Shown: piece after piece, positions 1 through 64,000 of the stretch
How the letters are laid out: each line of letters begins with the position of its first letter
How positions within the stretch are numbered: position 1 is the stretch's first letter
Assembly (NCBI RefSeq): GCF_011045215.1
Contig: NZ_CP049201.1
Reading direction: 5' to 3' (one strand)
Length of the DNA: 64,000 nt
Source: Escherichia coli
Lineage (GTDB): Bacteria > Pseudomonadota > Gammaproteobacteria > Enterobacterales > Enterobacteriaceae
Notes under the pieces: model-generated
Database searches by the model: none
Told to the model about the DNA's origin: nothing
The model's input: the letters and a program-made list of their open reading frames with translations, nothing else
Made by a program: the position numbers and the translations under genes

Positions 1-1576
1 GGCGGATAAAAAGCTGCTCGAAAGCAGTTCGCTGGGCGGGCGTTTGCAGACGGAAACGCTCACTCACATCCGCGCCGTCTTCATCGTAATAGGTGATTTT
101 CAACCATTCGCCTTTCTCGTCGTGCCCATGCTGCAAAGACATGCCGCTACAGCGTAATACCAGCGCATCTTTCAGTCGTAGCGCCGCTTTTAACATATCA
201 TCCGGATCAACCAGTACCGTGTCACATTCGCGGCAGCGGCGAGCGGCAATATCATTTTCCGCGTTACATTGCGGGCAATTTTTAAAACGGAAACGGAAGT
301 CACACTGTTCGCGATGACCGTCGTCATCTTCAAACCATCCCTGACAGCGGCGACCAAAGTGTTCAATCAATGTCCCGTCGGCGGTCGTTTTCCCCCAAAA
401 GGTGTTGGCAAAACCGCAGGCAGGGCAGAAAACCTGTACCGGAACGTTGTCACTTTTGCCTTTCGGTGTACCAACTTCCGGCGCGTAGAGATCGTGAGGA
501 TTACCCGCATAATCAAGGATTAAACAATCAGTCTTGCCCGGAGCGAGACGCAGACCGCGCCCGACAATCTGTTGGTAAAGACTCACTGATTCGGTAGGGC
601 GCAGAATGGCGATAAGATCGACGTGCGGGGCGTCAAATCCGGTGGTCAGTACTGCGACGTTGACCAGATAGCGAAAACGCTGGGCTTTAAAATCTTCAAT
701 TAACACATCGCGCTCAGCGCCGGGGGTGTCGCCAGTAATCAGTGCAGCATCTTCGGCGGGTAGTAATCCCACAATCTCTTTTGCGTGTTCAACGGTGGCG
801 GCGAAAATCATCACCCCTTTGCGCGTTGCAGCAAACTCCATAATCTGGCTGATGATGTGCGGGGTAATACGTTGTTGTTTTTTTAGCTCGCGGTTGAGAT
901 CGGCTTCGCTGAACAGCCCATTACTCTGTGCCTGCAAGCGGCTGAAATCGTATTGCACTACTGGCATATCCAGTCGTTCTGGCGGCGTCAGATAGCCGTG
1001 TTTAATCATATAACGCAGCGGCAGCTCATAAATGCAGTCACGGAAAAGGGCTTTCTCATCGCCGCGTACCATGCCGTGATAATGGAACTGGTAGATCCAG
1101 CCTTTGCCCAATCGAAAAGGCGTGGCAGTCAGCCCCAGCAGGCGTAAGTGGGGATTCACTTTTGTCAGGTGAGTGAGGATTTGCTGATACTGGCTCTCTT
1201 CATCGTCACCAATACGGTGACATTCATCGACAATCAACAGCGAAAATTCACCCTGAAAGGCATCAAGATTACGGGCGACCGACTGCACGCTGCCAAATAC
1301 CACTTTACCGTGGCTCTCTTTGCGCTTTAGCCCGGCGGCAAAAATATCGGCTTCCAGCCCCAGCGCCTGATACTTTGCATGGTTTTGCGCCACCAGTTCT
1401 TTAACGTGTGCCAGCACCAGTACGCGACCACGAGCCAGCCGTGCCAGTTCCGCTATCACCAGGCTTTTACCTGCGCCGGTGGGCAGCACGATAACGGCAG
1501 GGGTTTTATGACGACGAAAATGGTTGAGCGTGGCATCCACGGCTTCTTGCTGATATGGGCGAAGTGTAAAAATCAT
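1..1576 (-). CDS. radD: ATP-dependent DNA repair helicase RadD (YejH); N-terminal ~525 codons, 3' end lies beyond window start
   Basis: Minus-strand ATG at 1576-1574; frame open to the window edge. Translation starts [17 protein letters not shown], with Walker A PTGAGKS and a DECH box (LLIVDECHR, read from reverse complement around 1230-1250). Not in the ORF track because there is no in-window stop. Confidence 0.85.
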
Positions 1577-1725
1577 GGTCTCGCGTAGGTAGATTATTCT
1601 GCTAATAGTATGCCACGGATCTTTTTCCCTTGAGGGATGTTATTAGACCGCTATACTGGGCAGACAACAGTTCAGATTTTCGGGTCATTACCCGACCTCC
1701 GTTTTTTACAGGCAAAATCACACAC

Positions 1726-2421
1726 ATGCGACTTGATAAATTTATCGCACAGCAACTCGGCGTTAGCCGTGCTATTGCCGGGCGTGAAATCCGCGGCAAT
1801 CGTGTCACCGTCGATGGCGAAATCGTCCGTAATGCAGCGTTCAAACTGCTTCCTGAACATGATGTCGCTTACGATGGCAACCCGCTGGCGCAGCAACACG
1901 GTCCACGTTACTTCATGCTCAATAAGCCTCAGGGCTATGTTTGCTCCACGGACGACCCTGATCACCCAACGGTGCTCTATTTTCTTGATGAACCAGTGGC
2001 GTGGAAACTGCACGCCGCAGGGCGGCTGGATATCGATACCACCGGTCTGGTGCTGATGACTGATGATGGTCAGTGGTCGCACCGCATTACTTCTCCGCGC
2101 CATCATTGCGAGAAGACCTATCTGGTGACGCTGGAATCACCCGTAGCTGACGATACGGCAGAGCAATTTGCTAAAGGCGTGCAGCTGCATAACGAAAAAG
2201 ATCTCACTAAGCCGGCGGTGCTGGAAGTGATTACCCCAACGCAGGTTCGTCTGACCATCAGCGAAGGGCGTTATCATCAGGTGAAACGCATGTTCGCCGC
2301 TGTGGGTAACCATGTGGTTGAGCTGCATCGTGAACGTATTGGCGGCATTACGCTGGATGCTGATTTAGCCCCCGGTGAATATCGTCCGTTAACTGAAGAA
2401 GAAATTGCCAGCGTCGCCTAA
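1726..2421 (+). CDS. rsuA: 16S rRNA pseudouridine(516) synthase RsuA
   Basis: ORF 1630..2421; internal ATG at 1726 gives the 231-aa product [16 protein letters not shown]... (S4 domain plus pseudouridine synthase core). Start chosen by match to the remembered RsuA N-terminus. Confidence 0.9.
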
Positions 2422-2448
2422 CTTTTCAATGACTTTCAGGAGCCCGTT

Positions 2449-3639
2449 GTGACCACCCGACAGCATTCGTCGTTTGCTATTGTTTTTATCCTTGGCCTGC
2501 TGGCCATGTTGATGCCGCTGTCGATTGATATGTATCTGCCCGCGCTACCGGTAATTTCAGCGCAGTTTGGCGTACCGGCGGGCAGTACGCAGATGACCCT
2601 CAGTACTTATATTCTGGGCTTTGCGTTGGGGCAGTTAATCTACGGGCCGATGGCAGACAGCTTCGGGCGTAAGCCGGTGGTTCTTGGCGGTACGCTGGTG
2701 TTTGCCGCCGCCGCGGTGGCGTGTGCGTTGGCACAAACCATCGATCAGCTGATTGTGATGCGTTTCTTCCACGGGCTGGCTGCGGCTGCGGCCAGCGTGG
2801 TTATCAACGCTTTGATGCGTGATATCTACCCGAAAGAAGAGTTCTCGCGGATGATGTCGTTTGTCATGCTGGTGACGACCATTGCACCGCTGATGGCACC
2901 GATAGTTGGCGGCTGGGTGCTGGTGTGGCTGAGCTGGCATTACATCTTCTGGATCCTCGCCGTGGCGGCGATTCTGGCTTCGGCAATGATCTTCTTTCTG
3001 ATCAAAGAAACCTTACCACCGGAGCGTCGCCAGCCTTTTCACATTCGTACCACTATTGGTAACTTTGCGGCGCTGTTCCGTCATAAGCGTGTCCTGAGTT
3101 ATATGCTGGCCAGCGGTTTCAGCTTTGCCGGGATGTTCTCGTTCTTAAGCGCCGGACCGTTTGTCTACATTGAAATTAACCACGTCGCGCCGGAAAACTT
3201 TGGTTATTACTTTGCACTAAACATTGTTTTCCTGTTCGTGATGACCATCTTTAATAGCCGCTTCGTCCGCCGTATTGGCGCGTTAAATATGTTCCGCTCG
3301 GGGTTGTGGATACAATTTATTATGGCAGCATGGATGGTCATCAGTGCGCTGCTGGGGCTGGGATTTTGGTCGCTGGTGGTTGGCGTTGCGGCGTTTGTGG
3401 GCTGCGTGTCGATGGTGTCATCCAATGCGATGGCGGTCATTCTTGATGAGTTTCCCCATATGGCGGGAACGGCATCTTCGCTGGCAGGAACCTTCCGTTT
3501 TGGCATAGGGGCAATTGTTGGCGCATTGCTTTCTCTTGCGACCTTTAACTCTGCATGGCCGATGATTTGGTCAATTGCATTCTGCGCAACCAGCTCCATT
3601 CTCTTCTGTCTGTACGCCAGTCGGCCGAAAAAACGGTGA
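2449..3639 (+). CDS. bcr: MFS multidrug efflux transporter Bcr (bicyclomycin/sulfonamide resistance)
   Basis: 396-aa ORF from a GTG start at 2449, preceded by SD-like caggag; highly hydrophobic 12-TM-like profile; matches remembered Bcr. Confidence 0.9.
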
Positions 3640-3971
3640 TCTATTGCACAACGAGGAAGCTAAAAGGCTTCCTTTGTTGATGCATGTCAACCACAAATCT
3701 ATCATTCCCCCGATATATGTTTATTTTATGTAAAATCAATTTATGTAAAAAGTCACATCATTGTAGTTAAAAAGGTTGAGTTAGATCGCAGAAACGGGTA
3801 CATATAGCCCCGCAAACGTGACCACGCCCGCAGATATTACTTAAATCAGAGCCATAGAGGCCACGCAGGCGAGGCATCAATCTTTACGATCTGTATAAAG
3901 ACGGATTGTTGATGATGTGTTAAAATTGATGTAAACAAATTGTGAAGTAAATGTGCTTCCGGGGAAAATAA

Positions 3972-4316
3972 GTGACTTCATTACAACTCTCAATCGTCCA
4001 TCGACTGCCGCAGAACTATCGCTGGTCTGCTGGTTTCGCAGGTTCGAAGGTTGAACCGATTCCGCAAAATGGACCGTGCGGTGACAACAGCCTGGTGGCG
4101 CTTAAATTGCTTAGCCCGGATGGTGATAATGCATGGTCGGTGATGTACAAACTAAGCCAGGCGTTAAGCGACATCGAAGTTCCATGTTCGGTGCTGGAGT
4201 GTGAAGGTGAGCCGTGCCTGTTTGTAAATCGCCAGGACGAGTTTGCTGCAACATGCCGATTGAAAAATTTTGGTGTGGCAATTGCCGAACCCTTTTCAAA
4301 CTACAATCCTTTTTAA
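3972..4316 (+). CDS. yejG: Uncharacterised protein YejG
   Basis: 114-aa ORF from a GTG start ([18 protein letters not shown]...); position between bcr and yejF as in E. coli. Confidence 0.8.
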
Positions 4317-4319
4317 GCG

Positions 4320-5909
4320 TCAGCTCAACGCCAGTAGCTGACGCGTATACTCCTGCTGCGGTGTGGCAAACACGCGCGCGCACGGTCCTTGTTCCACTAC
4401 TTCCCCTTGTCGCAGTACGATAACCTGATGACATAACGCGCGGACAACGTGCAAATCGTGGCTGATAAACAAATAGGCCAGTTGATGCTTTTGTTGCAAT
4501 GATTTCAATAGCGTCAATATTTGCGCCTGTACCGTTTTGTCGAGTGATGATGTCGGTTCATCAAGTATGATCAGCGAGGGCTTAAGAATTAATGCCCTGG
4601 CAATCGCAATACGTTGTCGCTGACCACCAGAGAACTCCGCCGGATAACGGTGGCGTGTTTCAGGATCTAATCCCACTTCATGCATCACGGCTATCACTTG
4701 TTGTTCGCGTTGTGCGGCAGAAAGCGTCGGCTGGTGAACCCGTAAGCCTTCCTCAATAATCTGCAAAACGTTGAGTCGTGGGTTGAGCGAGGAGTTTGGA
4801 TCCTGAAATACCACCTGAATGCGATGACGAATAGGTAACAGCTGGCGGCGATTTAAATTTTGCAGTGGCTGACCGTCAAAGATGATGCTGCCCTGAGAAT
4901 TAATCAGTCGCAGCAGCGCCAGTCCCGTCGTGCTTTTCCCGGAACCGGACTCGCCCACTAAACCCAGTGTTTCACCCGCTCGTAGCGTAAAACTGATGTT
5001 TTTCACCACCACATTATGATCCACAATGCGTTTCAAAATCCCTTTGCGAATGGGGAAGGCAACCTGAAGCTGTTCAACATCCAGCAACGTTGAGGCAGGT
5101 TCTGGCAACGGCACTGGATCGCCTGACGGTTCACTGTTGAGTAGCTTTTGTGTGTAAGGATGAGTGGGTGAGGCAAATAGCGTAGCGGCGTAATTTTGCT
5201 CGACACAGCGACCGTTTTGCATTACCGCCACGCGGTGGGCCAGTTTTCTGACAATGCTGAGGTTATGAGTAATAAACAGCATGCCCATATTCAACTCGCC
5301 TTGCAGTTCGCGCAACAGCTGTAAAATCTGCGCCTGGACAGAGACGTCCAGTGCGGTGGTCGGTTCATCGGCAATTAATAATTCCGGTCGCGTTAACAGC
5401 GCCATCGCAATCATCACCCGCTGGCGTTCGCCGCCGGAGAGCTGATGCGGATAATCTGTCAGCCGTTTTGCCGCCTGGCGGATACCAACGCGATCAAGGC
5501 AGTTAAGAATTTCGCCACGAGCCGCTTCCCGACGCATCCCGCGGTGGAGTGAAAGCACTTCATAAAGCTGTTTTTCCAGGGTATGCAATGGATTTAACGA
5601 CACCATCGGCTCTTGAAAAATCATGGCGATCTTATTACCGCGTACACCGCGCAACGTTTGGTCGCTGGCATGAAGCAGCGATTCGCCATGAAAACGAATA
5701 TCGCCGGAGAGATATTCAACCGGCGGGGAAGGGAGCAGGCGTAAAATTGACAGCGCGGTAACGCTTTTGCCTGAACCTGACTCACCCACCAGCGCCAGCG
5801 TTTCGCCAGCCTCAATCTGTAGTGAAACATCATTGACTACTGTACGTACGGTTTGCTGATGGCGAAAACCCACCGACAAATCTTCAATCGCTAACAGAGT
5901 TTGCGTCAT
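4320..5909 (-). CDS. yejF: ABC transporter ATP-binding protein YejF (two fused ATPase domains) of the YejABEF peptide/microcin C importer
   Basis: ORF 4320..5957; start assigned to the internal ATG at 5909 (MTQTLLAIEDLSVGF...), giving 529 aa. Two Walker A motifs (GESGSGKS twice) and two ABC signature motifs (LSGGERQR, FSGGQRQR). Confidence 0.9.
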   Translation of the reverse strand: MTQTLLAIEDLSVGFRHQQTVRTVVNDVSLQIEAGETLALVGESGSGKSVTALSILRLLPSPPVEYLSGDIRFHGESLLHASDQTLRGVRGNKIAMIFQEPMVSLNPLHTLEKQLYEVLSLHRGMRREAARGEILNCLDRVGIRQAAKRLTDYPHQLSGGERQRVMIAMALLTRPELLIADEPTTALDVSVQAQILQLLRELQGELNMGMLFITHNLSIVRKLAHRVAVMQNGRCVEQNYAATLFASPTHPYTQKLLNSEPSGDPVPLPEPASTLLDVEQLQVAFPIRKGILKRIVDHNVVVKNISFTLRAGETLGLVGESGSGKSTTGLALLRLINSQGSIIFDGQPLQNLNRRQLLPIRHRIQVVFQDPNSSLNPRLNVLQIIEEGLRVHQPTLSAAQREQQVIAVMHEVGLDPETRHRYPAEFSGGQRQRIAIARALILKPSLIILDEPTSSLDKTVQAQILTLLKSLQQKHQLAYLFISHDLHVVRALCHQVIVLRQGEVVEQGPCARVFATPQQEYTRQLLALS

Positions 5910-5910
5910 G

Positions 5911-6404
5911 CTACACCGCCTTATTAGGATCAAATGCGTCGCGGACGGCTTCACCAATAAAGATCAGCAAAGACAATAATATCGCCACCGACAAGAAGGC
6001 GGTGATCCCAAGCCACGGAGCCTGAAGGTTATTTTTCCCTTGTAACAGCAGTTCACCGAGTGACGGTGAACCGAGCGGCAGACCGAAGCCGAGGAAATCG
6101 AGTGAGGTCAGGGTGGTGATCGAACTACATAAAATAAACGGTAAAAAAGTGAGGGTAGCGACCATGGCATTTGGCAACATATGACGCAGGATGATACTGC
6201 GATCGCTGACGCCAAGCGCCTGCGCCGCACGAATGTAGTCGAAATTACGGGTACGTAAAAACTCCGCCCGCACCACGCCGACCAGACTCATCCAGCCAAA
6301 CAAGACAGTAATTGCCAGCAGCCACCAGAAGTTAGGCTGTACGACGCTGGAAAGTAAAATAATCAAAAACAGCGTCGGCATCCCCGACCATACTTCAATA
6401 AAGC
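5911..6404 (-). pseudogene. yejE: yejE remnant: only the C-terminal ~165 codons of the OppC/DppC-type permease, lacking its 5' half and native start
   Basis: The frame ending at 5911 encodes ...[23 protein letters not shown]...RAAQALGVSDRSIILRHMLPN...AVRDAFDPNKAV, i.e. the C-terminal TM region, EAA-loop region and C-terminus of an OppC-like permease. Upstream, the same frame runs into yejB-derived DNA. Expected intact length ~341 aa. The upstream boundary is approximate. Confidence 0.75.
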
Positions 6405-7031
6405 GTTGCCCAGGCCGCGTAGAGGGAACAGGTCGAAATAGCTGCCGCCCGCGAAGAAGACAATCAGCAGGATGGCAAACAAAAAGGCCGGAATGGCGTA
6501 GCCGATGATGATAAATGCGCTACTCCAGACGTCAAAGCGGCTCCCATTATAAACAGCTTTGCGAATGCCTAACGGAATCGACACCAGATAGATAATCAGC
6601 GTGCTCCACAATCCGAGGGTGATGGAAACCGGCAGGCTGTCTTTAATCAGCGTCAGCACCGAGGCGCTGCGAAACAGGCTGTCACCAAAATCAAAGCGAA
6701 TGTAGTCCCAAAGCATTTTGAAGTAACGTTCGTGGATCGGCTTATCGAAACCGTAGCGATGGGTGATCTCAGCGATCACTTCTGGATCTAACCCGCGTCC
6801 GCCACGGTAATTACTGTCGCTGATATTGCCGACGCCTGTTTGCGCATGGCTGGCACGAACGCCTTCACCGCCTGCGCCGGGTAATACTCCGGCATTACCA
6901 AACTCAATGGCGGCGATGGCCTGGTCGACCGGACCGCCAGGCGCAATTTGCACGATGAAAAAGTTGATAGTGATAATCGCCCATAACGTTGGGATCACCA
7001 GCAACAGACGGCGAATCAGATAAGCGCCCAT
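6405..7031 (-). pseudogene. yejB: yejB remnant: N-terminal ~207 codons of the DppB-type permease; the called ORF continues through a 15-codon out-of-frame tail to a stop at 6363
   Basis: ORF 6363..7031 starts [35 protein letters not shown]... and reads through ...[16 protein letters not shown], then [15 protein letters not shown]-stop. The DppB-type C-terminal half (EAA loop, TM5-6) is absent. Expected intact length ~364 aa. Confidence 0.75.
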
Positions 7032-8846
7032 CTACTCTCCCTGTTGTCTGGCTGACGGCAGTTTGGCCGCTTTATTAACATCATACCACCAGGTATCGAT
7101 ACCCAGACTGTAAACAGGGCGCACAGCGGGTTGGGAGAATTTATCCCACCAGGCGAGACGGTCTTCCGCCATGTACCACATTGGCAGCATGTAATAATTC
7201 CACGTTAATACGCGATCCAGTGCTCGCCCTAACGGCAGTAATTTTTCTTTATTTCCCTGCGCGGCAATAATTTGGTTGATCAGCGAGTCGATAACCGGGC
7301 TTTGCACGCCGGGGGCATTATAAGTGGAATTGATATATTCCGATGACCAGGAAATCTGTAAATCGGAACTGGGCCACGGCATCGCCCGCCATACGCGCGG
7401 CATCATATCATAGTCGCGACTGCGCATGCGGTTGGTGATTTGCGAGTTATCCACCTTGCGAATGTCCATGTTGATACCCAGCCGTTGCAGGCTGTGCTGG
7501 AACGGCAATACCCACTGACTATTGCTGCTTGCAGGAAGCAATAATTCAAAGCTGAGCGGCTGACCCGTAGTGGCATTAACGCGTTGCTGACCTTTCAGCA
7601 CCCAGCCCGCTTCGTTGAGAAGTTTGTCGGCTTTTAACAGGTTGTCACGATCGTAGCCATCGCCTTTCGATACCGGCGGCTGGTAGATTTGTGTGAAGAC
7701 TTCTGACGGTAGATCTTTTTTCATTGGTGCCAGAAGCACCAGCTCCGCGGCGTCAGGGTAATTTCTGGCCGCGTATTCGGTATTCTGAAAATAACTGTTC
7801 GTGCGACTCCAGGCATTGTAAAACAACGCCTTGTTCATCCATTCAAAGTCAAAGGCGAGGGTGATTGCTTCCCGGACCCGGCGATCGCTGAATACCGGAC
7901 GTTGGATATTAAACGCCAGCCAGCGCGTATCCTGGGCTGATTCGTTCTTTTGCTCATCTTTGATGATGTATCTTTTATCGAAATTTTTACCGGTATAACG
8001 CGTGGCCCAGTTTTTAGCGTCGTTTTCCATACGCAAATCAAAGGCACCTGCTTTAAACGCTTCAAAGGCGACATTATCATCGAGGTAATAATCGTAGCGA
8101 ATGGTGTCGAAATTCCAGCGTCCACGGTTTACCGGTAAGTTTGCTGCCCAGTAATCTTTCACGCGGGAATAGACAATATTTTGCCCCATTTTCCAGGACG
8201 TAATGCGGTACGGACCACTGGCAAGCGGAGGCGTGGCGAGCGGATCGCTAAGTTTCTGATCCTTCCAGTACTTTTCTGGAAATACCGGCAGCGAAAACAG
8301 ACTCAACATATCTTCTTTGCCGGGTTTAGCTAACTCAATGCGCACGGTTAACGGCGCAATGGCTTTGACGGTGGTGCCTTTGTAGACCAGACGAAATTGC
8401 GGCACGCCTTCGGTCATAAATTTTTGAAAAGTAAACTCTACATCGCGGGCAGTAATGGGCGAACCATCATGAAAACGGGCGCGCGGATTAATAGCGACCT
8501 CCACCCAGGAATAATCGTCAGCATAGCGTGCACTTTCAGCAATCAGCGGGTAATAACTGCCTGGTTCGTCATCGGAAGTCGTAAATAGCGTGTCGTACAG
8601 CTGCTCGGTGCGTGCGCCCGGGTTGCCGCGCAGTGCATAGCGGTTGAAATTATCGAAGGTACCGAGGGCTGACAACGTTATCTGCCCACCTTTTGGCGCG
8701 GCGGGGTTCACATAATCAAAATGGTTGAAATTAAACGCGTACCGGGGTTCGCCCAGCACGGCAAAGGCATAGCTTTCCTTGATAGCCTGCGCCTGCGCAC
8801 CAAAGGTGAACAGAGCGATAAACAGCAGCAGTATGCGCACAATCAT
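7032..8846 (-). CDS. yejA: Periplasmic oligopeptide/microcin C-binding protein YejA (ABC transporter substrate-binding protein)
   Basis: ORF 7032..8852 (606 aa); likely start two codons in (MIVRILLLFIALFTFGAQA, a signal peptide), giving 604 aa. SBP family 5 features. Confidence 0.9.
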   Translation of the reverse strand: MIVRILLLFIALFTFGAQAQAIKESYAFAVLGEPRYAFNFNHFDYVNPAAPKGGQITLSALGTFDNFNRYALRGNPGARTEQLYDTLFTTSDDEPGSYYPLIAESARYADDYSWVEVAINPRARFHDGSPITARDVEFTFQKFMTEGVPQFRLVYKGTTVKAIAPLTVRIELAKPGKEDMLSLFSLPVFPEKYWKDQKLSDPLATPPLASGPYRITSWKMGQNIVYSRVKDYWAANLPVNRGRWNFDTIRYDYYLDDNVAFEAFKAGAFDLRMENDAKNWATRYTGKNFDKRYIIKDEQKNESAQDTRWLAFNIQRPVFSDRRVREAITLAFDFEWMNKALFYNAWSRTNSYFQNTEYAARNYPDAAELVLLAPMKKDLPSEVFTQIYQPPVSKGDGYDRDNLLKADKLLNEAGWVLKGQQRVNATTGQPLSFELLLPASSNSQWVLPFQHSLQRLGINMDIRKVDNSQITNRMRSRDYDMMPRVWRAMPWPSSDLQISWSSEYINSTYNAPGVQSPVIDSLINQIIAAQGNKEKLLPLGRALDRVLTWNYYMLPMWYMAEDRLAWWDKFSQPAVRPVYSLGIDTWWYDVNKAAKLPSARQQGE

Positions 8847-8927
8847 CTGCAACGGATTTCCTTTTACTCATCATTAGCCGCAATCCGGCATGCTTTCACT
8901 ATGAATAATAAGGGACGTAAGCACACC

Positions 8928-10484
8928 TTACCACTGCGGCGTATACGGTTTCTTCAGCCAGCGGACAAAATCGTCCAGCGGTAACGGGCGACTAATCCAG
9001 TAGCCTTGCATGAAATTAACGCCGCGTTCGCTTAGCCATCGCGCCTGTTCCGGCGTTTCGACCCCTTCAGCAACCGTCAGCATATTGAGGCGTTTCGCCA
9101 GCGTCAGCACCGCGTCAAGTACGGGTGAAGTGATCGTTTCCGTACCGATGGCGTTGATAAATCCACGGTCAATTTTCAGATAATCGAGCGTAAAACGCTC
9201 AAGATAGATAAGCGCGCTGTGCCCGGTGCCGAAGTCATCAATAGCAATTTCTACGCCGACCGAGTGCAGCCAGGCGAAGAGTTGTGTGGCTTCTTGCTCT
9301 TTCAGCATATCGCGCTCGGTAATTTCCAGCACAATCTGGAAATGGTGTGCGGGTAGGGAAGTGAGCAGTTTCTGGATATCTGCTTTAAAGCTTTCGCTGT
9401 GCAGATGGTCCGGCGCAATGTTAATACCAAATTTGACGCCTACCGGCAGCACTTTTTCTAATTCTGCGGCATCGCGGGCAATTAACTCAAACAGGTGCTG
9501 AGTCAGCGGCACAATCATCTTTTGCGATTCGGCAAAGTTAATGAAGGCATCCGGGGGAATTTCTCCCGCGACAGGATGCCGCCAGCGTAGCAGTACTTCC
9601 AGGCCCGTTACTCGCAAAGCTTGTGTATCCACCACCGGTTGATACGCCACGTAAAATTGTTCGCGCTTGATGGCGGTCATAATTTCTCTGCCGGGGCGCA
9701 TACGTACGCTCATCAGGTAATAGCAGAGCAGGCCAACGACAGTTCCACTCATGCCGCCCAGTAAAAATGCGTACCACACATCGTTCCATGTCCAGTCATC
9801 TGCATAAAGCCGAACGGTCAGAGGAATGCCCGCAATTTTAGTTTCACGGACTGGCATGTCGGTTAATTCATTAACGTTCATCAAACGTGAAGAAAAGGTA
9901 GATAGCGCAGTATTGCCAATAATGAGGGCGACGCCATCGTAATCTTCCTGCCGTGAACTATAAAAGAGTGAAGGCGTCAGGTTGAGATTCAGAGCGGCAA
10001 AGACGCCGCTATTTTTCAGCAAAGGGTTGCGATACCAGATGACGATTGCGGGTTTGTTCGGCACCATCGGCGTGCCGGGTAAGATCGCCATATCGACATT
10101 TTTATTAATGTCGAGCGCAGGAATCAATTCATTGAGTGGAATGTCCATCTCACCGGTCGCAGATGAACAGAATGTTTTTTTATCTTTCACCAGCACAAAC
10201 GTACGGACATTCATGCTAAACGCCGCGCGGGCGGTCAGTTCGGGGTTAGCCTGCTGGCAGGTATCTAAGGTCAGCGGCTGAAGCCGGTCAGTAGTGGATT
10301 TCAGGTCGGCAAAATAGGTATCGAGATACTTTTGTACGTCGGTAATCAGTGTGTCGTATTTGACTTCGTGCTTATGCCAGGCCACCAAAAACTGAAGGCA
10401 GCTCACCAGTATCGCAATCATTACGCCTGCAACAATGCAGGTAAGCAGGAGCTTACGTCCAGAATTGGGAGCGCGTATGAACAT
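8928..10484 (-). CDS. rtn: c-di-GMP phosphodiesterase Rtn/PdeN (membrane-anchored EAL domain protein)
   Basis: 518-aa ORF; N-terminal TM segment, periplasmic region, second TM, C-terminal EAL domain (EITERD, DDFGTGHS motifs). Confidence 0.9.
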   Translation of the reverse strand: MFIRAPNSGRKLLLTCIVAGVMIAILVSCLQFLVAWHKHEVKYDTLITDVQKYLDTYFADLKSTTDRLQPLTLDTCQQANPELTARAAFSMNVRTFVLVKDKKTFCSSATGEMDIPLNELIPALDINKNVDMAILPGTPMVPNKPAIVIWYRNPLLKNSGVFAALNLNLTPSLFYSSRQEDYDGVALIIGNTALSTFSSRLMNVNELTDMPVRETKIAGIPLTVRLYADDWTWNDVWYAFLLGGMSGTVVGLLCYYLMSVRMRPGREIMTAIKREQFYVAYQPVVDTQALRVTGLEVLLRWRHPVAGEIPPDAFINFAESQKMIVPLTQHLFELIARDAAELEKVLPVGVKFGINIAPDHLHSESFKADIQKLLTSLPAHHFQIVLEITERDMLKEQEATQLFAWLHSVGVEIAIDDFGTGHSALIYLERFTLDYLKIDRGFINAIGTETITSPVLDAVLTLAKRLNMLTVAEGVETPEQARWLSERGVNFMQGYWISRPLPLDDFVRWLKKPYTPQW

Positions 10485-10664
10485 GATTCCGTTAATTTCC
10501 TGAAATTACGACAACATTTAAAAGATAACAATGACCGGACTATAGCCTGGATCAAGACGCGGAAACATCATTTTCTCTGATGAATGAAAACAAAAAAGCA
10601 CTGCCTAAGCAGTGCTTTCAGTTAACTCGTCAGGATAGCCAAGGGATTGCATCCAAACGGTTTA

Positions 10665-11231
10665 TTAGCTGCGGCTGAGAACCCGGCGTGCTTCGTTGTA
10701 ACGCTTCTTCCAGTACGGTTCATTCATGCTGGAAATAATAACACCACTGCTGGTGGAAGCATGGACAAACTGATTGTTGCCGATATAAATACCGACATGG
10801 CGTCCCGTTGAACCGGCACGGAACAGAACTAAATCACCCGTACGCAAATTACTGCGAGAAACAGATTTACCCATTTCCTGCTGTTCGTAAGTCGAACGCG
10901 GAAGTTCTAAGCCAAATTGCTCACGGAATGTACGTTGTACAAAACCAGAACAATCGATACCTTTTTTAGTGCTACCGCCCAGACGATAACGTACGCCTTT
11001 CCAGTCAGCATACTGATCCATAATTCGCGATTTTACGTCGACATTACGAACCAGGTTTTCAAATTCATCCTGAGAAGCTTGCAGTGATGATGTTTCACTA
11101 CCCACTGCACGTGTCTCAGGATGCATATTCTTTGCGGTGTTATTTGCACTACATGCAGAAAGCAGAACCGCTACTGCAATCGCGGGGATCCCGCGCAAGA
11201 TATATCTCAAAATCGGTTGAGATTTGACCAT
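10665..11231 (-). CDS. mepS: Peptidoglycan DD-endopeptidase/LD-carboxypeptidase MepS (Spr), NlpC/P60 lipoprotein
   Basis: 188-aa ORF with lipoprotein signal (LLSACS) and NlpC/P60 catalytic region (GIDCSGFVQ ... HVGIYIG). Confidence 0.92.
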
Positions 11232-11642
11232 GTTGTTTGTTTTCCCTTGAAGTCCTTAACGACAAATATCGTTATAAAAAAATGCCAAGCGACACGAGAC
11301 TAATTACCTGGGCATGTTGAAACAATTCCTTAAGGCCAAATCTGTGGACTAACGCACAAAATTATATGCTGTGAGGATAATCTACCGCCGAGGCAAAACG
11401 AGTTCGAGATTACCCGATTGGTGCGGTCTTGGCGAGCGGTTTTACATGATTTTTTATAAGAAAAAGTGATACAGAAAGTTAATAAGCGGGATTGGTCAAT
11501 TAAAGTACGATTGAGTGAAATGCATGCAATCCATTCATTTACTTAGAGAATGATTTTTGCGTTCGATGGATGAAAGCACGGTGCGCATCATCAGGATTAT
11601 CCTCACTATAAAAATAAACCTGATGATGTTAATTACTGTGAG

Positions 11643-12356
11643 TTATTTGTTTTGGAAATGTTTGTTTTTTCCCGGTAGTGATTTGTCAAAAAAGGTGATT
11701 AATCGATCACTTAATGGCGTCAGCAACACCCAGGGCAAACCGATCAATATCACGGTCATCGAACCGACAATGATGTCAGTAAACCAGTGTGCGCCAATCA
11801 TTACTCTGGGAAACGCAAAAACCACAAAAATAATAAGGGCGATAAGACCTGCAACTTTGCCGAAATAACGCCACATGAATGCCGAAAAAATAAGCAGCAT
11901 CATGCCGTGATCGCCGGGAAAGCTATCTCGTGAGGCATCTTTCGTGGGGACAGAGAGCAGTTCGCTGACGCGGTTAATATCGGCAAAAGTCAATGTTGGG
12001 CTGGCCCGTTTTACAGGAATTAATGCCTGACCCAGCTGGTTTAATACCACTGCAGTTAATAGCATGACCAGACCAATAATCACGATACGTCGTCTGCCTG
12101 GGGCGTTTTCTTTCAGCCAGAAACTCAGCATCAACATACCCATCGCCAGCAGTGAACAACCGTCGAAGGCGCGATTGTTGGTCAATGCAACCAGCCACAA
12201 AAAGGCCTTACTTTCGACCAGTTTCTGATTAAAGAAATAAAAAATATCCGCATCAATCGGCAACCAGAATCCATGATTAACGGGAATATACCAGGAAAGA
12301 AACAGCGCGAGGCCGACAATATTCAACAACACTATTTGCGGCAAATTTTTAATCAT
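11643..12356 (-). CDS. lpxT: Lipid A 1-diphosphate synthase LpxT (YeiU), PAP2 family
   Basis: ORF 11643..12392; start assigned to the internal ATG (MIKNLPQIVLLN...), giving 237 aa; polytopic membrane protein. Confidence 0.85.
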   Translation of the reverse strand: MIKNLPQIVLLNIVGLALFLSWYIPVNHGFWLPIDADIFYFFNQKLVESKAFLWLVALTNNRAFDGCSLLAMGMLMLSFWLKENAPGRRRIVIIGLVMLLTAVVLNQLGQALIPVKRASPTLTFADINRVSELLSVPTKDASRDSFPGDHGMMLLIFSAFMWRYFGKVAGLIALIIFVVFAFPRVMIGAHWFTDIIVGSMTVILIGLPWVLLTPLSDRLITFFDKSLPGKNKHFQNK

Positions 12357-12394
12357 ATTTTCTCTAATTATCTTACTGAAAAACGCAGGCAACC

Positions 12395-13381
12395 TTACGC
12401 GGTAGTCGCTAAACGAAGCTTCAACAGCGCGCTCTGCAAAGCATTCCAGTCAGCTTCGCTGCTGGAAATCAGCTCAATACGACTGTCCGGTGGCGCAACG
12501 TTTTGCGTTTCAATGTGCAGGTCATCGCCCTGACGGTTGATTCGCACCAGCCCTTCGGGAATACGCAGCACGCCTTTGACGCGCTCCACCGGTGCAAGTC
12601 GCGCCCATTCCAGAATGCCAATGGTGTCGAATACCGTATCAGCGTCGAATATCCAGCCGCAGGCCTGATGTCCTTGTCCACTGTTCAGACTGCGACGCCA
12701 GCGTTGATGCTCTGGCAGGCTTAACGCTGCTAACCCTTTTTTCACGACATGCTGATGAGAATGCGCGGCGCTGGCGGGCAACTCGGCTAAATTGCGACGC
12801 GGCAAATCCAGAAGATGACCGTCAACTTTCCCATGCTCACTGTGAATTAATTGCCGATCGCCACCATTTTGCTGCCACCAGCGCTGTAGCGCTTGCTCGC
12901 TTTCAGGTGTCGCACGGTCGGATTTATTGGCGACAATGATGTCTGCGGCAGCCAGCTGGTCACGGAAGTTTTCATTGCTGGCGCTTTTTTCGTCCAGCAG
13001 CAGGCGTGGATCGAGAATGCACAACGTGGCGCGTAGATCTATCCACGGTTCATAGACTGGTGCGGTTAAGAGATCGAGGATCTGTTTCGGATGGCCCAGC
13101 CCGGTCGGCTCTATCAACAAGCGGTCTGGTTTTCCCTGACGCAGTAAGGTATTCAACCCTACCTGCATGGGTAAACCATTAACGCAGCACATGCAGCCGC
13201 CGGGGATCTCTTTCAGCAGTGCGCCGCTATCGGCGAGCAAAGCACCATCAATTCCGACTTCCCCAAATTCATTAACCAGTACCGCCCATTTTTCGTTGGG
13301 ATCTTTATGGGCTAACAGATGAAGAATCGACGTGGTTTTCCCGCTGCCGAGAAAACCGGTGATGAGGTTGGTCCTGGTCAC
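12395..13381 (-). CDS. yeiR: Zinc-binding GTPase YeiR (CobW/COG0523 family)
   Basis: 328-aa ORF with P-loop GFLGSGKTT and CxCC metal motif (GGCMCCV). Confidence 0.88.
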   Translation of the reverse strand: MTRTNLITGFLGSGKTTSILHLLAHKDPNEKWAVLVNEFGEVGIDGALLADSGALLKEIPGGCMCCVNGLPMQVGLNTLLRQGKPDRLLIEPTGLGHPKQILDLLTAPVYEPWIDLRATLCILDPRLLLDEKSASNENFRDQLAAADIIVANKSDRATPESEQALQRWWQQNGGDRQLIHSEHGKVDGHLLDLPRRNLAELPASAAHSHQHVVKKGLAALSLPEHQRWRRSLNSGQGHQACGWIFDADTVFDTIGILEWARLAPVERVKGVLRIPEGLVRINRQGDDLHIETQNVAPPDSRIELISSSEADWNALQSALLKLRLATTA

Positions 13382-13498
13382 AACGGCTCCGCAATACTCT
13401 GGTAAGTTAACTGAGCGTTAATCCTGGCTAAAAACGGCAGAAAAGAGAAGAGGAGAGCGGACGAAGGCGAGCTTCATCCGCTTTAACCGCAGAAATCG

Positions 13499-14965
13499 TT
13501 AAATTTTGAGGGTATTTAATAGCGCCTGATGCGCGCCGAATTGTGCGATTTGTTGCCAGGCTTGTTCGATGGCCTGCACAAAATGCGGGTTATCTGGCAG
13601 ATCATCACCGAAAACTTCACGCAGGGAAAGCAGGGCGGTGACGCGTTGCTCACTGCTGCTGCCCGCAACAAGATCGCGAATTTTATCGCTAAGCGGATCG
13701 CGAACATCAATGGCATTTCCGGCATCATCAACGCCGCTGACGTAACGCATCCAGCCTGCAACGCCTAATGCCAGCAACGACCAGTCCGTTTCGCGCCCCA
13801 GATGTATGCGAATACCTGCCAGCATGCGTTGCGGTAATTTCTGGCTGCCATCCATCGCGATTTGCCAGGTCTTATGTTTCAGCGCCGGATTAGCAAAACG
13901 TGCAATTAACTTATCCGCATATTGTGTTAAATCGACATCTTTAATCCGCAGTGTCGGCGCTTGCTCATCCAGCATTAATGTTCTGGCGGCATGGCGAAAT
14001 GCGCGATCCTGCATGCAATCACTGATATGGGCGAATCCTGAGAGGTAACCCAGATAAGCGAGAAAAGAGTGGCTGCCATTAAGCATCCGCAGTTTCATCT
14101 CTTCCCATGGCAGGACATCATTCACCATTTGTACACCTGCGACTTCCCAGGCAGGACGCCCAGCGACGAAGTTATCTTCCACCACCCACTGGATAAACGG
14201 TTCGCAGCTAATCGCGCAGGGATCATTCACCCCCAGATGCTGGCTGATTTCCGCCAGTGATTCGTTGGTTGCTGCCGGAACAATGCGGTCGACCATAGTT
14301 CCCGGAAAACTGACGTGCTCTTTTATCCACCCGGCGAGTTCTGGCGAACGTTTTTCTGCCATTCCCAGCACCGCGTTTTTCACCACATGGCCATTGTCGG
14401 GAATATTGTCACAGGAGAGCACGGTAAACGGTGTAAGGCCGCGCTCACGGCGGCGTTTCAGTGCTTCGACGAGAATACCCGGTGCGGAGTGAGGTTCTTC
14501 AGGGGTTTGTAGATCGTGAATAATCCGCGGATTGCTGGTGTCGAGTGCACCGGTGGCCGGGTCAATACAATAGCCTTTTTCGGTAATCGTCAGGGAAACA
14601 ATTGCCACCTGTGGCTCGCAAAATTTCTCAATAATTGCCGCTAAGGAATCCAGTTTTGCATTCAGGCATTCGTGAACGGCACCGACAATTATCGCCTGAT
14701 TGCCGTCCGCCCCTTTCTCCAGCACGGTGTATAAATGGTTCTGTGCGCGGAGCTGGCTCATCAGTTGATCACCGCTGAACAAGCTGATTTCACAGATCCC
14801 CCAGTCGCCGCCCTGGGCATTCAGCACACGATCGGTCAGTAACGCCTGATGAGCGCGGTGAAAGGCTCCAAAGCCAAAATGAACGATACGTGATTGCAAC
14901 TGCTGGCGATCGTAGCGTGGAGCGTGTACATGATGCGGGAGCGTAACGGAGGCGATTGTATTCAT
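13499..14965 (-). CDS. yeiQ: Putative NAD-dependent polyol/mannonate-type dehydrogenase YeiQ (mannitol dehydrogenase family)
   Basis: ORF 13499..14974; Rossmann-like N-terminus (VHFGFGAFHRAHQA); about 488 aa from the internal ATG. Confidence 0.85.
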   Translation of the reverse strand: MNTIASVTLPHHVHAPRYDRQQLQSRIVHFGFGAFHRAHQALLTDRVLNAQGGDWGICEISLFSGDQLMSQLRAQNHLYTVLEKGADGNQAIIVGAVHECLNAKLDSLAAIIEKFCEPQVAIVSLTITEKGYCIDPATGALDTSNPRIIHDLQTPEEPHSAPGILVEALKRRRERGLTPFTVLSCDNIPDNGHVVKNAVLGMAEKRSPELAGWIKEHVSFPGTMVDRIVPAATNESLAEISQHLGVNDPCAISCEPFIQWVVEDNFVAGRPAWEVAGVQMVNDVLPWEEMKLRMLNGSHSFLAYLGYLSGFAHISDCMQDRAFRHAARTLMLDEQAPTLRIKDVDLTQYADKLIARFANPALKHKTWQIAMDGSQKLPQRMLAGIRIHLGRETDWSLLALGVAGWMRYVSGVDDAGNAIDVRDPLSDKIRDLVAGSSSEQRVTALLSLREVFGDDLPDNPHFVQAIEQAWQQIAQFGAHQALLNTLKI

Positions 14966-15187
14966 AGGAGTCACGTCTTAGTAACGATTAATTAACAACG
15001 ACAGTGTAAAGTTATATGACAGCAATTGAAATTGGTCTGGATTGTTAATGCGATGAAGTGTGAGGACGATCAATCAACGAGTGAATATTGCGGGCGTAAG
15101 GTGTTCAGGAAGCGCAAAATAGAAGATTGGTATAATAAATCAAAAAAGGGACAGCCTGAGCTATCCCTTTTCTGCCTGCGGCTGAAG

Positions 15188-15760
15188 TTAGTCAGCACGC
15201 CCCATATAACGGCGTTCTTCGATATGGATACGAATTTTTTCGCCCGGGCTTAAGTATTCTGGTACCTGAATCACCAGACCAGTGCTCAATGTCGCCGGTT
15301 TGTTACGGGCGCTGGCAGATGCCCCTTTGATGCCTGGTGCGGTTTCAACGATTTCCAGATCAACGGTCTGCGGCAGCTCAAGCGCCAGCAGTTGACCGTC
15401 CCAGGTCAGCACCTGCATGTCCGGCATGCCGCCTTCTGGCATAAACAGCAACTCTTCTTCAATCTGATCTTTGGTGAAGGTATACGGGGTATAGTCTTCT
15501 TTATCCATAAAGACATATTCGTTACCATCGACATAGGAGAAGTCAACGTAACGGCGGGTCAGCGTCACGGTGTCAACGATATCATCACCTTTGAAACGCT
15601 CTTCTACTTTCAGCCCGGTACGGACATCAGAAAAACGCATTTTGTACAGCGTAGCGGCACCGCGGGCAGTGGGCGACTGAATATCAATGTCCTTAACCAG
15701 TAGCAGTTTGCCGTTGTAATTCAGTACCATACCTTTTTTAATTTCGTTCGCTCTTGGCAT
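15188..15760 (-). CDS. yeiP: Elongation factor P-like protein YeiP (EfpL)
   Basis: ORF 15188..16015 carries an in-frame 5' extension; start assigned at ATG 15760-15758 ([20 protein letters not shown]...), giving 190 aa with EF-P fold signatures. Rho-independent terminator-like hairpin just downstream (~15150-15185). Confidence 0.9.
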
Positions 15761-15914
15761 CGAAAAATTCCTGTAGTCGAAAATGTCAAAAATATCGCGA
15801 CAAAGTACTCGCGACGGGCCTTTCGGGCAAGTGGTATTCGCACTTTTGCTGGTGCAAAAAAGGTGGTACTGTGCGCGCACATCAATCCGGTGGTTAACCT
15901 TAAGAGAATAACGT

Positions 15915-16169
15915 ATGGAATGCCGTCCGGGTTGCGGGGCGTGTTGCACTGCCCCTTCAATTTCCAGCCCTATTCCCGGTATGCCAGATGGCAAGCCCGC
16001 CAATACGCCCTGCATTCAGCTTGATGAACAGCAACGCTGTAAAATTTTCACCTCGCCACTGCGGCCGAAAGTCTGTGCAGGCTTACAAGCCAGCGCTGAA
16101 ATGTGCGGTAACTCGCGTCAGCAGGCAATGACCTGGCTTATCGATCTGGAAATGCTGACCGCGCCTTAA
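15915..16169 (+). CDS. yeiW: Cysteine-cluster protein YeiW (UPF0153 family)
   Basis: 84-aa ORF, Cys-rich (CRPGCGACC ... C ... C), in the conserved position between yeiP and setB. Confidence 0.8.
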
Positions 16170-17347
16170 ACATCTTTAATCCGCAGTAAGCAAAACAGAG
16201 TGGCGATAATCATCACCATCGCAAACCAGAACACAGCGTGATAATTCCAGATCTCGGCGACGATGCCCGCCACTGATCCTGCGATGATCCAGCCCACGCG
16301 CGACGTGTTGGTATAGAGCGTGGTGGCTGAACCTGCCTGACCGGGCATCAAATCCTGAAAATAGAGCATCCCGATGCCGCCCAGAATGCCAATAAAAATA
16401 GCATTTAGCAGCTGCAAGCCCAACAGAATGGCAGGTGAATGCGCCATCAGCATTCCTGCGTAAAAACAGACGCCACCCACGGCGGCAACGCGCATTAAGA
16501 AGCGCTTACCCAGACGTTTGGCAAAATATCCGGCAATCAACATGGTCGGGATTTCCAGCCCGGCGGCGGTCCCCATCATCACACCGGCCAGTTTCTCGGG
16601 AAGATGCAGTTCGTTGATAATAAATAGCGGCATGTTGATGATGTACAGGCTGTTCGAGCCCCACATCAATGTACAAATGACAAACAGCAGCAGCGTATCG
16701 CGACGGTTACGGCGCGGCGCTTCAACCGTGCCGGTCGCCAGCGGAAGCTCTTTTTGCATCGACGGTAAAAACAGCCACACCATCACGCCGCAAACAATAA
16801 ATGCTACCGCTGCGCTCAGATACATTACCGTAAAGCTGAAACCCATCGCTAAGGCATAAGCCAGCGGTGGGCCAATGACCCATGCCAGTGAAACCTGAGC
16901 GCGTAAAAAAGAGCTGAACATCACCGCCTCACGTCCGGTTTTGTCGGCATGTTCACGGGCAAGGGCAAACATTTGCGGGTTAGCGGTCGAGCCAAAGCTG
17001 CTAAGAAAGACGCCAACGAATAGCAAAACAAAGTAGTTGCGATTCCAGGCAAAAAGGGTGCAGGCCAGCACGCTTAACAGGCAGCAAAAGACAATCAGCG
17101 ATTTGCGATCGCCGCGCTTATCAGAGCGCCCGGCGAGAAACTGACTCACCAGAATCCCAATGACAGCGCTGCCGGTAAAGAAGAATCCCACCATCGCCGG
17201 ACGGGCATGTACTTCATCGGTAAGAAAAATACTGAGTGTCGGGGTTTGCAGAGCGCCCGCAATACCGGTGAGAAAGGCAACGATTAAAAACGCCGTCGAG
17301 GTCAGGTCAAACGATTTCGCGCTGGAGACTGCGGGGGAGTTATGCAT
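16166..17347 (-). CDS. setB: Sugar efflux transporter SetB (MFS)
   Basis: 393-aa hydrophobic ORF, MFS topology; divergent from fruB. Confidence 0.88.
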
Positions 17348-17614
17348 GCTGGTCGATCACTGGAAGAGGAAGACGCGGAGTTTACGCTGCTTGTCAGAAA
17401 ATAAACAGACAGCGAAATCAAAAGCGCCACGAATAATCAAAATGCCATTTCACTGTTGCTGATTGGCTGCTGACGCTGCTGAAATGAAATTGCTGATAAC
17501 GGATTTTCCCATCAGCAATTCGGAAAAATGACAAAAAATTGTGCAGCACATCAAACTTTTGCTCATAACTTTACGGCTTTCCTTGCGTGCTGAAACAGAA
17601 GTATTATGCTTTCT

Positions 17615-17626
17615 TGAAACGTTTCA
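17615..17626. promoter_or_regulatory. Cra (FruR) operator-like palindrome TGAAACGTTTCA in the setB-fruB divergent region
   Basis: Perfect 12-bp palindrome matching the Cra consensus core, ~90 bp upstream of the fruB start. Confidence 0.7.
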
Positions 17627-17680
17627 GCGCGATCTTGTCTTTAACCCTAAGCCAGGTTGGCGCTTTTTTTCTCATAGAAG

Positions 17681-17693
17681 CTGAATCGTTTCA
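17681..17693. promoter_or_regulatory. Second Cra (FruR) operator-like site, CTGAATCGTTTCA
   Basis: Near-palindromic TGAAtCGTTTCA motif ~25 bp upstream of the fruB start codon. Confidence 0.65.
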
Positions 17694-17714
17694 ATTCAGC
17701 AAGAGAGGAGAACT

Positions 17715-18845
17715 ATGTTCCAGTTATCCGTACAGGACATCCATCCGGGCGAAAAGGCCGGAGACAAAGAAGAGGCGATTCGCCAGGTCGCTGCGGCGCT
17801 GGTGCAGGCCGGTAATGTAGCAGAAGGCTACGTCAATGGCATGCTGGCGCGCGAACAGCAAACCTCAACGTTCCTCGGCAATGGTATTGCTATTCCACAC
17901 GGCACTACCGACACCCGCGATCAGGTGCTGAAAACCGGCGTTCAGGTATTTCAGTTCCCGGAAGGCGTCACTTGGGGTGACGGTCAGGTAGCGTACGTAG
18001 CGATCGGTATTGCTGCCAGCTCGGATGAGCATCTGGGCCTGCTACGCCAGCTGACCCACGTACTGAGCGATGATTCCGTTGCTGAACAACTGAAGTCAGC
18101 AACAACAGCAGAAGAACTTCGCGCATTGCTGATGGGCGAAAAGCAGAGTGAGCAGCTGAAGCTCGACAACGAAATGCTGACGCTGGATATCGTCGCCAGC
18201 GATCTGCTGACTCTTCAGGCGCTGAACGCTGCGCGTCTGAAAGAAGCGGGGGCAGTTGACGCCACTTTCGTCACCAAAGCCATCAATGAACAACCGCTGA
18301 ACCTCGGACAGGGCATCTGGCTGAGCGATAGCGCCGAAGGCAATTTGCGTAGCGCGATTGCTGTAAGCCGTGCGGCAAATGCTTTTGATGTGGACGGCGA
18401 AACGGCAGCCATGCTGGTGAGTGTGGCGATGAATGACGATCAGCCCATTGCGGTTCTTAAGCGTCTCGCTGATTTGCTGCTCGACAATAAAGCTGACCGC
18501 TTGCTGAAAGCGGATGCGGCAACGTTGTTGGCGCTGCTGACCAGCGATGATGCGCCGACCGACGACGTGTTAAGCGCGGAGTTTGTGGTGCGCAATGAAC
18601 ACGGCCTGCATGCTCGTCCAGGTACCATGCTGGTCAACACCATTAAACAATTTAACAGTGATATTACCGTGACAAACCTTGATGGCACCGGCAAACCGGC
18701 AAACGGACGTAGTCTGATGAAAGTTGTGGCACTTGGCGTTAAGAAAGGTCATCGCCTACGCTTTACCGCCCAGGGTGCAGATGCTGAACAGGCGCTGAAA
18801 GCAATCGGCGACGCTATCGCTGCTGGTCTTGGGGAGGGCGCATAA
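17715..18845 (+). CDS. fruB: Fructose-specific PTS multiphosphoryl transfer protein FruB (EIIA-M-FPr)
   Basis: 376-aa ORF; N-terminal EIIA(Fru/Mtl)-like domain, C-terminal HPr-like domain (GLHARPG motif). Confidence 0.93.
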
Positions 18846-19783
18846 TGAGCAGACGTGTTGCTACTATCACCCTTAATCCGGCTTATGACCTTGTTGGTTT
18901 CTGCCCGGAAATTGAACGCGGCGAAGTGAACCTGGTGAAAACCACCGGTCTGCATGCGGCGGGTAAAGGCATCAACGTGGCCAAAGTATTAAAAGACCTG
19001 GGAATTGATGTCACCGTTGGCGGCTTCCTCGGTAAAGACAATCAGGATGGTTTTCAGCAACTGTTCAGCGAGCTGGGCATTGCCAACCGTTTCCAGGTTG
19101 TACAGGGGCGCACCCGAATTAACGTTAAGCTGACGGAAAAAGACGGCGAAGTGACCGACTTCAACTTCTCGGGTTTTGAAGTCACTCCCGCCGACTGGGA
19201 ACGCTTTGTGACTGATTCTCTGAGCTGGCTCGGTCAGTTCGATATGGTCTGTGTCAGCGGAAGCTTACCGTCAGGCGTCAGCCCGGAAGCGTTCACCGAC
19301 TGGATGACTCGCCTGCGTAGTCAGTGCCCTTGCATTATCTTTGATAGTAGCCGTGAAGCGTTAGTAGCAGGTTTGAAAGCGGCACCGTGGCTGGTGAAAC
19401 CTAACCGCCGCGAGCTGGAAATCTGGGCAGGCCGTAAACTGCCTGAAATGAAAGATGTGATTGAAGCTGCGCATGCGCTGCGTGAACAAGGTATTGCGCA
19501 TGTCGTTATTTCACTGGGTGCCGAAGGCGCGCTTTGGGTTAATGCCTCCGGCGAATGGATCGCCAAACCACCGTCAGTCGATGTCGTAAGCACCGTTGGC
19601 GCAGGGGATTCTATGGTTGGTGGCCTGATTTATGGCTTGCTAATGCGTGAATCCAGTGAACACACACTGCGTCTGGCGACTGCTGTTGCAGCCCTGGCGG
19701 TAAGTCAAAGCAATGTGGGTATTACCGATCGTCCGCAGTTGGCCGCAATGATGGCGCGCGTCGACTTACAACCTTTTAACTGA
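18845..19783 (+). CDS. fruK: 1-phosphofructokinase FruK (PfkB family)
   Basis: 312-aa ORF; start overlaps the fruB stop by 1 nt (ATAATGA); PfkB motifs (GAGDSMVGG). Confidence 0.93.
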   Translation: MSRRVATITLNPAYDLVGFCPEIERGEVNLVKTTGLHAAGKGINVAKVLKDLGIDVTVGGFLGKDNQDGFQQLFSELGIANRFQVVQGRTRINVKLTEKDGEVTDFNFSGFEVTPADWERFVTDSLSWLGQFDMVCVSGSLPSGVSPEAFTDWMTRLRSQCPCIIFDSSREALVAGLKAAPWLVKPNRRELEIWAGRKLPEMKDVIEAAHALREQGIAHVVISLGAEGALWVNASGEWIAKPPSVDVVSTVGAGDSMVGGLIYGLLMRESSEHTLRLATAVAALAVSQSNVGITDRPQLAAMMARVDLQPFN

Positions 19784-19799
19784 CAGCAGGAGAGGCATA

Positions 19800-21491
19800 A
19801 TGAAAACGCTGCTGATTATTGACGCTAATCTCGGTCAGGCACGCGCCTATATGGCGAAGACCCTGCTGGGCGCGGCGGCGCGAAAAGCAAAACTGGAAAT
19901 CATCGACAATCCGAATGACGCAGAAATGGCGATTGTTCTCGGTGATTCCATCCCGAATGACCGCGCGCTGAACGGTAAAAATGTCTGGCTGGGCGATATT
20001 TCCCGGGCAGTTGCGCACCCTGAGCTGTTCCTGAGTGAAGCCAAAGGCCATGCGAAACCTTACACTGCGCCGGTCGCTGCGACAGCACCGGTTGCCGCCA
20101 GCGGTCCGAAACGCGTAGTTGCGGTGACTGCTTGCCCGACTGGCGTAGCACACACCTTTATGGCGGCTGAAGCCATTGAAACCGAAGCGAAAAAACGTGG
20201 CTGGTGGGTGAAAGTTGAAACCCGTGGTTCTGTTGGTGCGGGTAATGCAATCACTCCCGAAGAAGTAGCCGCAGCGGATCTGGTGATTGTGGCGGCAGAT
20301 ATCGAAGTGGATCTGGCGAAATTTGCTGGTAAACCGATGTATCGTACCTCTACCGGTCTGGCGCTGAAGAAAACCGCGCAGGAACTGGATAAAGCGGTTG
20401 CTGAAGCAACGCCGTATGAACCGGCGGGCAAAGCTCAAACGGCGACCTCTGAAGGTAAGAAAGAGAGTGCAGGCGCATACCGTCACTTGCTGACGGGCGT
20501 CTCTTACATGCTGCCGATGGTCGTTGCAGGTGGTCTGTGTATCGCGCTTTCTTTTGCTTTTGGTATCGAAGCGTTTAAAGAGCCGGGTACGTTGGCAGCG
20601 GCGCTGATGCAGATTGGTGGTGGTTCAGCCTTTGCGCTGATGGTGCCGGTACTGGCAGGTTACATTGCCTTCTCCATTGCCGATCGTCCGGGTCTCACGC
20701 CGGGTCTGATTGGCGGTATGCTGGCGGTCAGCACCGGTTCTGGCTTCATTGGTGGTATTATTGCGGGCTTCCTGGCTGGTTACATTGCGAAGTTAATCAG
20801 TACGCAACTGAAACTGCCACAGAGTATGGAGGCGCTGAAACCGATCCTGATCATTCCGCTAATTTCCAGTCTGGTGGTCGGTCTGGCGATGATCTACCTG
20901 ATCGGTAAACCGGTTGCTGGCATTCTCGAAGGGTTGACTCACTGGCTGCAGACCATGGGGACTGCGAATGCGGTTCTGCTGGGGGCGATCCTCGGTGGCA
21001 TGATGTGTACTGACATGGGCGGTCCGGTAAATAAAGCAGCGTACGCATTCGGTGTGGGTCTGCTGAGTACTCAAACCTATGGCCCGATGGCGGCGATTAT
21101 GGCGGCAGGTATGGTGCCACCGCTGGCAATGGGTCTGGCAACAATGGTGGCGCGTCGCAAATTTGACAAAGCGCAGCAGGAAGGTGGCAAAGCCGCTCTG
21201 GTTCTTGGTCTGTGCTTTATTTCGGAAGGTGCAATTCCGTTTGCTGCTCGTGATCCGATGCGTGTGCTGCCGTGCTGTATCGTGGGTGGGGCGCTGACTG
21301 GCGCAATCTCAATGGCGATTGGTGCGAAACTGATGGCACCGCACGGTGGTCTGTTTGTTCTGCTGATCCCTGGCGCTATTACGCCGGTACTGGGTTACCT
21401 GGTAGCAATTATTGCCGGTACGCTGGTGGCGGGTTTGGCCTATGCCTTCCTGAAACGTCCGGAAGTGGACGCAGTAGCGAAAGCCGCGTAA
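19800..21491 (+). CDS. fruA: Fructose-specific PTS EIIB'BC component FruA
   Basis: 563-aa ORF; N-terminal IIB-like domains (VTACPTGVAHT) and C-terminal polytopic IIC domain. Confidence 0.93.
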   Translation: MKTLLIIDANLGQARAYMAKTLLGAAARKAKLEIIDNPNDAEMAIVLGDSIPNDRALNGKNVWLGDISRAVAHPELFLSEAKGHAKPYTAPVAATAPVAASGPKRVVAVTACPTGVAHTFMAAEAIETEAKKRGWWVKVETRGSVGAGNAITPEEVAAADLVIVAADIEVDLAKFAGKPMYRTSTGLALKKTAQELDKAVAEATPYEPAGKAQTATSEGKKESAGAYRHLLTGVSYMLPMVVAGGLCIALSFAFGIEAFKEPGTLAAALMQIGGGSAFALMVPVLAGYIAFSIADRPGLTPGLIGGMLAVSTGSGFIGGIIAGFLAGYIAKLISTQLKLPQSMEALKPILIIPLISSLVVGLAMIYLIGKPVAGILEGLTHWLQTMGTANAVLLGAILGGMMCTDMGGPVNKAAYAFGVGLLSTQTYGPMAAIMAAGMVPPLAMGLATMVARRKFDKAQQEGGKAALVLGLCFISEGAIPFAARDPMRVLPCCIVGGALTGAISMAIGAKLMAPHGGLFVLLIPGAITPVLGYLVAIIAGTLVAGLAYAFLKRPEVDAVAKAA

Positions 21492-21647
21492 TAAAAGGTG
21501 TGTTACAGGGCAGAAATTTACTGCCCTGTATCATTGGATGAGCGCAAAGAGAATGACCGGTTTGTGAATGTAATTTTATGAATTTAAATGGTTTTATCTT
21601 TCAGTAGAAACCTGAAACGTTCATCAAACACTAAGGTTATTTCCTCA

Positions 21648-21675
21648 AGGGCAGATTCTTTTCTGCCCTTTTTTA
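21648..21675 (+). terminator. Rho-independent terminator downstream of fruA (stem aagggcaga/tctgccctt followed by a T5 run)
   Basis: Perfect 9-bp stem, 5-nt loop, then ttttt, ~155 bp after the fruA stop. A weaker hairpin at 21505-21529 (acagggcag...ctgccctgt) lacks a U-tract. Confidence 0.6.
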
Positions 21676-21914
21676 GTGTTCATGTTCTGTGCATCCCGTC
21701 ACAAATTCCTCGCTTTTGTAATTCAGGCATTTAATCGCATTTTGTGAGCCTGCTCAAATCTGCCCGCTTTGCCTCTCTGGCGGCAATTTACTTTACGTAA
21801 AACATGCATACTATGAGCACATGTTTAAATATGAACACATGTTTAAACCGTCTTTGCAGTATCTATATCCTTGTGGATTGACAGGGTTGGTAATTTTTTA
21901 CCAGAGGACGTGCT

Positions 21915-22856
21915 ATGCGCGAAAAGGATTATGTCGTAATTATAGGTTCGGCGAATATTGATGTCGCCGGATATTCACATGAATCATTAAATTATGCGGA
22001 TTCAAATCCAGGTAAAATAAAATTTACGCCTGGTGGAGTAGGGCGAAATATTGCACAAAATCTGGCGTTGCTGGGTAACAAAGCCTGGCTACTGAGCGCA
22101 GTAGGCAGTGATTTTTATGGCCAATCGCTGCTAACGCAAACCAATCAATCTGGCGTTTATGTCGATAAATGCCTGATTATGCCGGGAGAAAATACGTCGA
22201 GCTATTTATCATTACTCGATAATACCGGTGAAATGCTGGTTGCTATAAATGACATGAATATTAGCAACGCTATTACAGCTGAATATCTCGCACAGCACCG
22301 TGAATTTATTCAGAGGGCAAAGGTCATTGTCGCGGACTGTAATATCAGTGAAGAGGCACTGGCATGGATTCTGGATAATGCCGCCAACGTACCCGTATTT
22401 GTCGATCCGGTTTCAGCGTGGAAATGTGTCAAAGTGCGCGACCGTCTAAATCAGATCCACACTCTGAAGCCAAACCGCCTTGAAGCGGAAACCCTGAGTG
22501 GGATAGCGCTGTCAGGGCGTGAAGATGTGGCAAAGGTTGCCGCCTGGTTCCATCAACATGGCCTGAACCGACTGGTATTGAGCATGGGCGGCGACGGCGT
22601 TTATTACAGTGATATCAGCGGTGAAAGTGGTTGGTCTGCGCCGATCAAAACCAATGTTATTAATGTTACCGGAGCGGGCGATGCCATGATGGCGGGACTT
22701 GCTTCGTGTTGGGTAGACGGAATGCCGTTTGCCGAATCTGTTCGTTTCGCACAGGGATGTTCGTCAATGGCGCTCTCCTGTGAATACACCAATAACCCCG
22801 ATTTATCGATTGCCAACGTTATATCGTTAGTGGAGAACGCAGAATGTCTGAATTAA
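21915..22856 (+). CDS. psuK: Pseudouridine kinase PsuK (YeiC), PfkB family
   Basis: 313-aa ORF; PfkB motifs (GGVGRNIAQNLALLG, GAGDAMMAG). Confidence 0.88.
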   Translation: MREKDYVVIIGSANIDVAGYSHESLNYADSNPGKIKFTPGGVGRNIAQNLALLGNKAWLLSAVGSDFYGQSLLTQTNQSGVYVDKCLIMPGENTSSYLSLLDNTGEMLVAINDMNISNAITAEYLAQHREFIQRAKVIVADCNISEEALAWILDNAANVPVFVDPVSAWKCVKVRDRLNQIHTLKPNRLEAETLSGIALSGREDVAKVAAWFHQHGLNRLVLSMGGDGVYYSDISGESGWSAPIKTNVINVTGAGDAMMAGLASCWVDGMPFAESVRFAQGCSSMALSCEYTNNPDLSIANVISLVENAECLN

Positions 22857-23782
22857 AAATTTCCCCTGAATTATTACAAATTTCCCCGGAAGTGCAGGAC
22901 GCTTTAAAAAACAAAAAACCGGTTGTGGCGCTGGAATCGACCATTATTTCTCACGGGATGCCGTTCCCACAAAATGCCCAGACCGCAATTGAAGTTGAAG
23001 AAACTATTCGTAAACAGGGCGCTGTACCTGCCACTATCGCCATTATTGGCGGCGTGATGAAAGTTGGTTTAAGCAAAGAAGAAATTGAATTACTGGGTCG
23101 TGAAGGGCATAACGTGACCAAAGTTAGTCGTCGCGATTTACCTTTTGTTGTTGCCGCCGGAAAAAATGGCGCAACCACTGTGGCTTCAACGATGATTATT
23201 GCGGCGCTTGCCGGAATTAAAGTATTTGCCACCGGGGGAATTGGTGGTGTGCATCGCGGGGCGGAACATACCTTCGATATTTCTGCCGATTTGCAAGAAC
23301 TGGCAAATACTAATGTCACCGTTGTTTGTGCCGGGGCGAAATCTATTCTCGATTTAGGATTAACCACTGAGTATTTAGAAACCTTCGGTGTGCCGTTAAT
23401 TGGCTATCAGACTAAAGCGCTGCCTGCGTTTTTCTGCCGTACCAGCCCGTTTGACGTCAGCATTCGTCTCGACAGCGCCAGTGAAATTGCCCGTGCAATG
23501 GCGGTGAAATGGCAAAGCGGGCTGAACGGTGGCCTCGTGGTAGCGAACCCGATCCCGGAACAGTTTGCGATGCCAGAACACACTATCAATGCGGCGATCG
23601 ATCAGGCGGTAGCTGAAGCTGAAGCGCAGGGTGTTATTGGTAAAGAAAGTACGCCATTCCTGCTGGCGCGCGTTGCTGAACTGACCGGCGGTGACAGCCT
23701 GAAATCCAACATTCAACTGGTGTTCAACAACGCCATTCTGGCGAGTGAAATTGCCAAAGAATACCAGCGTCTCGCGGGTTAA
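22844..23782 (+). CDS. psuG: Pseudouridine-5'-phosphate glycosidase PsuG (YeiN)
   Basis: 312-aa ORF overlapping the psuK 3' end by 13 nt; IndA/PsuG-family sequence. Confidence 0.88.
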   Translation: MSELKISPELLQISPEVQDALKNKKPVVALESTIISHGMPFPQNAQTAIEVEETIRKQGAVPATIAIIGGVMKVGLSKEEIELLGREGHNVTKVSRRDLPFVVAAGKNGATTVASTMIIAALAGIKVFATGGIGGVHRGAEHTFDISADLQELANTNVTVVCAGAKSILDLGLTTEYLETFGVPLIGYQTKALPAFFCRTSPFDVSIRLDSASEIARAMAVKWQSGLNGGLVVANPIPEQFAMPEHTINAAIDQAVAEAEAQGVIGKESTPFLLARVAELTGGDSLKSNIQLVFNNAILASEIAKEYQRLAG

Positions 23783-23875
23783 TTTCTGACGGGCAGAAAG
23801 CCGTCGCCCGTACTCATCAAACATACCAAAACCTGGCGCTGACGCCGGGTTTACTGGCATGAAGGGAAAATCATT

Positions 23876-25126
23876 ATGGACATAATGAGAAGTGTTGTGG
23901 GGATGGTGGTGTTACTGGCAATAGCATTTCTGTTGTCGGTAAATAAAAAGAGCATCAGTTTGCGCACGGTTGGAGCCGCACTGCTGCTGCAAATCGCTAT
24001 TGGTGGCATCATGCTCTATTTTCCGCCGGGAAAATGGGCTGTAGAACAGGCGGCATTAGGCGTTCATAAAGTGATGTCTTACAGTGATGCCGGTAGCGCC
24101 TTCATTTTTGGTTCGCTGGTCGGGCCGAAAATGGATGTCCTCTTTGACGGTGCGGGTTTTATCTTCGCCTTTCGCGTACTCCCGGCGATTATCTTCGCCA
24201 CTGCGCTCATTAGTCTGCTGTACTACATTGGCGTGATGGGGCTGCTGATTCGCATCCTTGGCAGCATTTTCCAGAAAGCCCTCAACATCAGCAAAATCGA
24301 ATCTTTTGTTGCGGTTACCACTATTTTCCTCGGGCAAAATGAGATCCCGGCGATCGTTAAACCGTTTATCGATCGCATGAATCGCAACGAGTTGTTTACC
24401 GCAATTTGTAGCGGGATGGCGTCCATTGCGGGTTCGATGATGATTGGTTATGCCGGAATGGGCGTACCAATTGACTACCTGTTGGCGGCATCGCTGATGG
24501 CGATCCCCGGCGGTATTTTGTTTGCACGTATTCTTAGTCCGGCAACCGAGCCTTCGCAGGTCACATTTGAAAATCTGTCGTTCAGTGAAACGCCGCCAAA
24601 AAGCTTTATCGAAGCGGCGGCGAGCGGTGCGATGACCGGGTTGAAAATCGCCGCCGGTGTGGCGACGGTGGTAATGGCGTTTGTCGCAATTATTGCGCTG
24701 ATTAATGGCATTATCGGCGGAATTGGCGGCTGGTTTGGTTTTACCAATGCTTCTCTGGAAAGTATTTTTGGCTATGTGCTGGCACCGCTGGCGTGGATCA
24801 TGGGTGTGGACTGGAGTGATGCCAACCTTGCGGGTAGCCTGATTGGGCAGAAACTGGCGATTAACGAATTCGTCGCTTACCTGAGTTTCTCCCCATACCT
24901 GCAAACGGGCGGTACGCTGGAAGTGAAAACCATTGCGATTATCTCCTTTGCGCTTTGTGGTTTTGCTAACTTTGGTTCTATCGGTGTTGTCGTTGGGGCA
25001 TTTTCGGCTATTTCGCCAAAACGTGCACCGGAAATCGCTCAGCTTGGTTTACGGGCGCTGGCAGCAGCAACGCTTTCCAACCTGATGAGCGCGACCATTG
25101 CCGGGTTCTTTATTGGTTTAGCTTGA
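23876..25126 (+). CDS. psuT: Nucleoside (pseudouridine) transporter PsuT (YeiM), NupC/CNT family
   Basis: 416-aa polytopic ORF; paralogous to nupX in this window (mostly identical alignment by eye). Confidence 0.88.
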   Translation: MDIMRSVVGMVVLLAIAFLLSVNKKSISLRTVGAALLLQIAIGGIMLYFPPGKWAVEQAALGVHKVMSYSDAGSAFIFGSLVGPKMDVLFDGAGFIFAFRVLPAIIFATALISLLYYIGVMGLLIRILGSIFQKALNISKIESFVAVTTIFLGQNEIPAIVKPFIDRMNRNELFTAICSGMASIAGSMMIGYAGMGVPIDYLLAASLMAIPGGILFARILSPATEPSQVTFENLSFSETPPKSFIEAAASGAMTGLKIAAGVATVVMAFVAIIALINGIIGGIGGWFGFTNASLESIFGYVLAPLAWIMGVDWSDANLAGSLIGQKLAINEFVAYLSFSPYLQTGGTLEVKTIAIISFALCGFANFGSIGVVVGAFSAISPKRAPEIAQLGLRALAAATLSNLMSATIAGFFIGLA

Positions 25127-25133
25127 GTTTCAT

Positions 25134-25172
25134 TGCCGGATGTACTCGCTTATTAAGCGTTGCATCCGGCAA
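25134..25172. terminator. Hairpin (ttgccggatg ... catccggcaa) between convergent psuT and yeiL; possible bidirectional terminator
   Basis: 10-bp inverted repeat with a 19-nt loop immediately after the psuT stop and before the yeiL stop. Confidence 0.45.
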
Positions 25173-25193
25173 TCGCGCTATTGCAAATAATTT

Positions 25194-25853
25194 TTACTGC
25201 ATCATCCCGGAGAATTTATTCTCCGGGTCCATCTCCAGCGCCAGCCCTGACAACTGCTTTCTGTTTTTAATTAGATATCCTTTCTTGCTTTTAATTAATA
25301 AACCGTCGTGAATGAATTGCGCAAGAACATATAAAAGATGTCGATAAGAAACGCCTAAATACTCTGCCGCTTGCGTATGCTTTTCGTGATAAAGATCACC
25401 TTCTTGTGAGAGTAATATAAATGCTGCCAGGCGATTCACTAACGGAAATGATTGATTCTGAGTTAAAGAAACAATATTACGATAATTTTTATGACTTAAG
25501 GTGACGCAAAGTTTTCGTAAAAATAGGGTATCGTTTAATAACAGCGGACGGTAATGTTTCATAGGGAGCGCAAGGCACCAACACTCTTCAATCGCCTGTA
25601 CTGCACGTGGTTCATGGTCTTTATCGATTAACTCAATCTCGCCAATAAAACAGGGGGCGGCAAAGAAATCGATCAGCGACACGCGACCATTAGCTAGCGT
25701 GGCGTAAAGCCTGGCGCGGCCTCGCGTCAGGTAAAACAGCCAGGACGGCTGTTGCCCTTCCTGCACAATGTAGTCACGCGCTAAAAAATGAAACAGCCGC
25801 GTATCGGCTGAAACATCCGTTAAAAAGCAATCCTTAAACGCGGATTCACTCAT
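25194..25853 (-). CDS. yeiL: Crp/Fnr-family transcriptional regulator YeiL
   Basis: ORF 25194..25892; start at the internal ATG ([11 protein letters not shown]...), giving 219 aa; cNMP-binding-like N-terminus and C-terminal HTH. Confidence 0.85.
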
Positions 25854-26021
25854 CAATTGCAGCTTAAGATCATTATTGTGGATTTCTTTCACGATGTTTA
25901 TCCGCTATGAGATTTCTCATATTTAGCATACGTACGCTGTTGTTAAGATTCAATCATCGGCCCGGTCGAATTTTCTTTGCTGTAGAAAAAATAACGCAAC
26001 TGGAAACAGAGGAAATAAACA

Positions 26022-26963
26022 ATGGAAAAGAGAAAAATTATTCTGGATTGTGATCCGGGTCATGATGATGCTATTGCAATGATGATGGCAGCGAAACATC
26101 CGGCAATAGATTTATTAGGCATCACTATTGTAGCGGGTAATCAGACGCTTGATAAAACATTAATTAATGGCCTGAATGTTTGCCAGAAACTGGAGATTAA
26201 TGTTCCGGTTTATGCGGGGATGCCGCAGCCCATTATGCGTCAACAAATCGTTGCCGATAATATTCACGGTGAAACCGGACTGGATGGCCCGGTATTCGAG
26301 CCGCTGACCCGCCAGGCAGAAAGCACTCATGCGGTGAAATACATCATTGATACCCTGATGGCAAGCGATGGCGATATCACTCTGGTGCCGGTTGGTCCGC
26401 TTTCAAATATCGCGGTGGCAATGCGTATGCAACCCGCGATCCTGCCCAAAATCCGTGAAATTGTGCTAATGGGCGGCGCTTACGGTACAGGCAACTTCAC
26501 GCCATCTGCCGAGTTCAACATCTTTGCTGACCCGGAAGCCGCACGCGTGGTGTTCACCTCTGGCGTTCCATTAGTGATGATGGGCCTCGATCTTACCAAC
26601 CAGACCGTTTGCACCCCGGACGTAATTGCTCGGATGGAAAGGGCAGGCGGCCCTGCCGGAGAGCTGTTCAGCGACATCATGAACTTCACTCTCAAAACGC
26701 AGTTCGAAAACTACGGCCTGGCTGGCGGCCCGGTGCACGACGCCACCTGCATCGGTTATCTGATTAACCCTGATGGCATTAAAACCCAGGAGATGTACGT
26801 CGAAGTGGACGTCAACAGTGGCCCTTGTTATGGGCGTACCGTCTGCGACGAGCTGGGCGTTCTTGGCAAGCCCGCTAATACCAAAGTCGGCATCACTATT
26901 GATACCGACTGGTTCTGGGGCTTAGTCGAAGAGTGCGTGCGCGGCTACATCAAAACCCATTAA
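26022..26963 (+). CDS. rihB: Pyrimidine-specific ribonucleoside hydrolase RihB (YeiK)
   Basis: 313-aa ORF with the inosine-uridine nucleoside hydrolase signature DCDPGHDDA near the N-terminus. Confidence 0.92.
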
Positions 26964-27062
26964 GTGTTGATAACAAGCCGGGCCGGTATCGCAAGATGCA
27001 GGCCTGGCTATTTCTGATGGGCAGAAAGCCGTCGCCCAATATGACATGAAGAGATAATCACT

Positions 27063-28313
27063 ATGGATGTCATGAGAAGTGTTCTGGGAATGGTGGTATT
27101 GCTGACGATTGCGTTTTTACTGTCAGTAAACAAGAAGAAGATCAGCCTGCGTACCGTTGGCGCGGCGTTAGTGTTACAGGTCGTGATTGGCGGCATTATG
27201 CTTTGGTTACCGCCAGGGCGTTGGGTCGCTGAAAAAGTCGCTTTTGGCGTGCATAAAGTGATGGCGTACAGCGACGCGGGTAGCGCATTTATCTTCGGTT
27301 CTCTGGTCGGACCGAAAATGGACACCTTATTTGATGGCGCAGGATTTATCTTTGGTTTCAGAGTATTACCGGCAATTATCTTCGTCACCGCGCTGGTGAG
27401 TATTCTCTATTACATCGGTGTGATGGGGATCTTAATTCGCATTCTCGGCGGTATCTTCCAGAAAGCATTAAATATCAGCAAGATCGAGTCATTCGTCGCG
27501 GTCACTACCATTTTCCTCGGGCAAAACGAAATTCCGGCAATCGTCAAACCCTTTATCGATCGGCTGAATCGCAATGAATTATTTACAGCGATTTGTAGTG
27601 GCATGGCCTCAATTGCCGGTTCGACAATGATTGGTTACGCCGCACTGGGCGTACCTGTGGAATATTTGCTGGCGGCATCGTTAATGGCGATCCCAGGCGG
27701 GATCTTGTTTGCCCGCCTGTTAAGCCCGGCTACGGAATCTTCGCAGGTTTCTTTTAATAACCTCTCTTTCACCGAAACACCGCCAAAAAGCATTATTGAA
27801 GCCGCCGCGACAGGGGCAATGACCGGGCTGAAAATCGCTGCGGGTGTGGCAACAGTGGTGATGGCATTTGTTGCCATCATTGCGTTAATTAACGGTATTA
27901 TCGGCGGCGTTGGCGGCTGGTTTGGTTTTGAACATGCCTCGCTGGAGTCCATTTTAGGTTATCTGCTGGCCCCACTGGCGTGGGTAATGGGTGTTGACTG
28001 GACTGATGCGAATCTTGCCGGGAGTTTGATTGGACAGAAACTGGCAATAAATGAATTTGTCGCTTATCTCAATTTCTCACCCTATCTGCAAACGGCTGGC
28101 ACTCTGGATGCTAAAACCGTGGCGATTATTTCCTTCGCGTTGTGCGGTTTCGCTAACTTTGGTTCTATCGGGGTGGTGGTGGGGGCGTTTTCTGCGGTTG
28201 CGCCACACCGTGCGCCGGAAATCGCCCAGCTTGGTTTACGCGCGCTGGCGGCGGCGACACTTTCTAACCTGATGAGTGCCACCATTGCCGGGTTCTTTAT
28301 TGGTTTAGCGTAG
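27063..28313 (+). CDS. nupX: Nucleoside transporter NupX (YeiJ), NupC/CNT family
   Basis: 416-aa ORF, collinear paralogue of psuT (MDVMRSVLGMVVLL... versus MDIMRSVVGMVVLL...). Confidence 0.88.
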   Translation: MDVMRSVLGMVVLLTIAFLLSVNKKKISLRTVGAALVLQVVIGGIMLWLPPGRWVAEKVAFGVHKVMAYSDAGSAFIFGSLVGPKMDTLFDGAGFIFGFRVLPAIIFVTALVSILYYIGVMGILIRILGGIFQKALNISKIESFVAVTTIFLGQNEIPAIVKPFIDRLNRNELFTAICSGMASIAGSTMIGYAALGVPVEYLLAASLMAIPGGILFARLLSPATESSQVSFNNLSFTETPPKSIIEAAATGAMTGLKIAAGVATVVMAFVAIIALINGIIGGVGGWFGFEHASLESILGYLLAPLAWVMGVDWTDANLAGSLIGQKLAINEFVAYLNFSPYLQTAGTLDAKTVAIISFALCGFANFGSIGVVVGAFSAVAPHRAPEIAQLGLRALAAATLSNLMSATIAGFFIGLA

Positions 28314-28327
28314 TGTGCGATTTATGA

Positions 28328-28361
28328 GCCGGATAAGATGCGGTCAAGCGTCGAATCCGGC
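28328..28361. repeat. REP (repetitive extragenic palindrome) element between nupX and yeiI
   Basis: gccggataagatgcggtcaagcgtcgaatccggc: imperfect palindrome of REP type between convergent genes. Confidence 0.6.
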
Positions 28362-28368
28362 AACATTG

Positions 28369-29457
28369 TTACACCATTGGCACTAATGAAAGCGCGTTAT
28401 CGGCAGACAGGGTAGGGTTGTTTAAGCTGCCGCTGGCGCGTGAAATTGCCGCGCAGGCCATCGCAAAACGGGCGCTGTCACGGAAATTGTTTCCTTCCAG
28501 AAAGCTATATACCAGGCCCGCCATAAAACCATCGTCAGCACCAAAACTGTCTACTGTCGTATGCGCTGGTGCGGTCAGCAAAAATTGTTCTCCATCCTTT
28601 TCGCTGCAATAAACTGACTCATCGGGCAAATAAACAAACAGTTGCTGAACACCTTGCTGATGCAACGCATTCACTGCAGCATTACGGTCAGCATCGCTGG
28701 TGATCGCCTGTCCCCATAAAATTTCCAGCTCCGGTAAAGTGGGTTTCAGGGTGTGAATATGCGCCAGCCAGTGTTTGATTTTGCCCGCTTTGAATTCTGA
28801 AACGGTATCGACAAACACCGGGATCTCACCAGCGAGGGTAAAGACCCATTCCAGCGCCTCGGCTGTCAGGTTGCAATCAGCCAGTACCACGCCCGCATGA
28901 CGAAGTAAATCGCGCGACCCGTTCAATAATTGCGGCGATAACTGTTCCAGCAGATGGGTATCGTTAATCGCCAACACGGTTTCATCGTCTCGATTGGCAA
29001 TTGCCAGATACGTCGATGTGCTTTGGCCATGTAAACGAACGCAGCCGGAGACATTCACGCCGGCGCGGCGCGTTTCTTCCAGGAGCATTTCGCCATAAAA
29101 GTCATCGCCAATCACTGAAAGCAAATGGACGTCACGGCCTAACAGCGCCAGATTGTGGGCGATGTTGCGTCCCACGCCGCCCGCTGAGCAATGAATTGTA
29201 CCGGGATGAGAAGCCGATTGCGGGTAACGGATATCCGCCATCCCGCGAATATCCATATTGATTGTCCCCACCACTACGCAGTATTCCTGCTCGGTGAGAA
29301 TGTAACCTTTGCCTTTAATCCGGCCTTTGCGCATTAAATCCATAATATGCGCCGCAACGCGCGAACGGCTGATTTGCAGCATGTCCGCAATTTCGTTCTG
29401 CTGAATCAGCGGGTTACGCCGTAAAATTGCAAGGATCTCCTTTTCCCGGTTATTCAT
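28369..29457 (-). CDS. yeiI: Putative HTH-fused PfkB-family sugar/nucleoside kinase YeiI
   Basis: 362-aa ORF; N-terminal HTH-like segment (EKEILAILRRNPLIQQNEIADMLQISRSRV), then a PfkB kinase domain sharing the GGVGRNIAHNLALLG motif with PsuK. Confidence 0.85.
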   Translation of the reverse strand: MNNREKEILAILRRNPLIQQNEIADMLQISRSRVAAHIMDLMRKGRIKGKGYILTEQEYCVVVGTINMDIRGMADIRYPQSASHPGTIHCSAGGVGRNIAHNLALLGRDVHLLSVIGDDFYGEMLLEETRRAGVNVSGCVRLHGQSTSTYLAIANRDDETVLAINDTHLLEQLSPQLLNGSRDLLRHAGVVLADCNLTAEALEWVFTLAGEIPVFVDTVSEFKAGKIKHWLAHIHTLKPTLPELEILWGQAITSDADRNAAVNALHQQGVQQLFVYLPDESVYCSEKDGEQFLLTAPAHTTVDSFGADDGFMAGLVYSFLEGNNFRDSARFAMACAAISRASGSLNNPTLSADNALSLVPMV

Positions 29458-29459
29458 CT

Positions 29460-30317
29460 TCAGGCTACCGCTTTTTCAGTTTGTTGCGCTTTCAGCCAGG
29501 CGATCTCTTCTGCCCAGATATCCGGGTTGATGGTTTCGAGGATCAGCGGAATGCCGTCGAAACGGTCGTCCTGCATGATCCAGCGGAACGCATCATGACC
29601 GATATTGCCTTCACCGAGGCTATGATGGCGGTCAACGCGGCTGCCAAAGGTGCTTTTCGCATCGTTAAGGTGCATCCCGCGCAGATACTTAAAGCCGACA
29701 GTACGGGCAAAATCCGCGAATGTTTTCTCGCATTCGGCTGGAGTACGCAAATCATACCCGGCAGCGAAAGCATGGCAGGTATCAATGCAGACGCCGACGC
29801 GGGATTTATCTTCCACGCCGTCGATAATCGCCGCGAGATGTTCGAATTTAAACCCTAAGTTACTGCCCTGACCGGCGGTGTTTTCTATCACCGCTGTCAC
29901 ACCTTGAGTTTTATCCAGCGCAATGTTGATGGATTCGGCAATACGCGCAAGGCAATCCTCTTCTGAAATCTGCATCAGATGGCTGCCAGGGTGGAAGTTG
30001 AGCAAAGAAAGCCCCAGCTGTTCGCAACGCTGCATTTCATCTATAAAGGCATCGCGCGATTTTTCCAGAGCTTCAGTGACCGGATGTCCGAGGTTAATCA
30101 GATAACTGTCGTGGGGAAGAATTTGCGCCGATGTGTAGTGATATTTTTCACAGGCGGCTTTGAATTCATCGATGGTTTGCGTCGTGAGCGGTGCGGCACG
30201 CCACTGACGTTGGTTTTTGGTGAACAAGGCAAACGCGGTTGCGTCGATTTCGGCGGCGCGAATTGCGGCATTTGCCAGACCGCCAGCAGCACTAACGTGC
30301 GCTCCAATGTATTTCAT
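29460..30317 (-). CDS. nfo: Endonuclease IV (AP endonuclease) Nfo
   Basis: 285-aa [20 protein letters not shown]...; TIM-barrel AP endonuclease family 2. Confidence 0.95.
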
Positions 30318-30390
30318 GCGAGGACTCCTGTTAAACCCGCTGGAGGAAAACGGTAATGATAGCGGGTTAACAGGAGCAAGATGTAGTGGT

Positions 30391-31440
30391 TTATGCGATG
30401 ACGCTTTGAATCACATAGTTAATCGCACCACCACCAACAATCAGCCAGGCAAACAGTACCAGTGCCATCAGCAGAGGTTTCGCCCCAGCTTTTTTCAGCG
30501 CGCTGACGTGAGTGGTCAGACCCAGCGCCGCCATCGCCATTGCCAGCAGGAAGGTATCCAGCGTTACCAGCATGTTCACCACGCTCTGCGGTAACAGGTG
30601 GAACGAGTTAAAGATGGCAACTACGATGAACAAGATGGCAAACCACGGAATAGTGATTTTGCTTTTCTCGCCGCTGTTCGCCCCAGACAGCTGTTTAACA
30701 CGCGCCGCCTGCAGGATGAGGAACGGAGCCAGCATCATCACGCGCAGCATTTTGGAAATAACTGCTGCGTTTTCCGCATCCGGGCTGATGGCATGACCTG
30801 CCGCCACCACCTGCGCCACTTCGTGCACAGTAGAACCAATGTAGATACCGAAAGTTTCCGGACTAAACCATTGAGACATCAGCGGATATATCGCCGGGTA
30901 GAGGAAAATCGCGACGGTCCCGAAGATAACAACGGTTGCAACAGCCACGGTTACTTTACTGGCTTCCGCTTTCACTACCGGCTCAGTCGCCAGTACCGCG
31001 GCAGCACCACAGATACTGCTACCGGCACCGATCAACCAGCTGGTGTGCTTATCCAGACCAAACACTTTCTGCCCCAGGAAGCAAGCCAGCAGGAAGGTAC
31101 TGGACAGCGTCAGCACGTCAATGATGATCCCACTGATACCGACATCGGCAATTTGCGAGAACGTCAGACGGAAGCCATAAAGAATGATACCCAGACGTAA
31201 TAAATATTGCTTGGCAAACAGCACACCACCGTCACAGCTTTTCCAGATGTGCGGATAGATGGTGTTGCCTAAAACCATCCCCAACAAGATTGCGAGGGTG
31301 AGGGCACTAAACCCGGCACCCGCAACCGCGGGAATGGAACCACCCCACAGGGCGACCCCGGTGATAACTGCACTCAGGGCTAACCCCGGAATAAAATGCC
31401 ACAGTGTACGATGTTGTTTCTGTAAGGTGATATTCGTCAT
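30391..31440 (-). CDS. yeiH: Inner membrane protein YeiH (UPF0324/PSE family)
   Basis: 349-aa polytopic ORF, divergent from the LysR-type regulator yeiE. Confidence 0.85.
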
Positions 31441-31538
31441 AACCCTCTCCTTTAACCGGGCATAAGGTTACGACTAACTGGTTTAAAAATAAAATTGATT
31501 ATATATTTATAATTAATCTTTATAAGTGGTAAGCGACT

Positions 31539-32420
31539 ATGCACATCACCCTCCGGCAGTTGGAAGTTTTTGCAGAAGTATTGAAAAGTGGATCAACCAC
31601 CCAGGCGTCGGTGATGCTGGCGTTGTCGCAATCAGCAGTGAGCGCAGCCTTGACCGACCTGGAAGGGCAGCTTGGCGTGCAACTGTTTGATCGCGTGGGG
31701 AAAAGACTGGTTGTTAATGAACACGGGCGGCTGCTCTATCCGCGTGCGTTGGCATTGCTTGAACAGGCGGTTGAAATCGAACAACTGTTTCGCGAAGACA
31801 ACGGCGCGATTCGTATCTATGCTAGTAGTACCATCGGTAACTACATTCTGCCTGCAGTTATCGCCCGTTATCGCCATGATTATCCGCAGTTGCCGATTGA
31901 ACTTAGCGTTGGGAATAGCCAGGACGTGATGCAAGCGGTGCTGGATTTCCGCGTTGATATTGGCTTTATTGAAGGACCGTGCCACAGCACTGAAATCATT
32001 TCTGAACCGTGGCTGGAAGACGAGCTGGTGGTTTTCGCCGCGCCGACTTCGCCGTTGGCCCGTGGTCCGGTCACCTTAGAACAGCTGGCCGCTGCGCCGT
32101 GGATCCTGCGTGAACGCGGTTCCGGCACGCGGGAGATTGTCGATTATCTGTTGCTGTCACATTTACCGAAGTTTGAGATGGCGATGGAATTAGGTAACTC
32201 CGAGGCAATCAAACATGCGGTGCGTCATGGGTTGGGAATTAGTTGCCTGTCGCGACGTGTGATTGAAGATCAATTGCAGGCAGGCACATTAAGTGAAGTT
32301 GCGGTCCCTCTGCCGCGCCTGATGCGTACGTTGTGGCGTATACATCATCGGCAAAAACACCTTTCCAACGCGCTACGGCGCTTTCTGGACTATTGCGATC
32401 CCGCAAATGTGCCGCGTTAA
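31539..32420 (+). CDS. yeiE: LysR-type transcriptional regulator YeiE
   Basis: 293-aa ORF; N-terminal LysR HTH ([22 protein letters not shown]), C-terminal substrate-binding domain. Confidence 0.9.
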
Positions 32421-32624
32421 GTTGCTGTACAAGAACATGCTGGTGCTGTGTCGATTTCGTGACGCAGCGCCTTCAGCATGCATTCGCCAGAAAAGAGATT
32501 GGCTGCTTTACTTATAATCCCTGGGCGATCATGAAGGTGTCTTATAACCGTGTATTTCTGCCGGAAGGATTGCCAATCGTCTGCTACAATCGCGCCTCAT
32601 TTTTTAGATGGATAGCATTTTTGT

Positions 32625-34094
32625 ATGGTTTCCGAAACTAAAACCACAGAAGCGCCGGGCTTACGCCGTGAATTAAAGGCGCGTCACCTGACGATGATTG
32701 CCATTGGCGGTTCCATCGGTACAGGTCTTTTTGTTGCCTCTGGCGCAACGATTTCTCAGGCAGGTCCGGGCGGGGCATTGCTCTCGTATATGTTGATTGG
32801 CCTGATGGTTTACTTCCTGATGACCAGTCTCGGTGAACTGGCTGCATATATGCCGGTTTCCGGTTCGTTTGCCACTTACGGTCAGAACTATGTTGAAGAG
32901 GGCTTTGGCTTCGCGCTGGGCTGGAACTACTGGTACAACTGGGCGGTGACTATTGCCGTTGACCTGGTTGCAGCTCAGCTGGTCATGAGCTGGTGGTTCC
33001 CGGATACACCGGGCTGGATCTGGAGTGCGTTGTTCCTCGGCGTTATCTTCCTGCTGAACTACATCTCTGTTCGCGGCTTTGGTGAAGCGGAATACTGGTT
33101 CTCACTGATCAAAGTCACGACAGTTATTGTCTTTATCATCGTTGGCGTGCTGATGATTATCGGTATCTTCAAAGGCGCGCAGCCTGCGGGCTGGAGCAAC
33201 TGGACAATCGGCGAAGCGCCGTTTGCTGGTGGTTTTGCGGCGATGATCGGCGTAGCTATGATTGTCGGCTTCTCTTTCCAGGGAACCGAGCTGATCGGTA
33301 TTGCTGCAGGCGAGTCCGAAGATCCGGGGAAAAACATTCCACGCGCGGTACGTCAGGTGTTCTGGCGAATCCTGTTGTTCTATGTGTTCGCGATCCTGAT
33401 TATCAGCCTGATTATTCCGTACACCGATCCGAGCCTGCTGCGTAACGATGTTAAAGACATCAGCGTTAGTCCGTTCACCCTGGTGTTCCAGCACGCGGGT
33501 CTGCTCTCTGCTGCGGCGGTGATGAACGCAGTTATTCTGACGGCGGTGCTGTCAGCGGGTAACTCCGGTATGTATGCGTCTACTCGTATGCTGTACACCC
33601 TGGCGTGTGACGGTAAAGCGCCGCGCATTTTCGCTAAACTGTCGCGTGGTGGCGTGCCGCGTAATGCGCTGTATGCGACGACGGTGATTGCCGGTCTGTG
33701 CTTCCTGACCTCCATGTTTGGCAACCAGACGGTATACCTGTGGCTGCTGAACACCTCCGGGATGACCGGTTTTATCGCCTGGCTGGGGATTGCCATTAGC
33801 CACTACCGCTTCCGTCGCGGTTACGTATTGCAGGGACACGACATTAACGATCTACCGTACCGTTCAGGTTTCTTCCCACTGGGTCCGATCTTCGCATTCA
33901 TTCTGTGTCTGATTATCACTTTGGGCCAGAACTACGAAGCATTCCTGAAAGATACCATTGACTGGGGCGGCGTAGCGGCAACGTATATTGGTATCCCGCT
34001 GTTCCTGATTATTTGGTTCGGCTACAAGCTGATTAAAGGAACCCACTTCGTACGCTACAGCGAAATGAAGTTCCCGCAGAACGATAAGAAATAA
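32625..34094 (+). CDS. lysP: Lysine-specific permease LysP (APC family)
   Basis: 489-aa ORF MVSETKTTEAPGLRRELKARHLTMIAIGGSIGTGLF...: amino acid permease signature. Confidence 0.95.
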   Translation: MVSETKTTEAPGLRRELKARHLTMIAIGGSIGTGLFVASGATISQAGPGGALLSYMLIGLMVYFLMTSLGELAAYMPVSGSFATYGQNYVEEGFGFALGWNYWYNWAVTIAVDLVAAQLVMSWWFPDTPGWIWSALFLGVIFLLNYISVRGFGEAEYWFSLIKVTTVIVFIIVGVLMIIGIFKGAQPAGWSNWTIGEAPFAGGFAAMIGVAMIVGFSFQGTELIGIAAGESEDPGKNIPRAVRQVFWRILLFYVFAILIISLIIPYTDPSLLRNDVKDISVSPFTLVFQHAGLLSAAAVMNAVILTAVLSAGNSGMYASTRMLYTLACDGKAPRIFAKLSRGGVPRNALYATTVIAGLCFLTSMFGNQTVYLWLLNTSGMTGFIAWLGIAISHYRFRRGYVLQGHDINDLPYRSGFFPLGPIFAFILCLIITLGQNYEAFLKDTIDWGGVAATYIGIPLFLIIWFGYKLIKGTHFVRYSEMKFPQNDKK

Positions 34095-34113
34095 GTTTCT
34101 CCCTTCCTTGCTA

Positions 34114-34140
34114 AGCCCTCTCAACCGAGAGGGCTTTTTC
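34114..34140 (+). terminator. Rho-independent terminator of lysP
   Basis: agccctctc-aacc-gagagggct followed by ttttt, 20 bp after the lysP stop. Confidence 0.8.
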
Positions 34141-34191
34141 AATTCCATTTCCCTTACAAATCATGCGGATATAAAATTTAACATTTGGATT

Positions 34192-34217
34192 GATAATTGT
34201 TATCGTTTGCATTATCG
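34192..34217. promoter_or_regulatory. Fur box-like sequence upstream of cirA
   Basis: gataattgttatcgtttgcattatcg resembles overlapping GATAAT/ATTATC Fur hexamer repeats; lies ~170 bp upstream of the cirA ATG. Confidence 0.6.
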
Positions 34218-34385
34218 TTACGCCGCAATCAAAAAAGGCTGACAAATCAGAGGCTGGTCCGGCTTTCTGGGATGATCACCTGCATACAAATAAGTCCACC
34301 GCGATGCTGCCGTACGCAAGGGGACGTGAAGAAGATGTGAGCGATAACCCATTTTATTTTCGTAGTTACCTCATGGAGATATGGA

Positions 34386-36365
34386 ATGTTTAGGTTGAAC
34401 CCTTTCGTACGGGTCGGGCTGTGTTTGTCCGCTATTTCTTGTGCATGGCCTGTGTTAGCGGTCGATGATGATGGCGAAACGATGGTTGTCACTGCATCTT
34501 CCGTTGAACAAAACCTTAAAGATGCACCCGCCAGTATCAGCGTCATTACCCAGGAAGACCTGCAGCGAAAACCGGTACAGAATCTGAAGGATGTCCTCAA
34601 AGAAGTGCCTGGCGTACAACTGACGAACGAAGGGGATAACCGTAAGGGCGTTAGTATTCGTGGTCTGGACAGCAGCTACACCCTGATTCTTGTCGACGGT
34701 AAACGCGTTAACTCCCGCAATGCCGTCTTCCGCCACAATGATTTCGATCTGAACTGGATCCCGGTCGATTCCATCGAACGTATTGAAGTGGTCCGTGGCC
34801 CGATGTCGTCGCTGTACGGTTCCGATGCGCTCGGCGGTGTAGTGAATATCATCACCAAAAAAATCGGTCAGAAATGGTCGGGTACCGTTACCGTCGATAC
34901 CACCATTCAGGAACATCGCGATCGCGGTGATACCTATAACGGTCAGTTCTTTACCAGTGGACCATTAATTGATGGTGTGCTGGGAATGAAAGCCTACGGC
35001 AGCCTGGCAAAACGTGAAAAGGATGACCCGCAAAACTCAACGACCACCGATACCGGAGAAACGCCGCGTATTGAAGGATTCTCCAGCCGCGACGGCAATG
35101 TCGAATTTGCCTGGACACCGAATCAAAATCACGATTTTACTGCCGGATACGGTTTCGACCGTCAGGATCGTGATTCCGACTCGCTGGACAAAAACCGCCT
35201 GGAACGCCAGAACTACTCCGTCAGCCATAATGGGCGTTGGGATTACGGCACCAGCGAACTGAAATACTACGGTGAGAAAGTCGAGAACAAAAACCCTGGC
35301 AACAGCAGCCCGATAACTTCCGAAAGCAATACGGTCGACGGCAAATACACGTTGCCGCTGACGGCGATTAATCAGTTTCTCACGGTTGGCGGTGAATGGC
35401 GTCACGACAAACTTAGCGATGCGGTGAACCTGACCGGGGGAACCAGCTCCAAAACGTCTGCCAGCCAGTACGCGCTGTTTGTGGAAGATGAATGGCGGAT
35501 CTTCGAGCCGCTGGCGCTGACGACCGGCGTGCGTATGGACGATCACGAAACCTACGGTGAACACTGGAGTCCGCGTGCCTACCTGGTTTATAACGCCACC
35601 GACACCGTAACGGTGAAAGGGGGCTGGGCGACGGCATTTAAAGCACCTTCTCTGTTGCAACTTAGCCCTGACTGGACGAGCAATTCCTGCCGTGGCGCAT
35701 GTAAGATTGTGGGTAGCCCGGATCTGAAACCAGAAACCAGCGAAAGTTGGGAGCTGGGGCTTTACTACATGGGTGAAGAAGGCTGGCTGGAAGGGGTTGA
35801 ATCCAGCGTTACCGTTTTCCGTAACGATGTGAAAGATCGTATCAGCATCAGCCGTACGTCTGACGTCAATGCTGCACCAGGCTACCAAAACTTTGTCGGT
35901 TTTACAGCGAACGGTGTGCCGGTATTTAGCTACTACAACGTTAACAAAGCACGTATTCAGGGCGTGGAAACCGAGCTGAAAATTCCGTTCAACGATGAAT
36001 GGAAACTGTCACTCAACTACACCTACAACGATGGTCGTGATGTCAGCAACGGCGAAAACAAACCGCTATCCGATCTGCCGTTCCATACCGCTAACGGTAC
36101 GCTGGACTGGAAACCGCTGGCGCTGGAAGACTGGTCATTCTATGTTTCTGGTCACTATACCGGGCAGAAACGAGCCGACAGCGCGACGGCTAAAACACCG
36201 GGCGGTTATACCATCTGGAATACCGGCGCGGCCTGGCAGGTGACTAAAGACGTCAAACTGCGCGCAGGCGTGCTGAACCTTGGCGACAAGGATCTCAGTC
36301 GTGACGACTACAGCTATAACGAAGACGGACGTCGTTACTTTATGGCAGTGGATTATCGCTTCTGA
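34386..36365 (+). CDS. cirA: TonB-dependent outer membrane receptor CirA (catecholate siderophore / colicin I receptor)
   Basis: 659-aa ORF with signal peptide, TonB box (ETMVVTA), plug and beta-barrel regions, terminal aromatic residue (..VDYRF). Confidence 0.93.
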
Positions 36366-36396
36366 TGAGAAGATGCCCGGCGAACCGGGCGGACTT

Positions 36397-37266
<870 letters not shown>

Positions 37267-37490
37267 TCATCATACCGTTTATTCAATGTGCTGTGAGTAA
37301 CTTTCACTTCCGTATTTGCATAACGATGTTTTAACATCTGCTGATGAAAGGCAGCGGCAATTACAATAATTATCGCTGTGAATACTGGATTATGTGCGCC
37401 GCCTCACGCACAATAATCAGGCTGTAAATCAGCTTAATAACTTTGCCCCCACGCAGGGCGGAGGCGTCACACCTGCAGGAGAAATCATAA

Positions 37491-38159
37491 ATGCCATCAC
37501 TCAGTAAAGAAGCGGCCCTGGTTCATGAAGCGTTAGTTGCGCGAGGACTGGAAACACCGCTGCGCCCGCCCGTGCATGAAATGGATAACGAAACGCGCAA
37601 AAGCCTTATTGCTGGTCATATGACCGAAATCATGCAGCTGCTGAATCTCGACCTGGCTGATGACAGTTTGATGGAAACGCCGCATCGCATCGCTAAAATG
37701 TATGTCGATGAAATTTTCTCCGGTCTGGATTACGCCAACTTCCCGAAAATCACCCTCATTGAAAACAAAATGAAGGTCGATGAAATGGTCACCGTGCGCG
37801 ATATCACTCTGACCAGTACCTGTGAACACCATTTTGTTACCATCGATGGCAAAGCGACGGTGGCTTATATCCCGAAAGATTCGGTGATCGGTCTGTCAAA
37901 AATTAACCGTATTGTGCAGTTCTTTGCCCAGCGTCCGCAGGTGCAGGAACGTCTGACGCAGCAAATTCTCATTGCGCTACAAACGCTGCTGGGCACCAAT
38001 AACGTGGCTGTCTCTATCGACGCGGTGCATTATTGCGTGAAGGCGCGTGGCATCCGCGATGCAACCAGTGCCACGACAACGACCTCTCTTGGTGGATTGT
38101 TCAAATCCAGTCAGAATACGCGCCACGAGTTTCTGCGCGCTGTGCGTCATCACAACTGA
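37491..38159 (+). CDS. folE: GTP cyclohydrolase I FolE
   Basis: 222-aa [26 protein letters not shown]... with conserved TSTCEHH motif. Confidence 0.95.
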
Positions 38160-38175
38160 TTTAAAGGCAGGAACC

Positions 38176-39333
38176 ATGGAGCGCAACGTCACGCTCGATT
38201 TTGTTCGCGGCGTCGCCATTCTGGGGATCCTGCTATTAAACATCAGCGCCTTTGGGCTACCAAAGGCGGCTTATCTTAATCCCGCCTGGTACGGTGCTAT
38301 TACGCCGCAGGATGCATGGACCTGGGCATTTCTCGATCTCATCGGCCAGGTGAAATTCCTCACGCTTTTTGCGCTGCTGTTTGGTGCGGGCCTGCAAATG
38401 TTGCTGCCCCGTGGCAGACGCTGGATCCAGTCGCGGTTAACGCTATTAGTCTTGCTGGGCTTTATTCACGGTTTATTGTTCTGGGACGGCGATATTCTGC
38501 TGGCTTACGGGCTGGTGGGCTTAATCTGCTGGCGGCTGGTGCGCGATGCGCCATCGGTAAAAAGCCTGTTTAATACCGGCGTCATGCTTTATCTGGTGGG
38601 GCTTGGCGTTTTGCTGTTATTGGGGTTGATTTCCGATACCCAGACCAGCCGCGCCTGGACGCCGGATGCATCGGCTATTTTGTATGAAAAATACTGGAAG
38701 CTTCACGGCGGCGTTGAAGCGATCAGTAATCGTGCCGATGGTGTTGGCAACAGTTTACTGGCACTGGGCGCACAGTATGGCTGGCAACTGGCAGGGATGA
38801 TGCTCATTGGTGCGGCGCTGATACGCAGCGGCTGGCTGAAAGGGCAGTTCAGCTTACGTCACTATCGTCGTACTGGTTTTGTGCTGGTGGCGATTGGGGT
38901 GACCATTAACCTTCCTGCCATCGCCCTGCAATGGCAGCTGGACTGGGCGTATCGCTGGTGTGCCTTCTTACTTCAAATGCCGCGGGAACTGAGTGCGCCG
39001 TTTCAGGCGATTGGCTATGCGTCGCTGTTTTATGGCTTCTGGCCGCAATTGAGCCGCTTTAAGCTGGTGCTTGCGATCGCCTGCGTCGGACGGATGGCGC
39101 TGACCAACTATCTATTGCAAACGCTGATTTGTACCACGCTTTTTTACCACCTCGGTTTGTTTATGCATTTTGACCGCCTGGAGCTGCTGGCGTTTGTTAT
39201 TCCGGTATGGCTGGCGAATATCCTCTTCTCTGTTATCTGGCTGCGTTACTTCCGCCAGGGGCCGGTGGAATGGCTCTGGCGTCAGTTAACTTTGCGTGCT
39301 GCCGGACCGGCAATATCTAAAACATCAAGATAA
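38176..39333 (+). CDS. yeiB: Inner membrane protein YeiB (DUF418 family)
   Basis: ORF 38047..39333 overlaps the folE 3' end; start assigned to the internal ATG at 38176 (MERNVTLDFVRG...), giving 385 aa; polytopic. Confidence 0.82.
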   Translation: MERNVTLDFVRGVAILGILLLNISAFGLPKAAYLNPAWYGAITPQDAWTWAFLDLIGQVKFLTLFALLFGAGLQMLLPRGRRWIQSRLTLLVLLGFIHGLLFWDGDILLAYGLVGLICWRLVRDAPSVKSLFNTGVMLYLVGLGVLLLLGLISDTQTSRAWTPDASAILYEKYWKLHGGVEAISNRADGVGNSLLALGAQYGWQLAGMMLIGAALIRSGWLKGQFSLRHYRRTGFVLVAIGVTINLPAIALQWQLDWAYRWCAFLLQMPRELSAPFQAIGYASLFYGFWPQLSRFKLVLAIACVGRMALTNYLLQTLICTTLFYHLGLFMHFDRLELLAFVIPVWLANILFSVIWLRYFRQGPVEWLWRQLTLRAAGPAISKTSR

Positions 39334-39474
39334 CGATCTGGATCACATTCGTTAACAAAACGGCTGTAACCGTTTCCATTGCTGTGACTCGATTCACGAA
39401 GTCCTGTATTCAGTGCTGACAAAATAGCCGCCAGCAAGCAGTCATTTACTGCAATCTCATAACAGGTAGTGAAT

Positions 39475-40515
39475 ATGATCACCATTCGTGATGTAGCGCG
39501 TCAGGCTGGCGTCTCTGTGGCAACGGTTTCCCGGGTGCTCAATAACAGCACGCTGGTCAGTGCCGATACGCGTGAAGCAGTAATGAAAGCCGTGAGTGAG
39601 CTGGATTATCGGCCAAACGCCAATGCCCAGGCGCTGGCAACTCAGGTTAGCGACACCATTGGCGTGGTGGTGATGGACGTTTCTGATGCGTTTTTCGGCG
39701 CGCTGGTAAAAGCGGTGGATCTGGTCGCCCAGCAGCATCAGAAATACGTGCTAATCGGCAATAGCTATCATGAAGCGGAAAAAGAACGTCACGCCATTGA
39801 GGTGTTAATTCGCCAGCGTTGTAATGCGTTGATTGTTCACTCAAAAGCATTGAGTGACGATGAACTGGCGCAATTTATGGATAACATTCCCGGTATGGTG
39901 TTAATCAACCGCGTTGTGCCGGGGTACGCCCATCGTTGCGTTTGCCTGGATAATCTCAGCGGTGCCCGAATGGCGACGCGCATGTTGCTGAATAACGGTC
40001 ATCAACGTATTGGTTATCTTTCTTCCAGTCACGGCATTGAAGATGACGCCATGCGTAAAGCAGGCTGGATGAGTGCGTTGAAAGAGCAGGATATTATTCC
40101 GCCGGAAGGCTGGATTGGCACTGGCACGCCGGACATGCCGGGCGGTGAGGCGGCGATGGTTGAACTGCTGGGGCGCAATCTACAACTTACCGCTGTATTT
40201 GCTTATAACGACAATATGGCCGCTGGCGCACTGACAGCATTAAAAGATAATGGCATTGCGATTCCGTTACATCTCTCAATCATCGGTTTCGATGATATTC
40301 CCATCGCCCGTTACACCGACCCGCAATTAACGACCGTGCGTTATCCCATTGCTTCAATGGCTAAATTAGCCACCGAACTGGCCTTGCAGGGTGCAGCAGG
40401 CAATATTGATCCTCGTGCCAGCCACTGTTTTATGCCGACGTTAGTGCGTCGCCATTCTGTCGCAACGCGCCAGAATGCGGCGGCGATCACTAACTCAACA
40501 AATCTGGCGATGTAA
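39475..40515 (+). CDS. galS: Galactose isorepressor GalS (LacI/GalR family)
   Basis: LacI-type HTH ([24 protein letters not shown]) and periplasmic-binding-protein-like core; 346 aa from the chosen ATG. Confidence 0.92.
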
Positions 40516-40527
40516 CCGCTTTCAATC

Positions 40528-40543
40528 TGTGAGTGATTTCACA
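40528..40543. promoter_or_regulatory. CRP-like site TGTGA-N6-TCACA in the mglB upstream region, with an adjacent GalR/GalS operator-like sequence (tgtaaccgctttcaat, 40511-40526)
   Basis: Perfect CRP half-sites with 6-bp spacer. Could alternatively act as a hairpin just downstream of galS. Confidence 0.55.
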
Positions 40544-40794
40544 GTATCTTAACAATGTGATAGCTATGATTGCACCGTTTTAACGTTGTAACCCGTATGT
40601 AACAGTGAATAATCACTTTCACCGAGGTAATAGCGTCATAACAACAATTAAAGCCGTTTTCTGGAGCGTTACCGGGCATGGAAGAACGAATTTTACAAAG
40701 TGAGCTTCGGCGTTCAGTAACACTTCATTAACTCTACTGCCCCGCCGAGCATTTATCTCAAGCACTACCCTGCATAAGAAAAACCGGAGATACC

Positions 40795-41793
40795 ATGAAT
40801 AAGAAGGTGTTAACCCTGTCTGCTGTGATGGCCAGCATGTTATTCGGTGCCGCTGCACACGCTGCTGATACTCGCATTGGTGTAACAATCTATAAGTACG
40901 ACGATAACTTTATGTCTGTGGTGCGCAAGGCTATTGAGCAGGATGCGAAAGCCGCGCCAGATGTTCAGCTGCTGATGAATGATTCTCAGAATGACCAGTC
41001 CAAGCAGAACGATCAGATCGACGTATTGCTGGCGAAAGGGGTGAAGGCACTGGCAATCAACCTGGTTGACCCGGCAGCTGCGGGTACGGTGATTGAGAAA
41101 GCGCGTGGGCAAAATGTGCCGGTGGTATTCTTTAACAAAGAACCGTCTCGTAAGGCGCTGGATAGCTACGACAAAGCCTACTACGTTGGCACTGACTCCA
41201 AAGAGTCCGGCATTATTCAGGGCGATTTGATTGCTAAACACTGGGCGGCGAATCAGGGTTGGGATCTGAACAAAGACGGTCAGATTCAGTTCGTACTGCT
41301 GAAAGGTGAACCGGGCCATCCGGATGCAGAAGCACGTACCACTTACGTGATTAAAGAGCTGAACGACAAAGGCATTAAAACTGAACAGTTACAGTTAGAT
41401 ACCGCAATGTGGGACACCGCTCAGGCGAAAGATAAGATGGACGCCTGGCTGTCTGGCCCGAACGCCAACAAAATCGAAGTGGTTATCGCCAACAACGATG
41501 CGATGGCAATGGGCGCGGTAGAAGCACTGAAAGCACACAACAAGTCCAGCATTCCGGTGTTTGGCGTCGATGCTCTGCCAGAAGCGCTGGCGCTGGTGAA
41601 ATCCGGTGCACTGGCGGGCACCGTACTGAACGATGCTAACAACCAGGCGAAAGCGACCTTTGATCTGGCGAAAAACCTGGCCGATGGTAAAGGTGCGGCT
41701 GATGGCACCAACTGGAAAATCGACAACAAAGTGGTCCGCGTACCTTATGTTGGCGTAGATAAAGACAACCTGGCTGAATTCAGCAAGAAATAA
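40795..41793 (+). CDS. mglB: Periplasmic D-galactose/D-glucose-binding protein MglB
   Basis: 332-aa ORF with signal peptide ([23 protein letters not shown]) and type I periplasmic binding protein features. Confidence 0.95.
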
Positions 41794-41853
41794 GACTGAT
41801 TGGGCGCAGTCTATTACTGCGCCCTTATTGTATGACCAACAAGGTAAAATTAT

Positions 41854-43374
41854 ATGGTCAGCTCAACGACTCCGTCCTCCGGGGAATACTTGTTGGAAAT
41901 GAGCGGTATCAGCAAGTCCTTTCCTGGTGTTAAGGCACTTGATAACGTTAATTTAAAAGTCCGGCCACATTCTATCCATGCATTAATGGGGGAAAACGGT
42001 GCAGGAAAATCGACATTATTAAAATGCCTGTTTGGTATTTATCAAAAAGACTCCGGCACCATTTTATTCCAGGGTAAAGAGATCGATTTTCATTCTGCCA
42101 AAGAAGCACTGGAAAATGGTATTTCGATGGTACACCAGGAGTTAAACCTGGTATTACAACGTTCGGTGATGGATAACATGTGGCTGGGGCGATATCCCAC
42201 CAAAGGCATGTTTGTCGATCAGGACAAAATGTACCGCGAAACCAAAGCGATTTTTGATGAACTGGATATTGATATCGATCCGCGTGCGCGCGTTGGCACA
42301 TTATCCGTTTCGCAAATGCAGATGATCGAAATCGCCAAAGCGTTTTCCTATAACGCGAAAATTGTGATTATGGATGAACCGACTTCTTCGTTAACCGAAA
42401 AAGAGGTCAATCATCTATTCACTATTATTCGTAAATTAAAAGAGCGCGGCTGCGGCATTGTCTATATCTCGCATAAAATGGAAGAGATCTTCCAGCTATG
42501 TGATGAAGTCACGGTACTGCGCGACGGTCAGTGGATAGCCACCGAACCGCTGGCAGGGCTGACGATGGACAAGATCATCGCCATGATGGTTGGGCGTTCT
42601 CTGAACCAACGTTTCCCGAATAAAGAAAACAAACCCGGCGAAGTGATCCTCGAAGTGCGTAACCTCACGTCGCTGCGCCAGCCGTCGATTCGCGATGTCT
42701 CGTTTGACCTGCATAAAGGGGAGATCCTCGGTATTGCCGGACTGGTGGGGGCGAAACGTACCGATATTGTTGAGACGTTATTTGGTATTCGCGAGAAATC
42801 GGCTGGCACCATTACGTTGCACGGCAAAAAGATCAATAACCATAATGCCAACGAAGCCATAAACCACGGATTTGCACTGGTAACTGAAGAGCGCCGCTCA
42901 ACGGGAATTTATGCCTATCTGGATATTGGCTTTAACTCGTTAATTTCCAATATTCGCAACTACAAAAATAAAGTTGGTTTACTGGATAACTCGCGGATGA
43001 AAAGCGATACCCAGTGGGTCATTGATTCGATGCGGGTAAAAACACCGGGGCATCGGACGCAAATAGGTTCGCTCTCAGGTGGCAATCAGCAAAAAGTGAT
43101 TATTGGTCGCTGGCTGTTAACGCAACCAGAAATATTAATGCTCGATGAACCGACGCGCGGTATTGATGTTGGGGCGAAGTTTGAGATTTATCAGTTAATT
43201 GCCGAACTGGCGAAGAAAGGCAAGGGGATTATTATTATCTCCTCTGAAATGCCAGAGTTGTTAGGGATAACAGACCGTATTCTGGTTATGAGCAATGGCC
43301 TCGTTTCCGGAATTGTCGATACAAAAACAACAACGCAAAACGAAATTCTGCGTCTTGCGTCTTTGCACCTTTAA
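41854..43374 (+). CDS. mglA: Galactose/methyl-galactoside ABC transporter ATP-binding protein MglA (duplicated ATPase domains)
   Basis: 506-aa ORF; Walker [10 protein letters not shown] and a second ABC domain. Confidence 0.95.
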
Positions 43375-43389
43375 GATTAGGGGCTTCCC

Positions 43390-44400
43390 ATGAGTGCGTT
43401 AAATAAGAAAAGTTTTCTTACTTACCTGAAAGAGGGCGGTATTTACGTCGTTCTTTTAGTTTTGCTGGCGATTATTATTTTCCAGGACCCAACATTTTTA
43501 AGTCTGTTGAACTTAAGTAATATTCTCACCCAGTCATCGGTGCGTATTATTATCGCGCTCGGCGTGGCAGGGTTAATTGTCACCCAGGGGACCGACCTTT
43601 CTGCAGGTCGTCAGGTGGGGCTGGCGGCAGTAGTAGCGGCGACGTTATTGCAGTCCATGGATAACGCCAACAAAGTGTTCCCGGAAATGGCGACGATGCC
43701 GATTGCGCTGGTTATTCTGATTGTCTGTGCCATTGGTGCGGTGATCGGTTTGATCAACGGTCTGATTATCGCTTATCTCAACGTGACGCCGTTCATTACC
43801 ACGCTTGGCACGATGATCATCGTCTATGGCATCAACTCGCTCTATTACGACTTTGTCGGGGCGTCGCCAATTTCTGGTTTTGACAGTGGCTTCTCTACCT
43901 TTGCTCAGGGCTTTGTCGCGCTGGGGAGTTTCCGTCTCTCTTACATCACCTTCTACGCGTTGATTGCGGTGGCGTTCGTCTGGGTGTTGTGGAACAAAAC
44001 CCGCTTCGGTAAGAACATTTTTGCCATTGGCGGTAACCCGGAAGCGGCAAAAGTATCTGGTGTCAACGTCGGCCTGAACCTGCTGATGATCTACGCGTTG
44101 TCTGGTGTGTTCTATGCCTTCGGCGGGATGTTAGAAGCCGGACGTATCGGTTCTGCCACCAACAACCTCGGCTTTATGTATGAACTGGATGCTATCGCGG
44201 CGTGCGTGGTAGGCGGTGTATCGTTCAGCGGCGGTGTGGGGACGGTGATTGGCGTGGTGACCGGGGTAATTATTTTTACCGTCATCAACTATGGCCTGAC
44301 GTATATCGGCGTAAACCCATACTGGCAGTACATCATCAAAGGGGCGATTATTATCTTCGCCGTAGCGCTGGATTCACTGAAATACGCGCGTAAGAAGTGA
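43390..44400 (+). CDS. mglC: Galactose/methyl-galactoside ABC transporter permease MglC
   Basis: 336-aa polytopic ORF immediately after mglA. Confidence 0.93.
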   Translation: MSALNKKSFLTYLKEGGIYVVLLVLLAIIIFQDPTFLSLLNLSNILTQSSVRIIIALGVAGLIVTQGTDLSAGRQVGLAAVVAATLLQSMDNANKVFPEMATMPIALVILIVCAIGAVIGLINGLIIAYLNVTPFITTLGTMIIVYGINSLYYDFVGASPISGFDSGFSTFAQGFVALGSFRLSYITFYALIAVAFVWVLWNKTRFGKNIFAIGGNPEAAKVSGVNVGLNLLMIYALSGVFYAFGGMLEAGRIGSATNNLGFMYELDAIAACVVGGVSFSGGVGTVIGVVTGVIIFTVINYGLTYIGVNPYWQYIIKGAIIIFAVALDSLKYARKK

Positions 44401-44454
44401 TATGATTGTGGTCCGCATTCGGTCATAAACGCACATAACATCATGATCTGTGTG

Positions 44455-44875
44455 GTTTTGTAGGCCGGATAAGGCGTTCACGCCGCATCCGGCGACAGGA
44501 GCCAAATGCCGGATGCAACGCTGGCGCGTTTTATCCGGCCTACAATGAGCTCAACATACTGATTTGTATGGTTTTGTAGGCCGGATAAGGCGTTCACGCC
44601 GCATCCGGCGACAGGAGCCAAATGCCGGATGCAACGCTGGCGCGTTTTATCCGGCCTACAATGAGCTCAACATACTGATTTGTATGGTTTTGTAGGCCGG
44701 ATAAGGCGTTCAAGCCGCATCCGGCGACAGGAGCCAAATGCCGGATGCAACGCTGGCGCGTTTTATCCGGCCTACAATGAGCTCAACATACTGATTTGTA
44801 TGGTTTTGTAGGCCGGATAAGGCGTTCAAGCCGCATCCGGCGACAGGAACCAAATGCCGGATGCGTCTCTGGTTT
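44455..44875. repeat. Tandem BIME/REP array: ~3.6 copies of a 116-bp unit, each holding two inverted REP palindromes
   Basis: The motif gtaggccggataaggcgttca[c/a]gccgcatccggcg recurs at 44460, 44576, 44692 and 44808 (period exactly 116 bp), each followed by the inverted gccggatgcaacgctggcgcgttttatccggcctac. The last unit is cut off at the preA stop codon. Confidence 0.9.
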
Positions 44876-46110
44876 TACAACGTTACCGGGTGTTCTTTCT
44901 CGCCTTTCTTAAACTTCACTTCCCCGAGCTCAATACAACCCACCGGGCAGACGTGACCACAAAGCAGACAACCCACACATTTCTCGGTATTACAATGCGG
45001 TGTGCGGGTTTTCTCGCTCCATTCCATCGCCTGGTGACCGCCGTCGTAACAGGAAATATAACAGCGTCCACAGCCAACACATTTATCAAGATTGATACGG
45101 GGATAGACAATATAACTGCGGTCTAAATCTTCCGCCGGGACAATATTGTTATTCGCCAGACCTACCATCTCCTGCAACGAATCAAATCCCTGATCGGCGA
45201 GATAATGCGATAACCCGCTCGCCATATCTTCTACGATGCGATAGCCGTACTGCATAATGCCGGTGGTGACCTGTAACGTTGCTGCGCCGAGCAATAAAAA
45301 CTCCGCCGCATCCTCCCAGGTTTCAATGCCGCCGATACCGCTGATTGGGAAATCGCGCAGTTCTGGATGGGTGCGCATTTGCTGAATGAAGCGCAGGGCG
45401 ATCGGTTTTACCGCTTTACCGGAATATCCGGAAATACTCGATTTTCCGTTAACGATCGGCATACCGATTTTCTGATTAAGATCGATATTGGTGATGGATT
45501 TAACAGTGTTAATCGCCGCAATGCCATCTGCGCCGCCGCGCTTCGCCGCCAGCGCCACTTCGCACATATCACCGATATTCGGCGTCATCTTCGCCAGCAT
45601 TGGCAGCGTGGAACCCCGTTTCACTGCCCGACAATATTTTTCTACCAGCTCCGGGCTTTGCCCGACATCGCTACCCATCGCATGAGAAGTCATTTGCGGA
45701 CAGGAGAAGTTACACTCGATCATATCCGCGCCAGCTTCTTGCACCAGGCGCGCCAGCTCCTCCCATTGCTGCTCATTTTCCCCCATGATCGAAGCGATCA
45801 ATACTTTGTCCGGGTAATCTTCCTTCAGCCGACGCAGGGCGGCCAGATTCTCTTCCAACGGATGTTCAGCAATCTGCTCCATATTTTTGAAGCCGATAAA
45901 ACCGATATCTTCTTTCACCAGATGATCAAAACGCGGCGAGACTTCGTTGGCGATAAAAAAGCCGATCGTTTTAAACACCACGCCGCCCCAACCTGTGTCG
46001 TAGGCTTTGGCACACATCTCATAGCAGTTGCCTACCGGCGAAGAAGAGAGGCAGAACGGGTTGGGAAACTTCACGCCGCAAAAAGTAATCGAAAGATCTT
46101 TCGTTAACAT
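44875..46110 (-). CDS. preA: NAD-dependent dihydropyrimidine dehydrogenase subunit PreA (YeiA)
   Basis: ORF 44875..46116; 411 aa from [12 protein letters not shown]...; dihydroorotate dehydrogenase-like domain plus two C-terminal 4Fe-4S ferredoxin motifs ([23 protein letters not shown]). Confidence 0.92.
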
Positions 46111-47342
46111 GAGCAAGCTCCCTCTAAATAGTGATGAATCGCCTCGGCGGCTTCTTTCCCGGTTTTCACGGCATAGACCACGGTTTTGTCACCCTCAACA
46201 ATATCGCCAGCAGCAAAGACTTGCGGATCGCGGGTCTGATAATTTTGTGTTTTGATGGTGTTACGCTGCGGCTCTAACTCCGCAAAGGCATCCAGTCTGG
46301 CATGCTGACCGACGGCGAGAATAATTTTATCTGCCACCATCGTCAGTTCGCCCGATAACCGTACATGCTTAAATGTGACTTTATTGCCTTCCACGGCTAC
46401 TGGCGTGAATCCATCGATGATCGAAACGCCCAGCTCCCGGGCGCTGGCAAACTCTTTTTCGCTTGCCGGAAACTCATCTAACTCTTCACGCGCTACGCAA
46501 GTTACCGCCTGACAGCCGAGAACTTTCAGCGTGCTGGCTACGTCCATCGCGACATCACCGCCGCCGATAATTAATGCGCTTTGTGGAATGCTGATATCGC
46601 CTTGCGCCTGTCGTGCACGTAGCAGGAAGTCGACGGCAATCTCAACGTCGCTATGCTCAAACAGCGGTAGCCCGGAACCGCTTGATAACCCCACGGTGAC
46701 CAGTACCGCGCGGTTTTCCGCTTTCAGTTGCTCCAGGGTGAGTGTTTTACCGATTTCGTTATTGCACTTAATGGTCACGCCCATTTTTTCAATACGGGCG
46801 ATCTCTGCATCCAGCACTGATTGCGGTAACCGGAATTGCGGAATACCGTTACGCAACCAGCCACCGGGGTGCGCTTCTTTCTCATAAATCGTGACGTCAT
46901 AACCCTGGTTTGTCAGTGTCACACTGGCCTGCAACCCGGCAGGACCTGCGCCAATAATCGCGACTTTGCCGAGCGTTTTAGTACCGGGCTGATAAATTTC
47001 CATCCCGGTTTGTTGTTCAAAATCAGTAACAAAACGCTGTAAGCGGCCGATATCAATGGGAGCATCAACCCCGGCACGGGTACAACCGCTTTGGCATAAT
47101 TTCTCCGTCGGGCACACTCTGGCACAAACGGCACCGAGGGCATTATTTTCGCGAATTGTCTCGGCAGCGCCTTTAAAATTACGAAAGTAGATTGAGCGAA
47201 TAAATTTCCCCGGATCGGTCTGTGCCGGGCAAGCCTGACTACAGGGAGCGTCGTGACATAATAAACAGCGAGAGGCTTCTTTAATCGCCAGTAAAGGCGT
47301 AAGAGCCGGAGTGAGTTCATCCAGATAATTTTGTTGCGGCAT
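46104..47342 (-). CDS. preT: NAD-dependent dihydropyrimidine dehydrogenase subunit PreT (YeiT), GltD-like
   Basis: 412-aa ORF with Cys cluster near the N-terminus and FAD/NAD-binding GxGxxG (IIGAGPAG); 3' end overlaps the preA start. Confidence 0.92.
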
Positions 47343-47535
47343 GTGATCTTCCTTAATGCTATGAGTAATTAAGGCGAACGCTAAATAAATATTGCGTGCT
47401 GATATTAAGGCTATGCGCGTGGGGAAATTTAAACTGTGAAAGGATTCACAAATAGCTGCGGTTCAGAATGTTATATCCGCAGCTTATTGAGTGTAGTAAT
47501 AATTATTCTCAATAATTAACAGAAAAGAGAAAATA

Positions 47536-49531
<1,996 letters not shown>

Positions 49532-49660
49532 GGCGTTGCCTCATAATCATGTAATGGGATAACAGTTTACGAACCCGTTATGGCTTTATATGTGATCTGA
49601 ATCTCATTAATTATGCAACGCGTGAAACTTACATCAAAAATGCGCGACGCATCGCAAATT

Positions 49661-50787
<1,127 letters not shown>

Positions 50788-50989
50788 TTAATTCGTAAAA
50801 CGTGCTACCGATCACATTAAGAAATCAGCGCTTATTTTTTCGCTCCCCGGTATTACGCAATGAGCAGCGAACTCAGGCATACATCAAGCATAGAGAGGGA
50901 TTGCAGTTTGCAGCAATCCCTCTTTGCAGACCTTTAATCCGCTGACCATAGGCGCTAACATAGCGCCTCATTTTTTTGCGGGTGATGAT

Positions 50990-51940
50990 ATGCGTGTGTT
51001 ACTGGCACCGATGGAGGGTGTGCTTGATTCTCTGGTGCGTGAATTGCTGACCGAAGTTAACGACTACGATCTGTGCATCACCGAGTTCGTCCGCGTGGTG
51101 GATCAACTGCTGCCGGTAAAAGTCTTTCATCGCATTTGCCCTGAGTTACAAAACGCCAGCCGGACACCATCCGGTACGCTGGTGCGCGTTCAGTTGTTAG
51201 GTCAGTTCCCACAATGGCTGGCAGAGAACGCCGCCCGTGCGGTGGAGTTAGGTTCCTGGGGCGTGGGTCTCAATTGCGGCTGCCCGTCGAAAACGGTCAA
51301 CGGTAGCGGTGGTGGGGCGACGTTACTCAAAGATCCTGAACTCATCTACCAGGGGGCAAAAGCGATGCGTGAAGCTGTACCGGCGCATTTGCCCGTCAGC
51401 GTGAAAGTGCGTCTGGGCTGGGACAGCGGTGAGAAGAAATTTGAAATCGCCGATGCGGTTCAACAGGCTGGCGCTACGGAGCTGGTGGTGCATGGGCGGA
51501 CAAAAGAGCAGGGTTACCGCGCGGAGCATATTGACTGGCAGGCGATTGGCGAGATTCGCCAGCAGCTGAATATTCCGGTGATTGCCAACGGTGAAATCTG
51601 GGACTGGCAGAGTGCGCAACAATGCATGGCGATCAGCGGCTGCGACGCAGTGATGATTGGTCGCGGGGCGCTCAATATTCCCAACCTGAGCCGGGTAGTA
51701 AAATATAACGAACCGCGAATGCCGTGGCCGGAGGTGGTTGCTTTGCTGCAAAAATATACCCGTCTGGAAAAGCAGGGCGATACCGGGTTATATCACGTAG
51801 CGCGGATTAAACAGTGGTTGAGTTATTTGCGTAAAGAATACGATGAAGCAACGGAATTATTTCAGCATGTTCGGGTGTTGAATAATTCCCCTGATATTGC
51901 AAGGGCTATTCAGGCAATTGATATCGATAAGCTGCGATAA
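50990..51940 (+). CDS. dusC: tRNA-dihydrouridine(16) synthase DusC (YohI)
   Basis: ORF 50924..51940; start at [13 protein letters not shown]...; Dus-family TIM barrel with catalytic Cys region (GLNCGCP). Confidence 0.9.
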
Positions 51941-52327
51941 TAGTGGAATCGCAGTTTATCAGAGACAATGAATCGCTTATTCAGCTTCATCATCTTGTTG
52001 CGCTCCTTTCATGAGCTAAGCCACATATTGCCACTGGCGCAAGGAGCGCGCAGGGGGAGGACAATCGCCTCCTCCCCCTGCACCCCCGGGCTCTGGCGAA
52101 CAAAATCGCCGCTGCGCGGTACCTTCAGCTTATCCCCTTCGGCTACCGGGTCGGGCGCGAGGAAACGTCCTTGTAAGACGCGCCCTCAGCCCACATCCAT
52201 GTGGGCTGCCCCGGCCTTCGGGGAACGCTTCAGCAATTTTGACGCCACCAACACCGGAGCTGTTTGCAAATCAAGTACACAAAATATCTAGTTCCTGACC
52301 TGACAACTTATATGTCATATCTGATTT

Positions 52328-52411
52328 TTAAAATATCATCTTAAATACGCCAGTCACCACCAGTAGCCCAATCAGGAAAATAATCAATACAGCCCAGAGT
52401 ATAATTTTCAT
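52328..52411 (-). CDS. yohP: Small membrane protein YohP (27 aa)
   Basis: Found by manual reverse-complement reading: ATG at 52411, MKIILWAVLIIFLIGLLVVTGVFKMIF, stop TAA at 52330-52328. Below the ORF-track length cutoff. Confidence 0.7.
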   Translation of the reverse strand: MKIILWAVLIIFLIGLLVVTGVFKMIF

Positions 52412-52634
52412 TGGCGTTCCTTTATTTGTGAGTGCTGAATAAGTATAGGAAAAAACGAAGCCCTTTGCCGTTATCCATAAACGATTAAGATAAATCGGAA
52501 GATATCATTCGCTTAGTGTATATTTTTCTGGATATGTCGTTTTATTGCTACTGATGTATTGCCACGCGAAACTAAAAAATATATCGCAACACACGGTAAT
52601 CTCCGCGCACCTTTTCTTACCTGATTATTCCCCC

Positions 52635-54071
52635 ATGAATCGTGATTCCTTTTATCCAGCCATCGCCTGTTTTCCGCTGTTACTGATGCTGACCGGGTGT
52701 GCGCCTATGCATGAAACCCGCCAGGCGTTAAGCCAGCAAACGCCCGCTGCACAAGTTGATACCGCATTACCCACGGCGCTGAAAAATGGTTGGCCAGACA
52801 GCCAATGGTGGCTGGAGTATCACGATAATCAGCTCACTTCCTTAATTAACAATGCACTACAGAACGCACCGGATATGAAGGTGGCTGAACAGCGCATTCA
52901 GCTAGCTGAAGCCCAGGCGAAGGCAGTTGCTACTCAGGATGGTCCGCAGATCGACTTTTCTGCGGATATGGAGCGGCAAAAAATGTCGGCAGAAGGGCTA
53001 ATGGGGCCGTTTGCTCTGAACGATCCGGCCGCAGGTACGACCGGTCCGTGGTACACCAACGGAACTTTTGGCTTAACGGCGGGCTGGCATCTCGATATCT
53101 GGGGAAAGAATCGGGCGGAGGTTACTGCCCGCCTGGGTACGGTTAAAGCACGGGCGGCGGAACGCGAGCAAACCCGCCAATTGCTGGCTGGCAGCGTAGC
53201 CCGCCTGTACTGGGAGTGGCAAACCCAGGCGGCGTTAAACACGGTCTTGCGGCAAATCGAAAAAGAGCAGAACACCATTATCGCGACCGATCGCCAGCTA
53301 TATCAGAACGGGATTACTTCTTCAGTTGAAGGTGTGGAAACCGATATTAATGCCAGCAAAACCCGGCAGCAGCTCAACGATGTCGCGGGGAAAATGAAAA
53401 TTATTGAGGCACGGTTAAGCGCACTTACAAATCACCAGACAAAGTCATTGAAGCTTAAACCGGTCGCGTTGCCGAAAGTGGCAAGCCAGCTTCCTGATGA
53501 ACTGGGGTACTCCTTACTGGCCCGGCGGGCAGATTTGCAGGCGGCGCACTGGTACGTTGAGTCATCGCTAAGCACCATTGATGCGGCAAAAGCGGCATTT
53601 TATCCTGACATCAACCTGATGGCCTTTCTGCAACAGGATGCGTTGCACTTAAGCGATCTGTTCCGTCATTCCGCGCAGCAAATGGGTGTTACGGCAGGCC
53701 TGACGCTACCCATTTTCGATAGTGGTCGTCTTAACGCCAATCTCGATATCGCAAAAGCCGAAAGCAACTTGTCTATCGCCAGCTACAACAAAGCGGTGGT
53801 TGAAGCGGTAAATGACGTGGCGCGGGCGGCCAGCCAGGTTCAGACACTGGCGGAGAAAAACCAGCATCAGGCGCAAATTGAGCACGATGCCTTGCGTGTG
53901 GTAGGTCTTGCGCAGGCGCGCTTTAACGCGGGCATCATTGCTGGTTCCCGCGTCAGCGAAGCCAGAATCCCCGCGCTGCGTGAGCGGGCCAATGGCCTGT
54001 TATTGCAAGGGCAGTGGCTGGATGCCTCCATTCAACTCACTGGTGCGTTGGGCGGGGGTTACAAACGCTGA
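52635..54071 (+). CDS. mdtQ: Outer membrane efflux lipoprotein MdtQ (TolC/NodT OMF family), apparently intact
   Basis: ORF 52545..54071; likely start at ATG 52635 (MNRDSFYPAIACFPLLLMLTGC, lipobox LTGC), giving 478 aa; OMF coiled-coil/beta-barrel repeat architecture. Confidence 0.8.
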   Translation: MNRDSFYPAIACFPLLLMLTGCAPMHETRQALSQQTPAAQVDTALPTALKNGWPDSQWWLEYHDNQLTSLINNALQNAPDMKVAEQRIQLAEAQAKAVATQDGPQIDFSADMERQKMSAEGLMGPFALNDPAAGTTGPWYTNGTFGLTAGWHLDIWGKNRAEVTARLGTVKARAAEREQTRQLLAGSVARLYWEWQTQAALNTVLRQIEKEQNTIIATDRQLYQNGITSSVEGVETDINASKTRQQLNDVAGKMKIIEARLSALTNHQTKSLKLKPVALPKVASQLPDELGYSLLARRADLQAAHWYVESSLSTIDAAKAAFYPDINLMAFLQQDALHLSDLFRHSAQQMGVTAGLTLPIFDSGRLNANLDIAKAESNLSIASYNKAVVEAVNDVARAASQVQTLAEKNQHQAQIEHDALRVVGLAQARFNAGIIAGSRVSEARIPALRERANGLLLQGQWLDASIQLTGALGGGYKR

Positions 54072-54123
54072 TGATATGTGCCTTCTATACTTAACGTTTA
54101 TTCAGCGTTAAGTGGAGAACTCG

Positions 54124-54885
54124 ATGGCACAGGTCGCGATAATTACCGCCTCCGATTCGGGGATCGGCAAAGAGTGCGCGTTATTACTGGCGCAGCAGGG
54201 GTTTGATATTGGCATTACCTGGCACTCAGATGAAGAAGGGGCAAAAGATACCGCGCGTGAGGTAGTTAGCCACGGCGTACGTGCGGAGATCGTGCAGCTG
54301 GATCTCGGTAAACTGCCAGAAGGTGCGCAGGCGCTGGAGAAACTCATTCAACGGCTGGGGCGTATTGATGTGCTGGTGAATAATGCGGGCGCAATGACCA
54401 AAGCGCCGTTTCTTGATATGGCTTTCGATGAGTGGCGCAAGATTTTTACCGTTGATGTCGATGGTGCATTTTTATGCTCACAAATTGCGGCCCGCCAGAT
54501 GGTGAAACAAGGGCAGGGCGGTCGCATCATCAACATTACGTCGGTACATGAACATACGCCGCTGCCGGATGCCAGCGCCTACACAGCCGCTAAACATGCG
54601 CTCGGTGGGTTAACCAAAGCGATGGCGCTGGAGCTGGTCAGGCATAAGATTTTGGTGAACGCAGTCGCGCCTGGGGCGATCGCCACGCCAATGAATGGCA
54701 TGGATGACAGCGACGTGAAGCCCGACGCGGAGCCTTCGATTCCTCTGCGGCGTTTTGGTGCAACGCATGAGATTGCCAGCCTGGTAGCGTGGCTGTGCTC
54801 AGAGGGCGCAAATTACACCACCGGGCAGTCGTTGATAGTGGATGGCGGCTTTATGTTGGCGAATCCGCAGTTCAACCCAGAATAG
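54124..54885 (+). CDS. yohF: Short-chain dehydrogenase/reductase YohF
   Basis: ORF 54112..54885; start at MAQVAIITASDSGIGKE (Rossmann TGxxxGxG-like), with a YxxxK catalytic motif (YTAAK). Confidence 0.88.
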   Translation: MAQVAIITASDSGIGKECALLLAQQGFDIGITWHSDEEGAKDTAREVVSHGVRAEIVQLDLGKLPEGAQALEKLIQRLGRIDVLVNNAGAMTKAPFLDMAFDEWRKIFTVDVDGAFLCSQIAARQMVKQGQGGRIINITSVHEHTPLPDASAYTAAKHALGGLTKAMALELVRHKILVNAVAPGAIATPMNGMDDSDVKPDAEPSIPLRRFGATHEIASLVAWLCSEGANYTTGQSLIVDGGFMLANPQFNPE

Positions 54886-54904
54886 CGCAGTGAGGTGCGT
54901 GGTT

Positions 54905-55012
54905 ATTTCAATGGGTAAAATTTTGGTAGGCATGATAAGACGCACAAGCGTCGCATCAGGCATGGTGCCCCGGATGTCGGATGCGGCGCGAACGCCTTAT
55001 CCAGGGCAATGG
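54905..55012. repeat. REP/BIME-like palindromic element between yohF and yohD
   Basis: tgataagacgcacaagcgtcgcatcagg and gccggatg...cgcgaacgccttatcc: REP-family palindromes between convergent genes. Confidence 0.6.
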
Positions 55013-55014
55013 TT

Positions 55015-55593
55015 TTACGCCTGATTATCCGGCTTTTTCTTCCCGCGTCGTTTCAGCCACCAGCGCACGCCTACCACCAGAACCACGACCAGAATCAACC
55101 AGACCCAGTGCTTCAAATGCTGGTCGAGATTGTGCAACCACGGCGCAATCACCTGACCACCAGCGTAACCGATAGTGGTAAAAATCAACGCCCAGGCAAA
55201 TGCGCCGAGAATATTCAGTGGCAGAAAGATTTTCGGCGGCAGCAGGCTGGCACCAATCAGCGTCGGGCCAATCACCCGAAAGCCATACATAAAACGCGTA
55301 CCAATGACAAACAGATACGGATGGCGTTGGATAAGTTTCTGCGCCCGCTCAATTTTATCCTGATGTTTCGAGAAACGGCGTAACAGCTTGCCGCCAAACC
55401 GCCGTCCGCACAGATAGAGCACCTGGTCGCCAATCATGCCGCCAAGCGCCACAGAAAGTACCACCAGCGGGAACTTTAATAGCCCCTGATGCGCCGCAAC
55501 GCCTCCCAGCAAAGTCACGGTTTCACCTTCCGCCAGGCTACCGATCACCAGCGCGGCATAACCATATTGTGAGATGAGTGTATTGAGATCCAT
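55015..55593 (-). CDS. yohD: DedA-family inner membrane protein YohD
   Basis: ORF 55015..55629; start at the internal ATG (MDLNTLISQYGYAALVIGSLAEGE...), giving 192 aa. Confidence 0.85.
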   Translation of the reverse strand: MDLNTLISQYGYAALVIGSLAEGETVTLLGGVAAHQGLLKFPLVVLSVALGGMIGDQVLYLCGRRFGGKLLRRFSKHQDKIERAQKLIQRHPYLFVIGTRFMYGFRVIGPTLIGASLLPPKIFLPLNILGAFAWALIFTTIGYAGGQVIAPWLHNLDQHLKHWVWLILVVVLVVGVRWWLKRRGKKKPDNQA

Positions 55594-55762
55594 AGGCCAG
55601 TCTGTCTCCCTTTGGTTGCCTGTAAGCATACACCCTGTAAATCATTCACGCTGAAAAAGGACATACATAAGACGGTGCAAATTACATGAGCGAACAAAAA
55701 ATAATCACAAGCTGACTTATACTTGAACTGTCAGGTTCATGAACTCACAACAAGGGGGCGGT

Positions 55763-56350
55763 ATGAGCCATGTCTGGGGACTGTTTTCCCATCCCGATCG
55801 TGAAATGCAGGTGATTAATCGCGAAAACGAAACGATTTCTCACCATTACACCCACCACGTTTTGCTGATGGCGGCGATTCCGGTGATTTGCGCCTTCATT
55901 GGCACTACACAGATTGGCTGGAATTTTGGCGATGGCACTATCCTGAAGTTATCCTGGTTTACCGGACTGGCGCTGGCTGTCCTGTTTTATGGCGTTATGC
56001 TCGCTGGGGTCGCGGTGATGGGGCGGGTCATCTGGTGGATGGCGCGTAATTATCCGCAGCGTCCGTCACTTGCGCACTGCATGGTCTTCGCGGGCTACGT
56101 TGCAACTCCGCTGTTTTTAAGCGGTCTGGTGGCGCTTTATCCGCTGGTCTGGTTGTGTGCGCTGGTCGGCACGGTGGCACTGTTTTACACCGGTTACCTG
56201 CTTTACCTTGGTATTCCGAGCTTCCTGAATATCAACAAAGAGGAAGGCCTTAGCTTCTCCAGTTCGACGCTGGCGATTGGCGTGCTGGTACTGGAAGTGC
56301 TGCTTGCCCTTACCATTATACTATGGGGCTACGGTTATCGTTTGTTCTAG
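55763..56350 (+). CDS. yohC: Yip1-family inner membrane protein YohC
   Basis: ORF 55739..56350; start at MSHVWGLFSHPDRE..., giving 195 aa; multiple TM segments. Confidence 0.85.
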   Translation: MSHVWGLFSHPDREMQVINRENETISHHYTHHVLLMAAIPVICAFIGTTQIGWNFGDGTILKLSWFTGLALAVLFYGVMLAGVAVMGRVIWWMARNYPQRPSLAHCMVFAGYVATPLFLSGLVALYPLVWLCALVGTVALFYTGYLLYLGIPSFLNINKEEGLSFSSSTLAIGVLVLEVLLALTIILWGYGYRLF

Positions 56351-56523
56351 AAAGTTCTTTGACGTTGCATTGCTGGCGTAAATGTCAGCAATGCAGCATT
56401 TCCTCACGATTCTCCTTTGACGATCGCACTTTTTGCTCGTTATGATGGCGTCGCTAGCCTCAGTAAATCCTTACTCCGGCGGTGCGCAACCCGTGCGCGT
56501 GAACCACTATCTGAATGCTCATC

Positions 56524-57456
56524 ATGCCGAAATTTCGAGTTTCTTTATTTAGCCTGGCCCTGATGCTGGCTGTGCCTTTGGCACCGCAGGCCGTTGCGAA
56601 AACGGCAGCCGCTACCACCGCTTCACAACCGGAAATTGCCTCCGGTAGCGCGATGATTGTTGATCTGAATACCAACAAAGTGATCTATTCGAACCACCCG
56701 GATCTGGTGCGTCCGATTGCGTCTATCAGCAAATTAATGACCGCGATGGTTGTGCTGGATGCACGACTGCCGCTGGATGAAAAACTAAAAGTGGATATCA
56801 GCCAGACGCCGGAGATGAAAGGGGTCTATTCGCGCGTACGACTGAACAGCGAAATCAGCCGTAAAGATATGCTGTTGCTTGCGTTGATGTCTTCAGAAAA
56901 CCGCGCGGCGGCAAGCCTTGCGCACCATTATCCCGGTGGTTACAAAGCCTTTATTAAGGCGATGAATGCGAAAGCGAAATCGCTCGGAATGAACAACACG
57001 CGCTTTGTTGAACCGACCGGATTGTCGGTGCATAACGTTTCAACCGCCCGTGACTTAACCAAACTGCTTATTGCCAGCAAACAATATCCGTTGATCGGGC
57101 AGTTAAGTACTACCCGGGAAGATATGGCAACCTTCTCTAACCCGACGTATACGCTGCCGTTCCGCAATACTAATCATCTGGTGTATCGCGATAACTGGAA
57201 TATCCAGCTAACCAAAACCGGCTTTACCAATGCGGCGGGCCATTGTCTGGTGATGCGTACGGTTATCAATAATAAACCGGTGGCGCTGGTAGTGATGGAT
57301 GCGTTTGGCAAATATACCCATTTTGCCGATGCCAGCCGCCTGCGTACCTGGATTGAAACCGGTAAAGTGATGCCTGTTCCGGCAGCAGCGTTGAGCTATA
57401 AAAAACAAAAAGCCGCCCAAATGGCGGCGGCGGGGCAGACGGCACAGAACGATTAA
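56524..57456 (+). CDS. pbpG: D-alanyl-D-alanine endopeptidase PBP7 (PbpG)
   Basis: ORF 56515..57456; signal peptide; SxxK active site (SISKLMT), SxN (SEN) and KTG motifs. Confidence 0.93.
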
Positions 57457-57494
57457 GTGAATTACGGATGGCGATACTCTGCCATCCGTAATTT

Positions 57495-59210
57495 TTACTC
57501 CACTTCCTGCCAGTTTTTCCGCTTACTGGTTTTACCGATCCCCGGATTCATACTGTTGGTCGGATCGTTCTCGCGATAAAACTTCTGCAACGTCTCCGGT
57601 GCTTTATACAAATGACCGACGTTATGCTCGGCAGGGTATTGCGCACCGCGCTGCTGAAGCAGTTCCAGCATCTGTTCTTTCAACGCATGCACATCCACGC
57701 CTTTTTTCACTATGTAATCCTGATGGAAGACATAGCACATAAAATGGCCGTAATAGAGCTTGTGCACCAGCTGGCTGTCGATCTCCGGCGGTAAATGCTC
57801 ATACCACTCGGTGTCGTTACGCCGCAGAGCGATATCCAGCGCCAGAATGTCTTCGACTTCATCGGAATGCACCGCCTGATAACGAATTGCTGCGCCCGCA
57901 GCGGCGAAACGGTGTAAAAACGCTTTGCTGCCTTCCTCCGGCGTACAGACAAAGAAATCGCCCTCGGCCTGTTTGAAATAATCCACCAGCCACGATTTGG
58001 CTTCACCAACGCCATCGCCCGCCATTTTTAACAGCAGATGATGCTCGTATTTATCGCGCCAGTTTTTCATGCGCGGCGGTAAATGGCTGGGGAACAGGTG
58101 ACCGAATTTTTGCATCGCACGGTCAGTAAAATGCGGACGGAAGAATTTCACTTTCTCCAGCATCGCATCGGTGCGTCCCTTGAGATTAAAGAAGAACGGC
58201 ATCTTGTCGGTGCCTAACTTATCAATCATCAGGAAGGTGTCTTTGCCGTATTTTTCCGCAATATCGTAGATATCCCGGTGCATATATTCCCCGGCAACCG
58301 GCAGATTTTCGAAGTTAGCCAGAATATGACGGCGGATTTCGGTCAGCACTTCCGGCTGGTTGGTGCCGATATAAAACACCTGCTGATTTTTTTCCGCTTC
58401 GAAGGTATCAAGACGTACTGCAAAGACGGCCAGCTTCCCGGCGCAACCAGAAGATTCAAATAACCGATCCGGATCGGCGTTATAACGTGCGGGCGTGTCG
58501 GCTTCAATATCACGAACGCGGTGGACATAGTCATAATCGTGGGCGTGACGACCATCGTGACGCACATCGTCATCTTTGATGCGATCGTCATCCAGCTTGC
58601 TAAGGATCTGCTCCGGCGTTTCGCCCAGATCAATCCCGAGATGGTTCACCAGCGTCAGCTTGCCATCTTCATTTATACGCGCGAATAACGACATTTCGGT
58701 ATACGCCGGGCCACGTTGCACCAGCGAGCCGCCGGAGTTGTTACAAATACCGCCGATGACCGATGCGCCTATACACGATGATCCAATCACCGAGTGCGGT
58801 TCGCGTCCCAGCGGTTTGAGGGCTTTTTCCAGCGAATAAAGCGTGGTGCCCGGATAGGCCAGCACCTGTTCGCCCTTGCCGAGAACGTGCAGCTTGTCGA
58901 GACGCAGGGTGCTGATGATAACGACATCTCGATCATAGTCGTTACCGTTTGGCGTCGATCCTTCGGTCAGGCCTGTATTGGCAGCCTGCATCAGAATAAT
59001 TTTGTCGGCGGTGACGCAGGCTTTCAGCACCCGCCACAATTCCAGTAGTGAGCCAGGGAAAACGACAGCCAGCGCGTCGCCCTGACCAGAACGGAAGCCC
59101 TTGCGATAGCGGGCCGTTTTTGCGGGATCGGTGAGCAGGTGTGAATGACCGACCAGACGGGCAAGTTCATTCAAAAAGGCTTTATTATCAGTTGTTGTCA
59201 TGGAAGACAT
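57495..59210 (-). CDS. dld: FAD-dependent D-lactate dehydrogenase Dld (membrane-associated, quinone-linked)
   Basis: ORF 57495..59243; start at MSSMTTTDNKAFLNELARLVG..., giving 571 aa. Confidence 0.93.
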   Translation of the reverse strand: MSSMTTTDNKAFLNELARLVGHSHLLTDPAKTARYRKGFRSGQGDALAVVFPGSLLELWRVLKACVTADKIILMQAANTGLTEGSTPNGNDYDRDVVIISTLRLDKLHVLGKGEQVLAYPGTTLYSLEKALKPLGREPHSVIGSSCIGASVIGGICNNSGGSLVQRGPAYTEMSLFARINEDGKLTLVNHLGIDLGETPEQILSKLDDDRIKDDDVRHDGRHAHDYDYVHRVRDIEADTPARYNADPDRLFESSGCAGKLAVFAVRLDTFEAEKNQQVFYIGTNQPEVLTEIRRHILANFENLPVAGEYMHRDIYDIAEKYGKDTFLMIDKLGTDKMPFFFNLKGRTDAMLEKVKFFRPHFTDRAMQKFGHLFPSHLPPRMKNWRDKYEHHLLLKMAGDGVGEAKSWLVDYFKQAEGDFFVCTPEEGSKAFLHRFAAAGAAIRYQAVHSDEVEDILALDIALRRNDTEWYEHLPPEIDSQLVHKLYYGHFMCYVFHQDYIVKKGVDVHALKEQMLELLQQRGAQYPAEHNVGHLYKAPETLQKFYRENDPTNSMNPGIGKTSKRKNWQEVE

Positions 59211-59405
59211 TTTCCACTCCTTGTGGTGGCGAAAAAATATCACAAACTAGAATAGCGCCTTGTATGACAATTCAGCGAGTGAATATTTTGAAAATTCAGA
59301 CAATAAACTGAGCATTCTTTTTCTCTCTCCATCATGCTTATGGCAAACTACGGTTTTTGCACCATTTTCGCTGCCACGTCGGGCAACAAAGGAAGAAAAA
59401 TCCAT

Positions 59406-61703
59406 ATGAAATGGCTATGTTCAGTAGGAATCGCGGTGAGTCTGGCCCTGCAGCCAGCACTGGCGGATGATTTATTCGGTAACCATCCATTAACGCCTGA
59501 AGCGCGGGATGCGTTCGTCACCGAACTGCTTAAGAAAATGACAGTTGATGAGAAAATTGGTCAGCTGCGCTTAATCAGCGTCGGCCCGGATAACCCGAAA
59601 GAGGCGATCCGCGAGATGATCAAAGACGGTCAGGTTGGGGCGATTTTCAACACCGTAACCCGTCAGGATATCCGCGCCATGCAGGATCAGGTGATGGAAT
59701 TAAGCCGCCTGAAAATTCCTCTTTTCTTTGCTTACGACGTGCTGCACGGTCAGCGCACGGTGTTCCCGATTAGCCTCGGTCTGGCCTCGTCTTTTAACCT
59801 CGATGCAGTGAAAACGGTCGGACGTGTCTCTGCTTATGAAGCGGCAGATGATGGCCTGAATATGACCTGGGCACCGATGGTCGATGTCTCGCGCGATCCG
59901 CGCTGGGGACGTGCTTCCGAAGGTTTTGGCGAAGATACGTATCTCACCTCAATAATGGGTAAAACCATGGTGGAAGCGATGCAGGGTAAAAGCCCGGCAG
60001 ATCGCTACTCGGTGATGACCAGCGTCAAACACTTTGCCGCATACGGTGCGGTAGAAGGCGGTAAAGAGTACAACACCGTCGATATGAGTCCGCAGCGCCT
60101 GTTTAATGATTATATGCCGCCGTACAAAGCGGGGCTGGACGCAGGCAGCGGCGCGGTGATGGTGGCGCTGAACTCGCTGAACGGCACGCCAGCCACCTCC
60201 GATTCCTGGCTGCTGAAAGATGTTCTGCGCGACCAGTGGGGTTTTAAAGGCATCACCGTTTCCGATCACGGTGCAATCAAAGAGCTGATTAAACATGGCA
60301 CGGCGGCAGACCCGGAAGATGCGGTGCGCGTGGCGCTGAAATCCGGAATCAACATGAGTATGAGCGACGAGTATTACTCGAAGTATCTGCCTGGGTTGAT
60401 CAAATCCGGCAAAGTGACGATGGAAGAGCTGGACGATGCTGCCCGCCATGTACTGAACGTTAAATATGATATGGGATTGTTTAACGACCCATACAGCCAT
60501 TTGGGGCCGAAAGAGTCTGACCCGGTGGATACCAATGCCGAAAGCCGCCTGCACCGCAAAGAAGCGCGTGAAGTGGCGCGCGAAAGCCTGGTGTTGCTGA
60601 AAAACCGTCTCGAAACGTTACCGCTGAAAAAATCCGCCACCATTGCGGTGGTTGGCCCGCTGGCGGACAGTAAACGTGACGTGATGGGCAGCTGGTCCGC
60701 AGCCGGTGTCGCCGATCAATCTGTTACTGTGCTAACAGGGATTAAAAATGCCGTCGGTGAAAACGGTAAAGTGCTGTATGCCAAAGGGGCGAACGTTACC
60801 AGTGACAAAGGCATTATCGATTTCCTGAATCAGTATGAAGAAGCGGTCAAAGTCGATCCGCGTTCGCCGCAAGAGATGATTGATGAAGCGGTGCAGACGG
60901 CGAAACAATCTGATGTGGTGGTGGCTGTGGTCGGTGAAGCTCAGGGGATGGCGCACGAAGCTTCCAGCCGTACCGATATTACTATTCCGCAAAGCCAACG
61001 TGACTTGATTGCGGCGCTGAAAGCCACCGGTAAACCGCTGGTGCTGGTGCTGATGAACGGGCGTCCGCTGGCGCTGGTGAAAGAAGATCAGCAGGCTGAT
61101 GCGATTCTGGAAACCTGGTTTGCGGGGACTGAAGGCGGTAATGCAATTGCCGATGTATTGTTTGGCGATTACAACCCGTCCGGCAAGCTGCCGATGTCCT
61201 TCCCGCGTTCTGTCGGGCAGATCCCGGTGTACTACAGCCATCTGAACACCGGTCGTCCGTATAATGCCGACAAGCCGAACAAATACACTTCGCGTTATTT
61301 TGATGAAGCTAACGGGGCGCTTTATCCGTTCGGCTATGGTCTGAGCTATACCACTTTCACCGTCTCTGATGTGAAACTTTCTGCGCCGACCATGAAGCGT
61401 GACGGCAAAGTGACGGCCAGCGTGCAGGTGACGAACACCGGTAAACGCGAAGGGGCCACGGTAGTGCAGATGTACTTGCAGGATGTGACGGCTTCCATGA
61501 GCCGTCCAGTGAAGCAGCTGAAAGGCTTTGAGAAAATCACCTTGAAGCCGGGCGAAACTCAGACCGTCAGCTTCCCGATTGATATCGAGGCGCTGAAGTT
61601 CTGGAATCAACAGATGAAATATGACGCCGAGCCTGGCAAGTTCAATGTCTTTATCGGCACTGATTCCGCACGCGTTAAGAAAGGCGAGTTTGAGTTGCTG
61701 TAA
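59406..61703 (+). CDS. bglX: Periplasmic beta-glucosidase BglX (GH3)
   Basis: ORF 59334..61703; start at MKWLCSVGIAVSLALQPALA (signal peptide), giving 765 aa; GH3 catalytic region (GFKGITVSD). Confidence 0.93.
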   Translation: MKWLCSVGIAVSLALQPALADDLFGNHPLTPEARDAFVTELLKKMTVDEKIGQLRLISVGPDNPKEAIREMIKDGQVGAIFNTVTRQDIRAMQDQVMELSRLKIPLFFAYDVLHGQRTVFPISLGLASSFNLDAVKTVGRVSAYEAADDGLNMTWAPMVDVSRDPRWGRASEGFGEDTYLTSIMGKTMVEAMQGKSPADRYSVMTSVKHFAAYGAVEGGKEYNTVDMSPQRLFNDYMPPYKAGLDAGSGAVMVALNSLNGTPATSDSWLLKDVLRDQWGFKGITVSDHGAIKELIKHGTAADPEDAVRVALKSGINMSMSDEYYSKYLPGLIKSGKVTMEELDDAARHVLNVKYDMGLFNDPYSHLGPKESDPVDTNAESRLHRKEAREVARESLVLLKNRLETLPLKKSATIAVVGPLADSKRDVMGSWSAAGVADQSVTVLTGIKNAVGENGKVLYAKGANVTSDKGIIDFLNQYEEAVKVDPRSPQEMIDEAVQTAKQSDVVVAVVGEAQGMAHEASSRTDITIPQSQRDLIAALKATGKPLVLVLMNGRPLALVKEDQQADAILETWFAGTEGGNAIADVLFGDYNPSGKLPMSFPRSVGQIPVYYSHLNTGRPYNADKPNKYTSRYFDEANGALYPFGYGLSYTTFTVSDVKLSAPTMKRDGKVTASVQVTNTGKREGATVVQMYLQDVTASMSRPVKQLKGFEKITLKPGETQTVSFPIDIEALKFWNQQMKYDAEPGKFNVFIGTDSARVKKGEFELL

Positions 61704-61777
61704 TGCTTTAGCAAGGGCGCGACGTTTGCGCCCTTTGCCTGATGTTCATATCTTAACTTGCTGAATTTTCGCCCTTT

Positions 61778-61815
61778 GTAGGCCGGATAAGGCGCTCGCG
61801 CCGCATCCGGCAGGA
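61778..61815. repeat. REP element between bglX and osmF
   Basis: gtaggccggataaggcgctcgcgccgcatccggcagg: canonical REP palindrome. Confidence 0.7.
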
Positions 61816-61954
61816 AACGCCGGACCGAATATGCCTCTTAAGTATTTATCTGATTCAGCAACTGAATCCGTCCGCTCAGGCTAACTCTGTCATTATCAAC
61901 TATGCTTTTCTCTTAATTCGCTGAAAACAACAGTAAAAGAATGAGGAAAGCATC

Positions 61955-62872
61955 ATGCCACTCTCAAAGGTCTGGGCAGGTTCACTGGTTATGTTGGCAG
62001 CCGTGAGCCTGCCGCTACAGGCAGCTTCTCCCGTTAAAGTCGGTTCAAAAATCGATACTGAAGGCGCGCTGCTCGGCAATATCATTTTGCAGGTACTGGA
62101 AAGCCACGGCGTACCGACGGTCAATAAAGTGCAACTCGGAACGACTCCTGTGGTGCGCGGGGCGATTACTTCCGGTGAACTGGATATCTATCCGGAATAT
62201 ACCGGTAATGGCGCTTTCTTCTTTAAAGATGAAAACGATGCGGCATGGAAAAACGCGCAGCAAGGTTACGAGAAAGTCAAAAAACTCGATGCAGAGCAAA
62301 ACAAGTTAATCTGGCTGACGCCCGCACCTGCAAATAACACCTGGACCATCGCCGTGCGTCAGGATGTGGCAGAGAAAAACAAACTCACTTCGCTTGCTGA
62401 CCTGAGTCGTTATCTGAAAGAGGGCGGCACCTTCAAACTGGCAGCCTCGGCAGAGTTTATCGAACGCGCCGATGCCTTACCCGCGTTTGAAAAAGCCTAT
62501 GGCTTTAAGCTCGGTCAGGATCAGTTGCTGTCACTGGCCGGCGGCGACACGGCGGTAACGATTAAAGCCGCTGCCCAACAAACATCCGGCGTTAATGCGG
62601 CGATGGCTTACGGTACCGACGGCCCGGTCGCGGCACTGGGGCTGCAAACCTTAAGCGATCCGCAAGGCGTGCAACCTATCTACGCGCCTGCGCCAGTGGT
62701 GCGTGAATCGGTGTTGAAGGAGTATCCGCAAATGGCACAGTGGCTACAGCCAGTCTTCGCCAGCCTCGATGAAAAGACGTTACAGCAACTGAATGCCAGT
62801 ATTGCCGTTGAAGGACTTGATGCCAAAAAAGTGGCTGCCGACTACCTGAAACAAAAAGGGTGGACGAAGTAA
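61955..62872 (+). CDS. osmF: Periplasmic glycine betaine-binding protein OsmF (YehZ)
   Basis: 305-aa ORF with signal peptide (MPLSKVWAGSLVMLAAVSLPLQAA); first gene of the osmF-yehYXW-type operon. Confidence 0.9.
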   Translation: MPLSKVWAGSLVMLAAVSLPLQAASPVKVGSKIDTEGALLGNIILQVLESHGVPTVNKVQLGTTPVVRGAITSGELDIYPEYTGNGAFFFKDENDAAWKNAQQGYEKVKKLDAEQNKLIWLTPAPANNTWTIAVRQDVAEKNKLTSLADLSRYLKEGGTFKLAASAEFIERADALPAFEKAYGFKLGQDQLLSLAGGDTAVTIKAAAQQTSGVNAAMAYGTDGPVAALGLQTLSDPQGVQPIYAPAPVVRESVLKEYPQMAQWLQPVFASLDEKTLQQLNASIAVEGLDAKKVAADYLKQKGWTK

Positions 62873-62878
62873 TTACCC

Positions 62879-64000
62879 GTGGCTTATTTCCGTATTAATC
62901 CTGTTCTGGCGCTGCTGCTGTTGCTGACGGCAATCGCAGCGGCGCTGCCGTTTATCAGTTACGCGCCTAATCGTTTAGTCTCGGGTGAGGGGCGTCATCT
63001 CTGGCAGCTGTGGCCGCAAACGATCTGGATGCTGGTGGGCATCGGTTGCGCCTGGCTGACAGCCTGTTTTATTCCCGCTAAAAAAGGCAGCATTTTTGCA
63101 CTCATTCTGGCGCAATTCGTCTTCGTATTGCTGGTGTGGGGAGCTGGAAAGGCGGCGACCCAACTGGCGCAAAATGGCAGTGCGCTGGCGCGTACCAGCC
63201 TCGGCAGTGGTTTCTGGCTGGCTGCGGCGCTGGCATTGCTGGCCTGTAGCGATGCCATCCGCCGAATCTCCACGCATCCGCTGTGGCGCTGGTTGTTGCA
63301 TATGCAGATTGCCATTATTCCGCTGTGGTTGCTGTACTCCGGTACGCTTAACGATCTCTCGCTAATGAAAGAATACGCTAACCGTCAGGATGTGTTTGAC
63401 GACGCGCTGGCACAACATCTGACGTTGCTATTTGGTGCGGTGCTGCCTGCGTTAGTGATTGGTGTGCCGTTGGGCATCTGGTGCTACTTTTCCACCGCGC
63501 GGCAGGGGGCGATTTTTTCTCTGCTCAATGTCATTCAGACCGTGCCTTCGGTGGCGCTATTTGGCCTGTTGATTGCGCCACTTGCCGCGCTGGTTACGGC
63601 CTTTCCGTGGCTCGGGAAGCTCGGCATAGCAGGAACCGGAATGACACCCGCACTGATTGCGCTGGTGCTCTATGCCTTGCTGCCGCTGGTGCGCGGCGTG
63701 GTAGTCGGCTTGAACCAGATCCCGCGCGATGTGCTGGAGAGCGCCAGAGCGATGGGCATGAGCGGGGCGCAGCGTTTCCTGCATGTTCAGTTACCACTGG
63801 CGTTACCGGTATTTCTGCGCAGCCTGCGGGTGGTAATGGTGCAAACTGTAGGCATGGCGGTGATTGCGGCGTTAATCGGCGCAGGCGGGTTTGGTGCGCT
63901 GGTTTTCCAGGGGCTGCTAAGCAGCGCCATTGATTTAGTGTTGCTGGGGGTGATCCCGGTAATTGTCCTGGCGGTGCTGATCGATGCGCTGTTCGATTTA
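62879..64000 (+). CDS. yehY: Osmoprotectant ABC transporter permease YehY; 5' portion, 3' end beyond window
   Basis: Frame open from a GTG at 62879 to the window end (374 codons); polytopic. ABC permease EAA-loop-like region (...[27 protein letters not shown]...). Start codon uncertain. Confidence 0.8.

Follow-up and report, generated by a model that had tools for sequence, protein, structure and literature searches.

YeiI of Escherichia coli, a PsuK-like PfkB protein with a winged helix-turn-helix, as a predicted pseudouridine-responsive repressor of psuKGT

What does a gene annotated as a sugar kinase do when its product begins with a DNA-binding domain? We asked this of an open reading frame annotated "yeiI: sugar kinase" in E. 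coli, found in a 64,000-nt stretch of DNA (contig NZ_CP049201.1), hereafter the window. The stretch matches 5425 of 5426 complete E. coli genomes, and yeiI is kept in 5420 of the 5426. YeiI is still called uncharacterized (PMC9061257, PMC12506659) and is listed among hypothetical transcription factors (PMC6055005), in agreement with an earlier note on this DNA that considered its substrate and role undefined. No description of a regulatory role for YeiI was found in the literature searched, which included older papers on pseudouridine utilization.

The gene order is psuK-psuG-psuT on the plus strand, yeiL on the minus strand, rihB-nupX on the plus strand, yeiI-nfo-yeiH on the minus strand and yeiE on the plus strand. 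The earlier note's picture of two nucleoside modules, psuK-psuG-psuT and rihB-nupX, with yeiI convergent to the second and co-directional with nfo and yeiH upstream of it, is therefore accurate. The genes that matter here are the following.

21915-22856, plus strand: psuK, from ORF and annotation; first gene of the proposed target operon (21915..25126)
22844-23782, plus strand: psuG, from ORF and annotation; proposed target operon
23876-25126, plus strand: psuT, from ORF and annotation; proposed target operon
25194..28313: yeiL (minus strand), rihB and nupX (both plus strand), an island between psuT and yeiI; context, outside the proposed system
28369..29457, minus strand: yeiI, an ATG-initiated ORF translated to 362 residues; proposed pseudouridine-responsive repressor of psuKGT
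29460..30317, minus strand: nfo, directly upstream of yeiI

Only 2 nt separate the nfo stop codon from the yeiI start (TGAAGATG), and this tight junction is kept in Escherichia, Citrobacter, Enterobacter, Klebsiella and Leclercia. A terminator scan of the minus strand between nfo and yeiI detected no terminator-like site, and co-transcription or translational coupling of the two genes is probable. Scans for promoters and terminators around yeiI, nfo and yeiH returned nothing that exceeds shuffled expectation; a candidate inside nfo (29778-29751, minus strand) was no better than chance and was set aside. One sigma-70 gSELEX peak in PMC3946193 is attributed to the nfo>yeiI spacer.

Searching the translated ORF against Pfam returned HTH_24 and PfkB, which bears out the proposal that an N-terminal HTH of about 55 residues is fused to a PsuK-like PfkB domain.

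29299..29457, minus strand: winged HTH, residues 1-53, from Pfam HTH_24 and the AF2 model; recognition helix ISRSRVAAHIMDL
28414..29286, minus strand: PfkB (PsuK-like) domain, residues 58-348, from Pfam PfkB; proposed ligand-sensing domain

HTH_24 covers residues 1-48 (E 1.2e-10, 41.2 bits against a cut-off of 21.9). In the AF2 model (pLDDT 87.7) the domain consists of helices at residues 3-14, 20-27 and 31-43, then a wing with short strands at residues 48 and 53, followed by a low-confidence linker at residues 53-56. At the level of the HTH there is also a weak resemblance to BirA (NCBIfam, E 0.0017). The match to PfkB (PF00294) is strong (E 2.5e-68, 231 bits against a cut-off of 25.8), and the nearest solved structure is E. 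coli PsuK, which is 39% identical to YeiI across 307 residues and was matched both by sequence (7vkp, E 7.9e-67) and by fold (7vtd, Foldseek target TM 0.95, rmsd 2.0 Å; ribokinase gave target TM 0.82-0.84). The fold search yielded no solved structure that spans both YeiI domains. The PfkB motif quoted for YeiI in the earlier note, GGVGRNIAHNLALLG, is present, its counterpart in PsuK being GGVGRNIAQNLALLG, and the di-glycine motif (GGxGxN) occurs as GGVGRN at residues 93-98.

The two-domain architecture of YeiI recurs in other bacteria, where its context is informative. Outside the enterics that carry YeiI, we examined the 70 loci with intact adjoining sequence, which cover more than 25 other genera, and in all 70 the gene directly downstream of HTH-PfkB, on the same strand, is psuG. 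These loci include Serratia, Hafnia, Photorhabdus, Gilliamella, Pasteurellaceae, Aeromonas, Shewanella and Vibrio, as well as Neisseriales, Rhodoferax, Marinobacter, Clostridia and a spirochete. We predict that the HTH-PfkB protein in these loci is the pseudouridine kinase itself. Since such fused proteins keep the canonical kinase motifs and are encoded by the first gene of the psu operon, they are presumably both kinase and autorepressor. They are annotated as "pseudouridine kinase" or "PfkB family carbohydrate kinase" and are uncharacterized. The YeiI HTH is 70-75% identical to that of the Serratia, Hafnia and Photorhabdus HTH-PsuK proteins, compared with 48-51% for the kinase domain, and YeiI and HTH-PsuK share a near-invariant recognition helix, SRSxVAxHIMxL. 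In our homolog search, every match with a YeiI-type HTH also had a PfkB domain.

HTH-psuK in these relatives is preceded by two AAACAnnTGTTT boxes, 18-19 bp apart. When each whole 10-17 kb locus was scanned, with a chance expectation of about 1.7% per locus and a box motif defined after the sequences had been inspected, 43 of 71 loci, from 20 genera, had their single best dual box no more than 260 nt ahead of HTH-psuK; the other 28 failed the strict scan because the boxes of Aeromonas and Clostridia are deviant. A change of HIM to HIS in the recognition helix could be read as a match to these deviant boxes, but the correlation is suggestive and inconsistent, and we did not use it as evidence because the Firmicute UBA3546 has HIS with near-canonical boxes. 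The consensus over 98 boxes is aAACAnnTGTTt, with C4 and G9 in 98/98, and the sequence of the box, beyond mere pairing ability, is kept across phyla. Three psuK-psuG loci without a nearby HTH-PfkB gene had no dual box. Across several phyla, the HTH-PfkB protein is the only component common to the box-bearing loci.

In Enterobacteriaceae, PsuK has no HTH, yet the two boxes are kept just downstream of the psuK -10 (21815-21844). The best dual box lies upstream of the HTH-less psuK in 9/9 enteric loci and never upstream of yeiI. Within the psuK promoter of the window we assign four elements.

21743..21758: CRP-like site TGTGAgcctgcTCAAA, upstream of the psuK promoter
21787..21814, plus strand: inferred psuK promoter, with -35 TTTACT (21787-21792), a 16-nt spacer and -10 TACTAT (21809-21814)
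21815..21826: box 1 of the proposed YeiI operator, GAGCACATGTTT, directly after the inferred -10
21833..21844: box 2 of the proposed YeiI operator, GAACACATGTTT, 18 bp after box 1

An alignment of seven enteric promoters shows the -35, the -10 and both boxes as conserved islands within otherwise diverged sequence. In a consensus sigma-70 scan upstream of psuK no site reached threshold, so the -35 and -10 are assigned from conservation only, and how the boxes sit with respect to the transcription start is likewise deduced. The TGTGA-N6-TCA of the upstream site is invariant in the same seven promoters, and we take CRP to be the candidate factor from its known consensus, TGTGA-N6-TCACA. A known riboswitch or leader at this place is disfavored, since an Rfam search of the psuK leader matched no family where the boxes lie. 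The psuK promoter holds the only intergenic dual box in the 64-kb window. A second match, inside the yeiE coding sequence (31761-31790), was treated as chance because it is confined to Escherichia with a weak counterpart in Leclercia (12.5) and is absent in the other four genera. Single-box matches outside psuK occur at chance level in the window scan, so single boxes are uninformative. From the dual palindrome conserved at psu promoters in more than 25 genera, we infer that YeiI binds this operator in a sequence-specific manner; in the enteric psu loci examined, it is the only protein with an HTH of this family.

We then compared the kinase domain of 44 YeiI-clade cluster representatives with 49 canonical PsuK and HTH-PsuK sequences. 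In PsuK, Ser30, Asn143 and Lys170 recognize pseudouridine, and Asn14 and Asp16 contact the ribose (PMC9061257). The corresponding pseudouridine contacts in YeiI (N67, D69, S83, Y150, N165, N196 and K223) are kept, and the PsuK positions N14, D16, S30, Y97, N112, N143 and K170 are conserved in 43-44/44 YeiI-clade sequences. Six other positions (PsuK numbering N187, S223, G225, G228, T252 and G255) are replaced in 42-44/44 of the clade and canonical in 49/49 of the others. In YeiI the principal replacements are at three places.

28738..28740, minus strand: codon T240, where the NXXE Asn is replaced (KPNRLE to KPTLPE), from the clade alignment
28615..28632, minus strand: codons 276-281 (YLPDES), acidic and glycine-poor, in place of the large ATP loop of PsuK (SMGGDG)
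28531..28536, minus strand: codons D308-D309, where the GAGD anion-hole signature becomes GADD, read from the sequence and the clade alignment

The NXXE motif, which in PfkB kinases serves Mg2+ and phosphate handling, thus reads TLPE in YeiI, with N187T in 42/44 clade members against Asn in 49/49 canonical sequences. Across the clade the ATP loop changes from SMGGDG to Y/C-L-x-D-E-S, with S223 replaced by C, Y or W in 44/44, G225 by E, D, K or P, and G228 by S, A or T in 43/44. G255D is found in 44/44 against 0/49, while the catalytic Asp, D256, is kept in 44/44. Further changes relative to PsuK are N250D, M114T and D29A; the last two lie at the base pocket, are fixed in the clade and could mean that the ligand is something other than pseudouridine. 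YeiI scores 259 bits against the NCBIfam PsuK equivalog NF007355, whose cut-off is 540 and which E. coli PsuK matches at 714, and it matches an equivalog of its own, NF007416 ("sugar kinase"), at 810 bits. Nor is yeiI in an operon with psuG: it lies on the opposite strand after nfo, convergent to psuT (here to nupX). A psuK mutant is unable to use pseudouridine, as mentioned in PMC12506659 with reference to Preumont 2008, so YeiI does not appear to replace the pseudouridine kinase. These replacements suggest that YeiI has lost kinase activity. The earlier note had envisaged a kinase that doubles as a regulator; its regulator or sensor half is strengthened and the combination fits the fused relatives elsewhere, but the altered ATP and phosphoryl-transfer motifs make it more likely that YeiI itself acts as a sensor only.

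The same split, with the motifs decayed further, is seen in deeper relatives whose psuK partner also lacks the HTH. The Affinibrenneria protein P0059 has GADE and KPS motifs, and the metagenomic protein P0104 carries K185I, N187S and D256N (GIDN), with a PfkB score of 96 bits compared with 231 for YeiI and an unchanged HTH score. Each gene faces psuT<psuG<HTH-less psuK in convergent orientation, without nfo as a neighbor, and each locus has its best dual box in front of psuK. The arrangement also recurs independently in P0183, which has lost the catalytic residues (GAGD to GAAS); after its gene come a terminator, a dual box and then a PfkB operon of the canonical, HTH-less kind. Overall, catalytic-site decay was seen in about 13 HTH-bearing representatives against 0/29 HTH-less ones. 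In a neighbor-joining tree the YeiI clade falls just outside the Enterobacterales PsuK group and is not sister to enteric PsuK; its long stem may distort this placement. Within E. coli there are two haplotypes, between which dS is 0.6-1.3 for yeiI and psuKGT and 0.03-0.19 for nfo, yeiH, rihB and yeiL. Both yeiI and psuKGT are under purifying selection (dN/dS 0.10 for yeiI), and the HTH is the best-conserved portion of YeiI (0.044).

Could YeiI nevertheless still be bifunctional? It would then use the boxes to regulate psuKGT and at the same time work as an active PfkB kinase whose donor, metal or substrate has changed; the substrate might be a modified nucleoside akin to pseudouridine. In the enteric YeiI clade, 42-44/44 sequences keep K185, E190 and the catalytic Asp (the Asp256 equivalent), the kinase domain is itself under purifying selection (dN/dS 0.12 between the E. 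coli haplotypes), M114T and D29A are fixed and not random, as for a specificity shift, and those fused relatives whose motifs are canonical very probably do combine both functions. Against this, the NXXE Asn, three ATP-loop positions and the anion-hole Gly are all replaced, 3-5 acidic side chains are added at the ATP phosphate site, and in deeper members of the split arrangement K185 and the catalytic Asp are gone altogether. With the low PsuK equivalog score and the phenotype mentioned for the psuK mutant also counting against a retained kinase, we consider bifunctionality unlikely.

It could also be that some other E. coli factor binds the psuK dual boxes and that YeiI is an orphan paralog with an unrelated or vestigial role, given that HTH_24-type domains are common in E. 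coli. The distribution of the boxes makes this a doubtful proposition to which we give little weight: they occur with HTH-PfkB genes across several phyla as the sole shared component and are absent from the three psuK-psuG loci that have no such gene, and all homolog matches with this HTH also have PfkB. Nor would a vestigial role sit well with the near-universal retention of yeiI in E. coli, the purifying selection acting on it and its divergence together with psuKGT.

The earlier note had paired YeiI with rihB-nupX, a pairing for which we find no support. Among the loci examined, the yeiL-rihB-nupX insertion between psuT and yeiI is found only in E. coli and Entomohabitans, and yeiI is directly convergent to psuT in E. 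albertii, Citrobacter, Enterobacter, Klebsiella, Leclercia, Affinibrenneria and the metagenomic locus L084. In the ST131 genome examined, which has the divergent yeiI haplotype found in about 2000 E. coli genomes, only 66 bp of nupX remain and yeiI is intact. That YeiI is a kinase and regulator of this pyrimidine-nucleoside module, or of its own nfo-yeiH transcription unit, is thus very improbable despite the adjacency in the window and the co-orientation with nfo and yeiH, as the module is an insertion confined to particular lineages, the gene lies apart from nfo in Affinibrenneria and L084, and the dual-box and single-box scans gave no candidate operator near rihB, nupX, yeiL, nfo or yeiH.

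We therefore favor, as the probable though not assured reading, that YeiI is a pseudouridine-sensing repressor of psuKGT that split off from an ancestral kinase-repressor. "PsuR" would be a suitable name. YeiI is predicted to dimerize through its β-sheet small domain, as PsuK does, and the dimer would set its two N-terminal winged HTH domains on the two AAACAnnTGTTT-type palindromes at 21815-21826 and 21833-21844. Because the boxes come directly after the psuK -10 hexamer, binding there would block transcription. Pseudouridine would enter the PsuK-like pocket of YeiI, where all polar contacts are kept, including the Ser that reads the pseudouridine-specific N1-H. In PsuK, ligand binding closes the dimer from ~66 Å to 51 Å (PMC9061257); the same closure in YeiI would shift the HTH domains and release the operator. 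DNA binding, repression and pseudouridine as the inducer are all predictions drawn from comparative sequence analysis.

As to origin, we hypothesize that the ancestor was a bifunctional HTH-PsuK, kinase and autorepressor in one, a form still found in most bacteria carrying HTH-PsuK. In Enterobacteriaceae and some relatives the gene would have been duplicated; the operon copy would have lost the HTH and kept catalysis, becoming PsuK, and the other copy, with HTH and ligand pocket preserved but ATP and phosphoryl-transfer motifs altered, would have become YeiI. That combination of kept and changed parts suggests that YeiI senses pseudouridine without consuming it. More broadly, these observations may describe an ancient multi-phylum system in which the pseudouridine kinase represses its own operon through the dual AAACAnnTGTTT and which split more than once into a live HTH-less kinase and a kinase-dead HTH sensor, making YeiI the first described PfkB-pseudokinase ligand-sensing transcription factor. 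On this wider claim we are evenly divided.

PsuK (YeiC; EC 2.7.1.83; 7vkp, 7vtd, 7vva) shares with YeiI its fold, the GGVGRN motif, the contact set N14, D16, S30, Y97, N112, N143, K170 and D256 and, probably, the dimer through the β small domain with ligand-induced closure. YeiI differs from it in having an extra 53-residue winged HTH and in being encoded outside the psu operon. The fused HTH-PsuK proteins found in Serratia, Photorhabdus, Shewanella, Vibrio, Aeromonas, Clostridia and other bacteria share architecture, recognition helix, dual AAACAnnTGTTT operator and psuG linkage with the YeiI system, but have canonical NXXE, ATP-loop and GAGD motifs, whereas YeiI is encoded separately and has these motifs altered. 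The ROK repressors NagC and Mlc combine an N-terminal winged HTH with a sugar-kinase-fold sensor that does not phosphorylate, and have active kinase paralogs in the same genome. They work as proposed for YeiI, although their fold differs (ROK/ASKHA, not PfkB/ribokinase); a Pfam search found no ROK (PF00480) match in YeiI at E ≤ 0.1, which places it outside that family. In BirA, NadR, PutA and NrtR, a DNA-binding domain is joined to an enzyme or enzyme-derived domain, so that a metabolite of the pathway governs its genes. BirA and NadR are the counterparts of the fused HTH-PsuK, and YeiI resembles the NrtR type, which is Nudix-derived with a degenerate catalytic site; the folds and ligands are unrelated in each case. 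In BirA, moreover, the reaction product is the co-repressor, whereas for YeiI the substrate is the proposed inducer. The plant proteins FLN1 and FLN2 are PfkB-fold pseudokinases in the plastid RNA polymerase complex and, like the proposed YeiI, have lost canonical kinase motifs and have a transcription-related role. They are eukaryotic and lack an HTH and, to our knowledge, show neither small-molecule sensing nor operator binding.

If this reading is correct, a function would be assigned to an E. coli y-gene still listed as unknown in the PsuK structural papers and in a 2025 review of enzyme-function prediction, and the tempting annotation of YeiI as a second pseudouridine kinase would be corrected. 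Strain engineering for pseudouridine production has been described (PMC10552469, PMC13090712). A pseudouridine-responsive repressor-operator pair would offer a biosensor for strains making pseudouridine for mRNA therapeutics, and yeiI and the boxes would matter whenever psuG and psuK are manipulated. Classical pseudouridine-utilizing mutants may have had raised enzyme levels. Across many bacteria, pseudouridine catabolism would gain its missing regulator, its operator and its likely inducer. The psu loci would also provide a natural case in which a bifunctional enzyme-repressor came apart into an enzyme on one side and a pseudoenzyme sensor on the other, with intermediates of decay in living lineages.

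The analysis begins with two genes:

28369-29457, minus strand: yeiI, an ORF of 362 aa with an ATG start on the E. coli chromosome, annotated 'sugar kinase'
21915-22856: psuK, encoding PsuK, which is 39% identical to YeiI

In Pfam searches, YeiI residues 1-48 form a winged helix-turn-helix (HTH_24, E 1.2e-10, over the gathering score) and residues 58-348 a PfkB domain (E 2.5e-68). The protein matches its own NCBIfam equivalog, NF007416, and the PsuK model gives it 259 bits, below the cut-off of 540; YeiI is not a PsuK equivalog. E. coli PsuK is the closest solved relative in sequence (7vkp, E 7.9e-67, residues 55-359) as well as in fold (7vtd, target TM 0.95, using the YeiI AF2 model with pLDDT 87.7), and neither search found a solved structure spanning the HTH and kinase domains. 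By fold and profile YeiI belongs to the PfkB superfamily; it fails to show the NXXE feature and carries the GAGD signature only in part. An earlier note had read this ORF as an N-terminal HTH joined to a PsuK-like PfkB kinase, and both that reading and the gene order it gave are confirmed, with yeiI starting 2 nt past the nfo stop codon. Existing annotation already covers both the gene and its domain layout, so this observation is ordinary in itself. In the literature YeiI is termed uncharacterised (PMC9061257, PMC12506659) or entered as a hypothetical transcription factor (PMC6055005), and a machine-learning call of 'pseudouridine kinase' has been rejected. An imperfect 14-nt inverted repeat resembling a REP element (GCCGGATAAGATGC / GCGTCGAATCCGGC, 28328-28361) lies between the stop codons of the convergent nupX and yeiI.

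A homologue search returned 740 proteins at E <= 1e-20, and among the matches listed all full-length homologues combine HTH and PfkB, the HTH being missing only from truncated fragments. We compared 80 homologue loci, one genome per species, locating homologues of the E. coli neighbour genes in each. In every locus with intact flanks outside a small Enterobacteriaceae group, the HTH-PfkB gene immediately precedes psuG in the same orientation. This arrangement occurs in Serratia, Hafnia, Photorhabdus, Xenorhabdus, Gilliamella and Pasteurellaceae, as well as in Aeromonas, Shewanella, Vibrio, Ferrimonas, Marinobacter, Neisseriales, Rhodoferax, Clostridia and a spirochaete. Judged from its sequence and context, the protein in these loci is that organism's pseudouridine kinase with a fused HTH (HTH-PsuK). 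Separate yeiI and HTH-less psuK genes were found only in Escherichia, Citrobacter, Enterobacter, Klebsiella, Leclercia and Entomohabitans, in the order yeiE< yeiH> nfo> yeiI> <psuT <psuG <psuK. The best-supported model overall, which we consider probable, is that YeiI is a pseudouridine-responsive repressor of psuKGT derived from a split kinase-autorepressor, the ancestral HTH-PsuK having given rise to the enzyme PsuK and the sensor YeiI. Xenorhabdus also has a second HTH-PfkB copy away from psuG (L085 6001-8532; also L026, L028, L029 and L032), whose motifs are canonical and whose C-terminus is divergent and shortened (355 aa); in Xenorhabdus TH1 an IS605-type TnpB gene comes next, and the copy may be what is left of a disrupted psu operon.

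To compare the kinase domains, YeiI and 44 YeiI-clade cluster representatives were aligned to E. coli PsuK at the positions whose roles have been characterised (PMC9061257; PsuK numbering). The polar pseudouridine contacts N14, D16, S30, Y97, N112, N143 and K170 are kept in 43-44 of the 44; in PsuK, S30 senses the pseudouridine-specific N1-H and triggers dimer closure (PMC9061257). We think it fairly likely that pseudouridine is the YeiI effector. Of the 44, 42-44 carry replacements at N187 of NXXE, at S223, G225 and G228 of the ATP loop, at T252, and at G255 in the GAGD anion hole; all six residues are canonical in 49/49 PsuK and HTH-PsuK sequences. The substitutions in YeiI put several acidic side chains at the expected position of the ATP phosphates. 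The chances that YeiI has lost physiologically relevant kinase activity appear to us evenly balanced. The clade keeps K185, E190 and the catalytic Asp (D256), so residual or altered catalysis may persist; these residues, together with M114T and D29A fixed at the YeiI pocket, speak for the main rival reading, that YeiI is still catalytically active, possibly on a modified nucleoside, which we regard as unlikely given the altered ATP site. The YeiI HTH is 70-75% identical to those of the Serratia, Hafnia and Photorhabdus proteins (kinase domain, 48-51%), and a near-invariant SRSxVAxHIMxL helix is common to YeiI and its HTH-PfkB relatives. Compared between two E. coli haplotypes, the HTH has a dN/dS of 0.044 and the kinase domain one of 0.116, so both are functional.

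The psuK promoter region holds a candidate operator of two boxes and a CRP-like site:

21815-21826: box 1, GAGCACATGTTT
21833-21844: box 2, GAACACATGTTT
21743-21758: CRP-like site, TGTGAgcctgcTCAAA (TGTGA-N6-TCAAA), some 70 bp before the inferred start of psuK transcription

The boxes start directly after a conserved TACTAT, itself 16 nt downstream of a conserved TTTACT. These elements and the CRP-like site are conserved islands in seven aligned enteric promoters that have otherwise diverged; the TGTGA and TCA parts are invariant in all seven, which suggests catabolite control of psuKGT. In many unrelated bacteria the two boxes recur 25-75 nt ahead of the fused HTH-psuK gene (consensus aAACAnnTGTTt, n=98 boxes, copies 18-19 bp apart). 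When a dual-box score was computed at every position of every locus (10-17 kb each), the best match in the locus fell <=260 nt upstream of HTH-psuK in 43/71 loci from 20 genera, where chance would give about 1.7% per locus; this strict score misses Aeromonas and Clostridia, whose boxes are recognisable variants. All enteric loci (9/9) have their best dual box in front of the HTH-less psuK, and none has it upstream of yeiI. An Rfam search of the psuK box region matched no family, and preservation of the half-site sequence across phyla favours a protein-binding DNA site over an RNA structure.

The HTH of the YeiI/HTH-PsuK family is the sole component shared by all box-bearing loci, the YeiI HTH is its only copy in the fetched Enterobacteriaceae loci, and dual boxes are absent from three psuK-psuG loci with no HTH-PfkB gene nearby. 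We hold with considerable confidence that YeiI regulates psuKGT; that an unrelated factor occupies the candidate boxes at psuK seems, given this co-occurrence, quite improbable. Scanning the window revealed no box-like sites near rihB, nupX, yeiL, nfo or yeiH. The sole other dual-box match in the 64 kb, GAACAGGCGGTTGAAATCGAACAACTGTTT (31761-31790), is within the yeiE coding sequence; E. coli and E. albertii both carry it, Leclercia shows a weak version, and Citrobacter, Enterobacter, Klebsiella and Entomohabitans have no high-scoring counterpart. Being strong only in Escherichia, it was set aside as probably chance plus coding conservation.

Several promoters showed further features. At L090, a psuK-psuG locus lacking an HTH-PfkB gene, the dual box in front of psuK gives way to tandem CGATTA repeats (about 640-700), a hint that another regulator acts there. 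Serratia and Hafnia-type loci (L011, L014, L016, L019 and L022, around 8120-8165) have an in-frame ATG within box 1 that yields a 372-aa form (MFKNKQVS...), found among the protein-search matches for these genera; there the proposed operator overlaps this upstream in-frame codon, one of the possible starts. The promoters of Serratia, Hafnia, Photorhabdus and Xenorhabdus (L011-L022, L021, L026-L032) have a second conserved element in common, TTACGATCGCCTTCCCAA and variants, some 100 nt ahead of HTH-psuK.

An exhaustive search placed the HTH in about 110 of the best 150 representatives, and among these 150 catalytic-site decay affects about 13 HTH-bearing proteins vs 0/29 HTH-less ones. The trend is plainer in deeper relatives of YeiI. 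P0059 from Affinibrenneria has the motifs KPS and GADE, and in the metagenomic P0104 K185, N187 and the catalytic Asp (D256N) are gone; the P0104 PfkB domain scores 96 bits vs 231 for YeiI, with no change in the HTH score. The P0059 and P0104 genes each converge on psuT<psuG<HTH-less psuK, neither adjoins nfo, and in both loci the best dual box is in front of psuK. One of the decayed proteins, P0183, has GAAS in place of GAGD; downstream of its gene come a terminator, a dual box and then a canonical HTH-less PfkB gene, the last of these clustered with a RihB-like hydrolase. This is an independent recurrence of the kinase/sensor split. Locus L087 (180-5473) runs from a catalytically dead HTH-PfkB through a terminator and dual box to a canonical HTH-less PsuK-like kinase, with a PRAI-like protein, an Fe-alcohol dehydrogenase and a RihB-like nucleoside hydrolase as further members; psuG is absent from this cluster, which may serve another route of nucleoside catabolism controlled by a regulator of this type. 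L084, the metagenomic locus of the most decayed YeiI-like protein, has a second strong dual box (TAACACTTGACCACAAAAGAACAAGTGTTT, 918-947). About 67 nt downstream of it lies an ORF of 112 aa without a significant Pfam match, which may be an extra regulon member.

Within E. coli, yeiI exists as two deeply diverged haplotypes with nearly no intermediates (one, at >=95% nucleotide identity, in about 3360 genomes and the other, at about 80.6%, in about 2012). Between one genome of the window type and one ST131 genome, dS is 0.98 for yeiI, 1.34 for psuK, 0.61 for psuG and 0.59 for psuT, and only 0.03-0.19 for nfo, yeiH, rihB and yeiL. This contrast indicates that yeiI and psuKGT have an evolutionary history in common, distinct from that of the genes between and beside them, and suggests an ancient allelic replacement or recombination confined to the psu genes and yeiI; the boxes and YeiI signature residues are kept in both haplotypes. 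In the ST131 genome, which has the divergent haplotype common to about 2000 E. coli genomes, nupX is an annotated pseudogene remnant of 66 bp (L082 8833-8898), and rihB, yeiL and yeiI are intact. Among the 80 loci, the yeiL-rihB-nupX block separates yeiI from psuT only in E. coli and Entomohabitans. The locus comparison and the nupX remnant identify the psu operon as the conserved partner of yeiI, leaving the earlier note's placement of YeiI with rihB-nupX essentially unsupported and most improbable. The ST131 YeiI (L082 9001-10089) has Cys at residue 64, which is Gly in all 27 sequences of alignment A1 (VVVGxxNMD), possibly a strain-specific defect.

We propose that YeiI binds both boxes, which overlap the inferred transcription start, and would thereby repress psuKGT. 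Its PsuK-derived pocket would respond to pseudouridine, and the ligand-induced dimer closure documented for PsuK is a plausible coupling of ligand to the HTH domains. YeiI would be functionally like the ROK repressors NagC and Mlc, or NrtR and other enzyme-derived sensors, and its fused HTH-PsuK relatives like the BirA- or NadR-type enzyme-repressors, although YeiI lies outside all of these families. Our literature search, of incomplete coverage, found no description of a PfkB-fold ligand sensor fused to an HTH, of the dual-box operator or of any psuKGT regulator. The proposed functional assignment of YeiI is specific, testable and apparently undescribed.

Follow-up and report, generated by a model that had tools for sequence, protein, structure and literature searches.

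A conserved AT-rich dyad as the probable core of the YeiE operator in the divergent yeiH–yeiE promoter region of Escherichia coli

Where in the short spacer between yeiH and yeiE does the LysR-type transcriptional regulator (LTTR) YeiE bind, and does the AT-rich dyad found there serve the regulator, RNA polymerase or both? We approached this question by sequence comparison, starting from a window of 64,000 nucleotides of an E. coli chromosome that is 99.9% identical to K-12 across yeiH–yeiE. The spacer measures 98 bp and is bounded by the start codons of yeiH (CAT, last base 31440) and yeiE (ATG, first base 31539), and the regulator gene diverges from the regulated gene, the arrangement expected around an LTTR operator. 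The initial annotation had read yeiE as a LysR-family gene divergent from yeiH; its product indeed has the domains PF00126 and PF03466 and scores 534 bits against the NCBIfam equivalog NF040889 (cutoff 480). Together with this equivalog match, the residues described as binding sulfite in the Cronobacter protein, S96, N126, E145, R191, S195 and T197 (PMC8931317), place YeiE among the sulfite-sensing LTTRs. An Rfam scan of 31300–31700 returned no RNA family. A 10-nt direct repeat, CATAACCCTC / CATCACCCTC (9/10 identical), spans the yeiH start at 31438–31447 and recurs just inside yeiE at 31544–31553; this two-copy repeat is probably due to chance.

The regulatory logic of the pair is already known from the literature. 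Sulfite is the ligand of YeiE (Hong et al. 2022, PMC8931317), and sulfite-bound YeiE activates yeiH and partly relieves its self-repression. In Salmonella Typhimurium, Westerman et al. 2026 (PMC12880088) showed that purified YeiE shifts a fragment containing the spacer in EMSA, that PyeiE activity is higher in a yeiE deletion, and that sulfite induction of the yeiH promoter requires yeiE, PyeiH activity being undetectable without sulfite. For E. coli, the same authors cite from Gao et al. 2018 (PMC6237786) a strong ChIP-exo peak of YeiE in the regulatory region of yeiE itself. The proposals made from the window's letters, namely that YeiE controls yeiH and that it regulates its own gene, are therefore both borne out by experiment, the latter as autorepression. 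YeiE–YeiH has recently been described as the main sulfite tolerance route in Salmonella and is probably also that of E. coli, with relevance for food preservation and host colonisation. Published binding is at the level of fragments, the EMSA fragment (PMC12880088) being larger than the spacer and including 120 bp of yeiH coding sequence; our comparison confines the operator to 55 bp. The anatomy of operator and promoters that we propose (Table 1) is an incremental refinement of a known system and leaves the biological picture unchanged, but its half-sites, weak yeiH promoter and start sites make footprinting, point-mutant reporters and biosensor design straightforward.

Table 1. Coordinates of genes, predicted promoter elements and candidate operator elements in the yeiH–yeiE region
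Feature	Positions	Strand	Remarks
yeiH	30391–31440	−	PF03601/TIGR00698 inner-membrane protein; regulated target
yeiH Shine-Dalgarno AGGAG	31447–31451	−	positions 94–99% conserved in the enterobacterial alignment
Predicted yeiH −10 TAACCT	31465–31470	−	inferred from register; implies start near 31458
Phylogenetic footprint, 55 bp	31479–31533		nearly invariant across 77 sequences; comparable in size to an LTTR tetramer operator
Footprint sub-block A	31479–31494		
Proposed yeiE −35 TTAAAA (Shimada et al.)	31483–31488	+	mapped onto the window here; 19-nt spacer, longer than optimal
Predicted weak yeiH −35 TTTATT	31488–31493	−	3/6 match; 17-nt spacer; 3 bp from dyad
Footprint sub-block B (dyad); extended dyad GATTAT-N6-ATAAT(T/C), candidate core YeiE site	31497–31514		conservation; kept in L081 and L085
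First dyad ATTATA-TATT-TATAAT	31498–31513		perfect 6-nt arms (ATTATA 31498–31503, TATAAT 31508–31513), 4-nt spacer
Second perfect dyad TTATAA-N7-TTATAA	31507–31525		canonical LTTR geometry T31510-N11-A31522; overlaps first dyad
Dyad right arm TATAAT, likely yeiE −10	31508–31513	+	consensus; predicted by Shimada et al.; predicted yeiE start near 31520
Footprint sub-block C	31515–31533		
GGTAA, distal direct repeat of left half-site (GRTAW)	31528–31532	+	GATTAT is 31 bp (about three helical turns) away
yeiE	31539–32420	+	LysR-type sulfite-sensing regulator

Symmetry and conservation of the dyad

The dyad attatatatttataat, pointed out in the initial annotation as a candidate LysR-type box, is present at 31498–31513. 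Its centre at 31505.5 lies 65.5 bp from the yeiH ATG and 33.5 bp upstream of the yeiE ATG, about 11 bp away from the position of ~45 bp that had been assigned to it. The exact pattern occurs once in the 64-kb window, where 0.01 occurrences are expected. With 70% A+T in the spacer, this window-wide count is a less fair test than a local one, and we compared the spacer with dinucleotide-preserving shuffles of its own 98 bp. At least one perfect dyad with 6-nt arms and a spacer of 0–12 nt appears in 49% of the shuffles; from a single sequence the dyad is therefore unremarkable, and we rejected any claim of significance on that basis, which the window-wide estimate overstates. A larger imperfect dyad with 13-nt arms, AAAATTGATTATA / TATAATTAATCTT (31491–31503 / 31508–31520, 11/13 matching), arises in 4% of the shuffles and is marginally non-random locally.

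The geometry T-N11-A, on which the LysR-type assignment had originally been argued, carries no weight: the spacer contains 12 such pairs and 10.7 are expected from its composition, so we discarded T-N11-A as an operator test. The first dyad has an even spacer and symmetric pairs T-N10-A and T-N12-A, and its axis consequently falls off any T-N11-A box. The second perfect dyad does have the canonical geometry (Table 1). Its centre at 31516 is displaced from the first by 10.5 bp, one helical turn; its left arm and 31522–31525 are invariant among Enterobacteriaceae, T31520 and T31521 only 64–68% conserved.

We aligned the spacers of 80 loci from more than 20 enterobacterial genera, with YeiE at 82–100% identity, and obtained 77 distinct sequences. 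They define a nearly invariant phylogenetic footprint of 55 bp, a proxy for the extended footprint of ~50–60 bp that an LTTR tetramer leaves, which divides into sub-blocks A, B and C. A run of 15 nt (31490–31504) shows no change in any of the 77 sequences, and all 12 arm positions of the first dyad are at least 97% conserved; the flanks at 31454–31478 and 31534–31538 vary freely. At 31514, 25 of the 77 relatives carry C, which completes a perfect extended dyad (TTGATTATA/TATAATCAA). Four-fold degenerate sites of yeiE in the same genomes served as a neutral control: none of 58 is invariant and the major allele has a mean frequency of 0.60 at these sites; along the yeiE coding sequence, invariant runs reach 5 nt at most. 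It is by this conservation across 77 sequences relative to neutral sites that the dyad gains significance. That it is a chance AT-rich palindrome without function, as the equivalent perfect dyads in 49% of the shuffles might suggest, is effectively refuted, because arms held invariant in 77 sequences stand against neutral yeiE sites of which none is; we give this reading next to no probability.

On the yeiH side, the spacing between the footprint and the start codon hardly changes (in most loci, 57 nt separate TTGATT and CAT); on the other side, the footprint lies between 44 and 193 nt from the yeiE ATG, a variation of up to 149 nt. Part of this range is accounted for by ERIC-type insertions in Citrobacter. 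In L011 (1342–1466), and likewise in L016, L017 and L018, an imperfect palindrome of ~125 bp interrupts GTGGTA/AG at its TA; it agrees with the ERIC/IRU core at 37 of 44 positions. The insertion site coincides with the right edge of the conserved block; the yeiE ATG is pushed to 190 nt from the box and the distance from box to yeiH is unchanged. Shorter forms of the insertion (~59 bp) are found in L020 and L048.

Promoter register in distant homologues

A search of 50%-identity cluster representatives yielded YeiE homologues at 47–68% identity, and for 12 of these we inspected the genomic surroundings. A gene of the yeiH family (PF03601) adjoins the homologue in 7 of these 12 contexts; in an eighth (L097), the neighbour is cut and has a YeiH-like N-terminus, as judged by eye only. 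The recognition helix Q31 S32 A33 x S35 x A37 L38 (QSAxSAAL) is invariant in the distant homologues, as are the sulfite-binding residues S96, N126, E145, R191 and S195, with T197 at least 90% conserved.

We aligned the upstream regions of homologues at 48–68% identity by anchoring them on the left half-site of the dyad. They share a register that begins on the minus strand with TANNNT, 17 nt, TTnnnn and 3 nt before the left half-site, and continues with GRTWAT (GATTAT in E. coli, 31497–31502), 6 variable bases, ATAAKY/ATMA and a second GRTAW at +31 bp. The left half-site is in register in homologues down to ~48% identity. The minus-strand TANNNT lies exactly 26 nt from it in 7/7 anchored lineages, and no other TANNNT offset is common to three or more of them; the product of TANNNT background frequencies over the six lineages outside Enterobacteriaceae is 1.5e-10. 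L097 was left out of these statistics because its anchor had been chosen circularly, from the −10 offset itself. The second GRTAW is found at the matching offset in 9 of 10 aligned lineages, and 31527–31532 are 92–100% conserved in Enterobacteriaceae. The full dyad GATTAT-N6-ATAATC is intact in L081 (68% YeiE identity) and L085 (53%), where the inner 6 bases differ, and right-arm symmetry is lost in the distant lineages L083, L095 and L096. As the right half is degenerate in other lineages, the left half-site together with the promoter register is the most deeply conserved feature of the region.

The partner gene is not the same in every lineage. In L095, a YeiE homologue of 48% identity is divergent from an anion transporter of the SLAC1/TehA family (PF03595, E 7e-66; 2–862 on the minus strand and 971–1879), and the spacer keeps the −10 / half-site register despite this exchange of YeiH for a SLAC1/TehA partner. 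The SLAC1/TehA family is associated with the yeast sulfite pump Ssu1. Other YeiE-like genes neighbour a rhodanese gene (L089, 181–537), a molybdopterin oxidoreductase gene (L092, 1–1445), or an Rrf2 regulator gene and an aminotransferase class V gene (L091, 1–1191); these sulfur-related or redox neighbours suggest that YeiE-like regulators have varied regulon partners. The YeiH called in L083 (782–1918) has 378 aa, compared with ~350 aa elsewhere, and since the predicted −10 falls nearly on the called start codon, the true start probably lies ~26–29 codons downstream.

Transferred to E. coli, the register predicts the −10 of yeiH at TAACCT, whose bases T1, A2 and T6 (A31470, T31469 and A31465) are invariant in the enterobacterial alignment, and a −35 at TTTATT, for which distant lineages have TTTACA, TTTACG, TTTTTA and similar hexamers. 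We infer from these elements that yeiH has a weak promoter from which transcription starts near 31458, a weakness that fits the undetectable uninduced activity of PyeiH (PMC12880088). Relative to this predicted start, the left half-site would be located at ~−41.5, the dyad centre at ~−47.5, block C at ~−58 to −74 and block A at ~−21 to −36, over the −35 region.

RNA polymerase sigma-70 holoenzyme alone recovered the yeiE/yeiH spacer in SELEX (Shimada 2014, PMC3946193), and the same study predicted the promoters TTAAAA-19-TATAAT for yeiE and TTACCA-15-TATAAA for yeiH. In the former, the −10 is the right arm of the dyad. The latter we did not adopt, since by our own reading distant lineages do not keep its −10, whereas they do keep TANNNT at 31470–31465. 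A consensus sigma-70 scan of the region found no promoter with a 16–18 nt spacer: TATAAT is perfect on both strands, but a −35 at that distance is absent. Nothing passed in a terminator scan, and the supplement of the ROSE paper contains no mention of yeiH/yeiE. L088, a yeiH upstream region without a divergent yeiE, keeps the left half-site and register but has TATCAC in place of TATAAT, a single case that is consistent with a role of the right arm in yeiE transcription.

These observations bear on an alternative in which the dyad is only promoter DNA, i.e., two TATAAT-like −10 hexamers on opposite strands of divergent, overlapping promoters, while YeiE contacts neighbouring sequence such as the second dyad (31507–31525), block C or block A. 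The perfect hexamers on both strands, the selection of the spacer by holoenzyme alone and the yeiE −10 on the right arm (PMC3946193) all agree with it, as do the true T-N11-A geometry of the second dyad, centred at ~−58 and nearer to the canonical −65, and a clean AACCT-N7-AGGTT dyad at the position of block C in L085/L087, where the arms are kept and the spacer changes. However, the comparative register puts the yeiH −10 at 31470–31465, off the left arm, which in L088 no longer reads as a minus-strand −10. G31497, and in deeper lineages C at 31514, are conserved although a −10 hexamer needs neither; the inner positions 31520 and 31521 of the second dyad vary freely, and the consensus scan detects no complete sigma-70 promoter. 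We therefore regard a purely promoter role of the dyad as unlikely. Its resemblance to overlapping −10 hexamers, remarked on in the initial annotation, has a basis in the right arm, which is the −10 that Shimada et al. predicted for yeiE. Probably both readings of the dyad, as regulator box and as −10 hexamer, are true.

Known LTTR systems and a model of the operator

The closest known system is the orthologous, likewise divergent YeiE–yeiH pair of Salmonella Typhimurium, with binding, autorepression and sulfite activation of yeiH (PMC12880088). Its spacer has 120 bp, compared with 98 bp in E. coli, the extra bases lying between block C and the yeiE ATG, and appears to share its core, aaaattgattatatatttataattaatctttataagtggtaag, with E. 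coli, as reconstructed from error-prone machine-read supplementary text. The S. arizonae representative (L012) has the right arm TATTAT. The ChIP-exo regulon of Gao et al. 2018 (PMC6237786) concerns the same organism, E. coli K-12, and the same protein, with a peak upstream of its own gene; that study derived a palindromic MEME motif and assigned YeiE to iron homeostasis, not sulfite.

In P. aeruginosa, FinR, a homologue of YeiE according to PMC12880088, is divergent from its target fprA and represses itself, and mutation together with EMSA proved its palindromic site between both promoters (Boonma et al. 2017, PMC5302815). This site, TATCCA-N5-TGGATA at −46 to −83 of fprA, differs from the E. 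coli dyad in its odd spacer and true T-N11-A geometry, and it serves another target gene; the E. coli spacer contains neither TATCCA nor TGGATA. In L090 (49% identity), the predicted yeiH −10 TATGCT lies inside a palindrome with 10-nt arms, GATCAGCATA-N6-TATGCTAATC (1420–1455), which contains ATATCCA beside the −10 and recalls the FinR half-site TATCCA.

The three-site operators of BenM, CatM and CbnR (PMC11495319) share with the YeiE region the divergent LTTR gene, an operator of ~50–60 bp with a symmetric and weaker flanking sites, and autorepression by overlap with the regulator's own promoter; the shift of one dimer upon ligand binding is a further likeness that we propose for YeiE. Sub-blocks A, B and C, ~18–19 bp apart, recall their sites 1, 2 and 3. 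In those systems the most symmetric site is distal (~−65) and half-site spacing is odd, whereas in the YeiE region the most symmetric site is central (~−47.5 from the predicted start) and the spacing is even. LTTR recognition sites are typically found at ~−65 of the regulated promoter and activation sites near −35, and LTTR autorepression usually arises because the regulator occupies the −10 of its own promoter (PMC11495319). By symmetry and conservation the dyad looks like a recognition (anchor) site, and by position like an activation site; it is block C that sits where recognition sites usually lie, as counted from the predicted yeiH start.

We consider it likely that the YeiE operator has the dyad as its core and lies within a compact region of divergent, overlapping promoters. 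A YeiE tetramer would occupy the 55-bp block 31479–31533, with one pair of DNA-binding domains on GATTAT-N6-ATAATY (31497–31514). The right arm would at the same time be the yeiE −10 TATAAT, so that occupancy of the dyad would occlude RNA polymerase there and account for autorepression. The left arm would stand 3 bp upstream of the weak yeiH −35 TTTATT, and the second pair of DNA-binding domains would contact block C (~−58 to −74) and/or block A (~−21 to −36). Sulfite would reposition this second pair in the manner of an LTTR sliding dimer, enabling RNA polymerase to use the weak yeiH promoter. A similar economy is found in IlvY–ilvC, where tandem operators of an LTTR lie within overlapping divergent promoters and one protein both represses its own gene and activates the neighbour; the pair differs in regulator, ligand and sequence, and the comparison is a lead only. 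The assignment of the dyad as a LysR-type box is plausible, strengthened by comparison: it forms the invariant core of the 55-bp footprint and its left half-site is kept in distant lineages.

The same block could be bound mainly by another protein, of the IHF, Fis, ArgR or CysB type, with YeiE contacting the EMSA fragment elsewhere. A virtual-footprint study predicts OxyR, ArcA, Fnr, IHF, ArgR and other sites upstream of yeiH (PMC7606416), Westerman et al. (PMC12880088) state that other cues must activate yeiE, and their EMSA fragment exceeded the spacer. The predicted sites are computational only, however; the IHF consensus WATCAANNNNTTR fits neither strand by eye, and the table of Shimada et al. 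gives no H-NS flag for the spacer (PMC3946193). Moreover, the block accompanies YeiE homologues and their exporter genes in distant bacteria, including L095, which points to the cognate regulator. Binding mainly by a different protein is accordingly very improbable.

A more far-reaching reading of the operator is possible but on balance doubtful: the 55-bp block may be a fixed-register switch module, conserved across Proteobacteria, that acts by a sulfite-driven dimer slide and also drives non-homologous exporters. Such a module would combine a weak exporter promoter, its −35 abutting the GRTWAT half-site, with a second GRTAW three helical turns away. In enterobacteria, the two overlapping dyads centred at 31505.5 and 31516 would share the yeiE −10, and sulfite would slide one YeiE dimer by ~10.5 bp between them; a single slide could then expose the yeiE −10 and at the same time bring YeiE into line with RNA polymerase at yeiH. 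We speculate that the one-turn offset of the dyads would suit a sliding-dimer switch of this kind. The module might likewise drive sulfite exporters unrelated to YeiH, such as the SLAC1/TehA type in L095, and, if true, it could serve for sequence-based prediction of the YeiE/FinR regulon.

In Cronobacter, YeiE has a binding target in the cysJI promoter, and we scanned the counterpart upstream of cysJ in E. coli K-12 (L094, 6160–6477), where the best match to the motif has 4 mismatches, no better than shuffles. Within the queD–cysJ spacer of the same locus, 145 nt upstream of the cysJ ATG, AAAACAGGTTAG is followed by TCGAT (6333–6344); in a post hoc observation, AAAACAGGTTAG resembles block C near the distant yeiE genes of L083 (AAAACAGGTATATCGAT) and L085 (GAAACAGGTTAAT).

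Follow-up and report, generated by a model that had tools for sequence, protein, structure and literature searches.

The question raised by this locus is whether the perfect palindrome that lies directly behind galS in Escherichia coli belongs to the control region of the mglBAC operon or forms the end of the galS transcript. The window, meaning the whole 64,000-nucleotide stretch of DNA that was analysed, carries the E. coli chromosome order folE-yeiB-galS-mglBAC. A 601-bp query across the control region was present once in 5425 of the 5426 complete E. coli genomes, with 95-100% identity and with galS and mglB as the annotated genes. An identical layout is found in the MG1655 record, where galS is followed by a 279-bp gap and then by mglB, mglA, and mglC. 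Near the site, window positions are converted to MG1655 (NC_000913.3) coordinates by subtraction from 2281143. The galS stop codon TAA occupies 40513-40515 and falls inside the mgl operator, and the Shine-Dalgarno sequence GGAG of mglB is at 40786-40789. The other features are collected in Table 1. The evidence presented below makes it almost certain that positions 40510-40577 are the known mglBAC promoter-operator (mglBp) of E. coli; the element itself is not new.

Table 1 Features of the galS-mglB control region in window coordinates. Negative and positive offsets are counted from the mglB transcription start unless the ATG is named.
Feature	Position	Strand	Basis or remark
galS (mglD) coding sequence, gal isorepressor	39475-40515	+	ORF list; RefSeq annotation of identical or near-identical E. 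coli genomes and of MG1655
mgl operator (mglO), 16-bp GalS/GalR dyad, ATGTAACC followed by GCTTTCAA	40510-40525		Centre 40517.5 = -59.5; exact match to the gal operator core
CRP site, 22 bp, with core TGTGAGTGATTTCACA at 40528-40543	40525-40546		Centre 40535.5 = -41.5
-10 hexamer TATGAT of mglBp	40565-40570	+	5/6 consensus; last base 7 nt upstream of the mapped start
mglB transcription start site (G)	40577	+	Start-site table of Kim et al. 2012 (PMC3415461)
mglB 5' untranslated leader, 218 nt	40577-40794	+	Start site of Kim et al. 2012
Leader dyad GTGAATAATCAC (+29 to +40)	40605-40616	+	Sequence; overlaps a near-consensus -10, AATAAT, at 40608-40613
A-rich segment AACAACAAUUAAAGCC	40645-40655	+	Flanked by a mapped 3' end at 40645 (-150 from the ATG) and a 5' end at 40655 (-140)
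Predicted Spot 42 pairing site (-48 to -22 from the ATG)	40747-40773	+	RNAduplex with Spot 42 nt 1-24
mglB coding sequence, first gene of mglBAC	40795-41793	+	ORF list and RefSeq annotation; ATG at 40795

A perfect CRP-type palindrome had been claimed from the sequence at 40528-40543, and it was found exactly there. It starts 13 bp after the galS stop codon, as claimed, and lies 267 bp upstream of the mglB ATG (259.5 bp when measured from its centre). By chance, 64 kb should hold 0.04 copies of a perfect TGTGA-N6-TCACA; none of 100 shuffles carried at least two, and two are present in the window. The perfect CRP core is far above chance. The second perfect palindrome, TGTGAAAGGATTCACA, is located at 47435-47450 between yeiS and preT, and it precedes the start codon of preT (47344, minus strand) by 91 bp. 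The interval from mglB to preT is about 234 bp longer in the window than in MG1655.

A GalR/GalS operator-like sequence had also been proposed next to the palindrome. The operator is real, but it does not follow the galS stop codon as had been thought, and its best register contains the stop codon. The gal-operator core TGTAANCGNTTNCA has exact matches at only two places in the 64-kb window, 40511-40524 and 39365-39378, the latter upstream of galS; with at most one mismatch, 1.1 matches are expected by chance. Both exact cores lie 18-19 bp upstream of a CRP-type site, measured from centre to centre.

The assignment of both sites agrees with published genetics. Kinnersley et al. 2009 found a G-to-T mutation 3 bp past the end of mglD in all evolved chemostat clones, and this mutation, placed within the repressor site, led to semi-constitutive mglBAC expression. 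The mutated base maps to window position 40518, in the central CG of the operator dyad. In a 2021 follow-up, the operator mutation swept in three vessels, and it recurs in independent chemostats. The follow-up also reported a second adaptive mutation 17 bp from the operator mutation, which was assigned to the CRP activator site; it maps to 40535, in the CRP spacer. In the Reg-Seq work, the CRP site of mglBp was called confirmed, and footprints of CRP and RNA polymerase were seen on a construct centred on the annotated mglBp. One attempt at affinity mass spectrometry with an mglBp bait gave no enrichment of CRP, for which the authors blame the method.

The transcription start was then compared with these sites. 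Kim et al. 2012 (PMC3415461) mapped an mglB start to U00096.2 2238588(-) with a 5'UTR of 218 nt, and the upstream sequence given in their table, CTGTGAGTGATTTCACAGTATCTTAACAATGTGATAGCTATGATTGCACCG, ends at window G40577. This start has only 6 reads in one genome-wide data set. Among the Klebsiella start-site rows listed from that study, none for mglB was found. With the start at 40577, the centre of the CRP site falls at -41.5, as is canonical for class II, and that of the operator at -59.5. The published start thus lies downstream of the CRP site, and the mapping does not place the mglB promoter elsewhere. The -35 is poor, as CAGTAT at 17-bp spacing matches TTGACA at one of six bases. A generic sigma-70 scan detected no promoter at mglBp; this is attributed to the absence of a usable -35, which is expected of an activator-dependent promoter. 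A perfect CRP core centred at -41.5, a good -10, and a poor -35 together place mglBp among the class II CRP-dependent sigma-70 promoters, and activation of mglB transcription by CRP is known from the literature.

The module was further compared across Enterobacteriaceae. A search with MglB gave 80 loci from 80 species (L002-L081), with genera that include Escherichia, Citrobacter, Salmonella, Enterobacter, Klebsiella, Raoultella, Kosakonia, Kluyvera, Buttiauxella, and Cedecea. The upstream alignment consisted of 79 distinct sequences and the window. An operator and a perfect TGTGA-N6-TCACA, 18 bp apart from start to start, were present in all 80 species. The operator has the form ATGTAACCG-N-TTTCAA in 76 of the 80 loci, and the remaining four have C as base 13; apart from a degenerate 10th base and these rare changes at the 13th, it is invariant throughout. 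The CRP half-sites are invariant in the alignment while the spacer bases vary, which is the pattern expected of a protein site. The TATGAT hexamer is at least 97% conserved, and in 75/80 loci its first base lies 37 bp downstream of that of the CRP core. The base equivalent to the start site is G in 77/80.

The leader length is similarly stable, with an inferred 188-219 nt in 79/80 species and 412 nt in Citrobacter amalonaticus S646 (L024). The latter locus was considered as an exception without the site. This was rejected, as the site is present and had been displaced beyond the search range by a leader insertion of about 193 bp. The insertion (L024:2230-2425) is ERIC/IRU-like and sits between the conserved 5' part of the leader and the Spot 42 region.

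The end of galS behaves differently from the promoter. In 16 of the 80 species, namely Escherichia and a few relatives, the operator contains the galS stop codon, and the GalS of these species carries about 6 extra C-terminal residues. In 63/80, the stop codon is 15-18 bp further upstream. Since the stop codon shifts while the -10 register holds, the operator and CRP module travels with the mgl promoter and not with the end of galS. In E. coli, the position of the stop codon inside the operator means that some operator mutations would also touch the galS stop region. Csiszovszki et al. 2011 reported that Yersinia pestis has no galS but retains an mgl promoter and regulatory region of high similarity.

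These data bear directly on the other reading of the palindrome, which had been put forward as an alternative from the start: that it is an intrinsic (Rho-independent) terminator hairpin by which the galS transcript ends. Its position shortly after the galS stop codon and its ability to form a 7-bp hairpin agree with this reading, and a terminator scan of the + strand between galS and mglB (40516-40794) returned no terminator-like site that could serve in its place. However, the stem of 7 bp has only 3 G-C pairs and a folding energy of -6.9 kcal/mol, as compared with -16.5 kcal/mol for the hairpin between mglB and mglA. It is followed by UAUCUUAACAAU, with no U tract (tail TATCTTAACAATGTGA), and the terminator scan does not list the site itself. 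The local fold is no better than that of shuffles (z = -0.91). The stem bases are exact CRP consensus half-sites and never covary, the palindrome keeps its distance to the mgl -10 and not to the galS stop codon, and in Yersinia the promoter is kept in the reported absence of galS. Among the consecutive Term-seq entries of Adams et al. 2021 around this region (2239314, 2240498, and 2243669), no 3' end is given between 2240498 and 2243669; galS is weakly expressed in the Term-seq medium, so that an absent 3' end at the end of galS says little. Of the marks of an intrinsic terminator, neither a G+C-rich stable stem-loop, nor a U tract, nor a 3' end among these Term-seq entries was found at the palindrome. 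The terminator reading therefore has hardly any probability left and was dropped.

The hairpin between mglB and mglA, GGGCGCAGTCTATTACTGCGCCC, covers 41802-41829 and is followed by TTATT. It coincides with a strong 3' end that is labelled as 'primary' for mglB among the Term-seq entries for this region (2239314, window 41829). This fits either partial termination or stabilisation, by which more mglB than mglA/C message would be obtained. In Adams et al. 2021, an ORF-internal sRNA candidate, 'mglC int', is reported within mglC (window 43390-44400), with its own start site and with ArcZ chimeras in RIL-seq.

The fate of the galS transcript can be considered apart from the function of the palindrome as a CRP site. 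Both read-through into the mgl leader and Rho-dependent termination are possible. It was considered that the element may have a dual role, in which the operator and the CRP site, when occupied by protein, also limit read-through from galS, or in which galS transcripts continue into mglBAC. The two genes are co-directional with the operator sitting on the galS stop codon, the scan gave no + strand terminator-like site before mglB, and the Term-seq entries around this region hold no 3' end at the end of galS. The weight of the missing 3' end is small, as explained above, because galS expression is low in the sampled conditions, and Rho-dependent termination in the untranslated leader would be equally possible. 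The one 3' end given in the leader among these entries, at 40645, is itself scored as not Rho-dependent. Altogether, a dual role is regarded as unlikely.

The leader of mglB had been described as unusually long, at about 200 nt. It is long, and published start-site mapping sets its length at 218 nt. Csiszovszki et al. 2011 gave about 250 bp for the leader in E. coli and Y. pestis, so the long leader had been described before and is not new. The best-conserved part of the leader in the alignment is its last ~50 nt. No relevant family was returned by an Rfam scan of 40400-41900 at a permissive E-value. When folded, the whole leader was no more stable than shuffles (z = -0.19), and RNAalifold gave no consensus structure for the first 80 nt of the leader in 43 species.

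A second 5' end was listed by Kim et al. 2012 (PMC3415461) at 2238510(-), window 40655, with a 5'UTR of 140 nt. With 9 reads against 6 for 40577, this end could be taken as the functional mglB promoter, lying inside the leader, with the CRP and operator module acting from a distance or on another transcript. However, only a weak -10 (AACAAT) and no -35 are found upstream of 40655, and the CRP centre would be at -119.5, which is not an activating position. The conserved -10 and the invariant G sit at 40565-40577, and the Reg-Seq footprints of CRP and polymerase belong to the construct centred at the annotated mglBp. A Term-seq 3' end, 10 nt upstream at 40645 among the entries for this region, fits an endonucleolytic cut in the A-rich segment. 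A functional promoter at 40655 is thus very improbable, and G40577 is retained as the start of mglB.

The 3' end at 40645 corresponds to 2240498(-) among the Term-seq entries of Adams et al. 2021 for this region, with a read count of 92,182, a Rho score of 0.44, and an intrinsic terminator score of 1.47. These two scores indicate that the end is neither Rho-dependent nor an intrinsic terminator. A stem-loop domain predicted for the 5' part of the leader has its base 3 nt upstream of this very abundant end. The segment 40645-40655 is probably a processing site, at which an endonucleolytic cut followed by 3' trimming would leave a 5' fragment of about 69 nt. The first ~69 nt of the leader (40577-40645), which hold ATGTAAC and the GTGA-N4-TCAC dyad, might further accumulate as a discrete and stable 5'UTR-derived RNA and not as a mere decay intermediate, but this is quite unlikely. 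If true, such a leader RNA could act in trans, e.g., as an sRNA or a sponge tied to CRP/galactose signalling.

Within this 5' part, a dyad gtgaataatcac had been noted at about 40606-40617. It is present, and its position is one base off, at 40605-40616. In Reg-Seq, one mutation near +30 was reported to produce a consensus -10 together with a new start, which the AATAAT inside the dyad matches, and the promoter scan flagged TTGTAA-16-AATAAT at this place. When considered as an RNA hairpin, the GTGA-N4-TCAC dyad is 86% paired in 43 species, with covariation not clearly above shuffles.

Two short blocks of DNA are conserved outside the known sites. TTAACA (40549-40554, -28 to -23) is invariant in 79/80 loci while its flanks vary freely, and a simple model of mglBp with CRP and polymerase does not explain it. 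It was tried as a -35, but its spacing to TATGAT is only 10 bp and no -10-like sequence lies 16-18 bp downstream. Its reverse complement was tried as the extended -10 of an antisense promoter, but the bases that this would require are not conserved in other genera. The other block, ATGTAAC (40597-40603, +21 to +27), is nearly invariant in the alignment and equals the left half of the operator. It was rejected as a second full operator, as the right half is mismatched and the operator core pattern has no match there. As an alternative to a stable leader RNA, these two blocks of DNA might point to a regulator that has gone unrecognised.

The 3' part of the leader was compared with the sRNA Spot 42. 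Pairing of nt 1-24 of MG1655 Spot 42 (spf) with 40747-40773 gave -24.8 kcal/mol in RNAduplex, an energy reached by 0.8% of shuffles, and the block is highly conserved. Only the 5' 30 nt of Spot 42 gave a meaningful RNAduplex result; with the full-length RNA, an unrealistic end-to-end duplex was obtained that was no better than shuffles. Holmqvist et al. 2016 reported that in Salmonella, Spot 42 with Hfq represses mglB post-transcriptionally by pairing with a conserved site in the 5'UTR, on the downstream side of an Hfq peak, which compensatory mutations confirm. The exact duplex in E. coli is a computed prediction that agrees with the Salmonella report. The sRNA UhpU has also been listed with mglB as one of its RIL-seq partners and as a target that it represses.

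Taken together, start-site mapping, geometry, conservation, and published genetics support the reading of this element as the mgl promoter, equipped with a GalS/GalR operator and a CRP site and followed by a long leader. Regulation at the locus can be outlined as follows, with the binding of CRP and GalS/GalR and the direction of their effects taken from the literature. cAMP-CRP would bind the perfect palindrome at -41.5 and activate RNA polymerase, in class II fashion, at a TATGAT promoter that has no usable -35. In the absence of galactose, GalS, and more weakly GalR, would bind the 16-bp operator at -59.5 and block activation by CRP. Transcription from G40577 yields the 218-nt leader, whose 3' part (about -48 to -22 from the ATG) may serve as the Hfq-dependent target of Spot 42, itself a CRP-repressed sRNA. 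Together, activation by CRP and repression by Spot 42 would act on MglB synthesis as a feed-forward loop.

Within the gal regulon, the mgl promoter-operator is a textbook example, and under glucose limitation it is classically hit by adaptive mutations. Reading of the sequence alone had placed the promoter, the operator, and the leader correctly, and the terminator alternative has been removed. The residual leads are small, and they are the conserved blocks in the spacer and the early leader, the possible stable 5' leader fragment, and the apparent absence of a galS terminator.

As compared with known systems, the element is the same as mglBp of E. coli K-12 in EcoCyc/RegulonDB, and the bases of the operator, the CRP core, the -10, and the start site are identical to the MG1655 sequence in the start-site table. 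Only strain-level substitutions are found in the leader, e.g., CACTTTCACCGAGGTAATAGCG in the window versus CACTTTTGCCGAGGTAACAGCG in MG1655. Like the targets in the multi-output feed-forward loop of Spot 42 (spf), mglB is activated by CRP and, in Salmonella, repressed by Spot 42/Hfq via its 5'UTR; for E. coli the duplex is a prediction.

Promoter P1 of the gal operon has its external operator OE at -60.5 and CRP at -41.5. Besides OE and P1, the gal operon contains an internal operator, OI, and another promoter, P2, and it is repressed by looping. P1 and mgl are thus alike in the class II position of CRP at -41.5 and in a GalR/GalS operator about 1.5-2 helical turns upstream. They differ in that mgl has one full operator, with only the half-site look-alike ATGTAAC in its leader.

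The closest parallel lies in the same window, at the galS promoter. There, the operator CTGTAACCGTTTCCAT (39364-39379, with an exact core) is followed by the CRP-type site TGTGACTCGATTCACG (39383-39398) in the same orientation to the gene. The two centres are 19 bp apart at galS versus 18 bp at mgl, and the galS CRP core carries one mismatch (TCACG). The galS leader is short, with the module about 85 bp before the ATG at 39475, in contrast to the long leader of mglB. Since both promoters combine an operator with a CRP site, the window holds two copies of one regulatory module.

Follow-up and report, generated by a model that had tools for sequence, protein, structure and literature searches.

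The closest described counterpart of the array reported here is REP156 of Escherichia coli K-12 MG1655, which is catalogued at 2236535-2236684 (EcoCyc numbering) in the convergent context of preA and mglC in the supplement of bioRxiv 10.64898/2026.03.23.713779; the K-12 RefSeq annotation gives no repeat feature at mglC-preA. The same study reports an in vitro Rho-binding peak, obtained in the presence of NusG, at 2236464-2236532, which is sense to preA and lies 3 nt from REP156. A second relative is REP325, the BIME-2 between yjdM and yjdN that is associated with naRNA1-6 and the Rfam model RF02564, and which has been described as a partly Rho-dependent attenuator and a stabiliser of upstream mRNA (bioRxiv 10.64898/2026.03.23.713779). 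Besides BIME-1 (also known as RIP or RIB) and BIME-2, an atypical class of BIME has been defined, largely by exclusion, as a multi-copy chimera of BIME-1 and BIME-2 motifs whose copy number varies between strains (PMC3333891).

The array in the window, by which we mean the whole stretch of 64,000 nucleotides that was analysed, is an expanded allele of REP156 and so a known kind of element in which only the copy number is unusual. The two alleles share the locus, the flanking genes, the convergent context and approximately 98% of their DNA sequence, and both are built from Y REPs, Z2 REPs, the l linker, a 32-nt linker and a terminal remnant. The key difference lies in their size, with K-12 carrying two Y and one Z2 in a 242-bp spacer and the window carrying four Y and three Z2 in 474 bp. 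They also differ at two short sites, where K-12 has AACAGGAG and AATAAGC, and the window has GACAGGAG and AATGAGC.

Upstream of the array lies mglC, the last gene of mglBAC (43390-44400, plus strand, stop codon TGA at 44398-44400), and facing it is preA, the last gene of preTA (44875-46116, minus strand, stop codon TAA at 44877-44875), both assigned from their open reading frames and the annotation of homologous loci. The preA annotated in relatives is 1236 nt long. Of the 474 bases between the two stop codons the array fills 428, or 90%, and in the ORF listing it is wholly intergenic. Small open reading frames of 43-47 aa inside the array were set aside as gene candidates; they arise from the repeat as duplicates of each other and begin with TTG, and 116 is not a multiple of three. 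The 3' UTR of mglC enters the array, with the first REP starting 59 nt past the mglC stop, and on the preA mRNA the first canonical REP, which is the fourth Y REP, is met 33 nt past the preA stop.

Tandem Repeats Finder describes 44437-44864 as 3.7 copies of a 116-bp period with 98% matches, no indels and a score of 807, and a repeat search of the window returned three 204-nt copies spaced exactly 116 nt from start to start. The array contains seven complete REP palindromes, four Y (34 nt, starting at 44460, 44576, 44692 and 44808) and three Z2 (36 nt), together with one 17-nt Z2 remnant at 44856-44872. These are joined by four 14-nt tail-to-tail linkers and three 32-nt head-to-head linkers, so that the order Y REP, l linker, Z2 REP, head-to-head linker is repeated three times and is then followed by a fourth Y, an l linker and the decayed Z2. 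A sequence-only reading of this region had proposed a head-to-tail BIME-type array of 116-bp periodicity, with seven REP palindromes in alternating orientation between convergent mglC and preA, and all of this is borne out, the remnant being an addition to its count. It had also placed the end of the array at the preA stop, which agrees with the truncated REP found there, the repeat similarity ceasing 2-10 nt short of the codon. Its single conserved linker per unit corresponds to the 32-nt head-to-head linker, but the second linker, the 14-nt tail-to-tail GACAGGAGCCAAAT, had been missed.

All parts of the array are described here on the plus strand. The leader at 44431-44459, GCACATAACATCATGATCTGTGTGGTTTT, is a decayed first head-to-head linker, as judged from the start of the array at 44437 and from a divergent Escherichia that has an intact Z2 plus linker at the same place, and what is left of the ancestral first Z2 immediately precedes it at approximately 44411-44430. 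Y REP 1 (44460-44493) is GTAG-first, has a C in its loop at 44481, folds into a hairpin of -19.5 kcal/mol and was located by both regular expression and folding. It is followed by l linker 1 (GACAGGAGCCAAAT, 44494-44507), which falls on the l segment in the alignment with the naRNA4 model, and by Z2 REP 1 (44508-44543), which has the CTAC end, a hairpin of -20.5 kcal/mol and two differences from the naRNA4 consensus that are compensated base pairs. Head-to-head linker 1 (44544-44575) is the 32-nt AATGAGCTCAACATACTGATTTGTATGGTTTT, with the IHF-core consensus AATCAGTATGTTG on the minus strand at 44552-44564.

Unit 2 repeats unit 1 exactly, with Y REP 2 at 44576-44609 (loop C at 44597), an identical l linker at 44610-44623, Z2 REP 2 at 44624-44659 and head-to-head linker 2 at 44660-44691 (IHF-core consensus at 44668-44680, minus strand). 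Unit 3 is a hybrid in which a terminal-type Y loop (Y REP 3, 44692-44725, loop A at 44713) is followed by an l linker of the unit-1 type at 44726-44739, with G at 44733, and a full Z2 REP 3 at 44740-44775; head-to-head linker 3 occupies 44776-44807 and again has the IHF-core consensus on the minus strand, at 44784-44796. Z2 REPs 2 and 3 and the terminal Y were placed by regular-expression mapping, the last also by comparison of alleles. The terminal unit consists of Y REP 4 (44808-44841, loop A at 44829), the l linker variant GACAGGAACCAAAT at 44842-44855 and the decayed Z2 GCCGGATGCGTCTCTGG at 44856-44872, which adjoins the preA stop at a distance of 2 nt, was recognised as an inverted repeat and corresponds to a full Z2 in the divergent Escherichia. 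The remnant can pair with the tail of Y REP 4 through 13-bp arms at 44829-44841 and 44856-44868. Across the four units the loop position therefore reads C, C, A, A at 44481, 44597, 44713 and 44829, the same division of units 1-2 from units 3-4 that had been read from the sequence before, and a second SNP in the short l linker reads G, G, G, A at 44501, 44617, 44733 and 44849.

The elements conform to REPs, or palindromic units, in sequence and in structure. The Y (34 nt, -18.5 to -19.5 kcal/mol) and the Z2 (36 nt, -20.5 kcal/mol) both carry GTAG/CTAC, and both strands of the region fold much more stably than shuffled controls (z = -14.1 and -16.1). An E. coli genome has a median of at least 23 places that match pieces of the region, with 9 places at E<=1e-10, and identical Y and near-identical Z2 elements are found at numerous loci across several genera of enterobacteria, Escherichia among them. 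Recurrence dozens of times per genome is the signature of the REP family, so the repeats are not unique sequence, an outcome that the sequence-only reading had named among those that would overturn it. A scan for terminators found three terminator-like sites where 1.0 +/- 1.0 were expected, all of which consist of the same 6-bp Z2 stem and a following CGTTTTATCC that belongs to the REP itself.

Three Y-l-Z2 modules match the Rfam model RF02564 (naRNA4, REP325 module) on the plus strand, at 44463-44540 and 44579-44656 with 85.8 bits each and at 44695-44772 with 78.7 bits, against a gathering score of 59.5. The lower score of the third module is due to the loop SNP, C to A, by which one apical base pair is lost. 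In the scan of the window neither the minus strand nor the terminal module reached the gathering threshold, the latter giving a sub-threshold match of 38 bits at 44811-44874. The model essentially recognises any Y-l-Z2 module, so a match indicates membership in sequence and structure and not function, and matches of this kind are no evidence of a specific sRNA gene.

The array and REP325 are both tandem Y-l-Z2 arrays of near-identical units with model matches above threshold, and they have the same module order and the same GTAG-first orientation relative to the upstream gene. They differ in that REP325 has a period of 100 and 5.8 copies, a head-to-head spacer of 16-17 nt (AAATTCCCGCACCCTCC) and a Z2 of the CCTGATG type, and lies between tandem genes of one operon, whereas the window array has a period of 116 and 3.7 copies, a 32-nt spacer and a Z2 of the CCGGATG type, and lies between convergent operons. 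REP325 shares the Y-l-Z2 modules and has the shorter spacer, which makes the 32-nt linker the distinguishing part of the array. The alternating Y and Z2, the tail-to-tail l motif and the 3.7 tandem copies are all features of BIME-2, but the short head-to-head S motif of that class is absent from the array, its place being taken by the 32-nt, locus-specific linker.

The array also resembles BIME-1 in having a long head-to-head linker between a Z-type and a Y-type REP (32 nt here, 35 nt in BIME-1) and an IHF core consensus at the corresponding place. The Z partner is different, the array having the 36-nt Z2 GCCGGATGCAACGCTGGCGCGTTTTATCCGGCCTAC and BIME-1 the canonical Z1 TGCCTGATGCGCTACGCTTATCAGGCCTAC of 29-30 nt, and BIME-1 is single-copy (PMC3333891) whereas the array is in tandem. 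The combination of Y, Z2 and l with a long non-S head-to-head linker in tandem, in a locus with alleles of 0, 1, 2, 3 and 4 Y, makes this an atypical BIME under the definitions of PMC3333891. Other Enterobacteriaceae contain comparable Z-linker-Y arrays, such as one in Pseudocitrobacter faecalis (L067) with three copies 112 bp apart, which likewise has alternating REPs and a period near 110-116 bp. In these arrays a head-to-head linker of approximately 30-40 nt is conserved within each array, and they differ from the present one in species, locus and linker sequence.

The head-to-head linker of the array is locus-specific. With a 36-nt query it was recovered at 1,734 places in 1,732 genomes at high stringency and 2,835 places in 2,823 genomes at lower stringency, all of them chromosomal, and those inspected sit at mglC-preA. 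For comparison with the L motif of BIME-1 one genome per species was scanned for GGCCTAC-N(20-45)-GTAGGCCGGATAAGGCG, and a profile was made from 49 linkers, the dominant class in the scan being Z1 followed by a 35-nt linker with the consensus AaGgtttCTGCAATATATTGAATTTGCAcGATTTT. Although the linker in the window is approximately 67% identical to this consensus by eye, the profile of 49 L motifs has no match in the array, the linker scoring -1.1 bits with 47 of 1000 shuffled sequences equal or better, so that it is no demonstrable L motif and this assignment was rejected. Each linker copy carries a perfect match to the 13-nt IHF core consensus WATCARNNNNTTR on the minus strand. K-12, a B2-type allele and the lineage with flanking genes 91% identical to those of the window all retain this core. 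The consensus is weak, and 64 kb would be expected to contain 4.4 matches by chance. The earlier suggestion of an IHF platform is consequently not established, the linker having the core consensus but failing to match the profile of canonical IHF-binding L motifs.

Among 5,426 complete RefSeq E. coli genomes, a set that does not include the genome of the window itself, 5,425 matched a 1,101-bp query covering the array and its surroundings, and 2,877 genomes cover at least 80% of it. Span classes taken from an evenly spaced sample of the ranking measure 985, 869, 753 and 697 bp, compared with 1,101 bp in the window. The alleles form a series in which the spacer is 70 bp with no canonical REP and only the mini-hairpin GCCGGATGCGCTGCATCCGGC (as in L002), 126 bp with one Y (as in L005), 242 bp with two Y (K-12) or 358 bp with three Y (ETEC6335 and S30). 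We estimate that the REP-free 70-bp allele accounts for approximately 47% of the 5,426 genomes, the two-Y allele for approximately 52% and the one-Y allele for approximately 1%. Since approximately 47% of E. coli genomes have no canonical REP at this place, the array is dispensable.

Larger alleles are rare in this collection. All but about a dozen of the approximately 2,823 linker-bearing genomes have exactly one copy of the linker, and only three, ETEC6335, S30 and the Nissle 1917 record CP007799.1, align with the canonical order linker-Y-l-Z2-linker as a single piece. A two-unit query was matched in one piece in 0 of 5,426 genomes and the canonical four-Y form was not found among them, so the window allele is larger than any canonical allele in the collection; the best match to it is 99.3% identical and has one unit fewer. 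One genome has three linker-like places, which two targeted searches showed not to be a canonical four-Y array and which are probably accounted for by chimeric alleles with diverged linkers, such as GF60. Further chimeric alleles, of which GF60 is an example, also occur. In CP007799.1 the three-Y array is joined to norR and not to preA, whereas the Nissle derivative PBP8 has two Y followed by preA, which indicates a rearrangement or misassembly at the BIME in CP007799.1. The expectation that copy number would often differ between strains is thus overstated, since the number of units is rather stable and the main polymorphism is the presence or absence of the array.

An older form of the locus is preserved in the divergent Escherichia L081, whose flanking genes are approximately 91% identical to those of the window and in which the site reads Z2-linker-Y-l-Z2-linker-Y-l-Z2. 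The final Z2 is complete here, and its CTAC head supplies the preA stop, TAG on the coding strand. From this arrangement the E. coli leader at 44431-44459 is identified as the decayed first linker and the terminal remnant as a decayed Z2. In the 70-bp allele the beginning of the ancestral first Z2, GTGGATATTGCCGGATGCG, is still present, and for this reason the allele appears to be the product of a deletion spanning the large Z2-linker-Y palindrome and not a site that was never occupied.

The way in which the array grew can be read from SNPs compared unit by unit between the window, ETEC6335, S30, K-12 and 21B8. All five have the same terminal unit, consisting of loop A, GACAGGAA and the remnant, and in the multi-unit alleles compared the first unit has loop C. 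Between them ETEC6335 has a further C unit (C, C, A-terminal), S30 has an A unit with the unit-1 linker (C, A with unit-1 linker, A-terminal), and the window has both (C, C, A with unit-1 linker, A-terminal). The extra units either duplicate unit 1 exactly or are hybrids that combine the terminal Y loop with the unit-1 linker and Z2. Just these forms result from unequal exchange of one unit at a time between first-type and terminal Y REPs, within the Y REP and on one or the other side of the loop SNP. The crossover sites would lie before the SNP within TGGTTTTGTAGGCCGGATAAGGCGTTCA, or after it, between 44713 and 44733. The SNPs flanking the array in the window are identical to those of ETEC6335, and the window allele is, judging by these markers, an ETEC6335-type allele plus one further exchange. 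Growth started from the common two-Y form and added one 116-bp unit per step, probably by unequal homologous exchange or replication slippage with crossovers inside the Y REP.

The earlier proposal of amplification in two-unit blocks does not survive this comparison, since both the SNPs and the three-unit intermediates show steps of a single unit. Duplication of a two-unit block would account for the superficial grouping of the Y-loop SNP as C, C, A, A, yet a duplicated (C, A) pair predicts C-A-C-A, which is unseen, and the terminal unit is without most of Z2 and the long linker, so it cannot belong to a duplicated block and the internal remnant that such a block predicts is absent. Given also the existence of the single-unit intermediates C-C-A in ETEC6335 and C-A-A in S30, we regard growth by blocks as extremely improbable. 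A different question is which machinery carried out the exchange. TnpA-REP (RAYT) cleaves BIMEs at CT sites in iREPs or linkers and recombines them in vitro, and the authors of that work propose it as a source of BIME amplification (PMC3333891); cutting and rejoining by this enzyme at iREP or linker sites might have made the extra units, a reading for which the inclusion of the GTAG head in the first inferred junction window, TGGTTTTGTAGGCCGGATAAGGCGTTCA, speaks. Against this, both junctions fall within long stretches of perfect identity between units, as plain homology-driven exchange predicts, and the second junction window (44713-44733, the Y tail plus l) has no reported iREP I or II site. 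The sequence alone would fit RAYT recombination and homologous exchange or slippage equally, and on balance we consider a RAYT origin of the extra units unlikely. It could also be that the count of four is an artefact of assembly and that the source strain has the common two- or three-unit allele, an idea that draws on the 0 canonical four-Y alleles in 5,426 complete genomes and on the discrepancy between Nissle CP007799.1 (three Y, norR) and PBP8 (two Y, preA), which puts BIMEs at assembly or rearrangement breakpoints. The internal SNPs are coherent, however, forming an order (C, C, A with unit-1 linker, A-terminal) that lies one step beyond the independently sequenced ETEC6335, and artefactual expansion would more probably give identical units, which makes this explanation very unlikely.

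By analogy with the described systems, we think it likely that the array, as an expanded REP156 allele grown stepwise, acts on the transcripts of mglBAC and preTA as a 3'-UTR hairpin barrier and attenuator in both directions. Both mglBAC (plus strand) and preTA (minus strand) would be transcribed into the array, and the RNA from either strand is predicted to form a row of stable REP hairpins. Such hairpins could block 3'-to-5' exonucleases and so stabilise the upstream mRNA, as the data for REP325 and for REPs genome-wide suggest, and could attenuate read-through, partly via Rho, so that less transcription enters the opposing operon. A REP between convergent genes is associated with higher expression of the two partners, and many such REPs are located in bidirectional terminators (genome-wide REP studies); the Rho-binding peak adjoining REP156 would fit the attenuation picture for preTA. 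Against a barrier stand the dispensability of the array and the finding that REPs do not uniformly lengthen mRNA half-lives, their effects depending on context (bioRxiv 10.64898/2026.03.23.713779). The additional units probably provide redundancy or make the barrier modestly stronger, and the change in copy number itself is most likely nearly neutral.

A translation-coupled effect was also considered. According to the summary in PMC12306157 of the work of Liang, Rudd & Deutscher (2015), a REP hairpin no more than 15 nt downstream of a stop codon causes translational down-regulation. The canonical REPs lie 33 nt (preA) and 59 nt (mglC) past the stops, beyond the 15-nt rule, and the effect was rejected for them. 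The non-canonical pairing of the remnant with the Y tail starts 6 nt past the preA stop, and the minimum-energy fold does not use it.

Two other roles have to be weighed against a hairpin barrier at the 3' ends. In one, the array is a source of naRNA4-like RNAs, each Y-l-Z2 giving a 77-nt two-hairpin RNA that together with HU bridges cruciforms and condenses the chromosome. The naRNA4 of REP325 binds HU and condenses DNA (PMC4550694), and three modules of the array exceed the RF02564 gathering threshold, which by the breadth of that model shows membership only. A follow-up study, in which HU, cruciform DNA and naRNA4 did not assemble into a stable ternary complex and REP-REP contacts were not seen in Hi-C (bioRxiv 10.64898/2026.03.23.713779), contradicts the nucleoid-condensation reading that it follows and weighs heavily against it, and we give this role very little chance. 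In the other, which is compatible with a function at the RNA level, the main role would be played by the DNA itself as a phased platform, with gyrase on the Y REPs and IHF on the three linkers forming a topological barrier. The perfect core in every linker and its retention in K-12, the B2-type allele and the 91%-identical lineage are consistent with this, as is the period, 116 bp being approximately 11.0 helical turns, so that the sites would all point to the same side of the helix. BIME-2 elements are enriched in gyrase cleavage sites, chiefly in their y-type REPs (PMC6379681), but the gyrase-site supplements searched have no mglC, preA or REP156 entry. As the linker moreover fails the L-motif profile and the core is expected to occur by chance several times in a window of this length, a main role at the DNA level seems improbable. 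A more specific form of the idea takes the linker as a conserved, locus-specific IHF site, whose same-face bends would alternate with gyrase-binding Y REPs in a phased barrier that scales with copy number, so that rare expansions such as the four-Y allele would tune supercoil diffusion and the expression of mglBAC and preTA; resting on the sequence pattern, this is a candidate to which we attach only a slim probability.

The hairpin barrier thus stays the preferred reading of an ordinary, textbook REP/BIME at a catalogued site, with well-precedented behaviour. The SNPs that mark its units show that arrays of this kind grow unit by unit, through exchange inside the Y REP. Together, the alleles with 0, 1, 2, 3 and 4 Y and their SNP-marked junctions could serve as a natural, isogenic-like series for relating REP copy number to termination and mRNA stability between convergent operons.

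The terminal Z2 REP of the mglC–preA locus is complete in a divergent Escherichia lineage (locus L081, 7236–7480, taken from the reverse strand of NZ_JAATUR010000014.1). There the preA stop codon is supplied by the conserved CTAC head of the terminal Z2, which reads TAG on the coding strand, whereas the window retains just a decayed Z2 remnant and a TAA stop (44856–44877). In approximately 47% of complete E. coli genomes the mglC–preA spacer is 70 bp long and holds just a mini-hairpin, GCCGGATGCGCTGCATCCGGC (1802–1871 in the representative locus L002), and this short allele keeps the beginning of the ancestral first Z2. The allele of strain GF60 is chimeric, with the same mini-hairpin joined to two Z2–linker copies and one Y (555–860 in its fetched locus, L010).

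Beyond the mglC–preA array, REP-family sites in the window include a solitary Y-type REP (GTAGGCCGGATAAGGCGCTCGCGCCGCATCCGGC) at 61778–61811 and a short hairpin, GCCGGATG...CATCCGGC, near 25135–25170. TRF also reports a 26-nt period repeat within the preA coding region (45434–45484; 1.9 copies, 84% matches), but its score of 72 is low and the repeat is probably due to chance. A Peptidase-S11 RNA motif (Rfam RF03039) is found on the plus strand at 56439–56519; its score is 72.8 bits, where the gathering score is 34.8. Collinearity with ETEC6335, the closest complete genome, puts the expected start of pbpG at about 56524, so that the motif directly precedes it. Between yohJ and dusC, ETEC6335 carries a catabolic island of approximately 6.2 kb for 3-hydroxybenzoate and gentisate (mhbT, gtdA, maiA and others; 17816–24006 in its fetched locus, L132) that is missing from the window at 50823–50950.

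In the O157:H7 strain TR01 (NZ_CP033605.1) there is only a partial match to the linker-containing sequence, at 3011683–3011803, while in other O157:H7 genomes the match lies at about 1.7–1.8 Mb on the chromosome. The partial match and unusual position together suggest an inversion or an altered allele. In the E. coli Nissle 1917 record (NZ_CP007799.1, 5244147–5245714) a version of the array with three Y REPs is followed by norR rather than preA, while the Nissle derivative PBP8 has two Y REPs followed by preA. The Nissle 1917 record has therefore been rearranged or misassembled, and in either case the breakpoint is at the BIME.

Follow-up and report, generated by a model that had tools for sequence, protein, structure and literature searches.

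The GC-rich block in the spacer between dusC and yohP of the analysed Escherichia coli DNA (a stretch of 64 kb, hereafter called the window) is a copy of the already described TRIP1c or RRS-dusC repeat (RRS, replication risk sequence) and represents no new kind of element. Its conserved core very probably acts as a DNA-level structure former which causes gaps, these presumably being weaker or absent in the orientation adopted in the window. The preliminary description of this DNA had offered a different intergenic repeat family as one of several readings, and the assignment to TRIP1 (Rudd 1999; PMC10888264) or RRS (PMC10287960, PMC11194060) proves that reading right; the identification with a known repeat family at the same time removes the claim of novelty. 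The identity of the family, its locus, the variant G-quadruplex (G4) motif, the fold with its compensatory conservation and the orientation were computed here, and for the polymerase block, the gap formation and the topology effects we rely on published K-12 experiments.

The convergent genes dusC and yohP, the latter followed by mdtQ, enclose a spacer of 387 bp. Its GC content amounts to 0.62–0.67 over positions 52000–52250 and to 0.32–0.40 in the spacer on either side, in agreement with the original view of a GC-rich block inside an AT-rich spacer. The extent first ascribed to the block (52040–52230) is real but partial, as the core defined by the alignment of copies and the full homologous unit are both longer (Table 1). 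The sequences flanking the element are 98–99% identical to K-12 b2140, b4679 and b2139, and colinearity with K-12 persists up to position 51933 on the dusC side and resumes at 52326 on the yohP side. The full unit matches the K-12 aqpZ-lysO copy in blastn with 90.5% identity over 304 nt, which rises to 92% over the 264-nt core, and the core shows a mean column identity of 92% in an alignment of 18 Escherichia copies.

Table 1. Positions of the repeat, its predicted structural elements and neighbouring features in the window.
Feature	Position	Strand	Remarks
dusC	50993..51940	+	flanking gene, co-directional with replication; 98% identity to K-12 b2140; start (~50993) placed from length and K-12 alignment
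107-aa ORF	51968..52291	+	not a gene; from ORF listing
Full repeat unit	51986..52289	.	extent of homology to the K-12 aqpZ-lysO copy (TRIP1a / RRS-lysO)
Conserved 266-bp core, TRIP1c / RRS-dusC	51997..52262	.	inverted relative to K-12; set by copy alignment
Helix 1	52000..52049	.	GCGCTCCTT (52000-52008) pairs with AAGGAGCGC (52041-52049); inverted-repeat search
12-bp hairpin	52050..52081	.	perfect stem, 8-nt loop; first palindrome of the preliminary description
Predicted G4 motif GGGGGTGCAGGGGGAGGAGG	52069..52088	-	motif regular expression; variant of the published RRS G4 GGGGGTGCAGGGGGCGGCGG
Long-range stem, 5' arm	52094..52116	.	closes the multi-branch domain; pairs with 52226-52247; inverted-repeat search
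TCCCC	52133..52137	.	long-range pairing with GGGGA at 52220-52224; competes with palindrome 3
Hairpin B	52153..52185	.	GGGCGCG...CGCGCCC, inner AGGA/TCCT stem; minus-strand loop ACAAGGACGU
Hairpin A	52187..52208	.	perfect 10-bp palindrome, 2-nt centre; second palindrome of the preliminary description
Palindrome 3, CCCCGGCCTTCGGGG (CCCCG GCCTT CGGGG)	52209..52223	.	perfect only in the allele group of the window
Long-range stem, 3' arm	52226..52247	.	partner of 52094..52116
yohP	52328..52411	-	small membrane protein gene, convergent with dusC; 100% identity to K-12 b4679
REP copies in the window	44460-44841, 48606, 61778		consensus match

TRIP1 was named by Rudd in 1999 and surveyed in 6725 genomes by Li et al. 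in 2024, TRIP1c denoting the copy between yohI (dusC) and yohG (mdtQ) (PMC10888264). The window copy occupies exactly this dusC (yohI) - yohP/mdtQ (yohG) spacer, has the high GC content (62–65%) and the extensive secondary-structure potential that characterise the TRIP1/RRS elements, and its gene neighbours and coordinates agree with those published for TRIP1c and RRS-dusC. With the K-12 dusC-yohP copy, to which it is 89% identical over 272 nt, it shares the locus, the length class of 266–273 bp, the GC content, the hairpins and long-range helices and the position of the G4 motif. Its identity to the K-12 lysO copy (92%) and to the Escherichia sp. E1V33 dusC copy (98%) exceeds that to the K-12 TRIP1c. 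TRIP1a or RRS-lysO has in common with the window copy ca. 10–25 nt beyond the core on each side, but resides at another locus 1.3 Mb away on the other replichore; the window includes neither lysO nor dif.

A BLASTN search for dispersed copies, as proposed in the preliminary description, was carried out with positions 52030–52240; megablast returned 15128 places in 5425 of the 5426 complete E. coli genomes, with a median of three and a maximum of eight places per genome. Within the 64-kb window no other copy was found. K-12 carries two full-length copies, at dusC-yohP and aqpZ-lysO, and a deleted one downstream of putP, and sharp-edged copies are present at at least five Escherichia loci (dusC, lysO, putP, alx and copA). 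Homologues of core positions 39–261 (222–223 nt, 81–84% identity) occur in Klebsiella at loci unrelated to those of E. coli, 13 places being counted in one K. pneumoniae chromosome, and Citrobacter carries homologues of the same core segment. The Klebsiella and Citrobacter sequences derive from a plasmid collection, in which the records inspected are largely chromosome pieces filed as plasmids. A contig scan with the 18-mer GGCGAACAAAATCGCCGC yielded only Escherichia species, one contaminant contig and ca. 80 chance matches; it is too strict for Klebsiella, which differs within the 18-mer, and therefore uninformative on other genera.

The block is conspicuous for its hairpins. Perfect hairpins with a stem of ≥9 bp and a loop of 2–12 nt number 14 in the 64-kb window, compared with 3.2 ± 1.7 in first-order Markov simulations, and two of the 14 fall within the 190-bp block (P(≥2) ~3e-4 in composition-matched simulations). 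On both strands and with both DNA and RNA parameters, the fold of the 266-nt core reaches z = -5.5 to -5.9 relative to dinucleotide shuffles, and none of 200 shuffles folds as well. RNAalifold applied to the 18 Escherichia copies gives 75 consensus pairs with 98.7% of the cells paired. The covariation analysis advocated in the preliminary description turned out positive, as seven pairs are changed on both sides across Escherichia and none in any of six slid controls. We conclude that the fold of the element is under selection, because of these seven compensated pairs across Escherichia and the further ones that the Klebsiella homologues add to them.

The compensated pairs are distributed over most parts of the structure. 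Helix 1 is 98.5% paired in the alignment and contains one of them. In the 12-bp hairpin, alignment pairs 62–79 and 65–74 are CG in 14–15 copies and AU in three, with both sides changed; the window belongs to the minority, with A-T at the two positions where K-12 has C-G. The long-range stem, corresponding to alignment helix 5 with 18 pairs, is 99.1% paired, and in Klebsiella the replacement of a G-C pair by C-G (GGCG/CGCC to GGCC/GGCC) leaves its pairing intact. Pair 143–227, which is UA in 13 copies and CG in five with both sides changed, corresponds to 52137–52220 in the window and supports the long-range helix 52133–52137 / 52220–52224. Hairpin B is equivalent to alignment helices 10–11 and includes the compensated pair 166–186; its GGA is retained in all Escherichia and Klebsiella copies. 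In hairpin A, pairs 198–211 and 200–209 are compensated in the alx and putP types and an A-T to G-C change is found in Klebsiella, and the central CATCCATG is invariant in every Escherichia or Klebsiella copy that retains the region. Of the three palindromes initially described, the second is confirmed as a perfect palindrome with a 10-bp stem, and the first is real but its stem is longer than was claimed. The third is present one base to the left of the claimed position and is perfect only in the window's allele, most other copies having CAGGG at this site. The conservation of the CATCCATG loop is an observation for which a purely structural role does not account.

The element carries a single predicted G4 motif, located on the minus strand, and none on its plus strand. 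The 25-mer 52063–52087, which overlaps GGGGGTGCAGGGGGAGGAGG, has the top |G4Hunter| value of the 64-kb window (-1.92). Compared with K-12, the motif reads AGGAGG instead of CGGCGG, and each of the two C-to-A changes has a G-to-T counterpart in the opposite arm of the 12-bp hairpin. The G-run overlaps one arm of this hairpin, which competes with the predicted G4. Two of the six Klebsiella copies have breaks in their G5 runs: in the K. aerogenes copy at the sitD locus the hairpin is kept by a compensating change, and in the K. variicola copy one side only is changed. These interrupted runs hint that the fold rather than the G4 may be the conserved feature.

Relative to K-12, both flanks of the window align plus/minus (98–99%) and the element aligns plus/plus (89%); the element thus sits in reverse orientation between flanks that remain colinear. 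The GC skew of the window is positive in seven of eight bins, from which it follows that the replication fork runs in the plus direction and that the plus strand serves as lagging-strand template. In the window copy the G4 strand would thus be the leading-strand template and the C-rich plus strand the lagging-strand template. The same logic applied to K-12 reproduces the published statement that the G4 lies on the lagging-strand template (PMC11194060), an arrangement from which the window copy departs, being inverted with respect to both flanking genes. [quoted passage not shown]

The polymorphism in orientation as such is not new, as both directions were already reported at dusC and lysO, with counts of 2952/2789 for TRIP1c and 3448/1255 for TRIP1a; at the dusC locus both are classed as TRIP1c (PMC10888264). 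Junction-specific searches in the 5426 complete E. coli genomes, which deliver marginal counts per locus, assigned 2001 genomes to the window type and 3411 to the K-12 type at dusC, and 1236 to the inverted and 4027 to the K-12 type at lysO, corresponding to reversed shares of 37% and 23%, respectively. The O157:H7 strain PV15-279 has both copies reversed, namely a dusC copy 99.5% identical to that of the window and a second one at aqpZ-lysO in inverted relative orientation. A search for flanking inverted repeats that could mediate inversion lends no support to a simple flip in place, and the filler on either side of the element also differs from one orientation allele to the other. The difference from the K-12 TRIP1c comprises the whole intergenic cassette including the last dusC codons (IDIDKLR* in the window and IDIEKL* in K-12), and judged from their sequences each orientation allele is a cassette of its own. 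The sequence types group according to locus and orientation and are common to several Escherichia species. In Escherichia sp. E1V33 the dusC copy is 98% identical to that of the window and dusC itself only 93%.

The functional data available refer to K-12. [quoted passage not shown] The subsequent report (PMC11194060) states that Pol I, II and IV are blocked by the RRS G4 motif GGGGGTGCAGGGGGCGGCGG, which is present on one strand, that gaps arise when the lagging-strand template carries the G4, that a clean loss of both RRS copies is impossible in K-12, that deletion or inversion of RRS alters genome-wide supercoiling, and that an engineered inverted RRS produces no RecA or SSB peak in vivo. 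In vitro, according to a 2026 preprint, gaps form with ~66% frequency and a size of ~325 nt if the G4 is on the leading-strand template, compared with 100% and ~650–700 nt in the comparison orientation. The discoverers proposed the gaps to be topological relief points flanking the Ter domain. As a related system, the discussion of Pham et al. 2024 (PMC11194060) names the pilE G4 of Neisseria gonorrhoeae, likewise a bacterial G4 with a replication- or strand-dependent single-strand interruption; it differs in its unrelated sequence and in serving pilin antigenic variation.

The mechanism published for K-12 is the most probable one and leads to the following scenario. The family consists of a few GC-rich intergenic elements of ~270 bp in Escherichia, with relatives in Klebsiella and Citrobacter, and would act on the DNA level. 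Upon unwinding of the duplex at the replication fork each strand would fold into a stable structure of several hairpins, a G-quadruplex being a further option for the G-rich strand. The polymerase would thereby be blocked, and a single-stranded gap occupied by SSB and RecA would remain on the lagging strand after replication. Because of its orientation, the window copy is expected to exert a weak gap effect or none, such that its gaps would presumably be rarer and smaller than those of the K-12 copy or undetectable in vivo. [quoted passage not shown]

Other explanations for the block have to be weighed against this scenario. A small protein encoded by the ORF across the element, which is uninterrupted over the whole element in the window strain, is effectively refuted, as its frame is not conserved. 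Stops in this frame occur in 15 of the 18 homologous copies, including the 98% identical one of E1V33, indels of 1–2 nt between copies shift the frame, stop-free runs of 53–89 aa on both strands of the copies are to be expected for DNA of 65% GC, and PGAP/RefSeq annotates no CDS under the element among the matches listed. The ORF is hence a by-product of GC-rich DNA, as had been surmised. It is rather unlikely that the element is a non-autonomous mobile relic of MITE-like or RAYT type, distributed by independent insertions, devoid of a host function and only incidentally affecting replication. Such a relic would conform with sharply bounded copies at at least five Escherichia loci, with the two orientations at one locus accompanied by different side filler, which looks like independent insertion or cassette replacement, with the 13 places of the K. 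pneumoniae chromosome at loci unlike those of E. coli, and with internally deleted derivatives such as TRIP1b and a plasmid copy. Dispersal, both orientations and deletion derivatives are indeed what a MITE would display. However, the unit ends are not mutual inverted repeats, and no target-site duplication is seen where the element joins its surroundings, at either locus and in each of the two orientations. In addition, 50,697 phage records contain no match, all 34 plasmid-collection matches are typed as non-mobilizable, and the seven inspected carry chromosomal genes. Locus- and orientation-specific types across Escherichia species speak for old kept or exchanged alleles and not for recent hopping; the core is at least as conserved between species as the flanking genes (92% versus 87–97% for dusC, mdtQ, aqpZ and lysO); pairing is preserved by compensatory changes; and K-12 cannot cleanly lose both copies (PMC11194060). 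The early suggestion of a relic of an ancient insertion is thus acceptable as origin, since it fits the multi-locus spread in two orientations, but is at odds with the strong selection, purifying as well as compensatory, to which the fold is subject. That the block is no REP element was stated correctly from the beginning: the REP consensus (GCCGGATGCGGCG...CCGGCCTAC) has no match in 51900–52350 and six elsewhere in the window. REP/BIME sequences are likewise GC-rich, intergenic and palindromic repeats shortly downstream of genes, but TRIP1 is about seven times longer, has a multi-branch fold and exists in few copies instead of hundreds.

The fold might also be exerted on the level of RNA, a structured non-coding RNA having been among the readings of the preliminary description, in that the G-rich strand, transcribed by read-through from yohP (from dusC in K-12), forms a structured RNA with GGA-loop hairpins which binds CsrA or another protein, a possibility that we regard as quite improbable. 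In its favour, the Rfam family RF01731 (TwoAYGGAY), for which CsrA binding has itself been suggested, can be aligned over its full length to the G-rich strand of seven Escherichia copies (25.4 bits in the window, 26–37 in the six others, the highest being 36.9), the best match being that of E. albertii with E = 0.0096 in 17 kb. Both have a G-strand closing stem around two neighbouring hairpins, which carry ..AUGGAU.. and ..GGA(U/C)G.. in their loops and are connected by an AG linker. The CsrA SELEX consensus is RUACARGGAUGU, and the G-strand loops ACAUGGAUGU and ACA(A/G)GGA(C/U)GU are near to it. The two GGA loops of the G strand, ca. 28 nt apart, are kept in all copies retaining the region, and CATCCATG is invariant in Escherichia and Klebsiella copies with this hairpin while the adjoining stem co-varies. 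The RNA fold is better on the minus strand (-144.7 versus -124.9 kcal/mol), and between convergent genes the G strand is part of the read-through of one gene whichever the orientation. Yet the RF01731 scores, at 25–37 bits throughout the Escherichia copies, all remain under the gathering score of 43 and the six Klebsiella copies give no match at E ≤ 1. The signal became no stronger across nine more Escherichia and six Klebsiella loci, and the element is therefore not assigned to TwoAYGGAY. The Rfam comparison recommended in the preliminary description accordingly returned no family at gathering threshold for the block, either in a permissive scan of 51000–53500 or in the gathering scan of the whole window. 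Moreover, no promoter-like or terminator-like signal bounds a transcript; single-sided changes of G-U type and of A-C type are equal on the two strands (~10 cells each), so that neither strand is favoured; dusC and ybjE (lysO) appear in the K-12 CsrA CLIP tables as neither bound nor regulated; and at the K-12 lysO locus the G strand runs antisense to the genes on both sides. It is very improbable that the hairpins serve as a REP/BIME-like RNA 3' end which stops read-through or shields the dusC and yohP mRNAs from 3' exonucleases. No intrinsic terminator is predicted between dusC and yohP, the element starts 38–96 bp downstream of a stop codon at all five E. coli loci, and symmetric hairpins would provide stable stems in both transcripts in either orientation. 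At the K-12 lysO locus, however, the element comes after the aqpZ terminator hairpin and is hence not needed there, the hairpins of the element are without U-tracts, and a function at the 3' end accounts neither for the conserved long-range helices nor for the G-run. The scan for promoters and terminators is uninformative, with a single weak promoter-like site close to yohP and no terminator; no tRNA or tmRNA is present in the window. A yohP read-through transcript would contain the G-rich strand of the element.

A further alternative concerns the feature on which selection acts. It is possible, though unlikely, that the selected feature is the multi-hairpin fold with its invariant CATCCATG and GGA loops, acting independently of orientation, and not a lagging-strand G4. 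In line with this, both orientations are kept at both Ter-flanking loci in natural Escherichia populations, compensatory changes extend from Escherichia to Klebsiella, and one Klebsiella copy undergoes such a change despite its broken G-run. If so, a protein might recognise the element as a DNA hairpin or cruciform, or the element might be a G-strand RNA akin to TwoAYGGAY or CsrA-binding RNAs, and the gap phenotype of K-12 would be one manifestation only. The abundance of reversed copies (2001 of 5426 genomes at dusC, 1236 at lysO, and both in O157:H7) is hard to reconcile with the lagging-strand G4 model.

For the favoured gap-forming function, the orientation of the window copy is of particular relevance. 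RRS is a chromosomal sequence, characterised only recently, by which post-replication gaps are programmed and supercoiling across the genome is affected; the window adds a natural case of the reverse orientation, whose engineered version is linked to undetectable gaps and altered topology. At dusC, this orientation is the normal state in more than one third of the complete E. coli genomes, and in O157:H7 it applies to both copies. The two literatures have so far not been joined: the TRIP1 survey, in the portions accessible, gives directions without the context of replication (PMC10888264), and the RRS papers, to the extent accessible, describe an element whose sequence and position are highly conserved, and the inversions they discuss are engineered ones only (PMC10287960, PMC11194060). 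The O157:H7 genomes are the natural counterpart of the double-inverted RRS construct.

The difference between the two orientation haplotypes at dusC extends beyond the element itself (TRIP1c or RRS-dusC, the GC-rich repeat inverted relative to K-12): the entire dusC-yohP intergenic cassette is divergent between the window type (51934-52325) and the K-12 type (L001, the K-12 dusC-yohP region, 5069-5442). The C-terminal codons of dusC lie within this difference and read IDIDKLR* in the window and IDIEKL* in K-12. All strong hairpins between dusC and yohP (window 51940-52328) are part of the repeat, and no intrinsic-terminator-like site for the convergent genes was predicted in this interval.

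Both haplotypes are also found in other Escherichia species, as recorded for Escherichia sp. E1V33, E. whittamii (L058) and Escherichia sp. MOD1-EC7003 (L098). The window element shares 98% identity with its counterpart in E1V33 (L076 6083-6348), compared with 93% for dusC of the same pair. The copy in MOD1-EC7003 is internally deleted; at the positions that align, it and the K-12-type element are 100% identical. The cross-species occurrence, together with the identity values of element and dusC, points either to an old polymorphism maintained in several Escherichia species or to cassette exchange between species.

In O157:H7 genomes (L102; PV15-279) both Ter-flanking copies, those at dusC and lysO, carry the G4 on the leading-strand template. 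This naturally occurring arrangement corresponds to that of the K-12 strain in which both copies were inverted by engineering and which reportedly has altered supercoiling (PMC11194060).

Positions of repeat copies, hairpins and RNA motifs
Feature	Sequence	Position	Strand	Remark
Ter-flanking copies, O157:H7 PV15-279	NZ_AP018488.1	about 1,023,690 and about 3,012,908
13-bp hairpin	window	51926-51960		window haplotype only
Four-REP array	window	44460-44841		116-bp period; BIME cluster
naRNA4 (CssrE) Rfam matches, n=3	window	overlapping REP array, 44460-44841		79-86 bits
Single REP units	window	48606-48639 and 61778-61811
Peptidase-S11 RNA motif (RF03039)	window	56439-56519	+	72.8 bits vs gathering score 34.8; presumably upstream of pbpG

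An exact 18-mer scan of species-representative genomes placed the element in Escherichia only. Homologues of ca. 222 bp with 81-84% identity are nevertheless present in Klebsiella pneumoniae, K. aerogenes and K. variicola (L105-L110) and were missed by the scan because their sequence differs inside the 18-mer. They occupy loci unrelated to those in E. coli (pcaC, phoC, proY-ybhB, sitD and others), and one K. pneumoniae chromosome (CP125156.1, filed as a plasmid) contains the repeat in 13 places.

A further full-length TRIP1 copy resides on a 583-bp contig of coverage 0.7 labelled Bacillus sp. EB106-08-02-XG196 (L064 160-425), where it adjoins 117 nt that match E. coli putP with 100% identity. 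The contig is almost certainly an E. coli contamination of the Bacillus assembly; it shows that some strains have an undeleted full-length TRIP1 at the putP locus. The chromosomal segment macA-ybjX-ybjD-aqpZ-lysO-hcp-hcr is found on the 88-kb E. coli plasmid pMTY11352_3 (NZ_CP134387.1, L003), where it includes a copy of TRIP1a, the aqpZ-lysO family member, with a 94-nt internal deletion (L003 3898-4311).

What the first reader, a model, noticed from the sequence alone, without database searches (positions are those of the whole stretch)
52635..54071. mdtQ is a complete outer-membrane efflux lipoprotein gene here, with no adjacent pump partners
An uninterrupted 478-codon OMF-family ORF with a lipoprotein signal peptide (lipobox LTGC) is present. 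From memory, mdtQ in K-12 MG1655 is annotated as a frameshifted pseudogene, so this window likely comes from a non-K-12 lineage or a repaired allele. No RND/MFS pump or periplasmic adaptor gene is adjacent (neighbours are yohP and yohF), so this would be an orphan outer-membrane channel.
Basis: partly seen in the sequence, partly recalled or inferred. Interest (0 to 1): 0.33.

Follow-up and report, generated by a model that had tools for sequence, protein, structure and literature searches.

The report
Intact orphan outer-membrane channel gene mdtQ
This is the normal, intact form of the E. coli gene mdtQ, which encodes a TolC-like outer-membrane exit channel with no pump genes beside it; only the K-12 laboratory lineage carries the broken copy, and all of this is already published.

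Summary
Window 52635-54071 (+) is an uninterrupted 478-codon ORF with a lipoprotein signal peptide (LTGC, Cys22). It matches NCBI's MdtQ model end to end (1021 bits).

K-12 mdtQ differs by a 1-bp deletion in the A5 run at 52782-52786 (codons 50-51), which truncates the product to 69 aa.

The intact A5 allele is the norm. It is exact in 4599 of 5426 complete E. coli genomes, against 355 for the K-12 A4 allele.

The gene is orphan. No adaptor, RND, FUSC or ABC-exporter gene lies anywhere in the 64-kb window. The same orphan position (yohP | mdtQ | yohF/yohD) is kept in Salmonella, Citrobacter and Buttiauxella.

The gene is under purifying selection (dN/dS 0.06-0.13). The predicted fold is a standard outer-membrane-factor protomer, closest to VceC.

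A 2025 review (PMC11762307) already states that mdtQ is encoded independently and conserved in the E. coli core genome despite its pseudogene annotation. The finding is therefore ordinary.

One modest addition: its nearest non-orphan relatives sit in FUSC-type (MdtNOP-like) or MFS-type operons, never RND in this sample. That hints at partners such as AaeAB, whose outer-membrane component is unknown.

The parts
52635..54071 (+). mdtQ (yohG) coding sequence, 478 aa plus stop; outer-membrane-factor (OMF, NodT-type) lipoprotein
   Evidence: ORF intact. NCBIfam MdtQ equivalog 1021 bits, full length. Two Pfam OEP repeats. AF2 model pLDDT 83 with OMF fold; Foldseek top hits VceC, CusC, OprJ, OprN, OprM with TM 0.74-0.85.
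52635..52700 (+). Lipoprotein signal peptide and lipobox (residues 1-22; L19-T20-G21-C22; +2 Ala)
   Evidence: Read from the sequence. Cys22 is invariant in 50 homologues. The -2 position varies among A/S/G/T, so Thr is tolerated; K-12 and PapM-32-1 have Ala.
52782..52786 (+). A5 run (codons K50-N51). One A is missing here in K-12, giving a 69-aa truncated product
   Evidence: MAFFT alignment with K-12 DHB4 mdtQ, annotated 'frameshifted'. The 69-nt A5 context is exact in 4599/5426 genomes; the K-12 A4 context is exact in 355.
52552..52579 (+). Conserved block in the yohP-mdtQ intergenic region (GATGTATTGCCACGCGAAACTAAAAAAT), 56-83 nt upstream of the ATG; candidate promoter or regulator site
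   Evidence: In a five-sequence alignment (window, K-12, Salmonella, Citrobacter, Buttiauxella), TGTATTGCCAC (52555-52565) and CTAAA are invariant while the flanks diverge. Function not tested. The consensus promoter scan found nothing here.
52328..52411 (-). yohP, 27-aa small membrane protein, divergent upstream neighbour
   Evidence: Pfam YohP 50.6 bits; annotated yohP in K-12, FG92-1 and PapM-32-1.
54124..54885 (+). yohF, SDR oxidoreductase, 52 nt downstream on the same strand; possibly co-transcribed
   Evidence: Pfam adh_short_C2 203.7 bits. No terminator-like site between mdtQ and yohF. yohF follows mdtQ in Escherichia, Salmonella and Buttiauxella but is absent in Citrobacter.

Best explanation
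The ORF is the ancestral, functional allele of mdtQ (yohG).

Shown: it encodes a precursor with a lipobox. By the established Lgt/LspA/Lnt and Lol pathways (inferred, not tested here), this precursor would be acylated on Cys22 and sorted to the outer membrane, since residue +2 is Ala and not Asp.

Predicted: each protomer has the TolC/OprM-type fold, with four beta strands plus long alpha hairpins. By analogy with solved OMFs, three protomers would form a beta-barrel pore with a periplasmic alpha-barrel tunnel.

Shown: the gene stands alone. It has done so at the same chromosomal position since before Escherichia, Salmonella, Citrobacter and Buttiauxella diverged, under purifying selection.

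Inferred: like TolC, it serves as the exit duct for inner-membrane pump and adaptor pairs encoded elsewhere. Its closest non-orphan relatives are the last gene of YtcA-adaptor-FUSC-OMF operons (the MdtNOP type) or sit with MFS/EmrA-type pumps. The most likely partner class is therefore pumps with AaeA/EmrA-type adaptors rather than RND pumps.

The K-12 pseudogene is a recent, lineage-specific 1-bp deletion in an A5 run.
For: Identity and intactness.

K-12 lesion.

Allele frequencies: the locus is present in 5423/5426 genomes; A5 is exact in 4599 and A4 in 355.

Purifying selection: dN/dS is 0.13, 0.11 and 0.10 within E. coli, and 0.07 and 0.06 against Salmonella and Citrobacter.

Conserved orphan synteny: Salmonella, Citrobacter, Buttiauxella at 57-59% identity.

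No partner genes in the window.

Fold. The closest solved chain by sequence is VceC (1.5e-39), which from my own knowledge belongs to an MFS-type pump.

Closest paralogue model: MdtP family, 354.8 bits, against AdeK 124, CusC-type 99 and TolC 53.

Contexts of the nearest 50%-cluster representatives: FUSC-linked in 4 of 5 informative cases (P0125, P0127, P0128, P0129), MFS plus EmrA-like adaptor in 1 (P0131), RND in 0.

Literature: the K. pneumoniae orthologue YohG was detected in an outer-membrane proteome (PMC4404324). Salmonella yohG transcripts rise in a ciprofloxacin-selected strain and under hypochlorite (PMC5381912, PMC9065344). Null mutants are reported as slightly more susceptible to puromycin, acriflavine and tetraphenylarsonium (cited in PMC11762307).
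Against: No partner has been demonstrated, and none can be shown with these tools.

The gene is dispensable. K-12 lives without it. An IS1 insertion (H27) and a deletion (H40) occur in natural isolates. Independent truncations are reported in S. Typhi and Paratyphi A (PMC9241588).

No Shine-Dalgarno sequence precedes the ATG (ttattcccccATG), and no consensus sigma-70 promoter was found, so expression may be low or conditional.

The partner-class inference rests on only five informative neighbourhoods of relatives at 35-42% identity. OMFs are known to be promiscuous.

I could not read the original paper behind the published susceptibility phenotype. If that work was done in K-12, the gene was already frameshifted.
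Confidence: 0.8

Rival explanations
1. mdtQ is a dispensable relic on its way to being lost. The intact ORF here is just a copy that has not yet been hit, with no current physiological role.
For: K-12 frameshift. IS1 insertion in strain AVS0051 and loss of the gene in CFSAN061769 (H27 and H40). Independent truncations in S. Typhi and Paratyphi A (PMC9241588). No SD sequence and no consensus promoter. Only mild reported phenotypes (PMC11762307).
Against: dN/dS is 0.06-0.13 across and within genera. The ORF stays at a fixed position and at essentially the same length (478-482 aa) across four genera. At least 85% of complete E. coli genomes carry the exact intact context. The protein was detected in the Klebsiella outer membrane (PMC4404324). 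Cys22 and other invariant family residues are retained.
Confidence: 0.1
2. MdtQ is a back-up exit duct for RND pumps (AcrAB, AcrEF, MdtABC and others). It would substitute for TolC under particular conditions, as OprM-family channels do in Pseudomonas.
For: Fold and sequence similarity to the RND-associated OMFs OprM, OprJ, OprN, CusC and SilC. OMF promiscuity is well established (general knowledge; PMC8277102). yohG is up-regulated together with RND pump genes in a ciprofloxacin-selected Salmonella (PMC5381912).
Against: None of five informative neighbourhoods of its nearest relatives contains an RND pump. The best paralogue model is MdtP, which is FUSC-type, and the best solved relative is VceC, which is MFS-type. 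From established knowledge, tolC mutants of E. coli strains are broadly hypersusceptible, so the other OMFs do not noticeably compensate; I did not verify this for intact-mdtQ strains.
Confidence: 0.1

Closest known systems
MdtQ/YohG of E. coli (non-K-12 strains), Salmonella, Citrobacter and Klebsiella (NCBIfam NF008524)
   Same: Full-length equivalog match at 1021 bits. Same length, same lipobox position, and the same yohP | mdtQ | yohF neighbourhood. 99% amino-acid identity to other E. coli alleles and 81% to Salmonella and Citrobacter.
   Different: Only allelic differences. T20 replaces the more usual A20 in the lipobox, and K82, R206 and H417 differ from the three E. coli alleles compared, though H417 is shared with E. 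albertii, Salmonella and Citrobacter. All fall at variable columns.
K-12 mdtQ pseudogene (formerly split as yohG/yohH)
   Same: Same locus, 98.6% nucleotide identity, otherwise an open frame throughout.
   Different: K-12 lacks one A of the A5 run at window 52782-52786, giving a 69-aa truncated product. The window copy is intact.
MdtP of the ytcA-mdtNOP operon (closest E. coli paralogue) and FUSC-linked OMFs in other bacteria
   Same: Second-best NCBIfam model (354.8 bits). NodT-type lipoprotein of similar length. The nearest relatives at 35-42% identity are the last gene of YtcA-adaptor-FUSC-OMF operons.
   Different: The score is below the MdtP cut-off of 597, so this is a paralogue, not a member. 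mdtQ has no adjacent adaptor or FUSC pump.
TolC of E. coli
   Same: An orphan-type OMF that must use pumps encoded elsewhere. Same overall fold (TM about 0.68-0.77).
   Different: 12-13% sequence identity. TolC is not a lipoprotein (established knowledge). The TolC-subfamily model scores 53 against a cut-off of 225. TolC's partners are known; MdtQ's are not.
VceC of Vibrio cholerae (PDB 1YC9)
   Same: Closest solved structure by both sequence (1.5e-39) and fold (TM 0.85 normalised to target, 25% identity).
   Different: From my own knowledge, VceC is encoded with its MFS pump and adaptor in vceCAB. mdtQ is alone.

Membership tests
Outer membrane factor family (Pfam OEP PF02321; TC 1.B.17), NodT lipoprotein subfamily (TIGR01845) | Two tandem OEP repeats spanning the mature protein | tested here: met
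   PF02321 at 105 bits with 2 stretches. TIGR01845 at 274.1 bits against a cut-off of 210, covering 16-475.
Outer membrane factor family, NodT lipoprotein subfamily | N-terminal signal peptide ending in a lipobox with an invariant Cys | tested here: met
   LTGC at residues 19-22. The Cys column is invariant in 50 homologues. Actual acylation was not tested.
Outer membrane factor family | TolC/OprM-type protomer fold (beta strands plus long alpha hairpins) | tested here: met
   AF2 model with pLDDT 83.1 and pTM 0.77. Foldseek probability 1.00 to VceC, CusC, OprJ, OprN, SilC, OprM and TolC. This is a prediction, not an experimental structure.
Outer membrane factor family | Homotrimer in the outer membrane that docks a periplasmic adaptor of an inner-membrane pump | not testable with these tools
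   Indirect only. The Klebsiella orthologue is in an outer-membrane proteome (PMC4404324). No partner is known (PMC11762307).
MdtQ equivalog (NCBIfam NF008524) | Full-length score above the curated cut-off, plus the conserved chromosomal position | tested here: met
   1021.2 bits against a cut-off of 650, covering 1-478/478. yohP | mdtQ | yohF-yohD-yohC-pbpG-dld synteny.
MdtP family (NCBIfam NF007390) | Score above the cut-off; encoded downstream of mdtN (adaptor) and mdtO (FUSC pump) | tested here: not met
   354.8 bits, below the cut-off of 597. No FUSC or adaptor homologue in the window.
TolC subfamily (TIGR01844) | Score above the cut-off; non-lipoprotein | tested here: not met
   53.4 bits, below the cut-off of 225.15. 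A lipobox is present.

The most novel reading that the evidence does not exclude
MdtQ is the missing outer-membrane component of the E. coli FUSC-type pumps that lack an OMF gene of their own. These are AaeAB, listed as 'AaeAB-?' in PMC8277102, and, from my own knowledge, YdhIJK.

It would descend from an MdtNOP-like operon whose channel gene became detached. It has been kept as a stand-alone gene across Enterobacteriaceae, possibly controlled through the conserved TGTATTGCCAC...CTAAA block upstream.

If so, work on these pumps in K-12 has been done in a natural mdtQ-null background.
Probability: 0.2. Interest if true: 0.45.

Novelty: already known. Interest (0 to 1): 0.1.

Why it matters
The finding itself matters little. 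It restates published knowledge: intact mdtQ is the norm, K-12 is the exception, and the gene is a stand-alone TolC homologue of unknown partner (PMC11762307).

Its practical value is a reminder that K-12 is a natural mdtQ null. Efflux studies in K-12 cannot reveal MdtQ-dependent export.

The small addition made here is that its nearest pump-linked relatives are FUSC-type or MFS-type, not RND. That narrows the candidate partners and makes the open question 'what does MdtQ work with?' more directly testable in a strain carrying the intact allele.

Tried and rejected
- Rfam scan of 51900-54200 at E<=1: only a sub-threshold TwoAYGGAY hit (25 bits against a gathering score of 43) inside the TRIP1c repeat. 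Treated as chance.
- Consensus promoter and terminator scan: 2 promoter-like sites against 2.5 expected, none near the conserved block, and no terminator between mdtQ and yohF.
- RNA fold of the leader and start region: less stable than shuffles (z = +1.55), so no leader structure.
- I compared the conserved upstream block by eye with the MarA/SoxS/Rob box consensus from memory. About 10 of 14 specified positions match. This is too weak to claim and I did not pursue it.
- Transcriptional slippage rescuing the K-12 allele: rejected, because an A4 run is far shorter than known slippage tracts (established knowledge).
- 'Repaired allele' origin: rejected, because the intact state is shared with other genera and with the great majority of E. 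coli.
- Neighbourhoods of P0121, P0126 and P0132 were uninformative because the metagenome contigs are 2-3 kb.
- The original papers, Sulavik 2001 (my guessed id PMC90435) and Van Dyk 2004 (PMC523213), are not held. Their content is cited only through reviews.
- Four genera of synteny were enough for an ordinary finding.

Full report
**1. The observation**

The ORF list and the raw sequence show an uninterrupted frame from the ATG at 52635 to the stop ending at 54071. That is 478 codons plus the stop.

The N-terminus is MNRDSFYPAIACFPLLLMLTGC. This is a short charged n-region, a hydrophobic core and the lipobox L-T-G-C, with Cys at residue 22 and Ala at +2.

Pfam finds two OEP repeats. NCBI's MdtQ equivalog model matches residues 1-478 of 478 at 1021 bits, against a cut-off of 650. 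The next models are far weaker:

| NCBIfam model | Score (bits) | Cut-off (bits) |
|---|---|---|
| MdtQ equivalog (NF008524) | 1021 | 650 |
| MdtP family | 354.8 | 597 |
| NodT subfamily (TIGR01845) | 274 | 210 |
| AdeK | 124 | 900 |
| CusC-type | 99 | 598 |
| TolC subfamily | 53 | 225 |

The description is therefore accurate.

**2. The K-12 comparison**

In K-12 strain DHB4 the gene is annotated 'frameshifted' and is 1436 bp long. Alignment shows a single indel. K-12 has four A's where the window has five, at window 52782-52786 (codons K50-N51). The K-12 product therefore ends after 69 residues.

Otherwise there are 22 substitutions, 5 of them non-synonymous. The rest of the K-12 frame is still open, so the lesion is recent.

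A 69-nt stretch around the A5 run is exact in 4599 of 5426 complete E. coli genomes. The K-12 A4 version is exact in 355; the first examples listed are ER1709, MT102 and PS200.

The locus is present in 5423 of 5426 genomes. Other independent inactivations do exist: an IS1 insertion (H27) and a deletion (H40).

The intact state is thus ancestral and the majority state. 'Repaired allele' is not needed.

**3. Where the window comes from**

The window is collinear with E. coli PapM-32-1 from radD to yehY at about 99.3% identity. It is 98.6% identical to K-12 across mdtQ. No complete genome in the collection exceeds 99.2-99.3% identity. It is a non-K-12 E. coli-type chromosome.

**4. Orphan status**

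- The annotated collinear genome has no periplasmic adaptor, RND, FUSC or ABC exporter in the whole 64 kb. It has only the single-component MFS genes bcr and setB, more than 30 kb away.
- tblastn of FUSC pumps and AaeA-type adaptors against the window finds nothing.
- The same stand-alone arrangement occurs in other genera. The order yohP | mdtQ | yohF, yohD, yohC, pbpG, dld, bglX is kept in Salmonella and, with a few extra inserted genes, in Buttiauxella (57-59% identity). In Citrobacter a methyltransferase replaces yohP and yohF is absent.

The gene has therefore been orphan since before these genera diverged.

**5. Is it functional?**

Pairwise Nei-Gojobori dN/dS values:

| Comparison with the window allele | dN/dS |
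|---|---|
| FG92-1 (E. coli) | 0.13 |
| PapM-32-1 (E. coli) | 0.11 |
| K-12, repaired in silico | 0.10 |
| Salmonella | 0.07 |
| Citrobacter | 0.06 |

These values indicate clear purifying selection.

- The lipobox Cys is invariant in 50 homologues. The window's Thr at -2 lies within the A/S/G/T range seen in those homologues.
- An AlphaFold2 model (pLDDT 83, pTM 0.77) has the expected four strands and long helical hairpins.
- The model matches VceC, CusC, OprJ, OprN, SilC and OprM at probability 1.00 with TM 0.74-0.85. TolC matches more weakly.
- By sequence, the closest solved chain is VceC at 1.5e-39.
- In the literature, the Klebsiella orthologue was found in an outer-membrane proteome (PMC4404324). 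Salmonella yohG transcripts rise in a ciprofloxacin-selected strain and under hypochlorite (PMC5381912, PMC9065344).

Against a strong role:

- The gene is dispensable. K-12 lacks it, and truncations are reported in S. Typhi and Paratyphi A (PMC9241588).
- There is no Shine-Dalgarno sequence before the ATG.
- No consensus promoter was found.

**6. How it most likely works**

Shown: it is an intact OMF lipoprotein gene, orphan and under constraint.

Inferred from established OMF biology: the precursor is acylated on Cys22 and sorted by Lol to the outer membrane. There it trimerises into a channel-tunnel and docks the adaptors of pumps encoded elsewhere.

To narrow the partner class, I looked at the neighbourhoods of the nearest 50%-identity cluster representatives.

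| Representative | Identity to MdtQ | Neighbourhood |
|---|---|---|
| P0127 | 42% | last gene of a YtcA-adaptor-FUSC-OMF operon (MdtNOP architecture) |
| P0128 | 35% | last gene of a YtcA-adaptor-FUSC-OMF operon |
| P0129 | 37% | last gene of a YtcA-adaptor-FUSC-OMF operon |
| P0125 | 41% | directly follows a FUSC pump |
| P0131 | 39% | between an MFS gene and an EmrA-like adaptor |

None of the five is RND-linked. The best paralogue model is MdtP and the best solved relative is VceC. This points to pumps with AaeA/EmrA-type adaptors.

The Chem Rev review lists 'AaeAB-?' for E. coli, meaning the outer-membrane partner of AaeAB is unknown (PMC8277102). MdtQ serving AaeAB, and from my own knowledge YdhIJK, is the most novel reading not excluded. 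I give it about 0.2. It rests on five neighbourhoods of distant relatives and no direct evidence.

**7. Regulation**

The yohP-mdtQ intergenic region contains one sharply conserved block. TGTATTGCCAC (52555-52565) followed by CTAAA is invariant in a five-sequence alignment (window, K-12, Salmonella, Citrobacter, Buttiauxella), while the flanks diverge.

It could be a -35 element (TTGCCA) or a regulator site. I did not test it. The leader is unstructured, and Rfam finds nothing significant.

yohF starts 52 nt downstream with no terminator-like site between the two genes. It may be co-transcribed, but it is absent from Citrobacter.

**8. Comparison with what is known, and verdict**

[quoted passage not shown] A 2025 paper on YohP also calls the K-12 neighbour 'the mdtQ pseudogene' (PMC12719787).

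Interest is low (0.1) and novelty is 'already known'.

The only new element is the FUSC/MFS-type context of its nearest relatives. This makes the partner question a little more testable in an intact-allele strain.

Noticed in passing
window ~6410 (junction), within yejE/yejB: The window lacks about 997 bp present in E. coli PapM-32-1. The missing stretch removes the 5' part of yejE and the 3' end of yejB, two permease genes of the YejABEF transporter annotated as the microcin C importer, and is not a multiple of 3. The junction was found contiguous in none of the 5426 complete E. coli genomes. All carry the two halves about 1 kb apart, except one strain (razor3) with a different rearrangement about 0.5 kb apart.
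   Followed up: partly
window 44437-44864 (mglC-preA intergenic): Tandem array of a 116-bp unit, 3.7 copies at 98% identity, built from REP/BIME-like palindromes (GCCGGATAAGGCG...). The closest genome has two fewer copies, which accounts for the 232-bp length difference.
   Followed up: partly
window ~51975-52285 (dusC-yohP intergenic): Multi-copy repeat with a median of 3 places per E. coli genome. It corresponds to the published TRIP1c repeat, which lies 43 bp after yohI/dusC and 363 bp before yohG/mdtQ and is reported to mediate chromosomal rearrangements (PMC10888264). A spurious 107-codon ORF (51968-52291) and a sub-threshold Rfam TwoAYGGAY hit lie inside it.
   Followed up: partly
window 52552-52579: Sharply conserved block upstream of mdtQ. 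TGTATTGCCAC and CTAAA are invariant across Escherichia, Salmonella, Citrobacter and Buttiauxella, in an otherwise divergent intergenic region. The binding factor is unknown.
   Followed up: partly
L003/L004 (Salmonella) and L005/L006 (Citrobacter), upstream of dusC: Salmonella and Citrobacter carry a gene cluster between yohJ and dusC that is absent from the E. coli window. It encodes a LysR regulator, an MFS transporter, a cupin dioxygenase, an FAA hydrolase, a GST-like isomerase and an FAD monooxygenase, a set that looks like a gentisate or 3-hydroxybenzoate degradation pathway. It encodes no periplasmic adaptor, so it is not an efflux partner for mdtQ.
   Followed up: no
window 52692 (codon 20 of mdtQ): The lipobox is LTGC here and in goose isolate FG92-1, but LAGC in K-12, PapM-32-1, E. 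albertii and Salmonella (MAGC in Citrobacter). Thr at -2 lies within the range seen in homologues. No functional consequence is expected.
   Followed up: yes
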